Below are positions 1 through 64,000 of a DNA stretch of 64,000 bases, in pieces. Each line of letters starts with the position of its first letter. Within the stretch, counting starts at the first letter, position 1. A model generated the notes under the pieces. It saw only the letters and a program-made list of their open reading frames with translations. It was not told the origin of the DNA and made no database searches. The DNA is from Lophium mytilinum. Taxonomy: Eukaryota. Position numbers and translations under genes: made by a program. Location: the NCBI GenBank assembly GCA_010093605.1, contig MU004184.1, forward strand, positions 2,180,801 to 2,244,800. Reading direction: 5' to 3'.

Positions 1-85
1 AACAAGCCCTCACCTTGAAACGATGCATCGAGTCTATCAGTACTCGAGGTTTTGATATGACGATGCTATACATAGTTCGACCGTG

Positions 86-1088
86 CTATACAATCTTCTC
101 TGCCTCTTCTAACAAGGTTTCCACCTTGAAATTGCCATCTCCACTGCTGAACTGCTCCAGAAGCTTCTTCCGTTCCGTACTTTCCTTAGCCTGCATACCG
201 TAGAACTTCTGCAAACACATGAGAAGCCATTTGGCCTCATCTACCGTGACACCACGGCCCGGTAGCACGCTTCCTTGCCCCAAGATCAGACCTTTTGGCT
301 CAACAAGCTCCTGATGGAATGACACTGTTGTATGCGGGGTGCTATATTCGCCGCGCAGCTTGTACTCCGCCAAATGCGTGAATAGCACAGTTGTAGTATG
401 TGGCGCCGGTTGCGCCCACTGAAGGAAGTGTATCTCGGCACCCTGTCCCTCCCGAGGTAGTGGAAGGATAAACTGTGGATGTTTATTTGCTGTTTGCGCA
501 ATGATGCGCCATGTGTGCTGTGGTAGGTTAAAGCTTAGAGAGTTGGGTTTCGAGGCATGCCGTAGGCGCCAGATGGTTTCTATCTCTTTTGGCGGGAGCT
601 CGAGTGTTTTTGGGACATCGATGAAGGAGGAGAGGGTTTTGAGGCCGGGAGGTGTGGAAGACTGTGTTTTGGGTACTGGAGAAGATGGAAGAGGGGGCGG
701 AGAAGGGAATGGCGAGCCTGTGCTTGTCGAAGAGGCGTCGGTGTCAAGAGGAGCAGTGGCGCCAGGGACTGCGGCTTGCTTTCGTAGGTCTTCGATTTTG
801 TCCTTGTATGCTTGTTTGAGCTCAGAGATATCGCTCAGACCTTCCCTGTTGACCAATCGTCAGACTTTGTATGTATAACTTGGGTGCTCCAGTTGCCCAC
901 GCCATTGAAGCTTACTCTTTCGCTTTGCGGTCAAGCTTCTCACGGTACTTCGCTATGACACGTTCCTGTGTGCCATGGGTAGCTAGAAAGCGCACATCGT
1001 GGACTTGCGCCCATCGCCGCTGGCAGATACGGGGGTTTATAAGAGGTCGGAAAAGATGTCGGATAGCAGGTTGTCGGATGCTCGCCAT
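86..1088 (-). CDS. ATP11: Mitochondrial F1-ATPase assembly chaperone Atp11 (2 exons, intron ~846-915)
   Basis: Exon 1 reads MASIRQPAIRHLFRPL...QRRWAQVHDVRFLATH...KYREKLDRKAKE (mitochondrial presequence-like). It is spliced (GTAAGC...CAG) to ORF 86..856 containing KTLSSFIDV, EIETIWRLRH, PQFILPLPR, EIHFLQW, LAEYKLRGE and LQKFYG, typical of the ATP11 family. Confidence 0.93.
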
Positions 1089-1291
1089 GGCGATGGGATT
1101 GAGGCTTCGGAGGTGCCTCGATTCGCCACGACATTGGCGGTGTTCGAAGACATCACGTGGAGATAAGATCGGGAAGATCCCGCTAAGCCTACTGTGTGGA
1201 GCACTATAATGATCACTTTGCTATGGCATAAAACCTACTAAACTAGCTTATACTTAGGTCCAAGCAGACGCATGTTCAAGAACGACGCTTG

Positions 1292-1510
1292 GGTTTAGCC
1301 GCTGTAGAGTTCGTACTAAGAGCAGGCGATGACAATGTGAACCGTTTGGACTGCTAGTGGGCACGGGAATGTAAACATTGCGTGATCGCATAATTAATCA
1401 CAGTGGATTTTCGATCCGAAGCGGGCAAAAACAGTGTGCGGTAGTTTGAATTCGTTCTCTGCCAGCTGGGGACGAGAGCATGGGGTTCGGCCCGTACGAT
1501 AGATACATAT
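1292..1510 (+). ncRNA. Candidate box H/ACA snoRNA (three hairpins; pocket complementary to LSU rRNA A-loop)
   Basis: Hairpins found by eye at 1292-1343, 1351-1424 and 1435-1498; ANANNA box (AAAACA) at 1428-1433; terminal ATA/ACA at 1499-1507. Pocket strands TAGTGGG (1355-1361) and CGATCCGA (1412-1419) pair with the conserved LSU sequence UUGGAUUG-UU-CACCCACUA. Confidence 0.5.
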
Positions 1511-1826
1511 GAATCACGTCATTTAAACAGCTTCAACGTATTTTTCCATTGTCTCGCGAATGATAATTTTTTCGGCATAGTGTTATTGGTAGCTCTCAGT
1601 CCACTCTTCTTAAGTTGCTCATCACGAAGTAGAAATTGTGTTAAGAGGTTCGTATATACATTCGTCGATGTATGAGCACAAGGACTCGAACTGACATGGA
1701 CGGTTACGGCCCTTGAGACAGGACTTCAACATGTAGACTGAACGAATCCAGACCTACCACCTTTATTGCCTTTTGAGAGATCTTCTCCATTTCGAGCCCT
1801 TGGAAAATCTCGACTCAACACTATAC

Positions 1827-3421
1827 CTAATAATTTTGTTCTGCGGCACATGTCAGAATCAGTCGTCCGAGATCAAGCCATACACTTACGATTGTTCCAG
1901 TACAGCGTGTCTAAAAAGCACGTAAGGTCAGCCAAGTCGATATTGAATCAATGATCTGTCAGATCTTACCATGTTGGACCTCGGGACCAGTAGCTCCTAG
2001 TTCCCATCCGAACTTTAGATGGATGTACTGCATCAGATGGCTCGCAACTTTGACGTGCCCAACATCGGTGGGGTGATATTGCGGTGCCTGTTTTGATTAG
2101 TTCGCCGAAGGAAAATATTCGGAAAAAAAGGCGACTAGGACCACCTACAATATCGTTGTGTTGTAAGATTCCTGTCGTATTGAAGTAGTGCACAAATCCG
2201 GTATGCTTGTAGTGATTATACACCATCTCAATCTCGTCGATGAATGCACCCCCTTGCGCATAGCTGTTTCCCACAGCATTGAATCCATTCCACAAGCTCA
2301 CGAGCACGATATCTGCATGCGGATAAACTCTATGCACCCCGGCAACGAACTCGATGTAGCTATGAAGATATCGGTCATTGGTGACGTTGTTGTGGGTATT
2401 GTTGTCATTCGTTCCAAGATTGATGACCACTATATCAGCCGCGGGGTGCTCCTTGAAATCCCAGACCTCCGGTTCGTCGCCGTAGATCTCTAGGGCACGT
2501 CCCGATGTATCGGGTGTGTGGTACCACTGATATGTTTGCCCACGCGGATTGCCCCAGCAGTTTGTGTCAACTAGACAGATGCCCGGATAGGCCGTGATGT
2601 GAAACTCGACGTTGCCGAAGCCAGCTGCGAGGCCCCAGCTGTAAGAGGAAATACCCTCGTATGTTGCGTACTGGCCGGCGCTGAGCGAGTCGCCGATTAT
2701 CTCGAGCGTTTTGTGAAAGTCTTTCAGTTTGAAGAGCTCGCCTGTTGAGCTGACGTGCACGCCGGCGATTTGCACACCGTATGCCCAATTGGTAACGCGG
2801 AGCTCTAGCGTTTGTGGGAGCTGCGCTTGAGTAGTGAGATTGAGGCCGGTGGTGCTGCTTGAGATGAGCTGATGGGTGGAGTTGGCTGTGACGTTTGTGA
2901 ATAGCTGTGATGTTGTCAATTCCATGGGTCGTGCTTCTCAGATACGGCCCTTACCCAATCCTGCCCACCAAGTCTGTATGCTATGAGAACGCTGGGAGAG
3001 GTGTAGTTCCCGAAACTGATAGCAACCTACCCTACTGTCAGAGCTGGGGAAAAGGAACGCGTGAGGTATGGTGGAAGACCTTGTCGCCAGTAAATCCGAA
3101 CTTGAGCCCTGGGGCTCTGAGGGTTGGGTTAGTCTTGTCACTGGTTTGTTGACTGCCATGAAGCTTACGACCACCCTTCGATGCCACTGATCAGTATTGC
3201 TCCTACCGAGCGGTGCCTCACTCACAGGAGATGTGCTTGCTATCCCAACGTCCTTTGTATGACAGCTCTTTCGCACTAGGTGCATAAGTCCTCCAAGAGA
3301 GGTCGTGAGCTACGGAAGCAATCGAGGTGTCTGGGAAGACAACCTCGCGAACTTGACCGTTCTGGAGGATGGTCCCGGAGACGGTGGTAGCGAGGATCGC
3401 AATTGATGAAAAGAGCTTCAT
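1827..3421 (-). CDS. Secreted SGNH/GDSL hydrolase, carbohydrate esterase family 2-like (multi-exon, includes a 7-nt micro-exon)
   Basis: Signal peptide MKLFSSIAILATTVSG; SYKGRWD...SWWSAPGLKFGF N-domain; catalytic blocks EIIGDSLSAG, AYPGICL, VINLGTND and (PQY)HPTDVGH. The spliced C-terminus reads HDTLYWNNQQNY* ending at 1827. Confidence 0.85.
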
Positions 3422-4422
3422 ATTGACGCGACTGATAGGAAATTGGAGAAGATGAAAGACCTCACCACGAGCACAATGAGCAACAGAAAAGCTTTAAGGA
3501 AAGTGCGATGGAAGCATTACTATATCGATCATGGACTGGGTCAATTCGTTCTAGTCTACCTACGGGTTCGCGTGAACAGACGCAATGAGCTATCACCAAA
3601 TGGTAGGACTACCTGCATGCTGCCAGATGACGATGCTCGACTATACGATCTCTCAGGGGTACTCGGCCTGGTTGCCTCCGCAGCACCAAGAGTCACGATC
3701 CCGGGTTTAGCTCAAGCTCTCGCCTGTCTGTGAGTTCCCCGTTGGTGGAAGAAGTCGGGATTGATGGCCACGACAGGCCTCTGCAGCGATCCACGAGCCC
3801 GCGGCATCTTGTTGGTTTGCTTGCTGCTGTCGTCCAATGAAGGCACAGCGGCGTCAGTGCAGCAGGCTTTACCCATATGCCTGGCGGGAGATGAGGACGG
3901 CGGGCGGAGGGACGACTCCGCTCCAAGAAAGGGCGGCTCTAAGGTCGCACGAGCTGAAGAGCAACGCATATGACGAGCCGTTTACAGGGCAAGGGACCCG
4001 CGTAGCCGACAGTACCTGGGCGTCGTCCCCCTATTGCCGGCGCTGCGAGTGGTGAATGCACGGTGCCTGGCGGTCGCACCGGGTCGCAAGGCGATGCTGC
4101 AGGCGCGACAAAACAGACGTAGGGCTGCAGAAGACTCTCTATCCGGGAGATGCAGCACGTCTCGTCGCCGCTCTGGGCGGCGTGTTGGCGATGTTGCTGT
4201 GGGTGATGCAAAAGAGGGAGACGCTCATGCTCGGCCGCCAGCTCCGCAAACCTCGCTCTGTGCTACTTAACCACCCCTCTCTATCACCTTCACAATCGTC
4301 ACCGCCGACAACTACAGAGAGACACACGGCGCTCCCTCCGGCCTTCACTTGGCCGTCGCCATGAGCAGCGAGTCCCGGGACCGACAATGACATGGTGATG
4401 GCCGCCGCAGCCAGCACGCTCC

Positions 4423-4956
4423 ATGGCCTCTCCCGCCAACTCCATCCCAGACACCCAGCTGGGCCTCACCCAGGGCGAGATCCAGCTGCTCCGCCAGCAC
4501 CAGGCGATTGCCCTTTCCCAGGCCGGCAACTCGTCCTCGCGCGCCGCCTCCAATGCTTCCAGCCAGGGCCGCTTGCTGCTGGACCCGAGCAGCTTGCAGG
4601 CCCTGAGCTCGCACTTCGACCGCTTGATGTATTCCATCCAACAGCGATATCAGTCGGTGAGCGCCCGAGTTCTGCGGCCCATTCATGCGCGCCGCCTCGT
4701 CCTGCCCCTCTCGGCCTTCTTGCTGAACGCTGCTAACATTGGTTGCTAGCTGACCGCCCAAACACAAACCGCAACCCAGACCCAATACGACCGCGCGGGA
4801 AATGCAATCCAGGCCGCCGACCTTGAAATCGCCCGCTTCCGGGAGATCCTGCGGCAAATCGACGAGCTCCAGGTTGAGTTCGACAAGGTGCGCCGCATCG
4901 GAGAGATTGTGAAGGGCTTCCGAGCACGCGTCGAACATCTCGAACGCCGGATATAA
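4423..4956 (+). CDS. CNL1: BLOC-1 complex subunit CNL1 (cappuccino/BLOS4)-like; intron 4657-4749
   Basis: IPDTQLGLTQGEIQLLRQHQ...SSRAASNASSQGRLLLDP is joined via GTGAGC...GCTAAC...TAG to LTAQTQ...YDRAGNAIQAADLEIARFREILRQIDELQVEFDKVRRIGEIVKGFRARVEHLERRI*. This is the short coiled-coil fungal CNL1 pattern, recognised from memory. Confidence 0.75.
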
Positions 4957-7266
4957 TTGTAAACCATACCACCACGCGTGTTCCTTCTGCGCACACTTCA
5001 CGATTTTACGAAGAACTCCTACTGGTCCTCGCGGACCCGAACATCATTATCTAAATATCTAAGAGCGGAAGCCTCGCGGCACAAAACATTTGATAGCGGA
5101 GATTTGAGATATTGGGCCTCGCGGCTTCTGGCGTTGTTCTCTGCGTTGGGGTCTTTCTTTATCTAAGGGATACCCAAGTTTTGCTTTCTCTCAATTTCCA
5201 TCTCAGCTCACTTCTCCCTGTGTCCTCTTGCGTCGTTCGTCTATTCACTTATTGGGTATCCCGTGGATTTCCTCTTTAATCCGGCAAATTGACTGTTGAT
5301 GCTACCATATCTCATAGTTGAGAACTCAGTGTGTTTTCTTGGAGTATTCGTACTTTTGCATAGCTTGCAAGATCTGTACTGAGGTGTCGTTGTTTCTCAG
5401 CGCTCTCATTCAATCACTTTATTACTACCTCTTCACCAATAATAAGTCCACGTCGAAATTTCGACCTGAGACCAATCTCACCCATCATCCTCAGTGCAGC
5501 AGACATTCCCTTGTGTACTAAGCTCCCTAATTTTCTCAAGCAGCACCGCACCCTCATTGAAAACACCAACAGCATTACCATCAGCAGCTCTCCTTCGTCA
5601 TCCCGCTTCCGAACTTGAAGTTCCCGCCTCGCGAGCATTTATCTGCAGCGTCCGTCGCACCGCGCAGCCCCAACTGGGTCCAGTGCCTCCACAGTCGCTC
5701 CAAACAGCCGCATGACCGCCTGGTCCAAGCCACCTTTCCTGCAGCCTAAGACCAGCGTTCGTATGTGGTCGTCGTGGGATCAGTCCCCACACTGAATGTA
5801 GCTAGCACGGTAGCACTGCACGAGGCTAGAAAACCAACAGTGGCTCAACAGGAAGGGGATCCCAGCTCTGTGAGCAACCGAGTATTGGGTTCGATTTCAA
5901 GGTCTTGGTTAGGAATACACGGCGCTCTGCATGTGCATCTCGCTGCTGCAGGGCGAGGTGAACTGAGACCGACGTGCGTACGTCAGTTGATGAGGGCGTT
6001 GCTGGTGACATTCATGTGTCCCAGTGGTCGCGAAGTTTCATCACGAAATGCTAGGGAAAGTCTATGTGGTAAACCTGCGCTCTAACAATAGGATCAGGCG
6101 TGGGTTTATCTTGTATCAATGGATAATTGAATCTCATAGCTCGAACTTTCGTTTTTATATCATATACACAAATCCTAGCTAACACCGCTTGCCTTGCACG
6201 GCTGCTGCCACTCCTGTCAGTGCGACCAATAACTGACTGAATCCACGGCGTACCTTACCTTTTCCCACGGCCGAGACGCCTAACACGCCACAAAACTACA
6301 TTACTAGAGATTTATTCCTTATCAATAAAGGCGCGAAATCGTCGCCAGATTTTGTTTGAAAAAGCATGGAGTTCACTCCGTTAATATAAGGTTTCCACTT
6401 CCGGTAACCGAACCGAGCGCCGAACACCTTAGCTCAATCTCTCACGGGGAATCGGACAAAGCTGCGTACCTCGTGACTTGAACATACACTCATATCCTCG
6501 TTCCTTGTAATTTTCCATAGGTTCATAGATCACCACACATCAAACCATCCTTGAGTATCTGCACACTTTCACGCTTCAACACTCAAAAACTTAAACTTCA
6601 AATCTTGAACTTGGAAATGTGCACATCTGGAGACTTTAACGCTGTTTTATATATCTGTTTCGCCCGGCGTTGACGGCTACACCATTTCAGTGTTCTCTAG
6701 CGAATTCGAAAGCAAGCCCAGAACTGTACTACACGTTAGCAGAGGAGTTTCGAGGCCATTCGCTCAAATGTACTTACATAAAGCATGTAGTATCTCTGCT
6801 GACTATGGTACAACGCGGCCGGGTTTATGTACGTGTTGATGAGCAGTGCCGGATCAACTGCTAACCCATACAAAAGACATCTCTTTCGCGCGAGTGTCGT
6901 ATAGCAATATCCCCACGGTGTAGCCCACGAGTGAACCTGGTGACACGAAGTTGTAGGTGGGATTCCTCTGGAATACCTACTGCAATGTCGATTTCCGTAA
7001 ATTTGGATCTTGGCCTGGGCGAGTCTGGCAGAGTAGATGGTCTAGAAAAAGGAGCGGGCTTTATTCCTGGTAGTTTGAATCCCAGCGATCCTTGTCGGGG
7101 CACTGCTAACAAGCGTCTCGGATTATAGTAGTGGTCTTCTCCAGCGTGCTTCAGGTGTTTCTAATCCGAAAAATGCTACAAGAACCGTGATAGAAGACGC
7201 GGTATCGACCGGGTTCCATCCACAATATCGTGATAAGCCCACGTTGGATCATGAGAGTCAAATACT

Positions 7267-7873
7267 TCAAACTTCGGGGTCGCTCTTGTCGTGGCCAGGA
7301 CCATCCATAACTCCGCTCTCGCTGACCGAGGGGCCATCGCTGATTTCGCCTTCAACAAACACCAGATCGCCAGTCTTTCCAATAGACTCACGCACCGCTT
7401 CTTCAATAAGCACACCCATAGCAAGTAGTGCACTTTCGTCCATGGATTTCCAGGCCTTCTCACGATCGTCCCTGGGCATTGCTGCGCAGTACTGGGAGAC
7501 GTATGCGTGAATTGACGCTAGTAGGTCAGAATCTGGCAAGGCAAGCTGCGAAGGAAGATTTCTATGGGCGAAGTACTGGTCGGTCTCTGCGAACCTGTCG
7601 GGCGCGTTTGAACCCTTGTAGAGAACCTCATCTGGCCGCAAAGGCGCATAAGCTTGCTTAGTGTCTCTGTGCTTTCTTCTTGTAGCCTTGTCTACCGTGA
7701 AGCCCGCGTCAGTGACTCGCCCTGGAGATATTGTGAGCAATGTGCCCATAGCTCAAGACTGTGGAATACTAACCAGTCACAGCATCATACAGCGTCGCCC
7801 GCCGCTTACGCATCCCAATTCTTGATTCACGTCGACCATCTACCAGATCAGATGCGGAGCGTTGTCGCTTCAT
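7267..7873 (-). CDS. RNA polymerase I upstream activation factor subunit Rrn10-like; intron ~7722-7774
   Basis: Exon 1 reads MKRQRS...MRKRRATLYDAVTG|RV. Exon 2 has PDEVLY, LPDSDLLASIHAYVS and SMDESALLAMGVLIEE, motifs I associate with the UAF Rrn10 family. Confidence 0.6.
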
Positions 7874-8150
7874 AGCTGTGAAGTTGCGGAACAGCTGCCG
7901 CACGCGCAATTCAGAACTTCGCTTCACCAGTGTCTGAGGTGGCCCAGCGAGTCAACAGATTGATTTCGGATGTTGGTTGGCGGGTGAAAGATGATAGGAC
8001 ATGCAGGTACGATTTAAGTTTACAAGGCTGTCGCCGCTCAGACTGCATCGTGATCATGACTTAATCTGATATGCCAAGCCTGTAAGCTACGGCATCGTCA
8101 CTCACAGCGGAACCGTTCTTTCCCAGCGTACTCCTTCAATGTGATTACGC

Positions 8151-9657
8151 ATGAACGCCTACCTTCTCACCCGCTCCCTCGGAATCGATAGCGCGGTTGC
8201 TTTCGAACGCGCACAATGCACACAGCTGCTCCATGCGCTCCACCCAAGCAATGTTGCCTTCTACGCCCAAGCACCGCAAACCAGCCTAGGTAGCGAGGCG
8301 TATAGTCATGCTACTGGCGAGCCGGAATACGCGCATGTCGCAGGCGTGAATGCTATTACCATTGATAAATTCGAAGGCCGATAGTAAGACAGAATTGAGT
8401 TTGCGTTGACTCGGTGTCCTAACACCTCGTCCAGTCTTCTCTCCGGTGGTGCAGACTCATCCATAGCCATCTGGGACCTCGAAAACAGTTCAGATGGGAC
8501 TGAGTTGGCGTATGCGCCGATTGGGTCCGTGGACAGGTTACTCCCTCTATCTACCTAATCCGATGCATTGCTAATGTCTCAGAACATCCCAACAGCACAA
8601 GTTTGGTATCACCCAGCTCTGCTTTTATCCGTTCGACTCCCTCGCCTTCCTCTCATCCTCTTACGATCACACCGTCAAGATATATTCTTCCGAGACCCTA
8701 GAGCCTTCTGCGTCTTTCGACCTCGACTCTGTCGTATACACAATTGCGCTCTCGCCGATCGCCTCACATCTCCTTGTTGCATGCGCCACCCAGCATCCGG
8801 CTGTCCGCCTTGTCGACCTTCGCTCGGGAGCTAGTACCCACTCATTAGCCGGTCACAATGGAGCAGTTCTCTCGGTGGCCTGGAGTCCTGTTCATGAACA
8901 TATCCTAGCGAGCGGCAGTGCAGATGGAACTGTACGTTTCTGGGATATCCGGCGTAGCGTTGGTGAAATAGGCGCTTTAGACATGGAGGACTCTGTCGGC
9001 ATTTTGGGTCACGATGGCTTCGGAGGTGGTGCACGCCATAGAGACCATGGCAAAGCCCACAGCGGCATTGTGAATGGGATAGCATGGACAGAAGACGGTC
9101 AACACCTAGTCACTACTGGACACGATGAGAGAATTCGGGTGTGGGACACATGGACAGGCGCGAACACACTTGCAAGTTTCGGTCCCTTGATCAGGAACTC
9201 GCATCTCTCATCTGTGACACCATTACTGGCCCCGAGCAACCTGGTCTCGTCTACAAAAGACGTCTTGCTATACCCTAACGAATTAGACATACTGATGTAT
9301 GAGCTGTTTGAAGGCACTTTGATAAAGAAATTGAAGCGCCCGGCTCGCCAGCCAACTAGTAGTACCACAAACCCTGCTCCAGGACAGCGAAACCCTAGAA
9401 ACAGAGTCACGGGATTAGTATGGCGGCACCATCACATTGAGTTCTACTCCGCCCACTCAGACGGCTCGATCGGAACATGGAAGCCCAGGACTTCAGAAGA
9501 TGCCCTTGCAGATGAGGAAGAACAGGAGAACATGGAAAATGCAGATGCCGAGGGTAAACAGAGCACCAAGCGCAAAAGGGAGGCCCTGGAAGATATTTAT
9601 CAAAGTCTCACAAAGAGGCAGGTCACGTTTGGTTCATCACACGAGAGCTATAGATGA
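8151..9657 (+). CDS. ERCC8: WD40 DNA excision repair protein CSA/ERCC8 (Rad28/Ckn1); introns ~8384-8434 and ~8537-8582
   Basis: HVAGVNAITIDKFEGRY|LLSGGADSSIAIWDLE, HKFGITQLCFYPFDSLAFLSSSYDHTVK, VRLVDLRSGASTHSLAGH, WSPVHEHILASGSADGTVRFWDIRR and AHSGIVNG form the diagnostic CSA-type WD repeats. Confidence 0.88.
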
Positions 9658-9986
9658 CAGATGAACGAAGCCTAGTCGCCTACATATTTCGTGTAGGTAG
9701 AGATATCGTATGCTGGGGGTTTCCCACTCGATAGCTCCGCTTCATCAACGCAGTGCCCGGTTTGAGTTGGGTCAACAGGGAATCAAGCACGTTGTCGCAG
9801 AATAATCACGATGCTGTCATGGGTGCAACTGCATCTAGGTTAGTCCATCAGTCTTTACGTTCTATCGACGCGTTGCTGTGGTTTGCCGACTTTGGGGGAG
9901 ATTTCTTGTCGGCTCCGGCCCGTGATGAAGCCTAAATCAACGTTCCATCACCCACACCCTCCAGCAGCTCTCGAACTAGGATCGCT

Positions 9987-10763
9987 ATGGTAAGACGGTT
10001 ACCTACCCAATACCCTGCGTGTCATGTACAGTACCGCTGATACTAAAAGCAGGCCCCAAAAGCCAGCCCTCCAGCGGCAAAGCAAGCCCTCATACTCGCC
10101 TGGTTCCAGAGGTCTGGCGTCGCCCACAGCATCAAAGACCTCGAGAAGGCACTCCCCTCAGTTGCGTCCATCAATGGCATGCAGGTCAAAGACTACCTCC
10201 AAGCCCTCTCAGATGACTCCAAGATTCGGGTGGAGAAGATTGGCAGCGGGAACTGGTACTGGAGCTTTCCGAGCGAGGAGAAGAGAACAAAGGAGAGCGT
10301 ACTCGCCAAAGCTCAAGAGGAGCGCGCCAAAGCTGTTGCCATGGTCTCGGAACTGCAGCTGAAAGTTGATGAGGCTGGTGCCGCCCGGGCTGAGGACGAG
10401 GACATGCTTTTAGGCCCAGGTAAGGCATCGGTTGTTGTTGCCAAACTACAGTATCTCTAACGATCAGAAGGTCAGGATCGGAAGTCTCTCACGTCTCGAC
10501 ATGCGGAACTGCTGAGGGCACTCGACGGGCTTCGGCAAGAGCTGGCTGGTTACAGTGACAGCGACCCGGCAGAGGTCGATAACAAGAGACAAGCAACAGA
10601 ACAGTACAAGCAGGAAGCAGAAAAATGGACGGATCAGATTCAGAGCATGGAAGGCTGGTTCAAGGCGCAGACTGGTGGCGATAAAAACGCAATGGGCGAA
10701 CTTATGAGGAATTGGTACGGAGACGAGTTCGACGAAGAGGACCAGTGCTTGCGGGAGCTTTAG
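9987..10763 (+). CDS. MND1: Meiotic nuclear division protein Mnd1 (Hop2 partner); first coding exon is the ATG alone
   Basis: ATG|GTAAGA intron, then APKASPPAAKQALILAWFQ...HSIKDLEKALP..SINGMQVKDYLQALSDDSKIRVEKIGSGNWYWSFPS (Mnd1 winged helix). After a second intron the C-terminal ..YSDSDPAEV..AEKWTDQI.. ends at TAG 10761-10763. Confidence 0.9.
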
Positions 10764-11432
10764 CACTCTATCATCTACCTAGGAGATGGGCCAGCTATAT
10801 GGAATACTGCGAGACTTTCCTCGATCAAGAGGTTCATGGAGCACGAGCGTCAGAAATGTATTATATATGCCAGTGTGCTACCTTCAATCAGCTAAAAACT
10901 ACACCTGCTTAGTGATTTACTCAACCTTGTTTCTTTGGTGACTGTCTGCGACGCTACAATCCATATTGATTCGTGTATTGATGAGTCCAACGAGCCCCCT
11001 GCATCTCGCGTACTGCGCCTCAGGTGGCTGGCAATGACTTGACTTCCAAATCAGTAGTCAGTGACTCACGGATATCGAAGAGCCAATTAACAAGGGATCC
11101 GAGCTTACTATTTATTCTGGCGTCGAGCTGTTTGTGCGGGCAAACCAAGAATTTGCTGGAAGTACGTTTGTCAGAGAGGTACACGCTAACTTGTACCTAT
11201 CCCTCTATTTTCGTCGGCCTTGCCTGCGCCGATCTTTGAATACGCACGACCACAAGTATTACCACGACACTCCCCAAATTCAGACCCTCCTCTCAACAAC
11301 CTCAGCCATACGAGTTCCTGTACTAGAAGCTACTTTAGGCCCTTTCACTACTCAACATCTGTGCCTGGCCGTCAGATCGCCCCGCGATCCAGCTTGCGAT
11401 CTCCTCCCCGCTATCTGCAAATTGTCGCCTCC

Positions 11433-13950
11433 ATGGCATCTACCACCGACACTTCTACCGCTACGACAGCGCCTGGAGATACCAATACAACACCTAGAAA
11501 CCCACGGGGAAGAGGAGGCGGTCCAAGAGGCGGTCCAAGAGGCGGCACGTCCGATCAAGGGTTCACACACGCTGCCAACAACGACCGAGGGCGGGGTGGA
11601 CGCCGAGGACGCAATGGGCGAGGACGAGGGCGTGGCCAAGGGGAACGGCCATCGGAGGATCATGTAGATAAACCACCTCCGGTTGTGCCTCCGCCACCTC
11701 TCCCAGACTTGAACAGATCAGTCCCTCGCCCCAGCAACGGCGAGCAAAACCTCACCCAGGATGGCGGGGAAGCAGGCGACTCAGAAGTTGAAGAATGCTG
11801 GATTTGCGCTTCTCCTGTAGTCCATACCGCCCTCACACCATGCAACCACCGTACCTGCCATATCTGTTCCCTCCGGCTTAGAGCGTTGTACAAGACGAAA
11901 GACTGCGCACACTGCAGGGTAAGCATATTCCTGAGTATTCCCCTCAGTGGTCTTATTCTGATATGGCGAAATTCTAGACGGAGGGCGATTTTGTGATATT
12001 CACCGACGACGCTACAAAGAGATATGAGGACTTTGCAGCTGCCGACATATCAAGCTCTGATGACAATCTTGGAATTCGTTACGAGAATGTCGAAATCTAT
12101 GAGGACACTGTGCTGTTGCTTCGGTACAACTGTCCCGACCCCAGCTGCGATGTAGCATGTTTGGGCTGGCCCGACCTTCACCGTCACGTCAGAACCATAC
12201 ACCAGAAGGCCATGTGGTAAGTCGACCGTTTTCATGTTCCCCTATAACTTCTAACCTCTACAGTGATCTTTGCACAAGACACAAGAAGGTCTTTACTCAT
12301 GAGCATGAATTGTTCACACCCAGTCAACTCAAAACCCATCAAAAGTTCGGCGATGACAACCCTGGCGCAGTCGATCAGAGTGGGTTCAAGGGGCATCCAG
12401 AGTGCGGTTTCTGCCGCCAGCGCTTTTACGGGGATGACGAGCTGTATACTCATTGTAGAGATAAGCACGAACGATGTCACATCTGTGACAGACAGAGTAA
12501 TGGACGCAAGCCACAATACTACGTCGACTACAATTCACTGGAGGTCCATTTTCGCAAGAACCACTTTCTCTGTCCGGACAGTGAATGCCTGGAGAAAAAG
12601 TTCGTTGTGTTCGACTCGCAGCTGGACCTGAAAGCACATCAGCTCCAAGACCACCCGGAGGGACTATCCAAGGATGCACGGCGGGATGCAAGGAGAGTGG
12701 ATATGTCAGGTTTCCAGCTTCGAGCCCCGCATGAGCCGGAGAGAGGTGGTAGGCGTGAAGGCAGAGGGAGAGGAAGGGGCCGTGATCCGAATGCAGAGGC
12801 ATTACCTGCGTCGTCTGCACAGCCCCTCCGAAGAGACGAACTTGCGTACCAACGCCAGATGGCTATTCAGAACGCACAATCATTTTCGGGTCGAAGTTTT
12901 GGAGGACAGCTGACTTCTTCCGATGCATTCGCCGCCAGGGCGCCACCAGGGACGCAGGAGCCATCTACGGTCACTGCACCGCGACCGGTTACGAATACTA
13001 ACACACTTGCTGCCTCCGTTGGCGGTCTCCAACTTGGCTCAAATACACGGACTCCCGTGAGTGGCTCGCCTCCCCAAGAGACGGCGCTATCGCCTCAAGA
13101 TCAAGCGCGAAGACAACGACACAGCGCTGTCACGGAACGAGCAAGCAACATGCTGAACAACGAAGCCTCCAAGATGGGGCAGTTCAGGACTAAAGTATCC
13201 TCTTTCCGCACATCGTCAATAACGGCGACGGAGCTGATTGAAGCCTTCTTCATCTTGTTCGACGCGTCGTCGGCTGATCTTGGAAAACTTATCAAGGAGC
13301 TTGCAGACATCTTCGAGGTCGGGACCAAGAAGGACGATCTTCTTCGAGCATGGTCAGACTGGAAAGCCATCAACGAAGACTACCCGTCACTTCCCGGTGG
13401 AGCAGTTCAGTCTCTACGGAGCGGGTCCACTGGACATGGCGGATCGCGAGTGCTGAAGCTGAAGACTTCGACAGCTCAGTCGTCCCAGTCGGCGCTCAGC
13501 AGGCAAGGGAGCTGGGGATCTTCGAACAGCCCAGTGTTCCCCGCACTATCGTCTAGTGCAGCGTCGGGGTCGCGAGGTGCGGCTTCCAGACCAGGGACTA
13601 CGCCATGGGCGACGTCTGGCTCGAACCGGCCGTCGCCTGCTCCAACTCGGACGGTTTCTCAGGTTCCCAGTAGTAGCAATGTGACAGCACGGGCTAGCGA
13701 AGCTTTTCCAGCTCTCCCAGCAGCAGTAAAGCCGAGGAGTACACTCTTCTCGCCAGGGTATGGGGGCGGCAGCGCTGTGCGAAGGGAGAATGGCAATGCT
13801 ACCGGCAATGCGTGGGGCGCAGGAACAGGGTCTGCCAGTGGTGGGCAGACTCCTCCTGACAGGGCTTCGGAAGAGGATGTGGCGGGTGGAAATGGCCAGA
13901 AGAAGAAGGGCAACAAGAACAAGAAGCAGACTCTGTTCCACTTTGGCTGA
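11433..13950 (+). CDS. HEL2: RING/C2H2 E3 ubiquitin ligase Hel2/ZNF598 (ribosome quality control); introns ~11919-11977 and ~12217-12263
   Basis: RGG-rich N-terminus; RING CWICASP...PCNHRTCHICSLRLRALYKTKDCAHCR; GFKGHPECGFC, HCRDKHERCHICD, HFLCPDSECLEKKFVVF; C-terminal KKKGNKNKKQTLFHFG. Confidence 0.93.
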
Positions 13951-14179
13951 GGTGTAGGGGAGTAGAAAGCACACGTTGCCTAGCATGACGCAGGGTGCGG
14001 ACGCTAGCAGTGAAGCAGTAGACAGCCAGGACGACCAATATTGATTAGCGAGTACTATCACTTCTAAGCATGGCGTTTGGGATGCTCCTTGTCAGCAGCC
14101 GTATGTACTGCACTCTTACAGACGAATAGAAGCCGGCAGCAAACGACTATGAATGTCTGAAATAATGAGCACTTAATGT

Positions 14180-14432
14180 ACTGAACATTGACATATTAAG
14201 CTTTGAGATACTAAACACACTAACATACTAAACACTGAGAATCTAAACACTAAAACACTAGCCTAAGCACACCAGCATAATGAATGCAAAGATACTAAAC
14301 AGACTACACTACCGAACCCACCAGGATACTGGATACTGGATACGAACTACACCAAGATACGGAATACCAAGATACTAAGACCCAGCACACTAAGATACCA
14401 AGCACACTACGAATTAGACAGCTAGAGAGACC
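14180..14432. repeat. Degenerate ~7-bp tandem array (GATACYR / AACACTA), A+C-rich on the + strand
   Basis: Repeated units gatacta, aacacta, gatactg, gatacca and gatacgg over about 250 bp between the HEL2 3' end and the velB upstream region. Confidence 0.6.
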
Positions 14433-15395
14433 AAGGGCAGCAAGATGACGTGGTGACGGCGCAGCGGAGGATGGGGGCAACCGTGGGGCTGCACGAGACG
14501 GGTTCATCCGAGGCCACGGACTGGGAGCAGCAAGGGCGGACGATTGGGCACCCAGGAAGCGTTTCAGCACGCCGCAATGCACATCTCCCGTGCTAGGCGT
14601 CCGAGGCTTGTCAGGCCGCCTTTCACTCCCGATCCAAAGAGCACGTGATGACGGCAGCGGGCCGGTGCGGGCTGCCGAGACGGGGAGCTTGGAGCGCGGT
14701 GGTGCCCGACTCTGCTCGACGGGACGGGCCGAGGAGGATGAGACAGGCGGCAACGCTGCGCAGCGATGCATGTCCCATTCAAAAGCTGACGTCTCGGTCG
14801 CACGCATCGTCGACGTCGTCCTCTCGACGAGCACGGATGGGTGACGTGCAGTAGCTTGAGCGTCGCTGCTCGCCCGCCGAGTCCCCACAAACCGCTAGCG
14901 CTCCCGCGAAAGCAGCCACGCTAGAGAGCTCCCACCTGCACCGAATCTCGCCGTGCTCCCCTCCCGTCTGAATATCGGACGTCGAACATCAAACACCACC
15001 GCGCCCCTCGAGCTCTACGCCCTCACGCCCGCATCGCCCGCCTTGCGCATCCCGCTGCTCGCGTCCAGTCTTCGGCACGCCGGTCAAGCGCCTCTCCCAC
15101 GGCCCGTTGCGACGTCCAGCGCGTCCCGTGGTCCGCCCCCGCAGCACACCCGGCCGCACAGTGCTTGTGCAACGTATGAGACTCGCTCTCTGAGGGCATG
15201 CGACTAGGCCTAGAATAAGCTTTCCACGGTTCCTGCTGCGGTACCCCCCACAGCGCCTCCAAGCTTTTACAACTTCCGCGCATAAATCCTGCTGCTGCCA
15301 ATTTCTCTGGTCTCTTCTTCTCCCATCTCGACCTCTTCCACCTTCAACTCCACCCCCCAAAATATCTCGCGCCAGACGCTCTCGTGATCGACAGC

Positions 15396-16713
15396 ATGTA
15401 TAGCCGCCAGAACGGGCATGGCGCCCAATATCCCATTCCTGCGCCCACAGGCGCCGATGGACCTCCGTCCCAAGCCAGCTTGAGCATGGTCCCCATGGCC
15501 GCCAACCAAGCCGCCCACAGTACCACTACGAGGCCCTACTGCGGCACTAAGAATGGCCGCACCTATTCGTAAGCATCCCGCCCACCAGTTTCAGTGTACC
15601 TGTTTATGCTCACATCTGCGCAGCTTGAAAGTCGAACAGGAACCCGTCCGCGCTCGCATGTGCGGCTTTGGCGACAAGGTATGAGACTTCCCACTACTAT
15701 AAATGCCTACTACGCCAATTACTGAGACTAATGGCCCTCCGCAGGACCGCCGCCCCATCACCCCACCGCCCTGCATCCGGCTCATCGTGACGGATGCGAA
15801 GACCGGCCTGGAGATACCTTTCGAGTACGTAGGTCCTCCTTGTCGTCACCTATGTTTCCTTCTAATCACCGCGCGTATCCAGTGAAGTCGAAAGCACCTT
15901 CTTCGTCCTCACCGTTGACCTTTGGGACGCCGAGGGTACTCAGGAGGTCAACCTGGTGCGCCATTCCAGCGGTGCCCCAAGCGTATCCATCTCCAACTCT
16001 ACCACGACATCTTACCCGCCGCCACCAGAACGCCCAGCTCCCACTCATATATACATGGTGCCCGCATACAGCCACCCGTATAACAACATGCAGCAGCCCG
16101 CGCAGTCACAAGCCGTTCAGTACGGCGCTCCTCCCCCAATGCAGGGCTATGGCTATGCGCCGCCCACTGCACCTGCGAACGGCTATCAATATCCCCCAGC
16201 CAACAACATGCCGGGCTATAATGCTATTCCAATGAGCATGGCGGCAGTACAGCCTCCGCCCGCGACTGCCACTGGCATGTTCACCCGGAATCTCATTGGC
16301 AGTCTGTCTGTCAATGCCTTTCGCCTGCACGACACGAACCAGAAGCCAGGCTTCTGGTTCGTGCTTCAGGATCTCTCGGTCCGCACCGAGGGAAATTTCC
16401 GGTATGTTTGCTTTCCTTGTAGTCGCCGTCGTCAAAGCCATACAATCAGCTAACGTGGCAATCCAGTCTCAAGATGAATTTTGTGGATGTTGGTAGCGGC
16501 CAGCCTGGTCACAGCTTGAACACTGGCAGAGCACCTGTCCTGGCAACGTGCTTCTCCGACAAATTCCAAGTATTTTCAGCAAAGAAATTCCCTGGCGTCA
16601 TCGAGAGTACGAGCCTGAGCAAGTGCTTTGCGGAACAGGGGATCAAAATTCCCATACGTAAAGAAGGCACAACGAAGCTTGCCAACCAAGAAGAATTTGA
16701 CGCTGACGAGTAA
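15396..16713 (+). CDS. velB: Velvet-family regulator VelB (5 exons, split velvet domain)
   Basis: YS|LKVEQEPVRARMCGFGDK|DRRPITPPPCIRL, FFVLTVDLW, then a Pro/Tyr-rich insertion that splits the velvet domain (the VelB hallmark). It continues MFTRNLIGSL..WFVLQDLSVRTEG and FSAKKFPGVIESTSLSKCFAEQGIKIPIRK. Confidence 0.92.
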
Positions 16714-18480
16714 GTAGCAAAGGAACCTGTAGCTAAAGCACCAGACGTCAAGCGAGGCTACGAAGAGTGTCGTGGATCTTCTGATGAATCATGATGCGTC
16801 ACGCATTAGATGTAGCGAACGCATCTTTCGAAGTAGTAAGATAGTGAAACGACGATGATGCTTCCGACTGACCTCTTAATCTTGCCCATCTCATTAGGTT
16901 CGGACTAGGGAAAATCACACGGGTTATCGTTCTAGATTATATTCCGTTGTTTCGGGTTTGTAGAGGTGATCTAATTTTGGATACGGAGTGGGATGCGTGG
17001 GTGGGCTTTCCTTGTTGTGTATCTATTCTTCCCAGTGTTTTCGGGGTTTTAAAGGAGTATAGGCGTTCTGATGGGAGTCCTCACGGGCTCTCATTCTACG
17101 TTTCTACGGGAAAAAAGAAGCGAATGGATATATTTAGTTGCGCGTTGGTCGTTGTTGTTTGTCATCGCTGGTTGTTGAGAATGGGTGGTGGTTTGTTACT
17201 GCTGTACTTAGTTCGCTCAAGATTTAAAACGGTTTCAAAATATTGAGGTTCAGGTTTACTCTGGTACCTGTAATGCAAGTGAATGACGTAGCCAAGGATA
17301 GGTAAATTATGCGTTTCATCCCGACGCAAGAAGAATGACGCAATCGACGTAAGATCACAAACTGTGAGAAACATGGCACATGCTAAAGTCGTGGGAATTC
17401 TGCCGATTCGCCCTCACTCATTAGACGAAAAAAAGGGTAAAAGATTCCGACTCCGTGGAGATGGGCGCGCGATTGCCACGACCGAACCCTTTTCTTTCCC
17501 GTGCTAAGGTTGAAGCCTTTTTTCCATCCCGGCCATCCGATGGCATGTCGTGGACCCCACGAGTCATGGCCCTCCCGCTGTGCCGCTGTACCGCCGTGAT
17601 CGTTGCGTGTGGTGTGGGACTGTGGGACCATCATGGGATTCTGAAAAAATTCCCATCCGAAGAATGCCATGACGGAGTCGCCGCCACTGGGGGGCTGCGC
17701 CACGCACCCGAGCAAGCACCCCAGCAAGGGGCTGGAGGGTGTGGGTTCCCCAACGTCAGAAATCTAGACCGCTGCCGGTCTGATCGACAGTTTTCTGTGG
17801 CACGGGGGGTTCCCTTGTAAAAAGAGGGTCCCAGGATACATACTGTATAGTCTCTAGGCGAGTTCGGTGTGTTCGAGGCGGGGTGGCACGGCTTTTTCGA
17901 CGCCGTGTTTTCGCCACTTGTTGAACAGAGAGTGAGACATGTTCTGATAGTTACAAAAATCCATTCTGAGTCAGGGTCATTTTCGCGTAGAGGCGATCTC
18001 CTTGGCTAGAACAACATAACGTACCTGGGCGATTGTTTGGCGATATGTGGTGGTCAGGTCAGGTCAGGTCTTTCGATCGTATACAAACCGAATGCAAATG
18101 CAACTATGCCACCCCAGTGGCGACTGGCTAAAGATACATCTCTCAAAAACATATTTACAAAAATAATCAAATTGAAGTGACAGCAAGTAAAAAAAGTAAA
18201 TAGATTCGGGGCATCTCGCTTTCGGCTTCAAGCCATACCAATTCCATTCATTGGTCATAACAATAATAATGAGTGCCGTTACATCGTTGCTTCATCGTCG
18301 ACTGTCGAGAAAAGTACGAATTAAAATACCCTGCCCGGCAGGTCGAAAGTAAACGCTCTCTGGCTGCTCTTTTTTGGGAAGTTCGAAATGCTTTGAAAGT
18401 GACATTGTTGGCAATGCAATTCACGTAGTTCCAAAATGAACCCCAGAAAGACAAAATACATTACCCAGCTCTTCCATAAC

Positions 18481-20577
18481 TCAAAACGGCCTCATCGTCG
18501 GCGGCATCTGCATGGCTGAGATGTTTGAGGGCCCAGTGTTGGTCTGTCCCAGGCGATGGAACATCTGTACGAGGCGCTTTCCCACGCTTGTCTCGAGCTC
18601 TGTGCCATCCCTAGCAATCTTAACCTCGCGGTTGGCGTTCCAAGGGTTGCGAAGGCCTCTAGTGCGGTAGAATGGGAGTCTGCTTGTCGATATCCATTCC
18701 ACCTTGAACGGCTTGCCCCATGTTTGTGCAGTGGCCAAGAAATCAGTTCCAGCTGGTGTGGACTCGACTTCGGGAGCGTTGCTCTCTTCGCCTTCGTTGT
18801 CAGACGTAACAGCCTCCCAAAAGATGGTCCCTCGCGCCGAGTCGTCTATGATTCTTCCCTTGGGCGCATGTTCGGTAGCAGGTGTCGGAATAGACTTTGG
18901 GACATCAGCCGTCTCTGAAATCTCAGCCCTCGCGACAGTGTTTATAATCTGACTGGCGTCTTCGTGAATGGACGAAGTCATTCGGGCATATCCAAAGTAC
19001 TCGCCAGATTTGTTGGCTGAAAAGATAAGATAAACGTTATCGGCAGACTATACGTTTTGTAAGCTCGTGGCAGATAGAACATATGAGTTTTTTTCTCACC
19101 TCATAAGCCTTGTTCAGCGTCTCTTCGTTATGAGATTGAGTAGCCCAGATTCCATTTCTTACGCTAAGCTCCAGATCTTGAAGCGTCAGACTCTTGACTA
19201 TGAAGAACTTCTCAGCAACTCGGGTCGTGTTCTCAGCCTCCTCAGGAGTGGCTTCTACTTTAGCCTCTTCAGTTTCGAGTTCCCCATCGACAAGTGGAGG
19301 CGTTCTTTCTGGAGAGATGCTAGGTGGCCGTGGTCCTGTCATTGCGGATGGGCCAGTTGGAACGCCTGATGTAGCAGCTGAACTACGGCGCAGTCTACAC
19401 ACTAATCGAACGCCTTGGAAGCGTGAGTCGTGAAACCTGTGCATCGCATCCGCGCAAGAAGCTTCTGTCCGGTAATTCACAAAGGCACAGTTACTCTTGG
19501 AGATGAGGAACAGACTCTCGATGTCCTTGGTTGCGTCCTTCGAAAAATGATCCTTCAGATCGATCACTGTCGTCCCAGGTGGCAGGTTTCCGACCCACAG
19601 AGCATGCCCTGACTGTTTAGGTTTTCGAGGTGGTCCACGGGGAATTGAATTGGCTGTCGGCTCTGCGCTTTGTCTGTTTGCACCTAATGAACCATATATT
19701 AGTGAGAGAATAGGAACTGAGATAGGGAATTCATACCTTGTACGCCTGCGCCGCCTGTATAATCACCCGGCATTCCTCCCGTATCAGATCTACTTGTAGT
19801 AGGATAACTTCCACTCAGTGCTGCCGGATTCATATTCTGTGCCATCATGGGCATTTGAGCTGAGGGCAAACTGGAACGTCTGTTGTATGCAGACTGTTGT
19901 GGGACTTGTGCGGGGTACTGTTGAGGATATGACCCCTGTAGTCCGTAGGGTGACGGGTAGTAGAGATATTGCGAGGAGGGTTGCATGTAATTTGCGTATG
20001 GCGCATTGAGAGGGTTTTGTCCAGCCGAACGTGTAGAGTTGGGATTGAATGATTGGTAGGCGCCATGGTGGGCGCTTTGGGAAGGGATGTAGTTAGAATA
20101 CTGGTTCTGAGCATAGCCATGAGCGAATGGAGTTTGTCCTTGATACATGCCGGAGGACTGATTTGGAAACTGCGCAAGTTGTTGGACTTGATATGCCAGA
20201 GCAGATGGCGACACTCCAGCGGGGCCACGGGGTCCTTGGGGCATCTGAGGATGGTTCTGAGCTGAAGAATAGTCGGGCAGCGCACCTGCTATCGAACCCA
20301 TGTTGAAGGTCGCAGGGCCAATGTCGTGTCCAGGAGCACTGCTGTAGGAAGTATTGCCATGCTGAACATGGGCGCGGGCATTATCGGGACGCGGTTGAGG
20401 TGCTGGCAGTGAACTGAACCGAGAGTAAAACGGGGCATTGGCGTTGGGGTTGCCGAAATCAGTTGAACCTGGGTGCGCGGCGCTGATGGCGGTGGTCTTG
20501 GGCTCATCTTGAGAGAAGCCAGCTCTTGAAGACTCAAACGACTGGAAGCCTGCAGGGTCGCTGGTAAGGTCGCCCAT
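18481..20577 (-). CDS. RRM + YTH (YT521-B-like) domain RNA-binding protein; 3 coding exons, 5'-UTR intron ~20611-20734
   Basis: Low-complexity Q/S/Y/P N-terminus; RRM (ALWVGNLPPGT..LFLISKSNCAFVNY); YTH (FFIVKSLTLQDLELSVRNGIWATQSHNE, VYLIFSANKSGEYFGYARM, WGKPFKVEWI, RNPWNANREVKIARDGTELE). Confidence 0.88.
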
Positions 20578-22226
20578 CTGTTCTTCGAGCACGACGGGTA
20601 GGGCGATCCACTGTTGCACCCAAACGAAAGCCATGTCAGCCCATAGCTTAGAGAGTAAACGAATGTGAAGGGACTTGGAGTAGACAGATAGAAAAGCTCA
20701 AATGTACAAAGTGACTTGAAGCCGTCGAACGTACCTGAATCTATATCACGGCGAGTAAGGTTGGTGGCAAGCCGGGTCCCAGAGGAGCCGAAAGGAGTTC
20801 GGAGTGATGAAGTGTGAGGCTTTGAGGTATGCCAATCAAGTCAGAATAGCGCGCAGAAAGGAGGAGATGTTAAGGCACGCAAGAGGACGCTGGGACCAGA
20901 ACGGGAGCGGATTGACCGTTGTGCACGAGGCGAGAGACAGCTCGCTAAAGGAACGGGTCGAGGGTGATCTAAAGGCGGCCAGTCAGACGACAGAAGCGTC
21001 TTGTGAGTCCCGCTTCGAGACTGACAGGTAAACGGCAGCTTCGATGAGAAGGGAATGGTCGGTGTGGAGGAGGCCCGAAATAGGGTTCGGCGGCGAGAAG
21101 CTCAGGCACAGGCGCGAGGTGAGCAGAGATCACGACGATGCTGGCAAGATACACCAAGCCTCTGCTTCAATTGCCTCCCGACACAGCGGTTCCCGGCGAG
21201 GTGATTGGGCAATGGGGGAAGACGCGGGCGCAGCCTCAGGCTAGAGAGGAAAAGAGGGTTCAGGGTGAAGGGCGCCCCGGGGGCAAAGTGATCGACCGAA
21301 GAGAAGCGTGGCAGGGTCACTGGCAGCACAGGAGGCAGTTCTTAAAATAATAAAAGAAGTCAATGGCCTGGAAGCCGCGGCGTCTGTGGCGAGAGACTAC
21401 CATCCTGGCGTGCGATCAGCAACGGGGGCAGTGGCTACTACGGCTCCCGGGAGGATCGAGCTCAATTCACCACATGCTGCCCAGGTGGCTGCCCATGACG
21501 CGAATGCCACAAATGCCACAAAATCAAAGCCGCAAGATCCCCTGCCAGGGCGTCAAGGGCTGGTGGGTACTCCCGAGACTGCACGCCAGCAATTCCTGCG
21601 CCGTTAGGGGGCGGCCAGCGAGCCAAGTCGAAGTTCGGCGCGTGGAGATGCTGCATTATTGCTCATTGCTCGGTGCATTACTTGCTGCTGGCGGGCAGAA
21701 CGGATGCTACGACGGCCCCCGTACTTGGACCACACGCGCGGTACTACCGGGCGTGTTGGGGCGTCTGGTGGGCCTAGTTGCAGCCAGCGCCATTCACAAC
21801 GGCGCCAGCAGGCCTGTTGACTTCTGCGGAGCATCCCCGAGATGCTCGGTGAGTTTGGTCACGGCAGCCTCGTGACGGCCCGACAGAGAGGAAGGCTGTC
21901 TGGAGAGCGAGGAACGAAACGCTGCCGCGGCCGCACTGTGGCAGGGCACTCGGCGGAAGCTGGAGAGAGCGCTCGAGGGTTCGACAGAGGACGAATTGCA
22001 GTCGGCAGATGCGGCGTGGCCCGTGGCTTTGGCAGGATTCCCGCGCCACACTTGCAGCACGCCTCGCCCTAGCAACGGCCTCGAACGACCCCCGGAGACG
22101 CTTCCTTTGCACTGCTAATACCCACTTCTCCCTCGTCGCTGGGGCATGGCAGACATAATGCAGCCGCGGTGCCATTTTGGACATGTCGACTCCCCGGCAT
22201 CGCACACTGCACACCGCACCCAGCTC

Positions 22227-22282
22227 TTTTGAATCAAGGTTGAAGCATGCCAATTTTGAATGAAGGTTGAAGCATGCCAATT
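22227..22282. repeat. 27-bp tandem duplication
   Basis: TTTTGAATCAAGGTTGAAGCATGCCAA is followed directly by TTTTGAATGAAGGTTGAAGCATGCCAA (one mismatch). Confidence 0.85.
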
Positions 22283-23876
22283 GCCCGCCCTCTAGCACAC
22301 CCACGGCTCACGCCACACTTCCCGCCGCGACCTAAGGCCTGCGCGCCGATCGCGGGCGAGTCATCGGGCGCTGGGCGTGGATGGGGGCATTCGTCAGCCT
22401 GATCGACTCCACTGCCCCAGGCACAACCACGTCTGGCCTCTAGCCGTCGATCTCGACGTCCAGCCGGCCATTCACACACAATGCGGCTGTGGCAAACAAC
22501 AGACGCTCACGCAGCGAGGCCTGCCGTGCCAACCAAGAGCCGCTTGCGACCCGAAGGACCCGCGAGCCTTGCCGCGGGTTCGGCGAGGGTCCCGTGAGCC
22601 AAGTGACCCTGAGAACCGATCTGCGCGAGGGGGACGTGAGGCATCGCGCTGTGCTGTAGGGAGACTTTGCGCTGCTCGTTGCGGGCAGAGTGATGGTTGA
22701 AACCATGCAGCATGTTGGAGTGCAACGTCGGCCAGCGACGTCATAGCGTGCAGTGCGAGTCCAGGCACGGGCGGCAGCAGGGCTCGAGAAACGAGGTAAG
22801 GAATGGGAATTCCGACTTCACGACGTCGGAGCCATGGGATTTGGCGTCGCATTGTGCAAACCCGGTCTACCGAAACCTAGATCAGGATCGTGACGTCGCC
22901 GGACCCTGTTTATCTACGCTCGGGCCACCTGAAACACTGCAGAGGCCGGCATTCGCCGTGAGCATCTCGTCTGATACTGTATCACTGCCATGTATCTGTC
23001 TTCCACCTGCTGCGCCCCCACAACCCCGTGTGGCGCGCTTAAGGGTCTTCGAAATGCTCCAGCCGTCTGGGTGACGGCAGACGGCTACGCTACACTACAA
23101 GTCCTCGGGCCAGTGCCGAGTCTGTTCGCCACTCACTACGCCGCGCGTATATCTCCGAAGTGCTACACGCACATCTGACTGGATGCTACACGTGTTTCGA
23201 CCCAGCCGACGAGACCCTTTGTGGCTAGAAGCCCTGGGAAAATCTAGGTGATCCGTAGCCAGCCGACGGGCAGATCGCCAAGTTGCTATATTCGGCCTTC
23301 GTCTATGGACGGGGCAAGCACAAGTCCGTTCACAACTTTGTTTTAACATCCGTCGCCACTGTCAGGCCATCTTCAATGATAGGACGACGCGGCACCTTGA
23401 ATCATGGGGTGATAAGCTTAACATCACGTCCTGGTCTTCGGTACCTCATTGGAGCACCTTAAACAGTGTCAAACCAGTGTGGAGTGGCGGTGGTCCAGAA
23501 GCGAGCCGTAGCCACGACGCCACAATCTTTAAGTCGACTCCTATTATCGATCACGTATGGGAAAATAGCAGACGGCATTTTAGGAGTGGAAGTGGTGCCC
23601 CAGATGTCAGTGTGAACTGCGACTTGACGTTTTCACTCATTTCTACAGCTTCTGTCACGTGTCGGAGTACGGCAACCAAGATGAGTGACACCAGTTTCTG
23701 TAGATATCTCACAGGATGTAGCCTTGTATAACTAGGTCGAAGTTTCGAAGGAGCGTAGATTTTGGACTTGGTGAGCCCTATTTCATTTGACAAAGCTATG
23801 TAGTTTTCAAGTAGAACAATACTTCGCAGCGACACGACTTCTAACTACATATACACAGGTTTTGTAACACTCAGTA

Positions 23877-24777
23877 TCAAGCGGCGGCAAGCTTCAGGTT
23901 GTATCCTTTCTGGTACCAGCTCCAGATGTTCAGGCCAATCTTCCTGCCAGACAGCACAGGTAGACCAGCATGCCAACTCTGTTTGTATCCCGTGCCGTCA
24001 GCCCTGAAGTTCTCCCAGAATACAGCATTTCCTTTGACAGGCTTGAACGTCACCCCGTCATAGTCATGCTTTGGCGAGCATTCAACAAACTCACACCACT
24101 TCTTGTGGGCGGGCATAGTCAGTCTTGGAAAGTTGGTACCTCCTCCGGTGCAATTAGCTTCCAGATACACCATGAAGCTTGACACCCTGCCAGACGACGG
24201 AGACGAAGTGCCCCAATCGTAATGATGGCGATAATGCCCGTTCTGGGTGTAGCGTTGGCTCCACAGTCGCTCTATGAAAACATCTGGACGCCATCCTTGG
24301 AAGACTCGGGCTCGCTCCTCGATGCACTTTACGGTGTTGTCTCTCTCCAGCCGGGCCTTCTCGGAATGCCGAACCGATGGATCAAGTCTTTCCTCGCCGC
24401 CTGTCCATACAGTTGAGGGCTCAAAATGAGGCTCGCTACATAATCAGATCAGCCAACGTGGTCGAATTGAAGAGAGGATATAATTGATCTAACCTGATTT
24501 TCACCAAATGGGCTGCCTCCTCGTCACTCAAGAACGACTCTATGTAGATAATGAGCGGTTCCGTGGAGAAGATGTTGATGTTGTAGCCGTGATGTGGGCA
24601 CGTGAGGTTCTCTTCTGGTACCACCAGGGATTCAATGTTCTTCAGGACCTCGCCGTGAGTCGAGACCTCGCGATCGACTTCGCCGAAAAGGGTGGTGAAT
24701 AGTGGCGCTCCTACGAACAGGTACCCCAGAACACCTAAAAAGGCGTATTGAATGAGGCTGCTCGCTTTGAAAGACAT
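23877..24777 (-). CDS. Prolyl 4-hydroxylase alpha-like 2OG-Fe(II) oxygenase; intron ~24437-24494
   Basis: N-terminal membrane anchor; FSTEPLIIYIESFLSDEEAAHL; HHYDW (HxD); SSFMVYL..GGGTNFP; KGNAVFWEN; HAGLPV...KIGLNIW. Confidence 0.88.
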
Positions 24778-25041
24778 CTTGGCAGAGCCGGAGGGATGGT
24801 GAGATTACAATGGAATCAAAATTCATGAGAACGCGTCAGCGAGGTACTAAATTAGCGGCCCGACAGGGGAGTCCATGCCGATAAGCGATTCTGAGTAATC
24901 AGGGGAAAAGGGTTTCTCCCCTGAACAGACCAATTTGGCGTGGCGCTAAGAAACTGCCTGGCCCTACTCTCAACAACAGATATTCAGAAACAAGAATGGA
25001 ACTAGGTTCAATTTTACCAAAACTACTTGATTGTTGGCGCA

Positions 25042-28000
25042 CTAATACGGTATTCCATTTGTCAGGAGCTGGAAATGGTCATACACCTTCGTCGAGTTGC
25101 TGCTGTAGCTCTTCCGAATCAGCTCTCTCATGAAGTCTGCAGCTTCCCTCTCCGTTCGATCTAGCACAAATCTCTCCCTGAAGTGTTGAATTGTCTCCGG
25201 CTTGAAACAGGGCAGACCGCTATCCAGCATAACGATTACCAAATGAGCAAGATGTTCGCATTGCTCACGGCAAGCCAAGAATGACTTGATGCAGAGCTCC
25301 TCAAACCAGCGGTACGGTTGGGATGTCGTGGAACCGCCCATGACCGCGACCATCTCGGAGGTCAGCTTAAAAGGAGCTCTTTCGAACTTAACTCCGCCAG
25401 GTGCAATGTCAAAGCAGAAGCCAAAGTCGATATGGAGGATGTGCCCGGCATCGTCGATCATGATGTTGCCGTTATGACGATCTTTGAACTGGAGGAGATA
25501 CGAAATGACGCTGTACGCCGCCATACTCTTGACAAAGCTGTTCCGGGCCTCCTGGAAGCGGATTGAGTCCTCGCCACCATACTTCGATACGAAGTAGTCG
25601 TACAGACCATTGACAGCTTCACGTCCCAGCATGTCCCGAGAAATCGAGTTTGGTAGAACATCAATCACACCACAGCCCGGTGCTGTAGCAGTGACACGGT
25701 AGGGGTAGACGTAGACATCCAGTCCAACGCTATTGAATATTCCGCGAAAGGCCGCAATCATTTGCAGGGCGAGAACGTCTTGTCGACAGTCGTCGCCGAC
25801 TTTGAAAATGGCGGACTGCCAAACTTCGTACGAGGTGGAATGCTTATCCGTGTCACCATTGCGGCTTGCCTCCCCTTCCTCAATTCCAACAAGATCTGTC
25901 TTCTCTTTTCGTATTCGAAATGTCGCCATGTACGGAGCTTTTGCGTGGCTTTGCAACGGCTTCCCGGACTTTCGATCGATGCCTATGACGACGCCATCGG
26001 GATTGCTTGGCAAATAGACGCCGACTTCAACCTTGATCTTGCGAAGCTCCTCTTCTATTTTTTCTTTCTTCTCTGCCTTTGGGCTCTTGATGAACGGTCT
26101 TAGTTTTCCTGAGATGTCCGTAACTTCGTTGAAGAATGAGAACTCGCGCTCGTAGAAGAGGCGGTCGCTTTTTGCGAAGCTTGAAATTAAACTATCTGTG
26201 ACGTTGTCGAGGGTAGGTTTGACCGGATCGGGCTACACAAATCAGCGCGAGTTTTTAAATATTTTTACTTGTGCCACTTACAATTTGAGAGTCCTCATCC
26301 TTGTATGCATTTGCTTTCATGTTCCAGATGATCTGGTGGGCGAACAGTTGCGAGAACTTTGCCGTCTCGATGATGTATCGTTCCACATATCCAAGCTCAT
26401 CATAACGTAGAGTCTGCACAATCTGGGGGACGTAGAAGAACGTGATATCAACTGAATGGCTCTCGAGGGCTCTCATGGCGTATTGGATGATAAAGGGGTG
26501 ATTCTCGTAGGCTGGCAAGAAATACGTCACCGCCGTGATTGGGTTTACCGAAGCCCAATAGAGCAAGTACTAGTACGATTAGCCGAGCTCGATGTATCCT
26601 TAACAGTGAAAGTACCTTGAGCTGGAAAGAGACATCGCTCGGCAATGCCAAGCCTAGCAAAATCTCAAGAGACTCGGGCTCATTCAGAACCTTTTGCGGG
26701 AAATTGAGGAGCAGCCAGCGGACGTCTTCGAATAACTTCCGGGACTGGAAGCGTTGTACCAGATGTACGGCTAGTGAAGGGTTTTCAGCCCAAGCCGTCT
26801 TGAGATACCCCGGTATTGCGTTCTACATATGTCAACAACACTCAAAGACTGTGGGCTGAGTGGCTCACCTCTGTTAATGTTTTGCTATGCTGGCCAGATG
26901 TGAAATGGTGCTTCTTTTCGTAGTCGAGCGGGAACAACCAGACCATCAATCTTGTCTGCTCGCTTGCAACGAGTAACGACAAAAGCTCTTGTTTACCTTG
27001 CAAGGACTTCAAAGGGCCTTCTGCCTTATTGCCGATATGTGAAACTGCTTGCATCAAGTTTTGAACATCAGCCAGAACGTGAGTTTCTGCTTTGATCTGA
27101 AGCCGGTTTCCACCGAAAGACCACCTGAATGTATTAGCCCAAAACACGTGAGATACTTAGTTGAACACGTACTTTGGTGCCTTGGTAAACCATGCCAACC
27201 CGGCAGTCAGGATTCGGTCCTTGAGTCTCCATTTAAAGTTTTCACGGAGAGATGTGCAGTGACGAAGTACTCTGAGACCAAGTAAAATAACATGGAAATG
27301 AGCTTCTCGAGCAAGCGGATGTACAGGAGACGCTTTCATGCTATCAAGCGTGACATGCATCATGCGATGATAGACCTTTTCGATATCAGGATTCCCTAAG
27401 CGTGTAGCGTTGAAGTGGCTTGACAAGAACTGCAAGAGTCGAAAGTGTGGGGCAATGATGTTGTATGCTTGCTGCTGGCGCTTCACTGTCGCATCTTTGT
27501 CCGACGGAGCAAACTCTTGCTTTACGTAGAAGGGATCCAGGAGCCTTCGAGTTATGAGGTCAAAGTTTCGAAATGTTGGAGAAGGCTGCTTACCGTAGTG
27601 TTTCACTGAACATGCCCCGTTTTCGCCGAACGGTGGCTTCCCAATTCTCCGTAATCGCGATCAGGATGCGAGATTCCATACGAGGGTTCTCCTTTATCAC
27701 ACTCATCCAAAGGGATATGCCCAATTTTATAGACTGCTTGGTGAACACAGCAAAGGGGATTCCGACTAGGTGTTGCACAATCGCCGTCTGATCAGACTTG
27801 ACTCTACACAACAGCGCGGCCGCCCGTCGCAATATGTCTCGTAACTCTGCAATGGAAACCTGTTTCTGATTGAGCGTTCTGCTCTCAAGGTCTGTTAGCA
27901 GCTTCGTAGCATCTTCAATGCTTCGGTGGACAAAGGAGGACCGCTCTGTTGATTGATCATGTGGGTCAGTTAAATCTCGCCTTAGAGTTTTAATACCCAA

Positions 28001-31000
28001 CGAACCTGTGTTGCCGAATCTCATCCACTCTTCATCTTGATCATTGAGCCCGTCAATAAACCTGTACTCCTGACGGGTAGTGTACTGGGCTATGAAATCG
28101 GATGCCGTATTGATGTTGAGATCGTTGTGCCGCTCAATAGCGCCTAAGAACTAATCAGTTTGGATGGATAACACATAGCGTGTCGATGGAGTGTACCGAG
28201 GCGTTGATCGGTGGAGGGAATGATAGATCCCATTTCCAAAGCAAATGAACGACCCAGTGATACGTGTCCATAAGCTCCTTCATCATCGTATTCGGAGAGG
28301 TAAGTCTAGTAGTAATTAGACGATGAAAGTCGAAGATACTTTATGACTAACCTGCAACAATCCCTTTATATCCAAGGGGGCCAGACTCAAGACTTGAAGC
28401 ACCCAGTTTCTGGCCCGTTTATGAAAAGCGTTGAGGGTGCTTCGCCTGAGGTCGTAATCATCGGATAGCTCCACGGAAACAGGTTCTCTTGACGAGGTGA
28501 AAGTGGACGTCCATTCATATTCGTCCGTCTCACATTCGAGACAGCTAGACCACATGATTGACAATAGCTCAAGAATAGTAAACAAGGCGGTTTTCTGGCA
28601 CAGAGTAGAAGGTGCTTCTCTGATGATGATGTCTGCACATTGCATGGCAACATCCTGAACCCTCGTTATACGATGGCAGCACCCTGCGAAGATGGTGGCA
28701 AGTTGCTGTGCGAGGAAAGGAGTCGAGAACTGTGGAGAGTTGCCGGAAATGGTCTTAGAAACATAAGTTTTGACACTGGCTGTTGCGATGGCCAGCATAC
28801 AGTTGCCCATGGCACCACTTCGTAGTTTCGGGTCGAGAAAATAGGCTAGTGCTTTCGTGCAGTCTCCTGCACTTGCTCGAAGGTCCTCGACAAGATAGGC
28901 CGTATTAAGAAAAACGACCTCGGAATGATTGAGTGATTTGATGTCAATCTCGCAAGACGGTAGAAGCTTGATCAGATTCTGTTTCTGCTCCACAGTATGC
29001 TCTGGGCCTTTGCCCCTTCTCAAGACAGTGTTAAGCTCAACATCGCTTTCGACTTGATCTGCCCGCTCTTCAGCGATCAAAGGTTGACTGAATGTTGCCA
29101 GTGTCCGCAATTCAGGAAGGTACTTCTTGCCAAGCTGCGAGTTGAAGTTGAAGCCGTGAACCACAATATTGAACCACGCATCACGCTGTAGGCTTGCGAT
29201 GTTATCGCCATATTTCCCGAGCTCGGTAGTCTCGGTCTCCTTTGATATCAGTATGGCCAACGGTGCCAACAACTGAGCTATCTCTCGAGCGGCTAGTTCA
29301 GTATCAGTAATATGGCTGTTAGTATTTTCGTGCGCATCGCCCTTGCTAATGATTGTCTCGAGGAAGTGTACTAGGCAGATCTGGAAGGCTGAAGAGCTAG
29401 GCTCGATGTCTCTAGCCAAGGACTTTCTCGCATGTAAGACCTGGAGCAGTTGTCAGCTGAGTTTGTGAACGGCAGTTACTAACGTACAGCGTCAACAGTA
29501 GCAGTATCGTCTTCGATCAGAGCATCGTGGGTAAGCTTAACGTAAAGCTTTAGGAGTGATCGAAGCTCGCTTGACCCGCTGTGTATCCCTAAGAGGGCAG
29601 ATTCCATGATAATCTTGGCGTCAACCGTTCGGTTCACTCGGCCGATCTTTTGGATCAGCATTGATAGGGCCAATGCTGTAATTTTCTCATCCTTGCATGT
29701 TCTAGCAACTCCACCTACGGCCTGAATAATTGTGGAATACACTTGCGAAGGCTCTTCTATGTCGCTTGGAGTGAGGGAAATTGCGCTTCCGGCGGTCTGA
29801 TGGCTGTACAAGCCCGTGTGTCGATGCGGTTTATTGGTGCTACTGAGCAACGGCAGCGGATTAAGAGCGTGTTCTGAGACCGACCCAGAACTAAGAACGT
29901 TGCCGAGGCTGTACAGTGTGGTGATTATAGCATCCTGGGGTAGGGTTTTGAGGACAGAGGCCAGGCATTCTGCTGCCACAGCAGCGGTGCGACTGTCCAG
30001 ACCGCCTTGGACGATAACTCGGGGCAAAGATCTGCTGAGACCTGCCGCAAGCGAAGGCGATAATCTTGCGAGGACTGCGAGCGATTTCAACACCACAGAA
30101 GCCAAGTTCGTGTCTGCAATCTGCACGGGGTCGGTCAAAGTGTTCTCTAGCCAAGTGACTAGGATATCAGAGTCTGCGACATCCTCGTCGCGAACAGCAC
30201 AGCAAAGAAAAGTGACGAGCACATTCCCTTTCACGGCTGAAGCTAAGCGTTGTTGCCAGGCAGACCCAACTCGCTGTAAATAGTCCAGGTCGTTTTGCAA
30301 GCGTTCCATTTCGTCCATAGCAATCTGAACTAGGCCTTCTAATAGAGTGACTTCCGAGGAGGCGCTTGGTACTTTGGGCCTCAAGCTGGCTTTGCACAGA
30401 TAGTCCAATATCGGCTCTTGAGCATCTTGATTGAATGGCATTGCAACCAAAGACGCAGAGGCTACGACGAGCTGCATGAACTTCTCGTGTAATAGCATGG
30501 ATCCTAGTGGACGGCCCATCGCGGCATAGTGCTTTCCGTAGCGCTTCCAGTCCTTCAGCCCACGCTGCGGAGAATGAGCATTACGAACCACGGATAGGGC
30601 AGCCTCAAAGGCGACCATGAACTTCTCTGTGAGAGCACCGCGAACTGAGTCAAGTAAATATAGTCTGTCGTCACCTGTCCAGAACCTAGTATAGCTTGAT
30701 GCAGCGTCTAAGAATCCCAGTAACGACATGCTCAGAGACATGACGTTTGCAAGCTCGCCATCCGCAGCATACTCAACGCAATCATCATCGTCAAACTGGT
30801 CTGCGGAAATCGAACTGGCGACAGATGTCCACTCCTTTATGTATTCTTCTATAGCGGAGGTGACGGCGGGTCGCAGTGACACATACTTGAGGCCAATCGC
30901 GAGCAACGCGGAGGCAAGGCTACTCGTGAGAATCTCCCAAGGTGAAGGGCTGAGTTGTCTAAGCCCCGGTGACGGTGAGATTATTTGCGAATGGGATTCG

Positions 31001-31459
31001 ACGAGGTATGGACTCAGTTGATTCAGCAACTGCTCGGCAGTTTCGACATTTTGGACTAAGGGAGCGGCTTTGCAGAGGGCAAGGAGGACTTCGAGTTCAG
31101 GGAGGCGCTGTACAGATGTTAGCAGACAGCTTGAAGACATAGACATATCTGGAGCCAGCCGGCATATCTGCTGGAGGGCACGAGAGATTAGGCTGTCAAA
31201 TAAGCTTACCATTTGGCCTGCCGATCCTGAGGCGCTACCATTGGGACGGGTTTCGTGAGAAGTACTGAAGCCCCGTGAGGACTGAATTGGTGTGCACCTT
31301 TTGCATAATTGCGCGAGGTCGGAGTGTCCTGGTGTGCTGGAAGCGGATTTCGCTGAGAGGGAAGCAAGCTTCTTGAGCGCGTTACGTCGAACTCTATGCA
31401 CGATTAGAATTTTAAGGCGACTTGACAGCGAGCCTCCTGGCAGACACGTACGTTCTCAT
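25042..31459 (-). CDS. STT4: Phosphatidylinositol 4-kinase type III alpha Stt4 (multi-exon)
   Basis: C-terminal kinase PLQSHAKAP, IFKVGDDCRQDVLALQ, LQFKDRHNGNIM, HIDFGF, FERAPFKLT, LLTNGIPY*; PIK domain FFYVPQIVQTLRYD, FAHQIIWNM. The start is MRT|VRRNAL (ATG at 31459). Confidence 0.95.
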
Positions 31460-32174
31460 CCTGGTATGCGAGTATCAGGACTGTTGTTGCATGGAACCTC
31501 GACAACGCTGCTGATGACGGAACCTTGCAAAGCAGTGTTGAGGTCGCGGTTGCTTGGCTGGTCAAAGCTCCCATCTACACTTTCGTGTGCACTAAATTCA
31601 CTACTAGTCACACACTTCCCTAGCACTGCTTAAGGCTTTCTGGTAAATCAAACAATATTGCAAGGCAAGAGTTCGGCAAGCCTAATGACTCTTTATGCTA
31701 CTAATTGGATTGCGACTCTACCTTTGTGTTTTCAGTGAAGCCTGCGTGCATAGTAGTTGCTATAAACACCTAGAATAACATTGTATATATGTTTGTAGAA
31801 CAGCTTAGCTAGACCCCACACACAGGGAATGTCATAGTCGTGACGAGCTTCTAGGATGTATTTAGATTTAGAAGAATTATATACCGAGTGTACCCCCCAA
31901 GTCATCGTCCCTGGCGGCGAGCTTTATACAGTCCATTAAACTCCCCGCTCCTCCAGATACCACAAATGCACTCATTATCCGTAACACCAGAGTTGCGCAA
32001 ACTAGAGGCCTCTCTCTTCACGAGCCTCCAATCTAAGAACGCGCATTTCCAACGACTCGTTGAGAGGTGTTCATGAGCATCACTAACAAGACGTGAGTTG
32101 GCCGGATCCCTTTTCCCGGTTCGAAGTAGTGAATTCCATTAGAAATCAGAACCTGAATTGTGCAAGCGCAGTCT

Positions 32175-34400
32175 TCAGCGGACGAATCTAGCACTAAGTC
32201 CTGAAAATGCATCTGGGCTATGCCTCCCTCCCATGAGTCCAGCAAAATCCACACTCTCATTACTCACGTGACGCGGCGTACCAGGGTTGCCAAGATTCCC
32301 AACTGCCGGCGAGGCGTTCTGCGCATGCGCTTGACCTTGCATCGGGGCGAAAGGGTTCATGCTCCCGGGCGCGGGACCAGTAGGGGCTGTGGAGGATGTA
32401 ACAGGCATTGTGACACTGCGTTGCTTCAGCCCTGGAGGCGCTGGTGCAGAAGGATCGGTCGAAGCCATTTGTGAAGGAATCGAATCGGCGCGAATCGGCG
32501 CAAGCTGGGGGTAGTTATATAGAGCGAGGATAGAGGACTTGTCATGCTGAAAAGGTGACGGTTGCTGCGCCTGCTGTTGATGTTGTGGTTGATAAGGGTT
32601 GGATGGCTGGAATTGAAGCAGCGAGCTAGGATTGAACGGTTGCTGCTGGTTTTGGAATTGCGCTGGTTGGAAGGACTCTTGTTGCAAAGACTGCTGTTGT
32701 GGCATTGACTGCGCTGAGGTCTGATTCTGGAAAGGATTCGCAGGCTGAACATGTGACGCTGAAAACGCTTGTGAGCTCTGGTATCCTTGCGCCATAGGAG
32801 CATTGTAGCGTTGCTGCTGTTCGAAGGGATTCGTAGGCGCAAAGACTTGAGAGCGTGATGACCGTAAAAAGGGGTTCCCACCAGCGCCAGTAGACTGAGC
32901 GGTCTGAGGCTGTGAAATCTGCTGCTGGGCGGGTTGCTGTTGGAAGAAAGCGTTGTATTGAGGTGGTATTTGCGGTACAGGTGGAGGTGTGAAGGAATGC
33001 TGGAAGGGATTGGTTTGCTGGGGTACCTGGCTTTGGTTGTCGAAACCCCCGGTTCTGTTTGGGAACAACGGTTGCTGAGGCTGCTGTGACAGCTGAAGAT
33101 TCTGGAAGGATTGCTCCAGAGGCGGTTGGCCGTACAACGTTTGCTGAGGCTGCGGCAAAAAGGGGTTATACGGATTCGAGGGCGACGCCGGATGGGAGTA
33201 CGACGTGGCGGTATTTGTGTGCTGTTGCGTCTGAAGTTGGGGGACTGGTGGCAATGCTTGTTGCTGATTTCGCGGCTCATTATCCAGCTGATCGAATGGA
33301 TTAGACGACTGAGTCGAAGCTGGAGCTGGCCTAGTCCGATCTATCGTAATGCCGCTAGCAGTTGGTTTTTCGGGTGGAGCTGGAGGCCCGTTTCGTGCTG
33401 TAGATGACGCTCCTTCTCCTAATCTTATGAGAGCCTCCACCGCCTTATCCAGGTTCCCATTCAGACCTTTCAGCACTGTCGTGTTCCGCCTGTCATCGGG
33501 GAATCCCATGTCCCTTAATGTAGCCAGCTTCGACTCCAGTCCTTCTCCAGACCCGCTCACATTCGATCCAAACACCCGAGATGCTTTGCTGACCCTCGGG
33601 GGTGATTCCTCAGCAAATCCCCCAAGGCGGGGAGAAATAGGCGGCGTTACATTCCGAGATGACGGGAACGTGGACGAAGACGCCCGTAAGCCAAAGCCGA
33701 ATCGCTTTCCAGGTTTGGGAGGCAACGGGGGTGGCCGGTCCTCAACTGAGCTTGTGCTTCCAGTGTTTTGCCGTGTCCCTGGCCTCGAGTCTGTTGTGAA
33801 GGCCTTGTGTTCATACTTCTGCCGTATAAAACGTTCCAATGCGCCATCCACCTCATCGGCATCAATCGGGATGTTTGGTTGGACGTTTCGGGGGTTGAAG
33901 AGGCGATTCGATTCCGTGTTGCCCGTTCGCTTCATGTTCTAACATTGTCAGTATAAGGCAGTCTTGCGTGGTAGCATCTGAGCTTACATCGACTTGCTCG
34001 TTGTCCCACTTGTCCATGCTCAAGGATTTGACTTTTGAGATGTGAGTGCCCAGCTTGCGATGCAGGGCCGCGCATCGCATACAGAGGAAGATGCCCAACT
34101 AAACAGCAAACATCAGTATTGGTCCGTATGGCGTACAGGTTATGCGTAGTGGTCTGAGCGGCAGGCGAAGAGAAAGGTCTTATATTTGGTGTATACTATG
34201 GAGGTTGGAACTCACGCTCCAGCTGGCCCAGCCTTCGCAAACGGTGTCAACAGAAGTCCCAATGTGAGTGAATGCCGCAGCTTACCTGGGTTCCGCGCGG
34301 CGCAGTCGGCGCACCTGTCGTTCCCGGGCACATTCTTAATGAGGTCCTGCAGAGCACGCTCGTTGCGCGCCTGCTGGCGCTTACTGGCGAAAGCGGCCAT
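32175..34400 (-). CDS. GTS1: ArfGAP + UBA domain protein (Gts1/Ucp3-like); includes a 17-nt exon at 34216-34232
   Basis: CADCAARNPG|WASWS|LGIFLCMRCAALHRKLGTHISKVKSLSMD (ArfGAP zinc finger); UBA LATLRDMGFPD..NLDKAVEAL; many NPF motifs; DKSSILALY; C-terminal GRHSPDAFSGLSAR. Confidence 0.88.
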
Positions 34401-37400
34401 GTCGTGGAGATGTATGTACAGGTGCGGTTGGCGGCGCGAAGGTGAGGCGGTTCTGAAGCACAGTTGTTTACTTAAGCGGGCGAATGCTGATGCGAGCAGA
34501 CAGAATCATGTCACGCAGCAAGCTCGAGGGTACTCGCGAAGGTCCATAGCAGGCGGGAGAAAGGAGGCATTGGTTTCCCCAGTCGTCTGCAGAAGCAAGC
34601 GGCTGACTAGGGGAGCTCGCCGAGTCGTGTGCTAGACCCCTCGTGGCACCCAACGTGGAGTGTTTGCGGGCACGGGCAAGGGGCAAAGGCGAGGCTGGCC
34701 ATGTACATAGTATGCATCTGCGACCGTCTTCCAAGCTTTCCAGCTGCCTTTCGAAGATCTGTGGGGAAGCTTCACGAAGCTGTCGTTGCTGGGCGCCACG
34801 CTCATTTCAATTTCAATGCACCAAGTCAACACTCCCACCGCACACCCACGCAGGGCCGAACAGCATCTCCATGCCGTAGTATCGGAATGCCCGGCGAAGT
34901 GATGGCTATCTAGAATTGCTAACAGCCCCACAGCCAGACTCCCAGGGAGGCTTCTGCAATCTACGCGGCGAGATAGGAAATTCCCAAGTGGGTCAAAATA
35001 GGTGGTATGTTTGGCACGCAGGTGCGCTTCAGCAGCATTGAGAGGAAGCTGAAGCCTTAATGTGCCTCTTGATTCGGTCTTGAACGCCAATATGACCGAC
35101 CAGCCTATGATGGATAGAATTGACGGTTGATTATGCGTTCGAAAGTGTAAGGAGCCAGAAGATCGGGCGGACAGAGTTTTATGATGGCTCGCTTCCGGGG
35201 AGGCTGACTAAGCGGCGCTAGCACCGTGGACAAAACCGCGAAATCTCTGCGCCGAATTGTTGCTCCTCCACTCAACCAACAACGTGTCAACAAGAGCGCA
35301 CAGCTTCTCTATGAACTTGCCTTCGGCACGATGTGTTTGACGAGGTCGCCCTCGGGGAGAAATGCCATTGTCGAGCACGCCGCGCTGGCGTACTCGGTGT
35401 TTCTTCTTTGTAGTTCCCCACGATTTGCCTGCTTCTTGAATCGTCAATGATTTTCGAAGCTTACTTCATCAATCAGTGGGAGAGTGAAACAGGTTTTTAG
35501 CAGAGCCGTGTCTTCTCCACCCTGCTGGTTGCCTCTTCCCAGCACCAGTAGGACTATTTTACAGACAGATATCCCCATCGCAGACCTCTCGTTGCTGAAA
35601 AGGCGTCCTGGTGCATGATCTTCTAATGTTGACTGGCGAAGCTGTTTCATATTGCTGCAGAGCCTCCGTCGGACTCGTGTGGCAGGTTTTCGAGTAACTT
35701 GCAGAGAGAAAGGCTAGCTACCAGTCCTTATAAGTAGACCATCCATCGGAGGGAAGGACCTGGAGTTCTCTAGACTTGCTCACCTGAATGAAGCGCCGGC
35801 GAAGGATCGCCTCTTCCCTGCCATAACGAGACAAAGTAGTAGATTTGTCGTCCAGGTTGAACGAACCGGTGGCGCAGCATTTCGGCAAGCATGACGAGTC
35901 GTCAAAACGTCTCACCATGCCTCTTGAAGGACACACCTCAGTTCCACGGCGCATGCCGCCTACATACGCCAGGTACAGTCAGCGCGGCTGAGGCGTTTCT
36001 CCAGGCATCAGCCACATATCTCACTGATGGACTCCGACTTGTGGCTAGTTTCTTCAATATAGCATTGACCCTTGAAACTCAGCTCGCGGGGAACATGAGT
36101 CTACAGAGCTTCTTTAGGCAGAGAGCTAATTTGGTAAACGCTTTCTTGACTTCACTTTCCCTCAGCTCGGAGTCGACGGACTACAATCCTTACTCTGGAG
36201 CTCAGCAGGTAAGGGCAGTCTGCGAAGTCGTAGAGCTAAGTCCACCAAAAGCATCAACAATATTAGGGAATCGGCTTGCTGAATTGTTGCATAATGCTGT
36301 TTCAAACGAAGCACACTCAAGAGATTTTGTGGGCTATACTATTGCGTTCGCCGAGAAAGCAGCTCTGTCTGCTTGCAATTCGGCTTCCGGACTCAGACTT
36401 CCGTCGGATACTACCCAATGATTTCGCGTTAGGCATCCAGCGATGTATTGCAGTTCCCAGGATAGGTCGAACGTTGCGGTTTCAGACAAGCTACTTACAC
36501 ACTGGCGACCATGCTACCCTTGGATCCATCACGTCAGATTCAGCCGCAGAGGACTTGGTATGTCTATCGCTGGACCATAGTGCCAGGACATGAATCTTGG
36601 CAGCGTTTACCGCTCCATTTAGACAGTTTAGAGACTTTCCAAAGTATGAAGAGCACGCAGTCATCGGCGTGACTCTGTTGCCTTGGAGCGCGCCCACGCT
36701 TGATTCTCTGACAGCGCCCTGTGACAAACAGATAGCTTCTTACTCATAGCTCGCAGCTCGTAGCCGACAGACTCTAGTCTTTGAACAGTCACCGGTGTAG
36801 GCGCAAGTGCTCTTGCGTCGCGTGCGTGCATGCATGGAATATTTACGTCGAGAGGACAGAAAGACGGTAAAGGCGGTAAACATAGCTTGTGGTATGTTGT
36901 AGGGCGAGGCGGACTGGCGAGAAATACTCCGGCATTGCAACCTACATCTTGCTTTTGCGCAAAATAGTGATGGCGGTCTTCTCAGTTGTGGCGGAGTCGC
37001 AGCGGTCTGGCATTTGCGTTATTTGACGAGCTAGTCTAGATATAGTCGCGAAAGCTCCCTATCTAGTACATATTGTGGCGTATTCGCCCCTAAAGCTCCT
37101 TACTTGCGCCTTATTAACGTTCGCGAAGCTCCTCATCCACCGCTTTATCTTGAGACCCTTCTATCTCGCCGTCGCAGTTCCCACAACTGCGGAAACCGCT
37201 CTAACTAACTCGGCACTCACCGACACAGTCTGCCTTGTCTTCTCCAAGTCGTCCCTCGTCGCTCTCCTTCGGACCTGGCCCCCACCTAGTGAGACTCGGT
37301 GAAGGCGATTATCACCGTGGCTCCAAGCCGTAAGTTTTTGCCAACAACGTCACCTCCCCTTGCGCATCCAGGTCAGGATGGCAGCATTCCGGTGTGAGCC

Positions 37401-38696
37401 AGCGCTTCGTTCTCTCGGCTCGTGCGGCCTGTCACCCTGTTGTCGCTCGTATTGTCCGCTGAAGCGCCGTCGTTGGTGCGGCTTTCCATGTCATGTCGAG
37501 GTGCGGGAGGAGAACAGAACCGGAGGCTGAGCACTGCCACTCCTTATTCGAATCTTCTCAAGAGATGGGCTTTCGAGGATCTGATCGTCTGAGCTTCTCG
37601 GGCCAATGGTGTTGCGTCCTCAGCTTCCCAAGCTGGAGGGGTGCCGGGGCTGAACTCGTGAACTGATTGACAGGGCCATGTCGTCGCGGGCCTCCCGAAG
37701 AGCCCTGCCAGTCCAACGGTAACGAGACGATGCAGGTACTTGTACCGGTCGCCAAATCCATCTGCCTGGTGACGGAAGGCTCCTCCTGCGTCCGGTGGAG
37801 GCCAATAGGATGTAGCCCCTTGCTGACGGTCACCACCATGTGGCCGTTCGCCCTACAAGGCTGGGAGATACGCTTGCCCTTCTCCGTCGGCGCGGATCTG
37901 CTCACGGGGTACTAACGTCAACTTCATGGGTCTTGCGTAGTGCATTGGCGTAACGGCACCGCCGAGCTGGCCTTTCTGCCGACAGTGAAGTCGCCCAAAC
38001 CTTCCCACCATAACCCCACAGTCTCCAGTATCTCGGTGCCTTCTGAGGATGCCTAATGTCGCTGTTGACTGCAGCCCCGTTATCCATTCTTGTGTTAGTT
38101 CCGTTCAGTTGCGAATCAAACATGACCCAATCATGCACCTTGTAACCCTGAAGGCCCAAAGTCCTCTCCGGCTTGAGTCAAGGCTATGCATCTACATCAT
38201 CGCCAGCTCCGGAGTCTTAGGCTGATCCGCGACTTGGGCTCGACAGTTCCGCTGTCTTGGCTTCGGTAAGAGACGGTATGTATTGGACACTTGCTTCTTT
38301 CCCCTCCCGCCGGTGACTTGTACCGTGTCTTCTCTTGTGTGCAGCCGTTTTATCAGCCCGTTGACTTGTTCACCTCGTTCGCACTCCAGGCATCTCGTTT
38401 TGTCCAGCTGAATGCCGACCACCTCGTTCTTCTCTCCCACAGCCGTCCGCAGCACCAGCCTCTTTCTTAACTTGGCCAGGAGCCCAGCGATCTGTAACCT
38501 AGAAATGAGGCAGCCGTGACTCGAAACCCACACTCACTACTCAAAAGTTCTGCTTCGACTATCTTCCTTGATGAGACTTCATCTCGCTCGAGCCTCGGAT
38601 ACTACGAACCGTTTAACGTACAAAGCGTCTGGCAGATATCAGTCTTCTCATCGGTGTACGCGTGGCTCAAGAACTTTCGCCGATCAGAGTCTTACG

Positions 38697-39191
38697 ATGT
38701 CGCAAAGCCAACGAAGTGGAGATGAGCAGTTACGGGCGCGAGGAGATTCGTCGAAGCCAAGAGGGGAACCATCACGATCATCTTCGAGGTCGAACGGAGA
38801 CGAGTGGTCCGACGTCAAAGATCCCAACGAGAGGCGTAAAATTCAGAATAAACTAGCCCAGCGAAGATTCCGTGAGTAGCGCATAGCTTCTTTGTGATAG
38901 ATGGTCGGCAGTCAAAGCACTGGCTAACGTACTGTAGGAGACAAGGTTAGAGAGCAAAAGGAAGATGCAGAACGGGAAGGGGAGAACCAAAGACGGGCAG
39001 GCAGTGCGTATGCCTCACCCGAACCGGGCGACCTCGATCCTGGTCGCGAGCTGTCTGGCCTTCCTTGGGGAGGGATATCGATGCGACACATTGTCGAGAC
39101 GGGAAAGACGAAAGAGCAGAATTCACAGCAAAGCTCTCGTGAGAACTCGGTGTATGCCGCCGCTTCACGGACAGGAGGGAGCTCGCGGTAA
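38697..39191 (+). CDS. Small bZIP transcription factor; intron ~38872-38938; alternative spliced C-terminus to 39343 possible
   Basis: DEWSDVKDPNERRKIQNKLAQRRFR|DKVREQKE is a bZIP basic region, followed by SGLPWGGISMRHIVETGK. The start codon is uncertain (in-frame ATG also at 38571). Confidence 0.8.
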
Positions 39192-40611
39192 GCCCCCACT
39201 CGTGTGAGTTGCTTCTCGTGTCATGTTTCAACGTTGACTGACGCCTCAGTAGACTTGGACTACGGCTCACCGATCAATTTGCCCGAGGATATCCTGCGTG
39301 GCGGTACTTTCCTTACGGTCACCCCGGGTGGGGTATCAGATGAGGTGGCATCGCCACGGACGAGAAGGCTTCGCATGGTAGGATTGCTCCACGGTGCAGG
39401 AAACTGTGGGTGCACACAATCTTAGGGCGCTGGAGTGCATTCACTCGACGAGTTTACGGTTCTCACGCAGCGATGACATTTATGGGAACCTCAGGAGCGT
39501 GCTGGCAGCTCATAATACCTCTGTTCTATTCTTCGATTGTATTCGTATCTACGCCTCTTTCCCTTTGCCCCGTCGCGCTTGGGGGCACACACCGCAATTT
39601 CTAATTATGATATGGACCTCAGTCAGGCAGTTATCGCTCTCTTCAGGGCAAGTCGAAAGCCACAATTGCGGCGTCTCGGAATTGCCCGATACGTTGATGA
39701 GCGGTCATGTGCCTTGCCCGCGCTGCGTGATGACGTTCTGCCTAGAATACATTGGCTGTCGTGGATTGTCACTGACAGATAGCTTGAGGGAGGCGAAGGT
39801 GTGAGGCTTCTTCCCCTCATGTCAAAGCCCTCGCTGCGAAGAAGATTTTGGAAACTAGAGATAGTTGTATAAAGTCAGCCTCGCTGTGTTTGACGCTTTC
39901 TCCTCGCTACACAAGCCACTGGCCAGCGCTGTGCCCGCTGTTCGTGGAGAACAGTAGGTATATTTAGGTTGCGGAAAGGCGGAGCCCTGGCTGTGCTTGT
40001 GGCGTTCAAAGTCCCCCACCAGCCGGACGTCGATTGTCGAGGTCCTGTCCCTCTACACCCCATCCCATCCACCGCCTCGCCGTTGACTTGAACAGCATAC
40101 GGGCGTCGCGAACTACGGTTCTGGCCGTTGCGGCGTCTGATTGACATGCTAAGCTTGCGATCGACCAAGCGCCGAAACGCGGTGGGCATTGTACAGTACT
40201 ACGCCGCGGCTGCCTTAACCTCCGCGATGCCAGGCAATGCCCACACCGAATGAGGATAATCCTCAGGCGCCAGCCTACTTTCGAGTACCGATTAACTAAT
40301 TTTGGCGTGCTTCCACTGCGGCAAAGCAATCGCCTGTCGACGTGTCGGCGAGAGTTTGCTTCTTCTTTGTTTCCCAACCATGGATCCCCAAGACGCCGCA
40401 CGCAAACTCTTCGAGCTATGCCGCCCATGCCAATGAGTCGTAGAACATGTCCCCGATGAGAGCGCCACTCCCTCAGATCAAGCTCCGCTTGCGGCGCGCT
40501 GAGATCGCGCCGTTGCGCGCCTCGTAGAGGGCTGGCGGCGGTTGAACCGCTTCTCGGTGGCTCGTTTTCTTGCGGCGTAGATTATGGTTATATAGATGGG
40601 GAATTATCACG

Positions 40612-42073
40612 ATGTTGAAGCCCAAGCAGACTTCCTCCTCCATGACGGCCCCATCTGAAGATCTAGGAAGATTGACTCTGGGCGAAGGGATGGTAGTCAC
40701 GACTCGAGCTCGTGCTGCCAGGGGACAGCGGTCACCCACTCAACAACACGCCACGGCGTCCAGCTCAGATGTGATTGTTTCTGCAATTTCAGGCATTCGT
40801 TACGATGTCAGCGCACTGGAAGAAGAGGTCCGACAGCGTGTCGAGGCAGCTCTCGGAGACGACCACCACATCCGTATCAACTACTGCGTGGAAAGAGAAG
40901 GAGATGAGAACGAGCCAGATGGATACTATGCCTTCCGTATTAGCGACCAAATTAGCATTCGAGTTGGAACGGACCATCCCGGATATCAGGTTCCCAAATG
41001 CAGCTGCGGAGGCAACATTGGAGGCATAGCCTGCAAGGTTAGTATCTCCTTGACACACTCGAATGGCAGTAGCAACGAGGCTAATCAATACACCACAGCA
41101 CATCTTCTGGCTTGAAGACCAACTGGCAAACGAAGACCCGGAGACATTCCGTACGGGGCTCATCCCGCTCACGGCAGATGGCTCCAAGATCAAGAACCAA
41201 TCGCCATCCAAGGTGATCGACGACATCGGACTGGACGAGATTGCGGAACGCAAGGACTGGGTCTTGCAAGATGACGCAGAGGACCCAGAGGAAGAGATGA
41301 CGGAGATGCTCTCGGTCTTCGAGCCCTCCCGTGCACTTGCCAGCGAAATGAAAGAAGTTTCCGGTCAAAGCTCTCCCGGGTCGCATAAGTCGATCAGCCC
41401 GCACAGTCGCATATACAAGGAGTTTACCGACCTCATTACTCAGTATGCCACCGAGGATATTGGGATGTTCTACCGAATCCGCGAAATCATCACTCCAGGA
41501 TTCCAGGCAGAGGTGTTTTTCGAAAAGATGAGCGATAGGGCCACCGAGTCTTTCCAGGAGATTGACGAGACCCTTGCCCGCGGACCAACTGCCATCGACT
41601 TTTGCGATATACCAACCATCGCGGAGCGCCTCAAGAGATTGGTCAAGGGCATCGAAGATGGATATGCTGAGAGGGTGTCAGGATCGGAGTCGCCTAGCAA
41701 ACAAGCGGCCATCAAGGCTGCAGCAGCCCTGATCGATATCTTGGAGGGCGTGGTCGACCACAATCAAGACATGACTTGGACACGTCTCGGAGACGATGAC
41801 GAGCCGATCCAGGCACGTAACCTTTTCGCATATCTCATCGGCGCCCCTCTCGACTCAAGTAGCCCCTTTGTGCTGGATGTGCTCAAGGACTTGCCCCAGG
41901 ACGTGGTTGTGGAGTACCAGAAGTCTCGTCTGGACAGCATTCGCGCTAAGCTGCTTTCCAACCACGCACCGCCACCGTACATGACTCTTTTCCGCAAGAT
42001 CATCTCGCAAGAAAGCAAGAAGCGATCGAACCCCGAGATGGGCGGCAGCAGTGCGAAGAAGCCGATGAAGTGA
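40612..42073 (+). CDS. SWIM-type zinc finger protein of unknown function; intron 41038-41098
   Basis: YYAFRI..ISIRV..PKCSCGGNIGGIACK|HIFWL gives a CxC-xn-CxH SWIM motif after splicing GTTAGT...GCTAAT...CAG. The acidic helical C-terminal region ends in a basic NLS-like tail. Confidence 0.8.
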
Positions 42074-43319
42074 TGCTTTCACAAGCTTATCGGATTACAT
42101 TCCTTTCAAGTTTCAAGTTGTCCTCGTGGGAGAGGTATCTGGTGGCACTCTTTTACTCGTCCTTGTTGGTGGTGTTCTGATGTAGTTTCAGCGCGTCGTT
42201 TCCTTGCTCTAATTCTTGGTACCCCTATTCACATTGTGTTCGTAGCCGGCTCTCTGGGATAGCGTCGTGGCTTTCATAGACTATATTGATAGAAACAAAG
42301 CAGTCATTCTTTCGCTATGGGACCCCTCATCTGCTTACCACCGTATCGATGCAGTAAAGTAAGAATTGTGCGTTGTTGTGGCTTACCAAGAACAGCACAG
42401 CAGATGTCTAACTCGTCATTGGTGGATGGCTTAGGCGACCTCGATGCTCCAGGGTTGCTCGTGCCCGGGAAAAGCCGTTGCTGAATACGACATCGAAGTG
42501 CCCCGGACTAGCCGGATATGTGCAGTACAGGGGGGGAGACTGTACTATCTCGGAGCTTTGCAGAGAGGCATCGAGGTCCCAGATGTCCCATGGATGCACG
42601 TGTTGGCCGGCGGTCTTTGGTAGGCTGGACCTAGCTTTGCCTCGGTCTCACTGGCTGCATTTGCGAGTGGCGTGTCTGATAGAAGCACATGGAAGAGGGT
42701 GTCACAGGTTCCCGCGTAGTGGGTGTTGCGCTGATGGTGGCCCCGTATACATTTGGGACGAGATATGCATAGTAAGCTTCCCGGGTTGGGCGTCATTCTG
42801 GCGCACAAACGGTCAGTTGGTCGCCCAGTGGAGCGCCAATACACTCTTTAATCATGCAGGGCTTCCAAAGCTGTGAACAGTGTAGGCCCATATGGCTCCC
42901 GCGGGTGTGGTGCGCTCCGAGCGGTGGCAGCAGCGTGAGAGACGGGTGAGCAGCGCGTGAGCTCGCAATAAAGAGCAGCAGCAACAGTTTCTAAAGGGAT
43001 CGGCGGCGTGGGAGATTCGGCCCTTGTTGCAGGTGTCGTCGCAGGACGAGGGTACGATGGCTGCGATCAACCACGGCTCGCGCTGTGAGAGGCCGGTGGG
43101 TCGCCCAAGAAAGGAGCATCCTGCGGGGAAGCTGGCAGGCCGTCCCAATTGGCTCGAGCTGCGTCTGGCGGCATCAATCGCGTCGGGCAGACGATGCACA
43201 CGGAGAGCTCGACGTTGGCGACACACATCGCGGCCTTGGTCTTGGAGCTGGAGACGTCCTCTTTGTTCAGGCCTGCGATTGCGGGGTAGCGCCATGCAGC
43301 ATCGGCTCGAGTTACAGCG

Positions 43320-43327
43320 TATAAAAC
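43320..43327 (+). promoter_or_regulatory. TATA box upstream of the 43707 gene
   Basis: TATAAAA followed about 50 nt later by a CT-rich tract typical of fungal transcription start regions. Confidence 0.5.
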
Positions 43328-43706
43328 ACGGCCTCGTCGCTGCTCACGCCCGCCTTACAGAACAGACCGCACTTCTCAACCCTCTCAATCCTCTGTCTCT
43401 CTTGCTACATTCCTCTTCTACTGGCCCTCAGTATCCCAAGGCTGCTTGTGCACGCCCCTGAAACCATCGATCGCCCGCGTGCCTGCCTATCTCACGCCAT
43501 CCAGCAGCTATCCGTGACGTACCAGGGCGCCCTCACGTGCTGATCGCTGATCTGCTTCTCACTATCCCAACACCATATCTAGCTGACCGCTCTGCCTCCG
43601 TCTCTTTCCCCCCCTTCTACGCGTCCACACAGTCAATTCTCGTCCCACCACTCCCACCGCTCCAGCACAATCACCACCGCCAACACCCAACTCCAATCTC
43701 GCAGCC

Positions 43707-44558
43707 ATGTCCACCGACCGCAACTCGCCACCGCTGCAGCCAGACCGCCAGCGCCGCCGCTCCTCCTTCGCCGGCCAGACATTCCAGGACCTCTTCGGCC
43801 GCACCAACAGCGTCAGCGGCCCGGGCAGCAATCCCCCCTATCCCGGCCCCATCACCACGGCCGCTGCCCAAGCCCAGCGCCGCCGCCTCTCCGTAACCAC
43901 CCTCGGCCTCTCAGGCTCGCCCAACCAGACCTCCCCCTTCAATCTACACCCTCGCACCGAGAGTATCTCGAGTGCCAACTCGGGCTCCGTCGATGAGAGC
44001 CCCTTTGAAGATGATCCCACCCCGTCCGCGTCGAGCAACCCGACCACACCCTTTGGTCGGCGTCTCAGTTTTGGAGCACGCGCGCTGCGTGATGTGAGGA
44101 CGGGCAATGGGAACATTGGCAACTCCAATGGTAGACACTCCGTCGATAGAACCCTCTCTCCCCCGACTGCCAAAGGTCGAGGTTTGTCATCATCCACCTC
44201 GTCCCCACCGCCTGCCCTTGCTTCTCGCTCAGCCTCGCACAGCTCAACGACTCCTCGCGCTCGCGTTCATTCTGTGCATTTCAGACACGAACCCGTCCAT
44301 GTCTTAGAGAAGTCTGAGCTAACTCATATGCTCTCGCACACAGGCGACGGCTTCAACCTGGCCGAGAACCTCCGCTCCCGAGCCGAGCGCTCCTCCATCT
44401 CGGGCGCCCACAACATTCCCCAGCCCTCCGCTGCCCAACATCACCGTGCCAAGAGCGTGACCATCATGGAGCCACCAGCTCGCGAGATGCCCAAGCAGCC
44501 AAAGGTGCCCGATGCCTTCCAGGAGCGCATCCTCAAAGGGGACTTCTATATGGATTAA
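43707..44558 (+). CDS. Conserved fungal Ser/Arg-rich disordered protein (C-terminal FQERILKGDFYMD), with an in-frame facultative intron
   Basis: Strong codon bias; RRRSS, RRRLS and RRLS basophilic motifs. An intron-like segment (branch GCTAAC 44318, CAG 44341-44343) lies inside the open frame. Confidence 0.75.
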   Translation: MSTDRNSPPLQPDRQRRRSSFAGQTFQDLFGRTNSVSGPGSNPPYPGPITTAAAQAQRRRLSVTTLGLSGSPNQTSPFNLHPRTESISSANSGSVDESPFEDDPTPSASSNPTTPFGRRLSFGARALRDVRTGNGNIGNSNGRHSVDRTLSPPTAKGRGLSSSTSSPPPALASRSASHSSTTPRARVHSVHFRHEPVHVLEKSELTHMLSHTGDGFNLAENLRSRAERSSISGAHNIPQPSAAQHHRAKSVTIMEPPAREMPKQPKVPDAFQERILKGDFYMD

Positions 44559-45841
44559 CGAGGTATGGCATACCACGGACCGCCTTGCACTGCTATGCTG
44601 TATCAAAAATCTGCTTTCCCACTGGTGTTCTTCGGCGCACTATCCCCGTCCATTGGCTTTTTGTTCATCGGCGTAGTGCTGATACCTTTGGAAGTTCTCT
44701 CTAGCGTACCGGAATCGGGCAGGAGGCTGGCTTATGCACTCTGCAAAATGTGGCCATCAGAATAAGATACGTTCGTCGAAGTCGCTCCTTGTGGCATTAC
44801 CAACAGGGTTTCGTGCTCTCGGCGACCGACTATTAGTGTGTTACCAGTGCACGCTTACTATCTTCTGCATTTCTGATATTTGGACTTGAGCATAGGGAAA
44901 TCACCAGGCTGCTATCTTCTACACCTACCGGCGCTTCATATACATCTCAGGTGCTCATTGCACCTGAACAGCGCAATCAGGCGTGAGCGCTGCTTTCCCG
45001 CATTATGAGGTCTTTTTGAGACCATTTACGATTTCTTTCCTTCACGGCTGGTCCAATCGTACATTTCCACCCCGCGGCGACGGGAGGAAGGCGTTCTGCG
45101 GTTTTATCATGACTTCCTTGTCTTCTTCGACCCTGTCGTTCTGACTGTTACTTCCTGCTTTGTCTTCGCCAAACTGTACTCCTGGGATAGGGGCTTCGTG
45201 GCATGAACGGCGGCGTCTAGTGCGGTGTATTTGCTGATTACGAACTGCTTTTCTTACGATTTGCGGAAAAGCAGACAGGCTTCAGTGCGAGGATGGTTGC
45301 AGGGAAGCAGCAATGAGATGACCCAATGTTTAGGTGGACATTGTGGTACGCCAAGGCATAGGAGACCAGAATCGATAAAGAATCACCAGTCTGCACATGC
45401 CTTCTTCCTGACCAACTCATGTTATAACTGTTTTAACTAGATCATCGATGTTTTGACAACCTGATTGATCACCGGAATACAGCAGTGCTTGTTCCATTGT
45501 GATATTGACCACTTTCTACTGTACAGCTGCAAAGCATTCCTACATATTGCTTGCCCCCTTTTCGGCAATACTAGGAGCTAACGTCAGGCCAGTATCCCAG
45601 ACCGCCAAGCGATGCGAATACAAGAACAAACACGAATTCCAGCAATCATACATTATCCGCCCGAAAAGATGTGAGACGAACGCCACAAATGCCCTAACAG
45701 CGAAAATGAATGATGAAGAGATCCCCGGGCAATCCATAGCTAGGCAAAAAGCACAAAATACACCGCCTATACCCTTGACAACAGCTCGCTGTGAAATCCC
45801 AAATCTCGGCGCCCCGCCGTTTTAGCTGCTTCTACACACAC

Positions 45842-47068
45842 TTAGAACCTCTCCCTGGGCCCATTTCCGTGGTTTTCAAACAGATCCTCCAGATACGCGC
45901 TAGGTGCCCTTCCACCCGGCACCTGTGTCCCACCCGGCAAGTTTAGACTCAGGTTGCTAGTACTTAGACCGCCGTGTCCGTAGACACCTCCCCCTAGCGT
46001 ACCCGCAACACTGCTACGCGCATATCCAACGCTCTCGCCACGGCTGCCAGGTGGGCGGTCGTATGGGTTGCCCCTGCTAGGTGGTAGAGAGGGCGAGCCA
46101 GGAGGTGAAATGCCAACGGAGCGAGCACGGGAGTAGCCAGCTGCAGTCGGCCCCATAGAGAGAAGGGAGGAGGGGGGTCCGCCCGCGCCTCCAACGTGAG
46201 TGGTCTGGCCACCTGCGGCGGGTTGCGCGGCACCTGAGGCGTAGTAACCGGCTGGCAGATAGGAACTAGATCGGTTTGCGGCGGAGTGGAGACCGGCGCC
46301 GGCGGTGGGGGAGAAGAAGAGAGAGGACGACGGAGTAGGCTTCGGTGGTGTGCCGCTCGTGTTCACAGAGGAGAAGGGACGGGGCGGTTTCGAGTGTGGC
46401 GGGGGCGCAGCAGAGAGGCGGTCGAGAGACATGGTGGAAGATGCGCCGACCGCGGCGTAGAAGGATTTGCTCTTGCGATTGCCGCTGCCTGCGTTTGCGT
46501 ATGCGCCCTTGGTCTCTGTGATGGCGAGGTGCTGGTTCATGGCTGCGCGCTTGACACTGCGATGGAGGGACCATGCAACCAGGCCACGCCAGGCCAGAAT
46601 GGCCATGCCCATGAATCCAAGAGCGGCGCCGACGCAGATGAACACGGTGCCATCTGGGAGGTTGGACTTTTGCATGAAGGAAGCCTTGGACAGGTCCGGG
46701 ACAATGACAGTGGGTATGCCGGCACCCGCGATGGTCGGGAGGCCAGTCAAGTGGAACACGGACAAGCTCGTGGTGGTGGAGATGGCGGGACCGCTAGTTA
46801 CTTGAAAGGTTTCGACAGATCCAGTCGACGCCGCAGCAGATGAGGCTGCGGACGAGCCAACCGTTGTTTTTGCGGCCGCTGAAGCCGATGTGCTCGCAGC
46901 ACTCGATGCCTGTGTCGACGATGCTCCTTTCCCACTAGGTGCCGCCACTGTGCTGAGGTTTGGGAGACCCGTGTCTGCGGCTTGGACGGCCGAGGCGGAG
47001 AGGAGGACGAGGAGGACGGATAAGAGAGCGGCCAGAGGCCCGAGTCCGGGCCCTTTGGAGAGCCTCAT
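45842..47068 (-). CDS. CSI2/PRM5-like single-pass membrane protein
   Basis: Signal peptide, Ser/Thr/Ala-rich ectodomain, FMQKSNLPDGTVFICVGAALG..AWR..VAWSLHRSVKRAA transmembrane region, SLFFSPT and C-terminal RAPSAYLEDLF. Confidence 0.75.
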   Translation of the reverse strand: MRLSKGPGLGPLAALLSVLLVLLSASAVQAADTGLPNLSTVAAPSGKGASSTQASSAASTSASAAAKTTVGSSAASSAAASTGSVETFQVTSGPAISTTTSLSVFHLTGLPTIAGAGIPTVIVPDLSKASFMQKSNLPDGTVFICVGAALGFMGMAILAWRGLVAWSLHRSVKRAAMNQHLAITETKGAYANAGSGNRKSKSFYAAVGASSTMSLDRLSAAPPPHSKPPRPFSSVNTSGTPPKPTPSSSLFFSPTAGAGLHSAANRSSSYLPAGYYASGAAQPAAGGQTTHVGGAGGPPSSLLSMGPTAAGYSRARSVGISPPGSPSLPPSRGNPYDRPPGSRGESVGYARSSVAGTLGGGVYGHGGLSTSNLSLNLPGGTQVPGGRAPSAYLEDLFENHGNGPRERF

Positions 47069-47714
47069 GGCGAAAAATAGGGTGTGGATACAGTCAATGC
47101 GATCGGTCGAGGAGCGAGAGAGGTGCTGCAGAGGTGACGGGGCAACGAGGGAGGCTGCGGTGGCAGTGTCTCAGGAGATGGGGGCTAAAGGCGTGGTCCG
47201 AAGCGAGAGGCGGTCCAGCGTGCAGCCGGATGAAACGAATGAATGACAGAATACAGTGGTGGCCTGGATGAGGTGGTGAAGACTGAGCCCGGCGTCCCAG
47301 CGGCTGTGCGAACGATGGGGGAATGCAGGGGCAGTGGATCGCTGTGCGTCGTGTTGTTCTAGCGTGCCGAGCCAGCCAGGCGGCGCAACGAGAGAGCTGC
47401 TGGATTCGGCGGAGGTGATGATAGCGGAGTGATGATGCGGAGCGCGGCGACTCGAGAGCGAGTGCGAATGGCGAGCGAAGGCACAGCGGAGAGTGAATTG
47501 GTGAACTGGTGAATTGGTGAAAGAGAAGGCTGTCTGCGCCTCCCTGTCACCTGCTGCTGTCGTCTTGTTTTGGCGTCCTTGCCTCCCGTTTCCATGGCGC
47601 TAGACTCACACGTGATGCACTAGTAACGGATCAACCCCGGCCCGTGTCTTTTTTTAAAAAACATCGTCAACTGCCAAGCTCGACTTCATCGACACCACCC
47701 CGCCGCAGCACAAT

Positions 47715-48623
47715 ATGGTAAGGCCCCCAATCCGCACTTTCAAGGGCCCCGCTGAATCCCCCAGGGCGTTGCAAAGAAGACGCGGAAGTTCGTGCAAGTT
47801 AAGCGCGTTATCGGCCAGCGCGATGCCCGACTGTAACAGCCCTCCGCTCCCGCCTGTCCCTCCTCCGCTCACATATACGCAGAAAAAAGAACCAGCTCGC
47901 TGGTGCCATTGAAGTCAAGAAGAAGGCAGACGAGCTCATCCGCGAAGTGCCCCAGCAATCCTCCGCCCTCTTCTTCCAGGCCAACACCGCCCTGGTCCCG
48001 CCGGTATAGAGCCTTACAGCTTTGTTTCTACATCCCATTTTCTTCTAACATTCGGTCGCAGTACAATGTCCTAGTTGACACCAACTTCCTCTCGCACACT
48101 GTCCGCGCCAAGCTGGAAATGCTGCCGAGCATCATGAATTGTCTCTATGCCAAAGCAACACCCATCATAACGGATTGCGTGTACGTGTCGTCCCCTCTCC
48201 GCCAAGGAAGTCATGTTGGCTAATGTGCACGCCAGCATGGGTGAACTCGAGAGGCTAGGGCCGAAATACCGCATTGCCTTGAGGATTGCGAGGGACGAGA
48301 AATTGTGAGAAGAATCTGAGTAGCATCGTTAGGCTTCAACCCGCTGATACGTCGTGTAGTGAGCGGCTTACATGCGACCACAAAGGCATCTATGCCGACG
48401 ACTGCATTCATGATCGGGTCGTCAAGCATCGAATCTACATTGTGGCTACCAATGACAGAGACTTGAAGCGGAGAATACGGAAGGTCCCTGGTGTACCTGT
48501 ATGTGGCTCGCTGAACGGAACTCTTCTATTGCTGCTAAAGCTGACCTGGCCCTCTAGATCATGTCCGTTGCTAAGGGCAAATATGTCATTGAGCGCCTAC
48601 CCGATGCTCCTGAGGGCAAATGA
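47715..48623 (+). CDS. FCF1: rRNA-processing PIN-domain endonuclease Fcf1/Utp24 (7 exons, ATG-only first exon)
   Basis: [108 protein letters not shown]. Confidence 0.95.
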
Positions 48624-48884
48624 TGGATAAAAGTATGGTCTCATTTACTGCATAGCGAGGCGTTGGGTGTCAGATTCGCAAAAGTGCATTGTCAACCGTC
48701 GGTGTTCACATGGTTCCTTGAGGTTTGATATGAATAGATTATCATGGAATCATCCGCTCCAAGAAGAGAATAGTTATCAGGGGTTGGTGTCTACATGCCG
48801 CCCATCTCTACTTCACACGGGGCTCTAATTTACTACACGTATACACCTAATTTTACTGCATGTACATTCGCCTCCTGCAGCAGC

Positions 48885-49997
48885 TTAGCCGTGGCACGGA
48901 AAGTCAGATGACTCTTCGGCCGCAACCTTTTCCACATCGACACCGCGTTTCCACGTAGCTCGCTCTTTCTTTTCTATTTTCGCCATGGAAGTAACCGTAC
49001 TGCTGTAGAAGTCCATGAACTCACACAGTTCAAGCAAGAAGGGAAAATCTATCTTCTGTTCGACCCTTAAATGCCCGTTCGAGGCTTCCTGGCAATGGTA
49101 TCTCTGCCGCAGCCTTCGGTGTATCTTGAATGCTGGCGCCGGACTGTCCACCATAAACTGGCGATCTGGGGTTTCTAAGCGAGGATGGAGGTTGGAGAGG
49201 TTGACAGAGACTTCCAGATCTGAAGCACTAGCTAGTAGGTCCAGTGGAGATAGAACAGCACGCTCATTGATGGCTGACCAGGATGACTTGTCTTCGTGGT
49301 CTAGCCATATACGAAGTTTCCGAGGGGACTTCAAATGAGTAATGGCTGGGAAAAGTTGCAACCATGCAGCCAACTGCGATTCCTCGCCCGCTTTTAATGC
49401 CCCGACGGGCGTGACATCAGGGACAGAGGTGGCTGGATCCAGGTCTTCGTGTTCCTTGAAGTCTGCCAGGGGAAGCCTTACGGTAATGTCTAACACTTTG
49501 ATACATGGGAGGACGGGAACCAGAAAACCTGAAGTGGATAGCACTCTAGAGGAGGAGATGTCCGTACTATGGTGCAAGCAGCGAAGGGTGTCAAGGTCTA
49601 TGATGTTAAACACTGCTAGCTCAGCTAAATGCCCAACGACGTCGACATACCTATAAAAGCCGCGAGAGGGATAAGCAGGCGTTGCTTAAACGGGCAGTGC
49701 CCACTTACATTCTTTTGCAAACAAGGAGAACATCTCGGATAAGGCCACAAGTGTCATCTGGGCCCATATTTGATCTGACCGGCCCTTGGAAGATGTCTCC
49801 CCACGTGCATAGCCATCGTCGTTCTCCTCCCATGGTGGTGCGATGCAGTCTAATAGGTTGACATTGCCCTCTCGAAGAAGTATATGTACTTGCTTGGGGA
49901 TGATAATAGCGTAAATGGCGCGGCAGATATCATATGGCGCAAGAAGAAATTGACTTCTTAGTTGAGGGCTGATTAATCCGTGTATAGTGGATGACAT
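48885..49997 (-). pseudogene. Frameshifted fungal hypothetical gene (two-exon) next to the RIP island
   Basis: The exon 1 ORF frame splices (GTAAGT 49709...TAG 49651) into a premature stop. The frame that joins exon 2 correctly (..VLLVCKR-M|YVDVVGHLAELAVFNIIDLDTL) is shifted relative to the ATG at about 49760. Confidence 0.6.
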
Positions 49998-50266
49998 ACT
50001 GACTTAGTAGACAAGTGCGAGGTACAGTAGCAGTAAGGGGCAACGTGTGATTTATTAATGAGCCAAGATAAAAGATAGTAATTTGAAGGCGGCATAGCAT
50101 GCGGCAAGATTGGCACAGATTAGGCGCTCTGTTTAGAGTATTAGGTATGTAAACATTAAATGCTTTCTATTTGCTATATGGAGTAACTGATAAAAGCTAG
50201 CTATAACGCGACTAGACATACTAAGTAACATGCCTTACACTGTTAATTTTAATGCTATATACCTTC

Positions 50267-50530
50267 TGTAAGGATTACAATAGCATAAGCGTTATATCAT
50301 TACGCATAATAGGCTCAAAAGCCTTCAAACGGAACGAAACCGTGAACGTTTGAACGTGATACAACAAACGTTAGATAACGTTACAAGAACGTTAGAGAAA
50401 CGTTTTATAATGCATTAAATGCTGTATATATACAACTCCGTTGCTGTTGATGTAGAATAGAACTTAAGCAATACAATGCCTATCTATCTATCTATCTATC
50501 TATTCTCCCATCGACTCTATACCTTTGACA
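50267..50530 (+). mobile_element. Solo LTR (264 bp), TSD CCTTC
   Basis: Begins TGTAAG and ends TTGACA; flanked on both sides by CCTTC (50262-50266 and 50531-50535). Internal AACGTT array, TATA-like run and (TCTA)n. Strand is relative to the other copies. Confidence 0.9.
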
Positions 50531-50772
50531 CCTTCTACCTATTACTTTACTAGTAAGGTGCCTTAATATATATAATAGTTTAGTCCTTATAAACTTTCTT
50601 TTTATAGCTATAAACGAATATCAAGAATAGCTTATAATTACTAGGTATTTATTAAAGACTTTAGGTTTAGAAGGCGTTAAGAGTAGAACTAGAGATAAAA
50701 CATAGATATATACTACTTAGAAAATATGCGCCTTGCTTGCAGCTTTTATGCTAAATTAAATAGGTAATTAAC

Positions 50773-51034
50773 TGTTCAAGGTATAGAGTTAAGGTGAGAA
50801 TAGATGGATAGATAGATAGAAATTGTATTGCTTAAGTTCTATTCTATATTGACAGCAGCGGAGTATATACATAGCATTTGATGCATTATTAAATGTTTCT
50901 CTAACGTTCTTGTAACGTTATCTAACGTTTGTTGTGTTCCGTTTAAAGGCTTACGGTTTTGTCCAATTTAAAGGCTTTTGAGTCTAATAGATTATGCGTA
51001 AGGTTACAACGCTTATACTATGATAAAACTTACA
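50773..51034 (-). mobile_element. Solo LTR of the same family, inverted (262 bp), TSD TTAAC
   Basis: The reverse complement aligns along its length with 50267-50530 (TGTAAG...TGAACA). Flanked by TTAAC at 50768-50772 and 51035-51039. Confidence 0.9.
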
Positions 51035-51311
51035 TTAACATCTTCTTAAAATACGTTTGCTAGAACTTTTATAGAAATAAAATTATAATATTCTTAAGCT
51101 TTTATAACCTAATTAGCTATTTCTCTATAAATAAAGATAGAGCGCTAGAATGACTTCTTAGGCTACTGTAACTAATATAAGTGCTAGAAAAAAGGTTATA
51201 TACTAACTAAGAAGATAAATATTAATAATAGACTAGTACTAGTGATAGTTTGCTTTATAAGTAAGAACCTTTTAATAGGAAGAAAGCCTATTCTCTATTT
51301 CCTCTAAAAGA

Positions 51312-51572
51312 ATAGATAGTTATATATCTATATAAATAGATAGATAAATAGATAGATAGATAGATAGATAGATAGGTAGATAGATATATAGATAGATACA
51401 TAGATACATAGATATATAGATATATAGATAGATACATAGATACACAGATACATAGATATATAGATATATAGATATATAGATACATAGATATATAGATACA
51501 TAGATACATAGATACATAGATACATAGATACATAGATAGATATATAAATAGATAGATATATAGATATATAGA
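51312..51572. repeat. Compound microsatellite (TAGA)n / (TAGATACA)n / (TAGATATA)n
   Basis: Directly visible; it produces the spurious YLSI/YLCI ORFs. Confidence 0.95.
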
Positions 51573-52743
51573 GAAACAGGAAAAGTATTATATATATATA
51601 AAGAGACTATACGTAGTAGTAGTGTATGTAGTAATATAGATTAATACTTATGTATAAGCGGCATATAGTTAGCAATCATTCCTCTTCTTAATTATAGGGG
51701 TTAGCAATTTATTATACATTACTTTTCCTTCTTGCAAAGTCTGCCCTAGATAGTATAAAGGCTACAGCCTTATCTTTAAAATTATATAAGTTAGGTTATT
51801 ACCTTCTACTCTCTCTCTTTCTATAGTAAATATTAATATATGTACTAGGACGTGTTCTACCTTTTTTATACCCTGCGTAAAGCTATATAGTTCTTCTAGA
51901 ATATAGCATTACCCTAATAAGTTTATAGTAATATACATCTATAACCTGTTAAATATCGGGCTATATCCTGTTTAGCAGTTAACTTACAGGATTCTCTTTC
52001 ACGCCTGGGACTCAGGGAAAGAAACCTGGACTCAAGGTGGGTAACAATCTTGCCTTAGCAAATGTTTACACGCAATTTAATTAAGCTATAACTCCCTATT
52101 GCCTAGGTTCTATACACACTTTTTATACCTCGAGGTTATTTCCCTAGTGGCCAATTTTAAAATAGTGAGATTAGAGTCAAGCTAAGTACTGTATAGGCGA
52201 GCTGTATGGGCGAAGCTGGACTAGTCTCTTATCTCCCTCTTTTTAGAAACATATTAAACTAAGTTCAAGCAATAGTTGACTTAACTATTGCCCATTTAGA
52301 CACATACATAACCGGATAAAGATGGGGGTGGTGGTCCCTACAGAACCCCCCGCTTCAATGAACCAAATGTATGATTCGAAGACAGTCACTACCCCACCCG
52401 TAGAACGCAGGTGATCCAGTTGCAGATTGGATGCAAAGAAATAGGGTTGAAATAGCCTGATAGGGCGGAAGGAAATCAAAGTCTATCGTGCTATCCTGTC
52501 CGTGCTCTAGAAGATGTGTCTATAAGAATTCGAGTGGAAACAAAGGGAGAAGAACCCCCTGAGGGCCGCAATCGTTTCTGACCCTCAAGGTTGACATCCA
52601 GGCCACACAAAGTCAATGCTACTATGCCCAACAACCCACACACACTCCTGTCCAGAATAACTCAATTAGGGTATCCTATGCAGCTCCGAAACCTCACCAG
52701 ACTTTCCTCCTACCACGATTCTCGGGGGTCGGTGAGAACATCT

Positions 52744-54290
52744 TCAAGCTGAAACAGCCGCATGAATCCCCCCATGGGGGTGGCCCCGAGATGCACTTTG
52801 TTGAGCATGCTGTTGCGCAACAACCTCTCGGGCATAAAACTCGACTAGCATCGTACCATAAGCCTCCATCTCTTCCAAAGGTACAGCAAGCCGAAAATCG
52901 TTTAGTAGGAGAAACTGCAATTCCAGATGGTTCAGCTCAATTAACGGCAAACCTCCAACCTAAAAAATGTAAGTATGAATTCAGAGATGATGGAAGGTCC
53001 TGAGCTGCTTGCCTTTGCGTATCTTGAATTTGTGTAGAAGACGTCTGAGAAGAATTTGCTAGCGCACGTCACCCCAGCAATCACCAACCGGTGAATATTA
53101 AAGCTGTCAACGACAAAGAAGTGTGATAGGTTGTAAGGGTCAGACTCCAGTGCGGGTTCGATGTGATGGGGAGGGGATGGTGGATGAGCTTCTTGAATCC
53201 CGGGTTCAGCAGGTTTCCCCAGAGATCCTGACGGCGGAGGTGTGGCTGCTTGGGCTAATTGTGAGCTGGCATGTGGAGAAGAGTGCCCTGTTAAGTGGGC
53301 GGAAGAAATGGAGCTGTGTCGACTACCTTCACCGGCCTGTACACGCTCCAAGGACTGTTGATTGGCTTGTCGTAAACTTTGCATGGGCCCGGAATTGACT
53401 CTTTCGGTCATCCTGTCAAAGTACACTAAGAGGCTTAGGAAGACTTCGTATGTCGTCGGACAATATTTATGTATCCGACTCAAATAGCTCAAGATCGAGA
53501 TGCTTGGCACGTTTTTTCCATGGAAAGCTAATACGCTCGTGGTCTGCGGGCTGAGACCTGTCGTCCCTTCGGGAGGCGGAATTTGTCGATGCAAATGTTC
53601 ATGTTGCCTGTCGTTCGTCGTTGTTATCTTTGTTAACAAGCCAGCTACCATCTCAATTATGTCTGTAACCGGCATTTCACTAATTTCATACTGAGGGCCA
53701 ACGTCATTCGGGTCTCGCCGCTGTCGCCGCGATAACGACCTTGTCTGTGAGAAGGGGCTCGATTCATCGGTTGCAAAGCTCTGTATATGGGACAGGCTTT
53801 TCACTTTTATCCGCCGCGGAGAAGCGGCGACGGATTCAGCAGGTGATCGCAGAGGGTTCACTGGTGAGTGCTGGGTGGAGGAGGGCGTTGTAGAAGGTAT
53901 CGGCCGAGGATTGGCGAACGCATTCGCGTTTTGAGTAAAGGTAGGTGTTTGTTGCTGGGAGTGAGGCCTGAAACGCGGGCTAGGCGGCGGCTGTTGTGCC
54001 TGCTGAGTGGTGGTAATTTGTGGTGGTACCTCCCCGGCGCCTCGATGCTGCTGTGCATAAGAAGCGGGAGTCTCTGGGCCAGATGTGCCTTCTACGGGCT
54101 CTGCCATGGGGGTGTCTGCGGCCACGCGTGACGGCGGGTTTGCAGTCGCTTGCGGCGACGGACGCAATGGTGCTTGCGAATGGTGGATCGAGACTGCGGG
54201 GGATTCCTGCGGCTGGTGATGCGCGTTGGCACCAAACATGGTGTTGTGGAAGTGGAGTCCTCCAACCTCGCTGAGCACGACGGATCCCAT
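52744..54290 (-). CDS. Pho85 cyclin, Pcl6/Pcl7 (Pho80-like) family; GC-AG intron 52960-53012
   Basis: LAFHGKNVPSISILSYLSRIHKYCP..VFLSLLVYFDR, FVVDSFNIHRLVIAGVTCASKFFSDVFYTNSRYAK|VGGLPLIELNHLELQFLLLNDFRL. The start is taken at MGSVVL because an acceptor (CTAAT..TAG) lies just upstream. Confidence 0.9.
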
Positions 54291-55547
54291 TCCAGCCGCG
54301 GTGTCTAGCAAAGATTAGGGAATACGGTCAGCCTATGCACGACGCGGCAGCTACGCAGCTCGTGCGGAAGGAGAATGGACTCGACGAGGCCGCGGGGGCG
54401 GGCGATGGCAAATCGAGGGGGGGCTTGGAGGGGAGGTTGAGCACACTGCTGGAATATCGCGCTCGCATCAAAGCAGCGGAGACGGCGACGCGACGGGGCG
54501 GGCGCGACGCGGGTCGGCGGCTGAGTGGAATGGAGGGCAAGGCCGGTGGAATCGAGGCAGCGCCTGAACAGAGTTGGGGGCCGTGTTGTGGAGAGCGAGG
54601 AGGAGGCTGTTGGTGATGCGATAAGAGCCGCCACGCCGGAACTGCGCACTGCAACGAGAGAGGCGCCTCCCGTCTGTTGCTGGCACTCCTGGACTGATGC
54701 TGCCGTAGCCAAAGCGAATTGGACGGCAAGGCCGGGCTGCACGTGAAAAGGGCGATGTTCTGTCCGGCGATGTGGAGTGCGGTGTCGAGACGGACGTCAA
54801 GTCGACATTGGGTTTGGAGGGGGGCTCGCGTCATAAAGATAGGAGCGCCACGATTATTGTCTTTGTGCGACCTCACTCCCTGCCCGCCCGCTGCACAGCT
54901 GTTTCGTCCTGCACAGAGAGGCAGCGCTTCTACAATGCGTCAGACCGCCTGTCCTGAGCCCACTGGAAGCCCATTCTGAGCCCATACCTCGCACTGACGA
55001 CGAAGAAGCAAAACGCACCCCACGCGGATTCCTTTGTTACTAGGCAGGGGGCCTTCCGACTCCGAGTCCTTGCCCAGACGCCAGAGCGAGGCTGAGCAGC
55101 TGCTGGCCTCAAAGCCCACCAATTGGCTCGTTTAAAGATGTAATGAAGCACTGCATGATAGCAGACATTCGAGCATCGCAGTAGCTTGGCAGCGACGAAG
55201 GTAACTTGAGTCACGATTGACTATTGCGATCTCTCGTTGTATCTAGCTATGTACTCTTCTGTCACTCTTCCTAGTGCTCTTCTATCCTACTAGCAGTGTT
55301 TAGAGTTATTCCCCAAGTCGAAAACACCTCTTTTTGTAGCCCAGTAAGTCTGTGAAAGGTTTGCAACTATGAGCGCCGATGTCTTCCAGAGTATGCAAGT
55401 AGCTCAGCACCTTGTCGTTAGCAGATAAAGTGTATACAGAGCTATGCTGAGGCACTGCATGCATGTAGAGTCTGGCTGATCTACTAAACCGACTCCAGGA
55501 CGCCAAAAGCGGCACTCAAGCAATCCATCCCATGCCCCCAAGCTCCA

Positions 55548-56450
55548 TTAATTCGTTCCAGGCCCCTTGTACTGCTGATCCGGCAGATACAAGTGACGGT
55601 TTGCACCCTTCGCCGTCAGAACCACCATCCGAATCACACCTCCCGAGCTGCCGTCCCACTTGATAGCTTCTTGCAGGGCACCCTTGACGAAGTTCACGCC
55701 CTCCGCCTCTGTCATGTTGTCCTTCCAGTTAGCATCGCAGTAACCGTAGATGTACGTCGACCCCGAGCCACCAATGGCGTAGGGCTGCTTGTGTAAGGAG
55801 CCGCCTAGAGGAATCGAGTACACCTGGCCTCCATGCCTGCTGTCGTAGCCCGCAATGATCATGCCCGCCCTGTAGTAGTATCAACACCTGCTGTTTCGCG
55901 AAACACATATCCGGGATCCACCTACGTCAACTGGTCCTTGTTGTCGTAGCACAGCTCTTGGAACATTGCTGCGGCTGTCTGTGTTGTCGGGGGCTCGTCG
56001 TTCGTAATACCGTACATGCCCAGATGATAGTGCACAATGTCTGCGACGGCCTGAGTGTCGGCTGCGGAGCCTGATCGACAGCACCATATCGTGTCGTGGA
56101 CTTGAGTGAGCTTGTCCGTGACTCGATTCGCGATGTATGCGCCGGTTGTTGTTCTGCTATCCGCCCCTAATATGACGCCATCTCTGAAGTTGATGGCCAT
56201 GCTATCCAAGTGTCAATGTCCTGAGCGAAAGCAAACGGCGGATGCGGTCGAAGGTTGGCCTTACATGGACGTTCCTAGACTACAGCACTGGTCAACAATT
56301 ATCCCTTCCGACGAGGTGTGATGCCTTACTTCACCTCTCCTGTCTTCAGGTGGTTCATGTCGATATGGATGCCATCTGCAATTCATGAGCTCCAAGCCTC
56401 CTCGAGTTGCACCCACACTTACCTTCTCCGAGCATACCGGTGGGCTGCAT
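55548..56450 (-). CDS. PRE3: 20S proteasome subunit beta-1 (5 exons, 15-nt exon carrying the G/T cleavage site)
   Basis: [80 protein letters not shown]. Confidence 0.95.
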
Positions 56451-56916
56451 GGCGACGAAAGTCTCGGGCGATGTAGCTGTATTGGTAGTTTGGGAAGGGC
56501 TATATTGCGGCGGTGGAGGAACAGTAGGATGGAAGTCGTTGTTGGAAAGGTTGGAGTCCGCAGGCAACGCAGGATGCGCGTCTGCGTGAAGTCGAGCAAG
56601 CGGGTCCTAGCTTCGGCTACACGTGACCGCAGCACATAGAGCCCCAGTCTCTCCCCAGTCTGTCTTTTGTGCCACAGAGTGGCCGCCCAGTGAATGAAGT
56701 TGAGCACTGTCCAGCAGTCTTCTTGACACCAGCCCGGAGGACCCTGTGCATGGGCGAGTGTCTACAAAAGCTGTCGTCTTCCTACTCGGAATAGAGCTAG
56801 CACCTCCGCTTTTAGTCGAAGCAGGTGTATCTCTAGGTACTTCGTACCTCGTCCACCGCTTCTTCTTGTTCACCCATCATACCTCTCAATAGATTCCACA
56901 GAACCTTACAGCCGCC

Positions 56917-58163
56917 ATGTCGTCCGCCATAGATACCCTTCTGTCGTATTTGCGTGTTCCTGTCCTGGCGTCCTCTGGATTAGCGGCGGTGCTCAGTGGC
57001 CTCCTTTACTTCAAGCAAAAGTAAAGACTTCTACGACTGTGCCCCACGTACCCTTTCTGACACCCACCAGCGAGATCATCTACCCCCGAAACATTCCTCC
57101 CGGCTCGCGGACCGAAGTACCAAAGCCCCCTCAGTTTGGAATATCTGATTTCGAAGAACTGATGATTCCAACCCCCGACGGAGAGTCTCTGAGCGCATTC
57201 TTCATTCGGCCGTCCAACAAACAGCTTGCTATAAACACTACTATTTTGATGTTTCATGGAAATGCGGGGAACATTGGCTATCGACTGCCTATCGCGAAGG
57301 TTTTGGAACAAGACATGGGATGCAACGTCCTGATGCTCCAATACAGGGGCTATGGCCTCTCCACGGGCACTCCAAACGAGAAGGGTCTTATGATAGACGC
57401 ACAAACGGGCATAGATTATATCAGGAAGCGAGCTGAGCTGAGCGGTACAAAGATTGTACTGTATGGGCAAAGTTTGGGAGGTGCTGTTAGCATCGGGCTC
57501 GCAGCGAAGAACCAAAAGCAAGGTGACATTGCTGGAATGATCCTTGAAAACACATTTCTTTCGATTCGAAAACTCATTCCAAGGTAATCTCTGCAATTCC
57601 TTGGGAGCCGGTTGTGCAAGACTTACATGTACAGTGCCTTTCCCCCAGCCCGATACTTAGCGCCTCTATGTCATCAAATATGGCCGAGCGAAGACACTCT
57701 GCCACTTATCAACAGCATCCCTATACTGTTTCTGAGCGGCCTCAAAGACGAGATTGTCCCGTAAGTCCCTTTTGAGAATTATCAGCTGCTCTACAAAAGC
57801 TCCGATTGTCGTTCATGAAGATTGCATGGACGGACTTGCGCAACTTTGATAGGGCTGCAAGTCAACCTCGCGGGCTTTTGCAATATCAATGCCAGCGCGA
57901 GGAATACGTCAAGCAATCCCTCCAGAACGCAACTAGACATACGTTACATAACATGAAAGACACCCCTCTAATTTCTCCACTTTAGACCTTCGCATATGGC
58001 ACAGCTATACAAGTCATGCCGGGCAAGCACTAAGATCTGGCGAGACCTCCCAAATGGCACTCACAATGACACGGTTGCTGAGCCTGGATATTTCGAGTAC
58101 ATCGACGAGTTCCTCAAACAACACGTCATTCGATCTGAACCGATTCGACGTGCCAAGTATTGA
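56917..58163 (+). CDS. bem46: BEM46/ABHD13 alpha/beta hydrolase (4 exons; last intron 57761-57985 is long)
   Basis: N-terminal TM ..LLYFKQN|EIIYP, TPDGESL, FHGNAGNIGYRLPIA, YRGYGLSTG.PNEKGL..DAQ, YGQSLGGAV (GxSxG), LENTFLSI, LSGLKDEIVP|PSHM, GTHNDT. Confidence 0.92.
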
Positions 58164-59113
58164 GGATGACATATCACGACATGGATGGCAGTAAGTAAGT
58201 GAGAATATATACATAGTTCATGGCAATCCGGGCTCCGATACCCGCCAGCGTGTTCGGAGGATGATAAGGAGCGCGACCGGCCAACCGCAGAGTGATCTTA
58301 TATGATACCCAGCTACGTGTAGTAGTTAAGAGCTCGGCGGCATCATGGCTGTTTAGTAGCGGGTTAGGAACTCCAACAACGTCTATGCAATTGGATATCC
58401 AGTAAGACAGGCGTTTTCCGATACCGAGTACCCGCATAGCACTACACACATAGCGAAATTTCAATGTGCTCCGACTCGGTCTGGAGCTCTATCACACCTC
58501 AAACTACTCGCCAGTACGTCCAACGACCAAGGCTTTATTCAGCATCAAAGTCTAGTAATGATGATGTATTAGATTAGATCTTCTTTCCCGCGTGGGAATC
58601 ATTTGATATATACTTGCAAGCATCACTTCCGTTCATGTACAAGGTTTATTGAGGCTCTACCTCTTCGAGGCGGGCCTGCAGCGGACCGGCAGCGCGTACC
58701 ACTATCTACTGACCAAACGGAGGCCAGAGACCGTAGAAGCACCAAACAGCCAACCGATGGGCGCGGGGATAGTCGCCGATCTCCCGCCATTAGCGGCGGC
58801 CCGCAAATCATGTTCGTTCCTCGGAGTCGTCTTGACTCGTCGGAGAAAGGTACAAAAGCTAATTGTCATTCTAGGATCCGCACATCGTCATCGTTCTCCT
58901 TCCGGAGCTTCTAGTTCAACGCTTGCCCAACCATGTATGGTCAATGGGCTGTTAAGGACAATTTGTCATGCCTGCGTCAACGATAAATCACACTCATACC
59001 CGTTGATCTCTGATAGTTGTCTAAAATGATGCCGTTTTCCGACAGGGCCAGCTTATATTAAGTTGCTCCCCAAGAATACAAAGTCAATCATCTACGCTAG
59101 GTTCACTATCGCA

Positions 59114-60686
59114 ATGGCAATCATGCAATCACTAGCTGTTCTCACTCTCTTTGGACTTGCCGCTGCTAAACAGTGCAAGAATCTTACCATTCCCGTCGAC
59201 ATATCGGCTAAAAACGGCATATACAACGTCCCAGTTTTCACAAGCAACCAAGACGCTGCCACTTTCACTCAGAACTACACCAACGCTGAATATGGAGGAA
59301 AGTACCCAATGGCCGCACTCCTGGGCTATCAAACTGTGGAAGGCTCGTACAACATCAGCGCCCAGTTTTGCACACCTGACGCAATGAACGGGTCCCAGCC
59401 CGTTATTCAAGTTCTTACCCATGGGATTGGGTTTGACAAGGGGTAAGTTGCGCCGTCTACGGTAGCGCCGCATGCTGATCAGGTATGCTTAGTTATTGGG
59501 ATCTTCCCTTCAACAATTTCAACTATAGCTATGTCGATGTTCTAGTAGACTCGTATGGTTTCTGTACACTGAGTTATGATCGATTCGGCATTGGCAACAG
59601 CTCACATGGCGACCCTTACACTTTGATTCAGTAAGTCCCCCACCAATGGCCTAAAGTTTATGAGCCTAGAAGGGTATGTAGGTACACAACGAGACGAATG
59701 TACTGACTTTTCAGGGCACCTGCGGAAGTATCTGCTCTCCACCAGATCAACACCGGGCTTCGCAATGGAACCGTCGTTGGTATTCCTCACGCCTTCGAGA
59801 GGATCGTCAACGTCGGTCATTCTTTTGGTTCCCAGCAATCGTACATGCTGGCAACGATGTATCCAGATAGCACAGATGCTATCATCCTGACTGGCTTTTC
59901 ATTCAACAGTTCGTCCCTCGCCGCCACCCTGACTTCCTGGAACTCCAAGATTGCCCGCGAGAACCAACCTCTGCGGTTTGGAAGTACGACACCGGAAGAG
60001 ATTGAAGCTGTGCTTGATAGTGTAGGCATAAACCTCCAGAAGTTTAGTGCGGCAGCCAGCAACCTCAGCATTTCCTCTGGAGAGGCTATAGATATCTTAC
60101 GAACGACTGAGCTCTGGGACTTCATCGCCGGCTACAATGAAACTGCAGCCGCGCCTCCTCAAGATTTACCTACCGGTTACATCACGTGGGCAGACGTCTG
60201 GGCCAATCAATACGCCGTGAGTTTTGTACCATAGGTTGTACAATTTTTCAATGCTTATACCCAGCAGTTCCTCTATCCTACCAACATAGACCCCGAGATC
60301 TTATACTATTCCGAGCAAACCAAGCAACCTTACACGGTACGCTGTCTTAGGCTTGTCACTGCTGCGACATGCTAATCAATAAAATATAGGTTGGAGAGAT
60401 ACTAACTCTTGGAGGAACACCTGAAGTGTCGCCATTCAGTGGGCCTGTTCAGATAGTCACTGGCAACCAGGACGCGATCTATTGCAGCGGTGACTGCATG
60501 GCCACAGGCCTGCCCAGCGTCCCTTCAATTCCGGCGGCTGCTGGGGAGTACTTTCCAAATGCGAAGCCATTCAGCGCATATCTGCAACCAAACACTGGGC
60601 ATGCGATTAATTTGCATTATAATGCCACCGCCGCATACAGAGAGATTGGCGAGTTCCTGGTAGCGAATGGATTTAAGCCATCGTGA
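59114..60686 (+). CDS. Secreted alpha/beta hydrolase (multi-exon)
   Basis: Signal peptide; YNISAQFCTP, VLTHGIGFDK|.YWD, SYDRFGIGNSSHGDP, VGHSFGS (nucleophile), ILTGFS, TGNQDAIYC, TGHAINLHYNA. Confidence 0.88.
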
Positions 60687-61361
60687 GGATGAAATGTGCG
60701 GATAACACATGTAATACTAGACATGGACAGCACAATCATATATACTTATCTATGATTAAGGGACTAGTGACGTGAATCCCTCCGTCCTAGCTAATCTCGC
60801 GTCTTCCTAGGACAGCTAGGTCTACTCCTCGGAGCGCCCTCTTAAGGAAGAAGGAGGTGATGTAGGAGAGGAGCGGTGGCAATGTAGTGGCAATGCTGAG
60901 AAAGTGAATACTATTAGAAGGCTTCAAGAGCATAACAATAGCTGAATAAGGGGCAGAGATGCAGTATTACAGGCGGTAGTTCATAAAGTCCACACTTGAT
61001 AAGCAAGCTTATGTTAAGGATTCAGTATATTTATTATCATGCTAGGTATACTATAGTGTGTATATAAGCTAGTAGCATAGCTAGAGCATGTACTTAAGCT
61101 TTATATATAGTCTTATTTATAGAATTTTATATTTTAGAGAACACTAGTATAAATAGTAACTTAGTTAGAAGTTAAGCTATCTCTCTTTTCTTATTATTAT
61201 AAATATTATTATACTAACGTAGCTCCTATTAAATCTATATAGCTGGTCTATCTAGGCTAGTTTATAAGTAGAAACAGTTTACTACTTATAGTACTTAAAT
61301 AGAGCCCTATCTACTGCAGTATTTATATAATGCTAAGCACTCTTTTTATTATTATTATAAT

Positions 61362-61626
61362 TATAAGTTTTATAATAGTAGAAGCGTTATATACTTACGC
61401 ATAATACGCTTTAAAGCTATTAAATGGAATAAAACCGTAAACGTTTAAAGGTAATACAAGGAACATTAGATAATATTAGAATAATATTACAGAAGCATTT
61501 AATAATGCATTAAATAGCTTATATATAACTCTATTACTATAGTATAGAATAGAACTTAAGTAATATAAGTCCTATCTATCTATTTACTTATCTATCTATT
61601 CTTATACTAACTCTATACCTTTAACA
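61362..61626 (+). mobile_element. Third, heavily RIP-mutated copy of the LTR
   Basis: Aligns with 50267-50530 (TATAAG...TTAACA, with G>A at both termini). AACGTT units have become AACATT/AATATT. Flanks ATAAT/ATTAT form an imperfect TSD. Confidence 0.8.
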
Positions 61627-61904
61627 ATTATATTACTATTAGAGATGTATAGTATATCTATTCAGTCTACTATAGGATAAGCAATGCTAATATATTATTC
61701 TATATCTAAGTATATAATATTAGTCTTAGAATAGAATATAAAAATCTACCACTTTTTCTTCTAGAGTTTACACTTTAAGAATAGAAGGGAGTCAGCCTAT
61801 TCTCTTACTAAGCAATAATATAACTACTATAGTCTAGAAGTAGAATATACCTAAGAAGAGTTACCTTAGCTATCTTAAGATAGGTATTTATATTATATAA
61901 TATT

Positions 61905-61930
61905 TATCAAAAGTATAGAGTTAATGGAAG

Positions 61931-61972
<42 letters not shown>
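61905..61972 (-). mobile_element. Truncated fourth LTR copy (3' end plus TCTA tract only)
   Basis: The reverse complement CTATCTATCCTTCCATTAACTCTATACTTTTGATA matches the LTR end CTATCTATTCTCCCATCGACTCTATACCTTTGACA. Confidence 0.7.
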
Positions 61973-61983
61973 AAGGGACTTAC

Positions 61984-63812
61984 TCTTTAAATCTGCGCTT
62001 TAGAAGCTCTTTTCCTGTAGTAATTTAACCTTGTTAAAATCTAAAGTGCTTAGTAAGGCCCTCGTCCTTATAATAAGGGTAAAGAAGAATATTAAAGACG
62101 TATACTAAATCTAGCTCGCTTAGGGCTATAGGGAAATACTATAAAGGCTTTCCCCTTGCTTTTTAAGCCGCATTATAGCCAGTTTTGCCTATATTAGAGT
62201 CTATAAGATAGGCGTTAAATTTTGCCCTTATTCTAAGCACCTCTGGCAGCCCTAGCTTTAAAGTAATAAACTTTTCCCCCTAAGACTTAAAGGTAATCTT
62301 TATTAGGATAGAAAAAAGCTTAATTAGGCTATTAAGCCTTTTCTAGTCCTCTCTATTAAGCCTTTATTGGGCAATTCTAAGTGCTAGCCGTTAAAAAAAG
62401 GGCTTAATAGCCGCCTTTTTTTATTTGGAGGTTTTAAGTATTAAATAGGTAGAATTCCAGCGTATAAGGGTATCTAGAGGGATTATAGGAGGTCCCTTAT
62501 AGTTATACATCTTATTATAGCGCTTATACTCTTTAGAAAGCTCGTAATTATACTTTATAGCAAGCACAATAAGGCGAATCTTGTTAAAAGTGCCTTTCTC
62601 CTGATTTTCTGCTATTAAAACGTTAGCTAGATAGATAGATAGGTAGATAGATAAATAGATGAATTTAGGTAGATAGATAGATAGATGAATTTAAGCAGAT
62701 AGATAGATAGATAGATAGATTTGGGCAGATAGATAGATAGATAGATTTAGGCAGATAGACTTACCTACTTCTTCTTCTTCTTCTCTTAGCTTTTAGTAGG
62801 CATTTAGGGGTGTGGCTTTAAATTACTTAATAGCACTTTGCGCTACTAAATTCATAATATAAGGCAGGCAGGGCATATTAACAAGAAGCCTATGCGTTCT
62901 GCAGCCCTCTTAATTAAGAAAATAACGGTATTCTCTTATAATTTCTACTATATTAAAAGCATTATCTCTTATAACACTACTAATACTTTTTTTAATGCTA
63001 AAATCTTCTAGAACTATACAAAAAAGGTCGAACTAATATTTAGATGAATAGGCCTAATTAAGGGGTGGCATAGCAAAGAGAAAGCTTTGCATTTTCTAGT
63101 TCAAATTAATAAATTAATAAGTAATTCTAAAGAACTCTGTTTTGTTGCTTGCAGTTCATGCTCTAAAAGCCGTAGAGATAACGCCTCCTAATTTAATTTA
63201 TTAAGCTAGATTTAACTTAATCTAGGCTTTTTCCACCTAAAATACCTCCTTAATATTCTTTTTCATCTTCCTAGGAGTAGGACAGGTAATATTGCGATTT
63301 AGATACTTAAAAGCATCTTAAAACGCCTTTTTTAAGATAATACTAATAGAAAGATTGCACTCTACAACTAGATTTAGAAGCAGCTTTGAAAACTGGCTTT
63401 AATCTGGTTTCCCTTTCTAAGTAGAAAGGTTTTCTTCCTTCTTCTTGTGCGAAATGCGCAGCCGGTCCTAATTATTAAGCATTTAAGTCGATTAAGCAGC
63501 GTACCAGCCTCTTGCTAAATTAGCTTTAGCTGCAGCTGCTTTTTCCCTAGCATTCTCTGCTATAGCTCAGATTTAGGGGTGTTGGTTGCGATAATAAGTG
63601 AGAAAGTTAGATGTATTTATTAAATCAGCATCTACAACTAAACTCTAGTTGCAATTTGCGCAGCTAACTCTTACTCTCCTCTTTCTGCCCTGTTTAAATT
63701 CAAGAAGGGTTACTGTTAGTAAACCTTCTAAAAATAGATAGCCCTTAAATAATATTGCTGGAAGTGTAAAATTTAGTGAACGATAGATCGATTTGTCCTT
63801 CTTAGGTGGCAT
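61984..63812 (-). pseudogene. RIP-inactivated hAT-family transposase with BED finger and an intron (62612-62764)
   Basis: MPPKK.., BED finger VSCANCN*...TSNFLTYYRNQHP, catalytic region AFRA*TASNKTEFFRITY*FI (D-x-W-T eroded), RDNAFN, CLPYIMNLVAQ (CxxH eroded to CxxY) and RWNSTYLIL. The stops and H>Y changes are C>T/G>A transitions. Confidence 0.85.
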
Positions 63813-63890
63813 GATTAAGATACGCACTTAATACCTTTTCTCTGCGTCTTTCTAGCTCTTCTTGGACCTATCTACTTCTAAATTGCAAAA

Positions 63891-63960
63891 AGATTGCTAT
63901 ATACTGCTTGCTGTGTAGTTAAATTACTATATACTGCTTGCTGTATAGTTAGATTGCTAT
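63891..63960. repeat. 30-bp tandem repeat (about 2.3 copies), probable hAT subterminal repeat
   Basis: AGATTGCTATATACTGCTTGCTGTGTAGTT / AAATTACTATATACTGCTTGCTGTATAGTT / AGATTGCTAT. The copies differ only by G>A. Confidence 0.8.
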
Positions 63961-64000
63961 TATATAGTTAATTAGTATAACTAGGGCACAAATAACCTAG

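What the first reader, a model, noticed from the sequence alone, without database searches (positions are those of the whole stretch)
1292..1510. Unannotated three-hairpin H/ACA-like RNA with a guide pocket for the LSU rRNA A-loop
Seen in sequence: three consecutive G-U-rich stems on the + strand, GGTTTA/TGAACC + GCC-GCT/AGC-GGC (1292-1343), CTGCT/AGCGG + GGAAT/ATTTT + GTGAT/ATCAC (1351-1424) and GTGCGG/CCGTAC + GTTCTC/GAGAGC (1435-1498). An ANANNA box lies at 1428-1433 and ATA/ACA at the 3' end. The middle pocket has CGATCCGA starting 16 nt before the H box and TAGTGGG on the other side. Established knowledge: LSU rRNA helix 92 reads UUGGAUUG-UU-CACCCACUA, and its U2923 (yeast numbering) is pseudouridylated by an H/ACA guide (snR10 in S. 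cerevisiae). Inference: this is an independently transcribed snoRNA running divergently from the ATP11 promoter. The extra 5' hairpin and the guide sitting in the H-box hairpin would be an atypical architecture. The 5' pocket pairing is interrupted (CAC opposite A), so the call is not certain.
Basis: partly seen in the sequence, partly recalled or inferred. Interest (0 to 1): 0.7.

Follow-up and report, generated by a model that had tools for sequence, protein, structure and literature searches.

The report
Probable fungal H/ACA snoRNA, not snR10

Summary
The three-hairpin fold is barely populated. For 5' ends at 1275-1286, a two-domain fold dominates: branched hairpin 1286-1423, H box 1428, hairpin 1435-1498, AUA/ACA tail. 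The true snR10 is elsewhere in the genome (L093; Rfam Afu_182 and snR10). An A-loop-quality match to some known pseudouridine site is expected about 0.7 times per 64 kb.

A real H/ACA-type RNA is still likely (about 75%). A separate 242-nt contig of a spliced RNA run covers 1253-1494. A box-flank motif hits only this locus and one H/ACA gene with a canonical pocket. The 3' hairpin pairs 7+5 bp around LSU U1036, which is yeast U1042, snR33's site. snR33 was reported absent from Pezizomycotina, yet that uridine is modified in Chaetomium thermophilum.

Against this, pocket-to-box spacing is 19 or 25 nt rather than 14-16, folding z-scores are unremarkable, and no homologue was found.

The parts
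86..1088 (-). ATP11 gene (neighbour, divergent from the RNA); intron 845-914
   Evidence: Pfam PF06644; first-exon ORF from ATG 1088; splice joint 844/915 in run X1
1253..1494 (.). Stretch covered by a separate 242-nt contig of run X1 (mean word depth 4.4); strand and ends not shown by contigs
1286..1423 (+). Predicted 5' domain: one long branched hairpin (base stem 1286-1295/1413-1423, helix 1299-1305/1400-1406); no canonical guide pocket for a known site found
   Evidence: pair probabilities 0.96-0.99 for most of these pairs with start 1286; boundary scan; target scans
1355..1361 (+).
1412..1419 (+).
1352..1408 (+). Weak second complementarity, TGCTAG 1352-1357 + GTGGAT 1403-1408, to LSU U2318 (yeast 2347); 25 nt from the H box, no closing upper stem
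1428..1433 (+). H box AAAACA, unpaired in the dominant fold
1435..1498 (+). 3' hairpin: lower stem 1436-1441/1492-1497, upper stem 1454-1459/1474-1479
1443..1449 (+). Proposed 5' guide strand AGTTTGA, 7 WC pairs with LSU 1038-1044
1480..1484 (+). Proposed 3' guide strand ATGGG, 5 pairs (1 G-U) with LSU 1031-1035; target U1036 = yeast U1042
1496..1507 (+). Tail with ACG 1496 (16 nt from pocket top), ATA 1499 (19 nt) and ACA 1505 (25 nt); which one acts as the box is open
   Evidence: sequence
1555..3419 (-). GDSL-type hydrolase transcript, convergent neighbour
   Evidence: Pfam PF13472; spliced contig 1555-3419 in run X1

Best explanation
A single-copy, intergenic, independently transcribed box H/ACA snoRNA of about 225 nt (about 1275-1286 to 1504-1510), with the ordinary hairpin-H-hairpin-ACA layout and an enlarged, branched 5' domain. 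It would bind two sets of Cbf5-Nop10-Nhp2-Gar1. Its 3' hairpin opens to pair AGUUUGA and AUGGG on either side of LSU U1036 (yeast U1042, A-site finger), leaving U-C unpaired, so that Cbf5 converts that uridine to pseudouridine. This makes it the functional counterpart of yeast snR33. Shown: motifs, predicted fold, pairing, identity of the site, RNA-run contig, snR10 elsewhere. Inferred: strand and ends of the transcript, protein binding, the modification itself, and tolerance of the odd spacing. Probability that it is a real H/ACA-type RNA gene about 0.75; that it also guides U1042 about 0.45.
For: (1) The two-domain fold with both boxes unpaired has pair probabilities of 0.91-1.0 for starts 1275-1286. 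(2) The pairing is 7 WC + 5 (1 G-U) with the canonical 2-nt gap. The numbering map puts 29 of 31 yeast 25S sites on a T and U1036 on yeast 1042. (3) Null: among 306 H-hairpin-ACA segments in 648,983 bases, the candidate included, 11 had such a match to any uridine (12 sites). Only the candidate hit one of 29 known LSU sites. (4) C. thermophilum 26S position 1024 (offset 18, from ct948 taken as yeast 966) is called pseudouridine in 2347 of 6017 reads plus 1378 U-to-C calls. Canzler 2018 says snR33 cannot be found in Pezizomycotina. (5) A pattern drawn from the candidate and Neurospora Nc ACA18 (H box, TGTRCGG, then GATACAT) hits 2 places in 43 Mb against 0 for the reversed control. The other place, L153, has a canonical 8+4 WC pocket for yeast 2351 at 14 nt. 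(6) Run X1, which skips 5 introns, has a separate contig over 1253-1494, while the introns and gaps 973-1252 and 1495-1554 are uncovered. (7) No convincing rival guide for this site among 13 pattern hits folded. (8) 16 of 20 N. crassa H/ACA genes are intergenic.
Against: (1) Spacing from pocket top to box is 19 nt (AUA) or 25 nt (ACA). It is 16 only to ACG, which is not a valid box: ACA varies only in its middle base, and the boxes act as a ruler of about 14 nt. Both control genes have 14. (2) Four nt lie between the 5' guide and the upper stem, whereas known yeast 3' pockets have a stem within 1 nt. Forcing such a stem costs 11 kcal/mol. (3) No homologue in 80 ATP11 loci, so no conservation or covariation test was possible. 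(4) No Rfam match, including snR33, at E up to 10 (one search gave one chance hit). (5) Folding z-scores are ordinary. The 3' hairpin falls to 0.02-0.13 (lower stem) for starts at 1253-1260. (6) The bare architecture occurs about 3 times per 64 kb. (7) The thresholds and the pattern were set after seeing the candidate, and my filters missed both control genes. (8) The rival-guide search was incomplete: 77 of 77 hits listed at one spacing, 100 of 175 in the wider search. (9) The contig has low depth and no strand; the run's RNA nature is a tool guess.
Confidence: 0.45

Rival explanations
1. Not an RNA gene: an intergenic stretch with chance hairpins, lightly transcribed either from the ATP11 promoter in the opposite direction or by read-through from the convergent hydrolase gene.
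For: Folding z about 0. Architecture about 3 per 64 kb. Loose guide matches are common: 255 of 1500 H boxes match one of 29 sites. No homologue. Contig depth only 4.4. Broken spacing rule.
Against: The structure-anchored match to a known site is unique among 306 segments. The box-flank motif is shared with a canonical H/ACA gene. The contig ends fall within about 35 nt of the predicted ends.
Confidence: 0.25
2. A real H/ACA RNA that guides nothing at present: an orphan, or a decaying relative of the Nc ACA18 / snR9-type guide for yeast 2347 whose pockets have drifted away from their boxes. It would be stable through Cbf5 binding but catalytically idle.
For: Both residual complementarities (yeast 2347 and 1042) lie 25 nt from their boxes. 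By-eye likeness to Nc ACA18 at the base stem, after the H box and in the tail. No clear canonical ACA18 counterpart among the 60 and 8 hits of two genome patterns, judged by eye.
Against: The 2347 pocket has no closing upper stem. The likeness to Nc ACA18 was not aligned or scored. The site at yeast 1042 needs a guide and no better one was seen.
Confidence: 0.24
3. One reading: a three-hairpin RNA whose middle, H-box hairpin is a second, redundant guide for U2923 in the A-loop.
For: 15 possible pairs; isolated duplex energies -11.7 and -11.6 kcal/mol, stronger than those of the true snR10 (-4.3, -9.1). 16-nt spacing. Up to four unpaired target nt are tolerated. Redundant guides are described in fungi. 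The match is rare for that single site.
Against: Needs a fold 20 kcal/mol above the minimum whose stems reach at most 0.03 (upper) and 0.30 (lower) over 33 boundary choices. T1355 is used in both stem and guide. The site already has a canonical guide. About 0.74 such matches to known sites are expected per window.
Confidence: 0.06

Closest known systems
S. cerevisiae snR33 (guide for 25S pseudouridine 1042; table in PMC8307265)
   Same: Same predicted target uridine. Taoka 2016 (PMC5062969) also predicted that snR33 could pair near 2345/2347, where the candidate has a weak second complementarity.
   Different: No Rfam match. Spacing 19 or 25 nt. snR33 was reported absent from Pezizomycotina (PMC5824354). 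Sequence homology is not shown, so at most a functional counterpart.
S. cerevisiae snR10 / N. crassa Nc ACA13 / A. fumigatus Afu_182 (RF01258, RF01496)
   Same: The candidate has a chance-level complementarity to the same A-loop site.
   Different: snR10 guides from its 3' hairpin and carries a 7-nt processing element in its 5' hairpin (PMC2879522). The genome's orthologue is L093 (G000:C4, about 1220563-1220754), with 6 of those 7 nt and 14-nt spacing. The candidate matches neither model.
N. crassa Nc ACA18 (186 nt, intergenic, guide for 26S 2309 = yeast 2347; PMC2780460)
   Same: By eye: GCUU/AAGC base of the 5' domain, GCUAG and GUGGA elements, UGURCGG after the H box, GAUACAUAU tail.
   Different: In Nc ACA18 the guide sits 15 nt from the H box in a closed pocket; here it is 25 nt away with no closing stem. 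Nc ACA18 lacks the AGUUUGA strand. The likeness was not scored.
Nc ACA2-like snoRNA of this genome (L153, G000:C1 about 1387928-1388004, minus strand)
   Same: Shares H box + TGTGCGG and the GATACAT tail.
   Different: Different target (yeast 2351) and canonical spacing. Similarity of the hairpin interior is not significant (p 0.12 and 0.10), nor that of the 5' parts, so paralogy is not shown.

Membership tests
Box H/ACA snoRNA | Hairpin-hinge-hairpin-tail fold | tested here: met
   Predicted only; pair probabilities 0.91-1.0 for starts 1275-1286, sensitive to other boundaries
Box H/ACA snoRNA | Unpaired ANANNA in the hinge | tested here: met
   AAAACA 1428-1433, unpaired probability 0.93-1.0 for 1286-1511
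Box H/ACA snoRNA | ACA (or ANA) 3 nt from the 3' end of the RNA | tested here: inconclusive
   ATA 1499 and ACA 1505 present; contigs cannot show the end
Box H/ACA snoRNA | Bipartite guide of 8 or more bp around an unpaired U-N | tested here: met
   7+5 bp around LSU U1036
Box H/ACA snoRNA | Target uridine 14-16 nt from the box | tested here: not met
   19 nt to ATA, 25 nt to ACA; 16 nt only to a non-standard ACG. This lowers the guide claim more than the class claim, since orphan H/ACA RNAs exist
Box H/ACA snoRNA | Stable transcript bound by Cbf5/Nop10/Nhp2/Gar1 | not testable with these tools
   Only an unstranded contig of one run
Box H/ACA snoRNA | Conservation and covariation in relatives | tested here: inconclusive
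   No homologue in 80 ATP11 loci at 48-73% protein identity; the neighbourhood is not kept
snR10 / Afu_182 | Match to RF01258 or RF01496 | tested here: not met
   None for the candidate; L093 scores 117.6 bits (Afu_182) and E 2.3e-7 (snR10)
snR10 / Afu_182 | U2923 guide in the 3' (ACA) hairpin | tested here: not met
   The match lies upstream of the H box; the 3' hairpin has none among its top-scoring targets
snR10 / Afu_182 | [quoted passage not shown] | tested here: not met
   Absent from 1253-1511 (sequence); CCATGA present in L093
snR33 | Guide for 25S U1042 | tested here: inconclusive
   Pairing present, spacing atypical
snR33 | Sequence homology to the yeast family model | tested here: not met
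   No match in scans of all 4227 Rfam families at E up to 10
Nc ACA18 / snR9-type guide for 2347 | Closed pocket 15 nt from the H box | tested here: not met
   6+6 bp but 25 nt away and no upper stem

The most novel reading that the evidence does not exclude
It is the missing filamentous-fungal counterpart of snR33 and works with a stretched ruler. Both of its rRNA-pairing elements (yeast 2347 at the H box, yeast 1042 at the ACA box) sit 25 nt from their boxes, about one helical turn more than the rule, each followed by a UUCG-containing segment that could loop out. A functional guide with this geometry would be a new variant of the H/ACA architecture and would explain why searches missed the family.
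Probability: 0.08. Interest if true: 0.6.

Novelty: new member of a known kind. Interest (0 to 1): 0.3.

Why it matters
If it guides U1042 it fills a named gap: the modification exists in a filamentous ascomycete (PMC12723226) while its guide family was reported absent there (PMC5824354). It would also test how strict the 14-16 nt ruler is.

Tried and rejected
Rfam: no match over the window at gathering score, nor at E up to 10 for 1000-2000 and 1280-1515; one chance Xist hit. A whole-genome search with RF01258 found nothing although L093 matches it in a small search, so whole-genome blanks have little power. No tRNA. Single copy in the genome by DNA search.

Homologues: 80 of 107 confirmed ATP11 loci from metagenomes gave nothing by nhmmer, blastn or a one-sequence covariance model. 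A 13-nt identity near the contig end of L076 (E 4.4) was treated as chance. The genome has no relatives in the collection, and the records behind the metagenome loci are not held. No RNA holder is on record; run X1 is RNA only by the tool's guess.

No relation to the tandem H/ACA-like arrays on the same contig. Paralogy with L153 not significant.

Other targets rejected: U2921 register (6+6 bp, 3 G-U); LSU 3074 (conflicts with the stems); 5.8S 100 and SSU 291 (geometry); U2 snRNA (weak). An intron inside the RNA was considered; the X1 contig shows no joint. C. globosum positions could not be matched to the site. The sigma-70 promoter scan does not apply to a fungus. Scans of the viral and prokaryote contig collections were not run, as fungal homologues are not expected there.

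Full report
Setting. The window is G000:C4:2180801-2244800 of a 43-Mb fungal assembly. The stretch lies between ATP11 (minus strand, ATG at 1088) and a convergent GDSL hydrolase gene whose spliced contig begins at 1555. No ORF of 50 aa or more overlaps 1210-1965. It is single-copy and has no Rfam match.

Observation. All motifs are at the stated coordinates and the genome's own helix 92 reads as claimed. The fold is not as claimed. The minimum-energy and ensemble structure of 1286-1511 has two domains: a branched hairpin 1286-1423, the H box, a rod 1435-1498 and the tail. Forcing three hairpins costs 10 kcal/mol, and opening the A-loop pocket 20. The two-domain fold holds for starts at 1275-1286 and weakens for others. 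Stability is not above shuffles, but the true snR10 hairpin does little better.

It is not snR10. Canzler 2018 equates Neurospora Nc ACA13 with snR10. A pattern from its guide gave 32 genome hits, one of which, L093, carries the same motifs. L093 scores 117.6 bits on Afu_182 (cut-off 65) and E 2.3e-7 on snR10. It has 14-nt spacing and 6 of the 7 nt of the processing element defined by Liang 2010. The A-loop site therefore has its canonical guide. That is about 0.74 per window for the 45 known yeast sites. In its favour, the isolated duplexes are strong and a 4-nt gap is tolerated.

Evidence that an RNA gene is there. First, run X1 skips five introns, and its four laid contigs cover neither the introns nor 973-1252 and 1495-1554. 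It has a separate 242-nt contig over 1253-1494 with no differences, at depth 4.4. Contigs give no strand or ends, and the run is RNA only by the tool's guess. Second, a pattern taken from a by-eye likeness to Nc ACA18 found two places in the genome against none for the control. The other, L153, which I had not seen before, has a canonical 8+4 Watson-Crick pocket for yeast 2351, like Nc ACA2. Rfam does not recognise L153, and its hairpin interior is not significantly like the candidate's. The shared motif therefore suggests class, not paralogy. Against this, the bare architecture passed at 3 places in the window and 4 times in 85,547 other bases, and the filter missed L093.

Best target. In the 3' hairpin, AGUUUGA (1443-1449) and AUGGG (1480-1484) pair 7+5 around LSU U1036 with the canonical two unpaired nucleotides. 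Local offsets place 29 of 31 yeast 25S sites on a T and make U1036 yeast U1042, the snR33 site. Among 306 H-hairpin-ACA segments in 648,983 bases, 11 had a comparable match to any uridine and only the candidate matched a known LSU site. The thresholds were set after the fact, and the filter missed L153. Freeing the guide strands costs 2.6 kcal/mol, against 6.1 and 2.6 for the two controls, though part of the upper stem refolds. snR33 was reported absent from Pezizomycotina, yet C. thermophilum 26S 1024 is modified in 39% of reads plus 23% U-to-C calls (numbering inferred from ct948 = yeast 966). C. globosum could not be mapped. Two genome patterns for a rival guide gave chance-level counts (77 against 83, and 175 against 177 for the controls). 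I saw 77 of 77 and 100 of 175 hits, folded 13, and found none convincing by eye.

The flaw. The pocket top is 19 nt from AUA and 25 nt from ACA; only a non-standard ACG lies at 16. The boxes act as a ruler of about 14 nt. Known yeast pockets have 13-16 nt spacing and a stem within 1 nt, whereas 4 nt intervene here. A second, weaker complementarity to yeast 2347 in the 5' domain is also 25 nt from its box and lacks a closing stem. It occurs at 145 of 20,241 H boxes, and a match to any of 29 sites at 255 of 1500. Taoka 2016 predicted pairing of yeast snR33 near that site but found snR9 responsible; I could not see their figure.

Relatives. 193 stretches matched, 107 encoded ATP11 relatives and 80 were kept. 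None holds a detectable homologue. Of 15 upstream regions printed, none resembled the candidate by eye, and the hydrolase neighbour was not found in any locus. This is loss of synteny at 48-73% protein identity and does not test conservation.

Papers seen. PMC5824354: passages and two of nine parts, no supplement. PMC2780460: passages, supplements 2 and 5 whole. PMC2879522: three of seven parts. PMC8216456: passages and one section, supplement too large. PMC3890542: supplement search and file 3. PMC6049503, PMC5778458, PMC2551606: passages. PMC8307265: passages and the table. PMC5062969: passages and one section. PMC12723226: abstract, three sections, passages, two supplement parts and table rows. 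I found no description of a Pezizomycotina snR33 in the listings. The unread alignments of Gao 2021 (intergenic structure 1 has a proposed target at yeast 1039, structure 4 at 2347) and of Canzler 2018 may already hold this RNA.

Verdict. Probably a real, ordinary H/ACA-type snoRNA gene (about 0.75), most likely an snR33-like guide for U1042 (0.45). Rivals: chance structure (0.25), orphan or decayed RNA (0.24), second A-loop guide (0.06). New member of a known kind; interest 0.3.

Noticed in passing
L093:1365-1562 (G000:C4, about 1220557-1220754, +): The genome's snR10 / Nc ACA13 / Afu_182 orthologue; the motif at the H-box position reads AGAACG.
   Followed up: yes
L153, around 1400-1580 (3' hairpin at G000:C1:1387928-1388004, -): H/ACA snoRNA like Nc ACA2 with no Rfam match: 3' pocket for yeast 2351; the 5' part has an 11-nt complement 15 nt before the H box pointing at own LSU U900.
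   Followed up: partly
L001 (G000:C21:2590-10197): The LSU gene holds a 1.25-kb intron with an open frame that looks like a homing endonuclease (label by recall), and a further insertion of about 450 nt lies at the 3' end of the SSU gene.
   Followed up: no
G000, several contigs: Nine U2 snRNA matches above the cut-off, four of them on contig C4, some divergent or longer than the model.
   Followed up: no
L117:3600-6100 (G000:C4, about 268600-271100): The tandem H/ACA-like repeats noted by the scan carry seven TGTRCGG words on one strand, the word that follows the candidate's H box; otherwise no similarity.
   Followed up: partly
L009, L012, L013, L017, L021, L024, L025, L028, L041 upstream of ATP11: These relatives have a conserved divergent protein gene head-to-head with ATP11 (looks like an acyl-CoA ligase, label by recall) where this genome has the RNA candidate.
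   Followed up: no
window 1966-2925: Run X1 shows four introns in the GDSL hydrolase gene (joints 1840/1890, 1910/1970, 2086/2148, 2904/2955), including a short exon between the first two.
   Followed up: no
window 49653 (+) and about 26993 (-): Two other places pass the hairpin-H-hairpin-ACA filter; treated as background.
   Followed up: no
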